Source of the DNA: a virus
Virus record (IMG/VR): IMGVR_UViG_3300045988_022552
Span: 1 to 5,039 of that record
DNA: 5,039 nt
Direction: 5' to 3' (one strand)
In this document: positions 1-5,039 of the stretch, in pieces
How the letters are laid out: every line of letters starts with the position of its first letter
Numbering within the stretch: the stretch's first letter is position 1
Position numbers and translations under genes: made by a program
The notes under the pieces: model-generated
What the model saw: the letters and a program-made list of their open reading frames with translations, nothing else
What the model was told of the DNA's origin: nothing
Databases searched by the model: none

Positions 1-99
1 CCTTTTTTCCTTGACGAAGTATTACCGGGTGATACGTTCAACGTGGACACATCCAAGGTTGTGCGCCTGCAGACGTTGCTTACTCCGGTTATGGATAAC
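1..99. repeat. Terminal redundancy copy A (identical to 4941..5039). This is a circular-genome assembly overlap.
   Basis: 99/99 nt identity to the window end, read directly from the sequence. Confidence 0.95.
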
Positions 100-1578
100 A
101 TTTATCTCGATACGTATTTCTTCTTCGTACCGAACCGGCTTACTTGGTCTCATTGGAAGCAGTTCAACGGCGAGAATACGGAATCTGCGTGGATTCCTCA
201 GACAGAGTATGAAATTCCTCAGATTACTGCTCCTGCTGATAGCGGGTGGTCTGTTGGAACTATTGCCGATTATCTCGGTGTGCCTACTGGCATTCCTAAT
301 CTTTCCGTTAGTGCTCTTCCCTTCCGAGCTTATGCCTTGGTGATGAATGAGTGGTTTCGTGATGAAAACTTATCTGACCCGCTCGTTGTTCCCGTCGATG
401 ATGCTACTGTAGCCGGCGTTAATACCGGCACGTTTGTGATCGATGTTGCGAAAGGTGGTCTTCCCTATAAGGCCGCAAAGTATCACGACTATTTCACAAG
501 CTGTCTTCCTTCTCCGCAGAAAGGCCCGGATGTTTTGATTCCTTCGGCCACGTCTGGCGAATATCCTGTTGTTACTCGTGCTACTCGTATTGACCCTGAT
601 GTATTAGGTAGCGTTCCATACTCTGCTTATTCTTCTTCGACTTCCAATACATTAAAAACCGGTTCTATATTATTTGAGTTTCCTTCTGGCTCAAATTTGG
701 GTGTTCAATCTCGAGATGGTTCGCAATATGCGTCCAATGGTTTTCTGCCTTTGATCGATAATATGTATGCGGTTTCTTCCGGCGGTCTCGGTGCTTCGAT
801 CAATCAGCTGCGCATGGCGTTCCAGATTCAGAAACTCTATGAGAAAGACGCCCGCGGTGGTTCTCGTTATATTGAGATTCTCAAGTCTCATTTCGGTGTG
901 ACTTCTCCTGATGCCCGTCTTCAGCGTCCCGAGTATCTCGGTGGTAACCGTGTCCCCATTAATATTAATCAGGTTGTCCAGCAGTCGGCCACGGCTTCCG
1001 GCGAGACTGCACAGGGTACTGTTACTGGTATGTCTGTTACTACTGATTCCCATTCTGATTTCACGAAGTCTTTCACGGAGCATGGTTTTGTCATCGGCGT
1101 TATGGTTGCTCGTTATGATCATACTTATCAGCAAGGTCTTGAACGTTTTTGGTCTCGTAAGGATCGCTTTGATTACTATTGGCCTGTTTTTGCGAACATC
1201 GGTGAGCAGGCCGTGAAGAACAAGGAGATTTTTGCACAAGGTCCGGCGAAGGTCGATTCTGCTGGTGCTGTTATCGATGATCAGGTCTTTGGTTATCAAG
1301 AAGCGTGGGCTGATTATCGTTATAAGCCGTCTCGTGTTACCGGTGAGATGCGTTCCCAGTATGCGCAGTCTCTTGACGTTTGGCATCTTGCTGATGATTA
1401 TTCCGCTCTGCCTATGCTTTCGGATTCGTGGATTCGTGAGGATAAGACAAATGTGGATCGTGTGCTTGCTGTTACTTCCAGCGTTAGCAATCAGTTGTTT
1501 GCCGATATTTACATCAAGAACCGGACTACACGTCCAATGCCTATGTACTCTATTCCCGGTCTGATTGACCATCATTGA
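1..1578 (+). CDS. VP1: Major capsid protein VP1 (F-like). This is the body and C-terminus; it is 5'-truncated only by the linear representation. The same reading frame continues from 4824..4940 across the circular junction.
   Basis: Frame 1 is open from nt 1 (PFFLDEVLPGDTFNVDTSKVVRLQTLLTPVMDNIYLDTYFFFVPNRL...). It carries the conserved Microviridae F-protein block INQLRMAFQIQKLYEKDARGGSRYIEILKSHFGV. The stop is TGA at 1576-1578. The full gene on the circular map is 117+1578 nt = 564 aa, typical of gokushovirus VP1. Confidence 0.95.
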   Translation, partial: PFFLDEVLPGDTFNVDTSKVVRLQTLLTPVMDNIYLDTYFFFVPNRLTWSHWKQFNGENTESAWIPQTEYEIPQITAPADSGWSVGTIADYLGVPTGIPNLSVSALPFRAYALVMNEWFRDENLSDPLVVPVDDATVAGVNTGTFVIDVAKGGLPYKAAKYHDYFTSCLPSPQKGPDVLIPSATSGEYPVVTRATRIDPDVLGSVPYSAYSSSTSNTLKTGSILFEFPSGSNLGVQSRDGSQYASNGFLPLIDNMYAVSSGGLGASINQLRMAFQIQKLYEKDARGGSRYIEILKSHFGVTSPDARLQRPEYLGGNRVPININQVVQQSATASGETAQGTVTGMSVTTDSHSDFTKSFTEHGFVIGVMVARYDHTYQQGLERFWSRKDRFDYYWPVFANIGEQAVKNKEIFAQGPAKVDSAGAVIDDQVFGYQEAWADYRYKPSRVTGEMRSQYAQSLDVWHLADDYSALPMLSDSWIREDKTNVDRVLAVTSSVSNQLFADIYIKNRTTRPMPMYSIPGLIDHH

Positions 1579-1589
1579 GAGGTGATTTA

Positions 1590-2414
1590 ATGACTACTGG
1601 TAAGGATGCTGCTCTGGTTCAGAGTGTGCCGGCTGTCGGAAACTTAGATTCTGCTCTTTCTCGTATTACCAGGACTGCATCAGAAAACACCGCTAAAAGC
1701 GCTCAGATGGCTTCTGACCAACGCGATTGGCAGGAGAGGCAAAATGCCCTTGCTATGCAGTTCAACGCTCAGGAGGCCGCTAAAAGCCGTTCTTGGCAGG
1801 AATACATGAGCAATACTGCGCATCAGCGTGAGATTCGCGATCTTAAAGCGGCCGGTTTGAATCCGGTTCTAAGTGCTATGGGAGGTAACGGCGCTGCCGT
1901 TACCTCCGGCGCTACTGCTTCTGGCGTTACTTCTGCTGGTGCTAAAGGCGAGGTTGATACTTCTGCTAATGCCGCTTTGGTTCAGATTCTTGGTTCTGTT
2001 CTTTCGGCGCAGACACAGCTTCAGACCGCTAATGTTAATGCTCGTACTCAAGAGGCCGTAGCCGACAAGTATACCGCTATGGAGAAGCTCGTCGCCCAGA
2101 TCGGCGCTGATGCTTCCAAATATAGTGCTCAGCTTGGTTATGCTGGCTCTAAGTATAATGCTAATATGCATTATTCTCTTGGTAAGTATCAGACTGATAA
2201 AGGATTTGAGAATCAGGTTTTTCTTGAGCAGAATTATCCTTCAAACTATGTTCAAGCTGTTAATTCTATTCTAAAGTCTCTTGGTTTTGATGTTACTGGT
2301 GGTTCTACTTCCGGTGAAGGTTCTGTTTCTGCTGAACAGTATGCTAAGCTCTTGGAAAAGTATAATGCTGCTCTTCTTGGTTCAGGTCCAAAACGTTCTA
2401 GGCATCAGAGATAA
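1590..2414 (+). CDS. VP2: VP2 minor capsid / DNA pilot protein (274 aa).
   Basis: The ATG at 1590 is preceded by GAGAGGTGA (SD) with a 4-nt spacer (GGTGATTTAATG). The protein is Ala/Ser/Gly/Gln-rich and carries the gokushovirus VP2 signature SWQEYMSNTAHQREIRDLKAAGLNPVLS (the 'MSNTA...AGLNP' block). It sits immediately after the VP1 stop, as in gokushovirus gene order. The ORF track starts it at TTG 1575, but the ATG at 1590 has the SD. Confidence 0.85.
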   Translation: MTTGKDAALVQSVPAVGNLDSALSRITRTASENTAKSAQMASDQRDWQERQNALAMQFNAQEAAKSRSWQEYMSNTAHQREIRDLKAAGLNPVLSAMGGNGAAVTSGATASGVTSAGAKGEVDTSANAALVQILGSVLSAQTQLQTANVNARTQEAVADKYTAMEKLVAQIGADASKYSAQLGYAGSKYNANMHYSLGKYQTDKGFENQVFLEQNYPSNYVQAVNSILKSLGFDVTGGSTSGEGSVSAEQYAKLLEKYNAALLGSGPKRSRHQR

Positions 2415-2416
2415 AG

Positions 2417-2458
2417 AAAACAGAAAGCTCCGGAGCTCTGCTTCGGAGTTTCTGTTTT
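2417..2458 (+). terminator. Rho-independent-type hairpin immediately after the VP2 stop: AAAACAGAAAGCTCCG / loop / CGGAG-TTTCTGTTTT, ending in a T-run.
   Basis: A 10-bp perfect outer stem (AAAACAGAAA/TTTCTGTTTT) plus a 5-bp inner stem (CTCCG/CGGAG) with a 1-nt bulge. The loop contains the palindromic GAGCTC. The 3' side ends in TTTT followed by GCC. Confidence 0.55.
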
Positions 2459-2496
2459 GCCTGCAAGCGTTAGCGCGCACAGCGAATAGATATGCA

Positions 2497-2516
2497 CCAG
2501 CGAGCGCCAGCGAGCG
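2497..2516. repeat. Direct tandem 10-bp iteron-like repeat CCAGCGAGCG x2, with a degenerate third copy (ACAGCGAAT) about 10 nt upstream. It lies inside a GC-rich island in an otherwise AT-rich intergenic region.
   Basis: Read directly: ccagcgagcg ccagcgagcg at 2497-2506 and 2507-2516. The flanking sequence gcgttagcgcgcacagcg is AGCG-rich. Confidence 0.5.
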
Positions 2517-2520
2517 GACA

Positions 2521-2553
2521 CAGCCCCATTACTCTCTTGATGTAATGGGGCTG
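2521..2553 (+). promoter_or_regulatory. Perfect 12-bp stem / 9-nt loop hairpin (CAGCCCCATTAC tctcttgat GTAATGGGGCTG). It is a candidate viral-strand replication origin or packaging stem-loop.
   Basis: The inverted repeat is perfect, with no downstream T-run, so it is unlikely to be a terminator. The loop TCTCTTGAT contains CTTGAT, the same core as the phiX174 gpA nick site (ACTTG^ATATTAAT). Iterons sit immediately upstream. Confidence 0.4.
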
Positions 2554-2589
2554 AGTGACACCACGATAAGCAAAATGCTCTCTTTAGGT

Positions 2590-2640
2590 TATTGACAAGC
2601 TATGAATATATGATAAAGTAATGAATATAATAAACTGTAA
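2590..2640 (+). promoter_or_regulatory. AT-rich putative promoter region upstream of the micro-ORF and VP4.
   Basis: TTGACA at 2593-2598 and TATAAT at 2626-2631. These two hexamers are 27 nt apart, so they are not one canonical promoter; each would need a weaker partner hexamer. Composition is strongly AT-rich. Confidence 0.3.
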
Positions 2641-2649
2641 GGTGATTAA

Positions 2650-2757
2650 ATGAAAAATGATGATAAAGATAAAATGCTTGATGATTTTTGCCTACAGATG
2701 CTTTTGCTTGTAGGAGCTGGTGTTGCTCTACTTGTTATTGTTTCTTATTTCTTATGA
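2650..2757 (+). CDS. 35-aa micro-ORF encoding MKNDDKDKMLDDFCLQMLLLVGAGVALLVIVSYFL. It has a charged N-terminus followed by a single predicted transmembrane helix. It is a candidate small membrane or lysis-associated peptide.
   Basis: The ATG at 2650 is preceded by AAGGTGA with a 4-nt spacer (GGTGATTAAATG), nearly identical to the VP2 initiation context (GGTGATTTAATG). It lies in intergenic space between VP2 and VP4. It is not in the ORF track because it is shorter than 60 aa. Its 3' end overlaps only the weakly supported GTG-2720 extension of VP4. Confidence 0.4.
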   Translation: MKNDDKDKMLDDFCLQMLLLVGAGVALLVIVSYFL

Positions 2758-2794
2758 TGGGGATACGATATCCCCATACAAAGAAGGTGATTTC

Positions 2795-3808
2795 TTGCCA
2801 TGCTATCATCCGCTTAAAGCCTTTGTCTTAGGCGAAAAAGACGGTAAACGGTTGCTTAAGGTGACGTGCTATGAGATAGACCATCTTGAACGTTCTGGTG
2901 ATGGTTTTGCGTGTTGCACACATCCCGCTTATGGCCGTCCCGGTGATGTTACGGAGTTCATCGAAATTCCCTGTGGAAAGTGTTCCGGCTGTCGGCTTCA
3001 GAGATCGCGTGAATGGGCTAACCGATGTATGCTGGAGCTTGAATATCATAAGTCTAGTTACTTCGTAACGCTTACTTATGATGATGCTCACGTTCCGATT
3101 CATTACTATTCCGATCCTGTGACCGGTGAGGCTTTGCCGAGTATGTCTCTTGTGAAGCGTGATTTTCAGCTTTTTATGAAGCGTCTCCGAAAGAAATTTG
3201 GTGAAGGTATTCGTTTCTTTGCTTCCGGTGAGTATGGTTCAGAGACGTTTCGACCTCATTATCACGCTATTATTTTTGGTTTGGAGCTTAATGATCTTGT
3301 TCCTTATAAGCGTTCTGCTCAAGGTTTTCAGTATTTTAATTCCGCTTCTCTTCAGGATGTCTGGCCGTATGGCTATGCTGTTGTAGCTCCGGTGACTTGG
3401 GAGACCTGCGCTTATACTGCTCGGTATGTGATGAAGAAGCTTACTGGCCCTGAAGCTGAGTTTTACGAGAATTTTAATATTGTTCCTGAGTTTTCGCTTA
3501 TGTCTCGCAAGCCTGGCATTGCCCGGCAGTATTATGAGGATCATCCCGACCTATATGAACATGAGTTCATCAATATTTCGACGGAGAAAGGAGGAAGGAA
3601 GTTTCGTCCTCCGAAGTATTATGACAAATTGTTTGATCTCGATTGTCCGGAAGAATCTGCCAAGCTTAAGGCTGTTCGTCAGAAGATGGCAATTGAAGCG
3701 CAGAAAGCAAAACTACAGAAGACCACACTTAGTTATTTAGATCAGCTGGCCGTTGAAGAACGGAACCAGCTGGCCCGAATAAAATCATTAAAAAGGAGTA
3801 GTATCTAA
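2795..3808 (+). CDS. VP4: VP4 replication initiation protein (rolling-circle Rep of the HUH superfamily), about 337 aa. The start is probably a non-AUG TTG.
   Basis: Motif 1 FVTLTYDD (nt ~3062-3085). Motif 2 HUH as RPHYHAIIFG (nt ~3257-3277). Motif 3 catalytic di-tyrosine AYTARYVMKK (nt ~3413-3439), comparable to phiX gpA YVAKYVNKK. N-terminal Cys cluster: CYHP...CCTHP...PCGKCSGC (Zn-finger-like, nt ~2798-2996). The TTG at 2795 has AAGAAGGTGA with a 4-nt spacer, the same GGTGATTT context as VP2. There is no in-frame ATG before residue ~77. The ORF track begins at GTG 2720, where the SD spacing is only 3 nt and the extra N-terminus is low-complexity. Confidence 0.9.
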   Translation: MPCYHPLKAFVLGEKDGKRLLKVTCYEIDHLERSGDGFACCTHPAYGRPGDVTEFIEIPCGKCSGCRLQRSREWANRCMLELEYHKSSYFVTLTYDDAHVPIHYYSDPVTGEALPSMSLVKRDFQLFMKRLRKKFGEGIRFFASGEYGSETFRPHYHAIIFGLELNDLVPYKRSAQGFQYFNSASLQDVWPYGYAVVAPVTWETCAYTARYVMKKLTGPEAEFYENFNIVPEFSLMSRKPGIARQYYEDHPDLYEHEFINISTEKGGRKFRPPKYYDKLFDLDCPEESAKLKAVRQKMAIEAQKAKLQKTTLSYLDQLAVEERNQLARIKSLKRSSI

Positions 3809-3921
3809 TGCGTAAGAAAATGCGTCCCAAGAAAGATAAAAAGGTCTTTCGTCGTACTGCCGCTAAGTCCAAGAAGATCAACATTAACCCGACTGTTTTC
3901 CGAGGAGGTATTCGGTTGTGA
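3808..3921 (+). CDS. ORF8-like small highly basic DNA-binding protein (phiX J analogue), 37 aa: MRKKMRPKKDKKVFRRTAAKSKKININPTVFRGGIRL.
   Basis: The ATG at 3808 overlaps the VP4 stop (TAATG). AAGGAG (3793-3798) lies 9 nt upstream. Of 37 residues, 15 are K/R and only 1 is acidic (D). Its size and charge match gokushovirus ORF8 / microvirus J-type DNA-condensing proteins. Confidence 0.6.
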   Translation: MRKKMRPKKDKKVFRRTAAKSKKININPTVFRGGIRL

Positions 3922-4067
3922 ACTGTGAGTTTGCAGACGTTTGTGATCCAGTTTGTGAGGATTTTCCTGAATCTTGTCCGTTCTATTGTGAGTTTGCAGA
4001 CGTTTGCGATCAAGATTGTGAGGATTTTCCTGAATTTTGTCCGTTCTATAAGGAGTTGAAAGTATGA
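3918..4067 (+). CDS. Hypothetical 49-aa acidic, cysteine-rich tandem-repeat peptide: (M)NCEFADVCDPVCEDFPESCPFY CEFADVCDQDCEDFPEFCPFY KELKV. This is a speculative coding interpretation of the 63-bp repeat.
   Basis: The frame is open from 3888 to TGA 4065-4067. A GTG at 3918 is preceded by GAGGAGG (3902-3908) with a 9-nt spacer. The repeat unit is exactly 21 codons. The stop overlaps the VP5 ATG as ATGA, the same coupling architecture as VP3/VP1. One of the 4 inter-unit substitutions is a synonymous Cys change (TGT>TGC). Caveat: two other frames (one + frame and one - frame) are also open across the repeat, so openness alone is weak evidence. Confidence 0.25.
   Translation: MNCEFADVCDPVCEDFPESCPFYCEFADVCDQDCEDFPEFCPFYKELKV
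3924..4049. repeat. Direct tandem repeat of 2 x 63 bp (units 3924..3986 and 3987..4049), with 59/63 identity. Each unit contains internal GTTTGTGA sub-repeats and 3 TGTGA motifs.
   Basis: Read directly. Unit 1 is tgtgagtttgcagacgtttgtgatccagtttgtgaggattttcctgaatcttgtccgttctat. Unit 2 differs at 4 positions (tgt>tgc, cca>caa, gtt>gat, tct>ttt). Confidence 0.95.
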
Positions 4068-4315
4068 AATACGGTGTTTATTCTATCCGCGATGCCCGCA
4101 CGGGCTTTCTCCCGCCTACGGTAGACCAGAATGATTCTTCTGCTATGCGTAACTTCGCTCATGCCTGTATGCAGAAGGAAAGTCTTTTGTTCTCCCATAT
4201 TGAAGATTATTCCCTTTGTAAGATCGGTGAGTTTGACAACGAGACTGGTACGATCTTGACGCAGCTCCCTGAGGTTATTTTGGATGGTACTTCCATTCAG
4301 AGAAAGGATGTGTGA
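4064..4315 (+). CDS. VP5: VP5 (gokushovirus non-structural protein implicated in ssDNA synthesis/packaging), 83 aa.
   Basis: The ATG at 4064 has AAGGAG (4050-4055) and an 8-nt spacer. The sequence MKYGVYSIRDARTGFLPPTVDQNDSSAMRNFAHACMQKESLLFSHIEDYSLCKIGEFDNETGTI fits the VP5 family pattern (Y.I.D.K.g.F..P....ND..A.R.F............PEDY.L..IG.FD..TG). Its position between VP4/ORF8 and VP3 is typical. Confidence 0.8.
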   Translation: MKYGVYSIRDARTGFLPPTVDQNDSSAMRNFAHACMQKESLLFSHIEDYSLCKIGEFDNETGTILTQLPEVILDGTSIQRKDV

Positions 4316-4317
4316 TT

Positions 4318-4827
4318 ATGTATGATGAAAAGCTTGGATTCGTTACTCAGTATCGTCCGCGAACTCGCTTCATTTCAAATGGAGGTCAGCGCGAATGGAT
4401 TCTCTATCAGCCTAAATTTGATGAAAATGGAGTTATGGATCTCGTTGAATCTGGTAAAGAAGACCTTTACGATTTCATTCAATCCCACGCCGAATCTGTC
4501 GATATCCATGTGATTCTTGCTCGATTTCAGAATGGCGACATTGACGCGCTTTCGCGTGTCCAAGGCGCTTATGGTGATTTCACCAATATGCCTACGTCCT
4601 ACGCTGAGCTTCTGAACAGGGTTAATGAAGGTCAGAGCTTTTTCAATTCTCTTCCGGTTGATATTCGTGCAAAGTTTAATCATAACTTTGCGGAGTTTAT
4701 GGCTGCTATGGATAAGCCTGATTTCCTTGAAAAGCTTGGAATCAAGCCCGAGCCAGAGCCAGAGCCTGTTCCGCCCGTTCAGGAGGGAAAACCGGCTGTT
4801 GAGCCGAAAAAGGAGGTTATCGAATGA
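4318..4827 (+). CDS. VP3: VP3 internal scaffolding protein, 169 aa, with an acidic Pro/Glu-rich C-terminal tail.
   Basis: The ATG at 4318 has AAAGGA 9 nt upstream. The ORF-track GTG at 4312 has an SD spacing that is too short. The block DIHVILARFQNGDIDALSRVQGAYGDFTNMPTSYAELLNRVNEGQSFFNSLPVDIRAKFNHNFAEF matches gokushovirus VP3 scaffold conservation (YGDFT...LP..R..F). The stop TGA at 4825-4827 overlaps the VP1 ATG (ATGA). Confidence 0.85.
   Translation: MYDEKLGFVTQYRPRTRFISNGGQREWILYQPKFDENGVMDLVESGKEDLYDFIQSHAESVDIHVILARFQNGDIDALSRVQGAYGDFTNMPTSYAELLNRVNEGQSFFNSLPVDIRAKFNHNFAEFMAAMDKPDFLEKLGIKPEPEPEPVPPVQEGKPAVEPKKEVIE
4750..4767 (+). repeat. Hexanucleotide microsatellite GAGCCA GAGCCA GAGCCT. 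It encodes the PEPEPEP low-complexity segment in the VP3 C-terminal tail.
   Basis: Read directly. It is in frame with VP3 (E-P-E-P-E-P). Confidence 0.8.
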
Positions 4828-5039
4828 ACCGTAATGTTGAATCTCATTTCGCACTTAATCCCACGAACATTGATATCCGGCGCTCGACGTTTGACCGGTC
4901 GCATTCTCTTAAGACTTCGTTTAACGTTGGTGATATTGTGCCTTTTTTCCTTGACGAAGTATTACCGGGTGATACGTTCAACGTGGACACATCCAAGGTT
5001 GTGCGCCTGCAGACGTTGCTTACTCCGGTTATGGATAAC
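4824..5039 (+). CDS. VP1: Major capsid protein VP1, N-terminal part (MNRNVESHFALNPTNIDIRRSTFDRSHSLKTSFNVGDIVPFFLDEVLPGDTF...). It runs into the terminal redundancy and is in frame with feature 1..1578.
   Basis: The ATG at 4824 is preceded by AGGAGG (4811-4816) with a 7-nt spacer. The N-terminus matches the canonical gokushovirus VP1 start (SxFDxS...VLPGDTF). Positions 4941..5039 duplicate 1..99, so the frame is continuous with 1..1578. The ATG overlaps the VP3 stop (ATGA). Confidence 0.95.
   Translation, partial: MNRNVESHFALNPTNIDIRRSTFDRSHSLKTSFNVGDIVPFFLDEVLPGDTFNVDTSKVVRLQTLLTPVMDN
4941..5039. repeat. Terminal redundancy copy B (identical to 1..99). The implied unit genome length is 4940 nt.
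   Basis: The exact 99-nt duplicate of the window start begins at 4941 (ccttttttccttgacgaagtattaccggg...). Confidence 0.95.

Follow-up and report, generated by a model that had tools for sequence, protein, structure and literature searches.

The window analysed here, the whole stretch of 5,039 nucleotides taken from IMG/VR record IMGVR_UViG_3300045988_022552, holds the complete genome of a gut gokushovirus, circular and 4,940 nt long. The region of interest lies between VP2 and VP4, and its features are collected in Table 1. On the VP2 side there is a terminator-like hairpin (-15.7 kcal/mol, z = -5.5 for the single-stranded DNA fold against shuffles), which is kept in close relatives only and marks the upstream boundary of an untranscribed gap containing the origin candidate. 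On the other side, the best promoter-like site of the window is followed by AAGGTG and a small ORF (2650-2757) ahead of VP4. The preliminary description of this locus, made from the sequence alone, placed the candidate in a GC-rich island. The GC content over 2400-2600 (0.49-0.55) is higher than in the promoter region immediately 3' (0.23-0.32) and in the 3' end of VP2 upstream (0.33-0.44), but at these values the island is GC-rich only in relative terms.

Table 1. Features identified around the VP2-VP4 intergenic region of the window.
Feature	Position	Strand	Characteristics
Terminator-like hairpin	2417..2458	+	~19 bp, 3' arm TTTCTGTTTT, T-run; immediately 3' of the VP2 stop codon
AGCG-repeat module CAAGCGTTAGCGCGCACAGCG	2464..2484	+	Variant of CCAAGCGTGAGCGCGGnnAGCG; second conserved non-coding module
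Tandem 10-mers CCAGCGAGCG x2	2497..2516	+	Clade-specific extension of the AGCG module
Origin hairpin (candidate)	2518..2556	+	2518-2532 pairs with 2542-2556; 15 bp, one A/A mismatch
Loop motif CTTGAT	2536..2541	+	VP4 cut predicted at G2539/A2540 from the phiX174 site CTTG^AT
3' flank AGTGACACC	2554..2562	+	TGACA invariant; GAC at 2557-2559, 16 nt 3' of CTTGAT
Promoter-like site	2592..2619	+	TTGACA, 16 nt, TG-extended TAAAGT (TGnTAAAGT); 10/12 matches
VP4, rolling-circle replication initiator	2720..3808 (start codon provisional)	+	HUH motif PHYHAIIF; Y232/Y236 in YTARYVMKK

The core of the hairpin is a perfect 12-bp inverted repeat, 2521-2532 (CAGCCCCATTAC) with 2542-2553 (GTAATGGGGCTG), closing a 9-nt loop at 2533-2541 (TCTCTTGAT), and both are present where they had been reported. 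When the genome was shuffled 300 times with its dinucleotides preserved, perfect inverted repeats never exceeded 10 bp, so none reached 12 bp, and segment 2512-2565 folds as single-stranded DNA at -15.2 kcal/mol (z = -6.3 against shuffles). A period-10 run as long as the tandem CCAGCGAGCG was obtained in 3 of 300 shuffles. Chance does not explain the hairpin, the loop and the tandem repeat. The covariance model scored 71.4 bits at 2512-2565, the sole strong match in the window, and the element is single-copy. The stem is followed by AGTGACACCACGATAAGC, which contains no T-tract, and a search of the whole window against Rfam (both strands, E <= 1) gave no match.

The only mapped microvirus origin is that of phiX174, and the initiator of this phage is related to VP4. 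VP4 was assigned to phrog_942, 'replication initiation protein' (E = 9e-131), and to Pfam PF23343 (E = 1.4e-17), a nuclease-type family that was its sole match, no helicase family being identified in the protein. Comparison with phiX174 protein A by BLASTP (E = 1e-7) aligned the HUH motifs, LHFHAVHF in protein A, and matched the YxxxY motifs, where protein A carries its two tyrosines in YVAKYVNKK. The Reps of the two subfamilies have been reported as monophyletic (PMC6668415). In phiX174 (NC_001422) the origin reads CAACTTG^ATATTAATAACACTATAGACCAC, with the rep_origin annotated at 4306 and the nick located between G4305 and A4306. Synonymous changes across this origin, from CAA through the GAC codon (D115), are detrimental, and the sequence is near-invariant across phiX-, G4- and alpha3-like phages. 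Its GAC lies 16 nt 3' of CTTGAT, at the same offset as in the window, a coincidence with a chance probability of roughly 2-5%; beyond CTTGAT and the GAC at +16 the resemblance is weak, with 8 of 21 spacer and flank positions matching phiX. The similarity of the loop to the phiX174 origin core, which had been noted before, is thus borne out, and it is made stronger by the GAC at +16 and by VP4 being a homologue of gene A. The enzyme presumed to act on the element is VP4.

Nearly all gokushoviruses share an element of about 45 nt, of which the hairpin is a copy. The genomes compared were gathered by VP4 or VP1 similarity and never by the motif. Of 80 loci selected through VP4, 71 carry the element, as do most of those selected through VP1, all 29 loci with a terminal overlap (complete circles), and 11 of 12 deposited genomes spread evenly over VP1 identities of 50% down to 27%. 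It is also present in Chlamydia phage Chp2, where the CTTGAT-loop hairpin is the longest perfect inverted repeat of the genome, and in Spiroplasma phage SpV4, where it is joint longest; a spacing of 17 nt and the flank GTGATAGC keep the model score of the Chp2 element down to 16.5 bits. In phiMH2K a single weak candidate (13.8 bits) lies on the gene strand, contrary to what the skew rule described below would predict, and a search of its opposite strand gave nothing convincing. The position of the element varies: it abuts the 5' end of VP4 in some relatives, and elsewhere overlaps the VP4 start, follows VP4 or lies between VP1 and VP2. A search of the available literature gave no description of a gokushovirus origin or of this hairpin, the original papers on Chp1, Chp2, SpV4 and phiMH2K being outside its coverage.

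The specificity of the element was examined with an IMG/VR-wide scan for the bare motif pair: a hairpin lay alongside on 28 loci shorter than 8 kb, and loci of at least 8 kb gave 44 matches, none of them with a hairpin. Bacterial genomes scanned for a stem of the window type gave six matches, five of them unrelated hairpins and one a real prophage. The gokushovirus prophage L267, on a 114-kb Eubacteriales contig, carries the element internally, between VP2 and VP4 and away from the junctions. Some contigs end inside the hairpin; these ends were considered as evidence of nicking and discarded, the break points differing between contigs and being probably assembly artefacts.

Covariation was assessed on 55 distinct sequences aligned with the covariance model, since MAFFT mis-registered the 5' arms where loop lengths differed. 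The stem sequence is wholly different between lineages with its pairing kept: 94.5% of cells are paired, against 22-45% with the partners slid, in an alignment that is fitted to the model structure and whose matches were picked by a model already containing the motifs. Both-sided (compensatory) changes were found in 14 of the 15 stem pairs. The covariation score was 0.553, against at most 0.081 for the controls, and was reached by none of 500 shuffles. RNAalifold, run independently, predicted the same helix, with compensatory changes in all 12 predicted pairs. Of the six positions of CTTGAT only the A, present in 53 of the 55 sequences, is not invariant. The motif occupies the 3' end of the loop, the AT being pulled into the stem in some lineages (e.g. 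L056), and the loop residues 5' of it differ in number as well as in sequence. The flanking TGACA is invariant, with an extended form TGACA(C)(C), and GAC follows CTTGAT at a distance of 16 nt in nearly all relatives, a few clades having 17 nt instead. The check proposed in the preliminary description, conservation among related gokushoviruses, therefore gives a hairpin kept through compensatory changes with CTTGAT kept in its loop; neither a general lack of the hairpin in relatives nor a loop free to vary, the outcomes which it had named as contrary to an origin, was found.

In nine genomes, from at least three or four lineages, the element lies on the strand opposite to all the genes. The T/A skew of the gene strand is -0.22 to -0.38 in these nine and -0.21 to +0.25 in the 80 genomes with the usual orientation, with no overlap between the groups; it is +0.15 in the window and +0.13 in the viral strand of phiX174. 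As the genomes with the opposite orientation have the reversed skew, the element acts on DNA and marks the T-rich strand. This strand, the one bearing CTTGAT, is probably the packaged strand. Exceptions to a simple rule are two genomes of usual orientation (L271 and L274) that also have a negative skew, so the skew is not set by the element alone. Orientation and skew together suggest that some microviruses package the non-coding strand. We know of no microvirus described to date as packaging its antisense strand.

The element is structurally constrained, single-copy and subfamily-wide, carries invariant motifs and lies on the T-rich strand independently of gene orientation, and segment 2518-2562 is read here as the viral-strand (rolling-circle) origin of this gokushovirus with VP4 as the acting enzyme, at a probability of about three in four. 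The preliminary description had advanced the hairpin as a candidate rolling-circle origin, a proposal now supported by conservation, covariation, the phiX174 spacing and VP4 homology. From these comparisons we infer hairpin extrusion, flank binding and VP4 cleavage with its exact position, the best reading by analogy with phiX174 being a nick between G2539 and A2540. The inverted repeat would extrude as a hairpin from the replicative form, double-stranded and supercoiled at this stage, and expose CTTGAT as single strand. VP4 would bind there, probably aided by A-N-TGACAC(C), an invariant duplex or flank sequence located 16 nt downstream of CTTGAT, and the 3' flank at 2554-2562 is a candidate Rep-binding ('key') sequence. 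Cleavage between G2539 and A2540 would leave VP4 covalently linked to the 5' A through Y232 or Y236, and the 3'-OH would be extended by the host polymerase with displacement of the CTTGAT-bearing strand. Once the site was regenerated, with the hairpin in the displaced strand, the second tyrosine would cut and the first would ligate, releasing a circular single strand to be packaged.

The same properties were weighed against a complementary-strand (minus) origin, in which the hairpin on the incoming single strand would direct host priming by primase, a PriA-type primosome or RNA polymerase. Such an origin is required by every microvirus and no other candidate was identified here; moreover, the stable hairpin sits on the strand inferred as packaged, and the skew fits both kinds of origin. 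The n' (PriA) site of phiX174 and the complementary-strand hairpins of G4 are likewise intergenic and on the packaged strand of a microvirus; unlike the gokushovirus element, however, they are host-recognised and lack CTTGAT, and host-recognised minus origins differ even between phiX174 and G4. Reekeekee- and roodoodooviruses have conserved intergenic hairpins upstream of Rep, for which a role in minus-strand initiation was tentatively proposed (Olo Ndela et al. 2022, PMC9865509). Their stems show compensatory substitutions, and the loop is identical within one of the clades; that study reported neither a connection with the cleavage motif of protein A nor a survey across the subfamily. In the gokushovirus element the invariant loop hexamer is the exact gene A cleavage motif and the flank spacing is phiX-like. 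The motifs are also unchanged across phages of Chlamydia, Spiroplasma and gut bacteria, which points to recognition by a phage-encoded protein rather than by a host factor. Finally, the length of the element, about 45 nt, is below the 150-300 nt usual for single-strand origins of plasmids. A minus origin in place of the viral-strand origin is therefore unlikely, and the element may serve in both plus and minus synthesis.

Invariant motifs beside a structure would suit any DNA-binding protein, and the element could be an operator, or a site for binding or packaging by a phage protein other than VP4 (the procapsid, for instance, or the small basic DNA-binding protein), with no nicking at the loop. 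Its location between a terminator-like and a promoter-like site fits this proposal, and an orientation that tracks the skew fits a signal read on the packaged strand. Nevertheless, such a site would not explain why the loop coincides with the cleavage motif CTTG^AT, and the placement of the element relative to promoters is not fixed. As for packaging, in phiX174 it is coupled to origin-dependent stage III synthesis, with no separate signal. A site of this kind is accordingly quite improbable.

Lower still stands a transcription terminator or mRNA-stabilising stem-loop for the VP1-VP2 transcript, which has in its favour a GC-rich stem located 3' of VP2 and a covariation that would also suit an RNA hairpin. 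The element was not called by the terminator scan, a better terminator-like hairpin lies 60 nt upstream, neither the loop nor the flank varies in sequence, and Rfam gave no match. The absence of a T-tract, earlier taken to argue against a simple terminator, was confirmed, and the real terminator-like hairpin upstream adds to it, as do the nine genomes where this asymmetric element is on the non-coding strand, which contradict such a function; it is very improbable. A dif-like XerC/XerD integration site, as in enterobacterial gokushovirus prophages, can practically be discarded: dif-like motifs do occur in non-coding regions of some gokushoviruses (PMC7062461), but the element has no 11-6-11 architecture (28-bp site), is present in the lytic Chp2 and SpV4, and is internal in the L267 prophage, which contradicts a role at the junctions.

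With the viral-strand origin as the preferred reading for the window, its extension to the whole subfamily stands at even odds: the CTTGAT hairpin and TGACAC would be the origin of all Gokushovirinae, homologous to that of phiX174, with the orientation giving the packaged strand. About 10-25% of the sampled lineages have the element opposite to all the genes and the skew reversed. If so, the long-unmapped viral-strand origin of the subfamily would be located, and the phages of these lineages would package the antisense strand, as 'negative-sense' microviruses. In both guts and oceans, gokushoviruses count among the commonest phages with single-stranded DNA, and to our knowledge all that is known of microvirus replication comes from phiX174. 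An origin candidate of about 45 nt makes gokushovirus replication testable by nicking and origin-plasmid assays and in a system tractable in E. coli. The annotation of thousands of metagenomic microvirus genomes would gain from it a natural zero point and a way to call the strand, and gokushovirus-based phagemids or vectors for single-stranded DNA production a minimal cis unit.

As an origin, the element would form a bridge between the phiX type and those HUH replicons whose origins are presented on hairpins. With the 30-nt origin of phiX174 and other Bullavirinae, cut by protein A, it shares the CTTGAT hexamer and the GAC 16 nt downstream, an order of cleavage sequence, sequence-tolerant spacer and conserved distal sequence, an extreme conservation, and homologous initiators with HUH and Y-x-x-x-Y motifs. 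The phiX174 origin differs in lying inside gene A, with an AT-rich unstructured spacer (-4.2 kcal/mol, z = -0.9) and no need of a hairpin, whereas the gokushovirus element is intergenic and its spacer is the GC-rich 3' arm of a hairpin of 12-18 bp. The distal motifs, TGACACC here and TAGACCAC in phiX174, are only partially alike. With the hairpin origins of HUH Reps (geminiviruses, circoviruses and other CRESS-DNA viruses, and pT181-type plasmids) it shares a covarying stem and an orientation that sets the displaced or packaged strand and may differ relative to the genes; its invariant loop motif, with the presumed nick, would be a further parallel. The CRESS nonanucleotide NANTATTAC is, however, unrelated to the loop of the window, VP4 differs from CRESS Reps in lacking an SF3 helicase domain and in having two catalytic tyrosines, and the element does not in general have iterons next to its stem. 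A tripartite origin of the phiX type, its spacer turned into a hairpin arm, fits the layout better than a CRESS origin.

The preliminary description had put forward a CRESS-like arrangement of iterons and stem-loop for this locus. The tandem 10-mers are present as described, and the degenerate upstream copy is real and falls within the AGCG module. The 10-mers are kept in close relatives, with changes confined to the first two bases, and are restricted to the window's own clade, being absent from other lineages. The module itself was identified near the hairpin in 48 of 158 loci (about a third), always on the CTTGAT strand, its start lying 57-71 nt 5' of CTTGAT in some loci and 38 nt 3' of it in others. 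Because it may lie 5' or 3' of the hairpin, even among phages with VP4 about 95% identical, and is missing in most lineages, the CRESS-like iteron picture is not established. The AGCG island was also considered as a folded element and rejected, as it folds worse than shuffled sequence (single-stranded DNA, z = +1.86). In three loci (L044, L056 and L132) the module was identified beside unrelated stems as well.

The hairpin of the window is a perfect 12-bp inverted repeat (2521-2532 and 2542-2553) with a 9-nt loop, TCTCTTGAT, and is accompanied by two tandem copies of CCAGCGAGCG at 2497-2516, all as stated in the preliminary description. Perfect inverted repeats longer than 10 bp appeared in 0 of 300 genome shuffles, and the tandem 10-mer repeat was equalled in 3 of 300. 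As single-stranded DNA the hairpin reaches -15.2 kcal/mol (z = -6.3). The gap in which it lies is bounded by a terminator-like hairpin directly 3' of VP2 (2417-2458) and by a promoter-like site (2592-2619).

The hairpin is a subfamily-wide element. Intergenic BLAST showed conservation limited to window positions 2518-2563 (85-97%) in about 100 gokushovirus genomes that have diverged elsewhere. Genomes fetched blind to the motif comprised 80 IMG/VR loci chosen on VP4 similarity (98-50% identity) and a further 62 on VP1. Conservation of the paired stem and of CTTGAT among relatives had been proposed as a check, and it was borne out in the BLAST-negative lineages: their longest perfect inverted repeat was the hairpin, with an entirely different stem (e.g. 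TACGCCCATACAT/ATGTATGGGCGTA, CTGGGGACAGTTAG/CTAACTGTCCCCAG and GTGGGAACCAATA/TATTGGTTCCCAC, among further types) and with the loop end CTTGAT and the 3' flank TGACACC unchanged. The element was identified in 29/29 loci with terminal overlap; the loci lacking it are all without such overlap and therefore possibly truncated. It was also present in 11 of 12 deposited genomes sampled evenly over 50% to 27% VP1 identity, the sole exception being 6.2 kb long and having a capsid protein of 722 aa. Copies were identified in Chlamydia phage Chp2 (CTAGCGTATAACAG-TCTACTTGAT-CTGTTATACGCTAG-GTGATAGC) and Spiroplasma phage SpV4 (TGGGGCATAT-ATTACTTGTTATA-ATATGCCCCA-TTGACGAC); the only candidate in phiMH2K (3290-3344, gene strand, loop CTACTTGTTGTAA, flank CACAG) is weak, at 13.8 bits. 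When IMG/VR was scanned for specificity with the bare motif pair TCTTGAT-N14-15-TGACACC, a hairpin accompanied the pair on 28 loci below 8 kb; on loci of at least 8 kb the pair matched 44 times, never with a hairpin.

Among IMG/VR contigs, one locus (L057) contains an inverted duplicate of the element, 1349-1402 (+) and 4768-4821 (-), and contigs L019, L025 and L090 start or stop within the hairpin. The palindrome seems to have produced these forms as artefacts of assembly or amplification, and they may be the reason that some linear contigs are without the element. Many relatives present a second exact TCTCTTGATGT, without hairpin, within the VP1 coding region (e.g. 842-901 in locus L001; protein SLDVW). 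It is absent from the plus strand of the window, whose sole other CTTGATGT is at 1511-1518 on the minus strand.

A covariance model built from 27 diverse copies retrieved 70 strong matches, 55 of them distinct; these were picked by a model that includes the motifs, a caveat covered by the motif-blind retrieval and the result for loci with terminal overlap. Among the 55, paired cells amounted to 94.5% versus 22-45% in slid controls, and in 14 of 15 stem pairs both partners had changed. The covariation score, from an alignment fitted to the model, was 0.553 versus at most 0.081 in controls and was reached by 0 of 500 shuffles. Independently, RNAalifold returned the same helix with compensatory changes in 12/12 predicted pairs. 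In the loop, CTTG and the last T are invariant and A is found in 53/55; the flank TGACA is invariant, and copies differ in both the length and the sequence of the 5' part of the loop.

The phiX174 origin (NC_001422) has the sequence CAACTTG^ATATTAATAACACTATAGACCAC and is nicked between 4305 and 4306. GAC at positions 16-18 after the end of CTTGAT is common to phiX, the window (2557-2559) and nearly all relatives, the position being 17 in a few clades. In a recent deep mutational scan, synonymous changes were reported as detrimental at protein A codons Q107-D115, and cleavage at G4305/A4306 and what Tyr343 and Tyr347 do were restated (bioRxiv 10.64898/2026.07.25.740675); these codons, CAA to GAC, are exactly the stretch compared here. 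Phages of the phiX- and G4-like groups have a 100% identical phiX origin and alpha3-like phages a 93% identical one, a conservation of the same kind as that of the gokushovirus element. Outside CTTGAT and GAC, DNA similarity between the two is weak, and the phiX origin lacks a hairpin. VP4 aligned to protein A with E = 1e-7 (PHYHAIIF with LHFHAVHF and YTARYVMKK with YVAKYVNKK, VP4 first), and the Reps of both subfamilies are reported as monophyletic (PMC6668415).

The favoured reading, to which we give about three chances in four, is a viral-strand origin, because the cleavage site of protein A recurs here as the invariant motif of the loop, at a phiX-like spacing from a second invariant motif, because the element is short and single-copy, and because phages with very different hosts keep both motifs unchanged, which points to the one conserved phage DNA enzyme, VP4. 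A complementary-strand origin, as which similar hairpins of two other microvirus clades have tentatively been read (PMC9865509), is improbable; a dual role as viral- and complementary-strand origin is possible. As to novelty, the searchable literature, with the oldest Chp2, SpV4 and phiMH2K papers outside its scope, held no account of a subfamily-wide, hairpin-presented, phiX-related gokushovirus origin candidate. The kind of element is not new, since both rolling-circle origins and nick sites presented by hairpins are well known.

The element, asymmetric in loop and flank, lies opposite to every gene, VP1, VP2 and VP4 among them, in nine gokushovirus-like genomes (see table; L-numbers denote genomes or loci fetched for comparison). 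By capsid similarity these form at least 3-4 lineages, each about equally distant from its nearest usual-orientation neighbours. L145 and L146 are complete circles by terminal overlap, and MG945751, MH572481 and PQ006439 are annotated as complete circular genomes. Gene-strand (T-A)/(T+A) skew averaged +0.109 (-0.21 to +0.25) in 80 genomes of usual orientation and -0.317 (-0.376 to -0.224) in the nine, without overlap (Mann-Whitney p = 1e-6, uncorrected for phylogeny); lineage by lineage, the inverted genomes are 0.2-0.35 below their nearest usual-orientation neighbour. The usual sign is also that of the phiX viral strand (+0.132) and of the window (+0.148). The gene strand of phiMH2K (L083) is A-rich (-0.29), resembling the inverted group, and is an exception to the orientation pattern. 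Since cytosine deamination is the usual explanation for T excess of the packaged strand in ssDNA phages, the simplest reading is that the CTTGAT-bearing strand is the one existing as single-stranded DNA; the inverted element and A-rich gene strand together suggest that the phages of the nine inverted genomes package the antisense strand. The element works on DNA and marks one strand. This result, new to our knowledge, is compatible with viral-strand and complementary-strand origin alike, and the inverted orientation with matching skew excludes a role as terminator or RNA.

Nor can the element be a dif-like site, since a gokushovirus prophage on a Eubacteriales contig of 114 kb carries it in its interior. 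This prophage (L267; JAZOAH010000008.1, Eubacteriales MAG; 367-4958) has the order VP3, VP1, VP2, element, VP4, with VP1 41% identical to that of the window, on a large, Clostridia-type contig. Its hairpin matches the perfect 12-bp core of the window exactly, inside a 14-bp perfect stem. The prophage is a host clue for phages of this kind.

The 10-mers described as iterons are present in the window, but they are not a universal part of the proposed origin; most lineages lack the module to which they belong. They form the end of an AGCG-repeat module, CCAAGCGTGAGCGCGGnnAGCG (window 2464-2516; L002 4876, L056 5257, L132 1054), whose core (C)CAAGCGTGAGCGCGGnnAGCG was identified near the hairpin in 48/158 loci, always on the CTTGAT strand. 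The start of the module is 57-71 nt upstream of CTTGAT in some loci and 38 nt downstream in others, both arrangements being found among phages with about 95% identical VP4, and also occurs beside unrelated stems (L044, L056 and L132). It is unstructured in the fold test; it may be bound by VP4 or by some host factor, or it may be the minus-strand priming site.

Coordinates of window genes and of elements in inverted orientation
Sequence	Feature	Position	Strand	Basis
Window	VP1 major capsid	43-1578		Pfam Phage_F
Window	VP2-like pilot protein	1575-2414		PHROG 'pilot protein' families
Window	VP4 replication initiator	2720-3808		PF23343; phrog_942, E = 9e-131
Window	37-aa basic protein	3808-3921		phrog_10695 (function unknown); basic composition from translation
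Window	VP5	4064-4315		Pfam
Window	VP3 scaffold	4312-4827		Pfam
L140, L142, L143, L144, L146	Inverted element			
L145	Inverted element	4649-4702	minus	
L269 (MG945751)	Inverted element	3555-3607	minus	
L273 (MH572481)	Inverted element	2791-2845	minus	
L279 (PQ006439)	Inverted element	2332-2385	minus	

The 99-nt terminal redundancy (window 1-99 = 4941-5039) identifies the window as a circularly permuted genome, circular and complete at 4,940 nt. All genes are carried by a single strand, and the nearest deposited relatives are gut Microviridae/Gokushovirinae genomes of about 88-90% identity. The Pfam match of VP1 begins at profile position 44; the start of this ORF therefore probably lies across the junction, ahead of position 43. 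A 63-nt tandem repeat (3924-4049; two copies, 93% identical) in a 49-aa ORF (3918-4067) encodes two copies of a 21-aa unit rich in Cys and acidic residues (CEFADVCDxxCEDFPExCPFY), and this ORF has no Pfam or PHROG match. A 35-aa ORF (2650-2757), without family match, is directly 5' of VP4 and overlaps its annotated start. Its ribosome-binding site (AAGGTG) is good, the C-terminal half of the product is hydrophobic (LLLVGAGVALLVIVSYFL), and the product could be a small membrane or lysis protein.

Follow-up and report, generated by a model that had tools for sequence, protein, structure and literature searches.

A 35-residue membrane peptide is very probably encoded in the VP2–VP4 spacer of a gokushovirus that integrates at a short palindrome

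In animal guts, gokushoviruses rank with the most abundant ssDNA phages. Lysis genes of small phages are normally translated weakly. Protein E of phiX174, an inhibitor of MraY, is 91 aa long, carries its helix at the N-terminus, depends on a proline and is encoded out of frame inside gene D. MS2 L (75 aa) and phage M LysM (37 aa) are lysis proteins of ssRNA phages and are encoded by overlapping, weakly translated genes. The exclusion proteins T4 Imm, HK97 gp15 and P22 Sie stem from tailed dsDNA phages and usually comprise at least 60 aa.

For gokushoviruses, no lysis gene has been recorded (PMC7062461; PMC3394797), and a search of the literature on gokushovirus lysis or a small hydrophobic gokushovirus protein returned nothing relevant. 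The EC6098 prophages of E. coli resemble the phage described here, being integrase-less gokushoviruses with a short site between a promoter-like element and VP4 (PMC7062461). EC6098 lyses E. coli and confers superinfection immunity (PMC7062461); such immunity is shown by gokushovirus carriers, and its mechanism is an open question (PMC7062461). The two phages differ in the site used. That of EC6098 is the 28-bp dif recognized by XerCD, whereas the phage described here has a 15-nt core, ATGGGG(A/G)TACGATAT, which does not resemble dif and is present several times in Oscillospiraceae DNA.

The stretch of DNA analyzed here (the window, 5,039 nucleotides) is a complete circular gokushovirus genome of ~4940 nt, bases 1–99 being repeated at 4941–5039 (Table 1). 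Its nearest relatives in GenBank, at ~88% identity, are unverified Microviridae genomes sampled from pigs, chimpanzees and humans. In the GenBank records of the relatives, the VP2–VP4 spacer, including the micro-ORF that is the subject of this work, is without any annotated feature. The preliminary description of this DNA had supposed that default annotation would miss the micro-ORF. This was true for the GenBank relatives but not for metagenome gene callers, which called the exact 35-aa product in 258 index blocks.

Table 1. Features of the window and peptides of the four cassette types (positions in the window; T1–T4, cassette types described in the text).
Feature	Position	Strand	Description
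VP1	4825 across end to 1578		
VP2	1590–2414		
VP2–VP4 spacer			380 nt
Terminator-like hairpin and T-run	2425–2460	+	directly 3' of VP2; 12-bp stem, CTGTTTTG tail
Hairpin and flanking GTGACACCA motif	2518–2563	+	candidate replication-origin element; left edge of variable cassette
Promoter-like site, sigma-70/sigma-A type	2592–2619	+	TTGACA, 16-nt spacer, TG-extended TAAAGT; consensus match only
SD of micro-ORF, AAGGTGA	2639–2645	+	4 nt 5' of ATG; AAGGTGA/GAGGTGA in all type-1 copies
Micro-ORF, type-1 cassette	2650–2757	+	35 aa; 13-aa acidic/Lys-rich N-terminus, then 22-aa C-terminal predicted TM helix
Palindrome, attachment site	2757–2777	.	ATGGGGATA-CGA-TATCCCCAT; 21 nt; shares one base with micro-ORF stop codon
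VP4 SD AAGGTGA and TTG start (2795)	2784–2797	+	present 3' of host junction in all prophage copies
VP4	2795–3808		
VP8-like ORF			37 aa, Arg/Lys-rich, after VP4
Cys-rich ORF	3918–4067		49 aa, after VP8-like ORF, before VP5
VP5, then VP3			after Cys-rich ORF in gene order
Cassette T1			MKNDDKDKMLDDFCLQMLLLVGAGVALLVIVSYFL
Cassette T2			MLKIIAKLLGVLFLLGVVFPLVVLLIYSIWSQIL
Cassette T3			MKIMNIFTEIYKLSMKLLFIFLAITVIINMVLGS
Cassette T4			MNIILKILAIIDLILFGYMSYKLIVAFQYIADALPSILALM

Translation from ATG 2650 to TGA 2755–2757 yields the 35-aa peptide MKNDDKDKMLDDFCLQMLLLVGAGVALLVIVSYFL. With the start context AAGGTGA-TTAA-ATG, the SD context of the micro-ORF matches those of VP2 (GAGGTGATTTAATG, 1578–1592) and VP4 (AAGGTGATTTCTTG, 2784–2797). 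Thus, coordinates, translation and SD comparison confirmed the 35-aa ORF with a strong, VP2-like SD that had been proposed earlier. The 13 N-terminal residues carry a charge of +3/−5 (three Lys, five Asp) and are followed by the hydrophobic segment C14–L35, after which there are no further residues. The previously reported architecture of a charged N-terminus and a hydrophobic helix therefore holds, but not the helix length of 19 residues, since the string quoted for it had 18 letters and the actual segment comprises 22 residues. The Kyte–Doolittle 17-residue maximum was 2.66, and AlphaFold2 predicted one unbroken helix at residues 4–34 (mean pLDDT 90). The PDB contained no match to the peptide, and an exhaustive HMMER search of 1.84 billion cluster representatives returned its own cluster only. 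As judged by these database searches, the peptide is without a homologue outside the phage lineage.

The layout of the spacer places the micro-ORF at the head of a transcription unit. The hairpin directly 3' of VP2 (DNA fold −14.5 kcal/mol, z = −5.2) is the best terminator of the genome on the + strand, is kept in relatives, and probably marks the end of the phage transcription unit. The second hairpin (−14.2 kcal/mol, z = −6.8) with its GTGACACCA motif shows 93–96% identity across dozens of gokushoviruses that diverge elsewhere (Dulem, bajarodmic, capybara, marmot and other viruses) and is a candidate for the origin or for a VP4 nick site. The promoter-like site that follows is the sole 10-of-12 match in the genome, has an extended −10 TG and is kept in all type-1 relatives. 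Transcription is predicted to start at ~2626, giving the micro-ORF a leader of ~24 nt. Since the micro-ORF begins 30 nt 3' of this best promoter-like site of the genome and has a consensus SD, it is the first cistron of a unit with the order micro-ORF, VP4, VP8-like, VP5, VP3, VP1, VP2 and terminator. No RNA family matched the spacer in Rfam at E ≤ 1. The supposedly non-coding spacer thus appears as a structured control region with terminator, ori-like hairpin, promoter, peptide gene and att site.

Two further observations concern variable DNA in these genomes. In one relative (L006, OP549876; positions 254–600), an extra insertion of ~280 nt lies between VP2 and the conserved hairpin and appears to hold a minus-strand ORF with its own SD. 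The Cys-rich ORF of the window consists of two tandem copies of ~63 nt (CEFADVCD..CEDFPE.CPFY twice) and is missing or of other length (52–55 aa) in close relatives; therefore, a second variable slot exists between the VP8-like ORF and VP5.

Selection on the micro-ORF was assessed with copies gathered from GenBank, IMG/VR and metagenome contigs, which comprised 17 distinct 108-nt haplotypes encoding 8 peptides. The summed pairwise pN/pS of the 17 haplotypes was 0.21 in frame as compared to 0.73 and 1.62 in the other two frames. Half of the site changes (15/30) were synonymous, compared with 22% expected (binomial p = 6.5e-4), and the window peptide was encoded identically by 8 DNA haplotypes differing at five synonymous sites only. 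Replacements in the helix were conservative (L/I/V, A/V, A/T, G/S, S/C), and length variants stayed in frame (a one-codon deletion in the acidic head; 3' extensions PDYL, PDFL and PEFL). When the 380-nt spacer was subjected to 5000 dinucleotide-preserving shuffles, 0.22% contained an ORF that began with ATG, had 30 aa or more and reached a hydropathy of at least 2.5, and 0/5000 contained such an ORF with an SD. It is very improbable that the micro-ORF arose by chance in a T-rich non-coding spacer and that its conservation reflects nothing but DNA-level signals (promoter, origin, att). Although the phage genome is T-rich, out-of-frame ORFs elsewhere in it look hydrophobic and the neighboring non-coding DNA is also highly conserved, the synonymous excess is specific to the micro-ORF frame, shuffled spacers rarely contained a comparable ORF and never one with an SD, the SD is present in all four cassette types described below, and these independent, non-homologous cassettes share one coding architecture. 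The chance explanation is thus largely refuted, and the micro-ORF is very probably a real gene.

Conservation in relatives, on which the preliminary description had made its proposal depend, was found for both the ORF and its frame, with two exceptions. First, the otherwise intact genome L184 (= L232) carries the nonsense allele Q16* (CAG to TAG). An in-frame ATG, that of M17, directly follows this codon in L184; therefore, reinitiation could still yield the 19-aa helix-only peptide MLLLVGAGVALIVIVYSFL. Second, the micro-ORF of L193 is truncated by an internal deletion that shortens the helix. Relatives lacking the att palindrome also keep the ORF, with 7 synonymous and 1 non-synonymous differences in L003 and 6 and 4, respectively, in L004. 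Since the ORF is under purifying selection in these att-less relatives, its function is not lysogeny-specific.

The region from the conserved GTGACACCA motif to the att/VP4 signals was then compared in every related contig, which gave 42 distinct versions. An SD-preceded hydrophobic ORF of 34–41 aa was present in 42/42 versions, the Q16* and the truncated allele included. The versions fell into four cassette types, T1–T4, that are unrelated in sequence. Frame-wise pN/pS was computed for T1, T2 and T3: the in-frame value was 0.11 for T2, while frame discrimination was weak for T3 (0.41 in frame compared with 0.61 and 0.80). Cassette type did not track VP4 similarity, as T2 and T4 genomes share 93–95% VP4 identity with the window and some T1 genomes just 87–88%; therefore, the slot is exchanged by recombination. 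At 53–60% VP4 identity, genomes with long VP2–VP4 spacers (250–440 nt) mostly carry yet another unrelated hydrophobic micro-ORF, which in L250, L267, L268, L269 and L274 abuts or overlaps the VP4 start and leaves no space for an att site. Thus, a syntenic small hydrophobic ORF between VP2 and VP4, as the earlier work had envisaged, was found throughout the clade and mostly also in distant long-spacer genomes. It was absent from distant genomes with spacers of 100–190 nt, and at most two of seven diverse GenBank genomes had a weak candidate. The hydrophobic spacer micro-ORF is recurrent among gokushoviruses, not universal.

Downstream of the micro-ORF, the palindrome ATGGGGATACGATATCCCCAT (hairpin z = −4.75) coincides with the point of integration. 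In more than 30 contigs, among them L009–L011, L171 and L196, the phage genome is integrated in bacterial DNA at this palindrome; samples with integrated copies include ERZ28565113 and ERZ28594624. At right junctions, phage ...GATACGATAT, a phage end also given as ...TGATGGGGATACGATAT, is followed by host DNA. At left junctions, host ...ATGGGGGTACGATAT is joined to CCCCATACAAAG; followed up to VP4, bacterial ...GTATGGGGGTACGATAT joins CCCCATACAAAGAAGGTGA-TTG of VP4. The common core with the bacterial site comprises 15 nt (2757–2771), and crossover occurs before C2772. Judging by these junctions, the palindrome is the phage attachment site. The phage genome is without an integrase.

Four different right flanks were found among the integrated copies, the commonest lying upstream of an SLH-domain protein gene. 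In another, the junction is ~700 nt from the adenylosuccinate lyase gene (purB), next to adenylosuccinate synthetase (purA), and the lyase product is named Oscillospiraceae in NCBI (L012 4299–5717; right flanks of L010/L011). This one named flanking protein suggests a Gram-positive Clostridia host. Such a host would be unusual, as to our knowledge the known hosts of Gokushovirinae are Gram-negative or wall-less. The unoccupied att site with both flanks was found in L196 and L013, and the host genes of the left flank are directed away from VP4 (gene table of L013).

The att site of Oscillospiraceae DNA is itself repeated (GTATGGGGGTACGATATCGCC). Its bacterial copies share at least 60 nt of flank and are inverted around a 1.6-kb segment holding a 103-aa ORF and HSP20 (L013, positions 5110 and 6697; L171, 5209 and 6797; L196, 14432), and 7.6 kb separate an empty site from an occupied one. 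The arrangement may reflect a locus, either invertible or repeated, that lies 5' of paralogous SLH-protein genes.

Several candidate explanations of the integration site were rejected. XerCD/dif integration was dismissed, as the 15-nt core does not resemble consensus dif and a host locus contains more than one copy of the site. A 16-mer scan of genome contigs gave chance matches only, with a phage-region match that was at best 26 nt and borderline (L029). A 410-aa tyrosine integrase gene lies beside the micro-ORF in L013, but it was rejected as the att recombinase, being part of a ~60-kb Caudoviricetes prophage with its own att core. This tailed prophage (L013 3512–5110; L303–L309), whose integrase has a zinc ribbon and whose att core reads ..AAGTTTCTAT up to the crossover, sits in the −10 box of the gokushovirus prophage and leaves the micro-ORF and att end adjoining the integrase gene in the 61.7-kb contig L013. 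For the same reason, namely that the tailed prophage had simply inserted into that −10 box, the micro-ORF was not considered native to the integrase element.

The junctions also fixed the start of VP4. Initiation at GTG 2720, which would make the micro-ORF region VP4-coding in another frame, had been raised as one objection to the micro-ORF. It is excluded because integrated copies are bacterial upstream of 2772, and the pN/pS values of the other frames (see above) do not agree with it. For the same reason, TTG 2795 has to be the VP4 start codon. Alignments with VP4 relatives begin at the first residue encoded from it, and in L140 and L184 the TTG is replaced by GTG. The micro-ORF reading therefore stands.

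As a consequence of the site used, the integrated state separates VP4 and all other genes from the promoter-like site, while this site and the micro-ORF remain together at the right prophage end; in each of more than 30 integrated copies, the right junction has both on its prophage side, promoter activity being predicted. The arrangement suggests, on sequence grounds, that splitting the promoter from VP4 and the structural genes silences the prophage without a repressor. In one integrated lineage represented in at least three samples (L012 2454–3279, L014, L015), VP2 is split by a frameshift near residue 51–54, and the micro-ORF is intact and the same as that of the window. By its broken VP2 frame, this lineage is probably a decaying prophage. 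In the enterogokushovirus prophage of E. coli (L301, 6213–6295), a TTGACA-18-TATGGT element lies directly 5' of dif, and no hydrophobic micro-ORF is present in the slot. As the same promoter-site-VP4 layout exists there without a micro-ORF, the cassette is an insertion into the sole slot that is still on the promoter in a lysogen.

In a purely regulatory role, translation of 2650–2757 would control how the mRNA folds or how ribosomes gain access at the att hairpin and the weak VP4 TTG, and the peptide would be functionless. The hairpin overlaps with the stop codon and precedes the VP4 TTG by 38 nt, and in distant lineages the micro-ORF abuts VP4. Such a regulatory uORF is nevertheless improbable given the purifying selection at the amino-acid level with conservative helix replacements, the hydrophobic helix in all four unrelated cassettes, and the retention of ORF and promoter by prophages in which no VP4 follows. 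Quite improbable, too, is a type-I-toxin-like addiction or abortive module that stabilizes the prophage or carrier state and whose translation is restrained by antisense RNA or mRNA structure. The type I toxins Fst, TisB, Ldr and Hok are of similar size with a single helix, the micro-ORF occupies one end of the prophage, and on the antisense strand a weak promoter-like site runs from 2656 to 2627. However, that site is a 9-of-12 match and no better than shuffles, no Rfam family matched, and the leader of only ~24 nt leaves the strong SD exposed, whereas the mRNAs of type I toxins have long structured leaders.

The preliminary description had proposed a lysis or membrane peptide, naming a holin or antiholin, an MraY/MurJ-type inhibitor and superinfection exclusion as options without deciding among them. 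Selection, in-frame indels, the SD, the promoter-like site and the cassettes uphold the second part, a real gene for a single-pass membrane peptide; a lysis role was not established, the evidence pointing both ways. If it were a lysis effector resembling single-gene lysis proteins or holins, the peptide would accumulate in the membrane to a dose that follows replicative-form copy number. Above a threshold, either lesions would collapse the proton-motive force and unleash host autolysins or a membrane step of wall synthesis would be blocked, and the single copy of a prophage would stay under the threshold. This is consistent with a 4.9-kb genome that has no peptidase, no E homologue and no other lysis candidate, with a cassette in every clade member, with continued selection in the att-less relatives, and with distant lineages in which hydrophobic micro-ORFs are coupled to VP4. 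Moreover, four unrelated sequences with one architecture represent the pattern of holins and levivirus lysis proteins.

Like phiX174 E, the micro-ORF product is a small single-helix membrane protein of an endolysin-less microvirus. It differs from E in that it has 35 aa, a C-terminal helix (14–35) without proline and a stand-alone, promoter-proximal gene in the intergenic region with a strong SD. Its compatibility with MS2 L and LysM is one of architecture only: they, too, are very small and have a hydrophobic C-terminal helix behind a polar N-terminus. Between related phages, sequences turn over extremely in both cases. The micro-ORF product differs from the levivirus proteins in having no motif or profile match and in staying on the predicted promoter in the prophage. 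No family was found for the 35-aa peptide in Pfam-A at E ≤ 1, PHROGs or NCBIfam, phiX174 E included, and cassette types 1–4 matched no holin family of Pfam, PHROGs or NCBIfam. An endolysin gene was not found near the micro-ORF, nor was a peptidase or muramidase called in any relative.

Further points speak against lysis. Lying next to the promoter and having a strong SD and an ATG start, where VP4 has TTG, the cistron is at odds with the weak translation normal for small-phage lysis genes. No other phage gene is still on the promoter in the prophage. The micro-ORF is intact in the defective VP2-frameshifted lineage, and Q16* is found in a genome that is otherwise intact. Enterogokushovirus, which has no such micro-ORF, lyses E. 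coli, most short-spacer gokushoviruses have none, and no lysis or holin family matched. Action as a lysis effector is thus less likely than not, but it comes close in probability to the reading preferred below. Of similar probability is the proposal for the clade as a whole, namely that the hypervariable 34–41-aa cassette is the missing lysis function of these Oscillospiraceae-infecting gokushoviruses and that integration serves as a regulator-free lysis/lysogeny switch. Here, genome copy number would set the peptide dose and hence the lysis time, and att integration would silence VP4 and keep the peptide at a harmless single-copy level. Since any membrane-perturbing peptide would suffice, the four unrelated alleles would be explained.

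The reading preferred here, if tentatively and at somewhat less than even probability, is a membrane peptide that is made early and from the prophage and serves to exclude superinfecting phages or to modulate the envelope; a role as dedicated lysis timer has a lower probability. The peptide would insert as a tail-anchored single helix, an N-in/C-out orientation being suggested by three N-terminal lysines and the lack of C-terminal charge, and it may self-associate via the small-residue face G22-A23-G24/A26. Production would begin early in infection and be continuous from the prophage, making the peptide an accessory factor at the cytoplasmic membrane. It might, for example, hinder the VP2 pilot protein of an incoming phage in delivering the DNA.

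In favor of such a prophage-expressed peptide, promoter and micro-ORF stay joined in the prophage, and the peptide is unchanged in the VP2-frameshifted lineage from at least three samples. Its accessory nature is supported by Q16* in the otherwise intact L184, by the independence of cassette type from VP4 similarity, and by the lack of such an ORF in most short-spacer gokushoviruses. Like T4 Imm, HK97 gp15 and P22 Sie, the candidate is a short membrane protein with its own promoter, located by an att site, predicted to be expressed in the lysogen and replaced in a cassette-like manner. However, PHROGs and PADLOC showed no homology of the peptide to exclusion or defense proteins, and PADLOC models did not match any of the four cassette types. 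Four unrelated peptides for one specific job are less parsimonious than mere membrane damage, and no member of the clade lacks the cassette, whereas exclusion genes usually have a patchy distribution among genomes. Furthermore, the att-less relatives L003 and L004 keep the ORF under purifying selection, the distant analogous ORFs abut or overlap the VP4 start with no space for an att site, and EC6098 is immune without such an ORF.

With respect to gokushovirus biology, integration in the spacer mechanically uncouples the replication gene from its promoter. If the lysis proposal were true, a 4.9-kb phage would possess a regulator-free lysis/lysogeny switch. In many deposited microvirus genomes, a gene under selection goes unseen because of the length thresholds used in annotation. 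Both the mode of lysis and carrier immunity are open questions for gokushoviruses (PMC7062461), and the micro-ORF is a short, synthesizable candidate for a lysis or exclusion function, for which natural variants are at hand in the form of four interchangeable cassettes, a nonsense allele, a truncated allele and att-less relatives.
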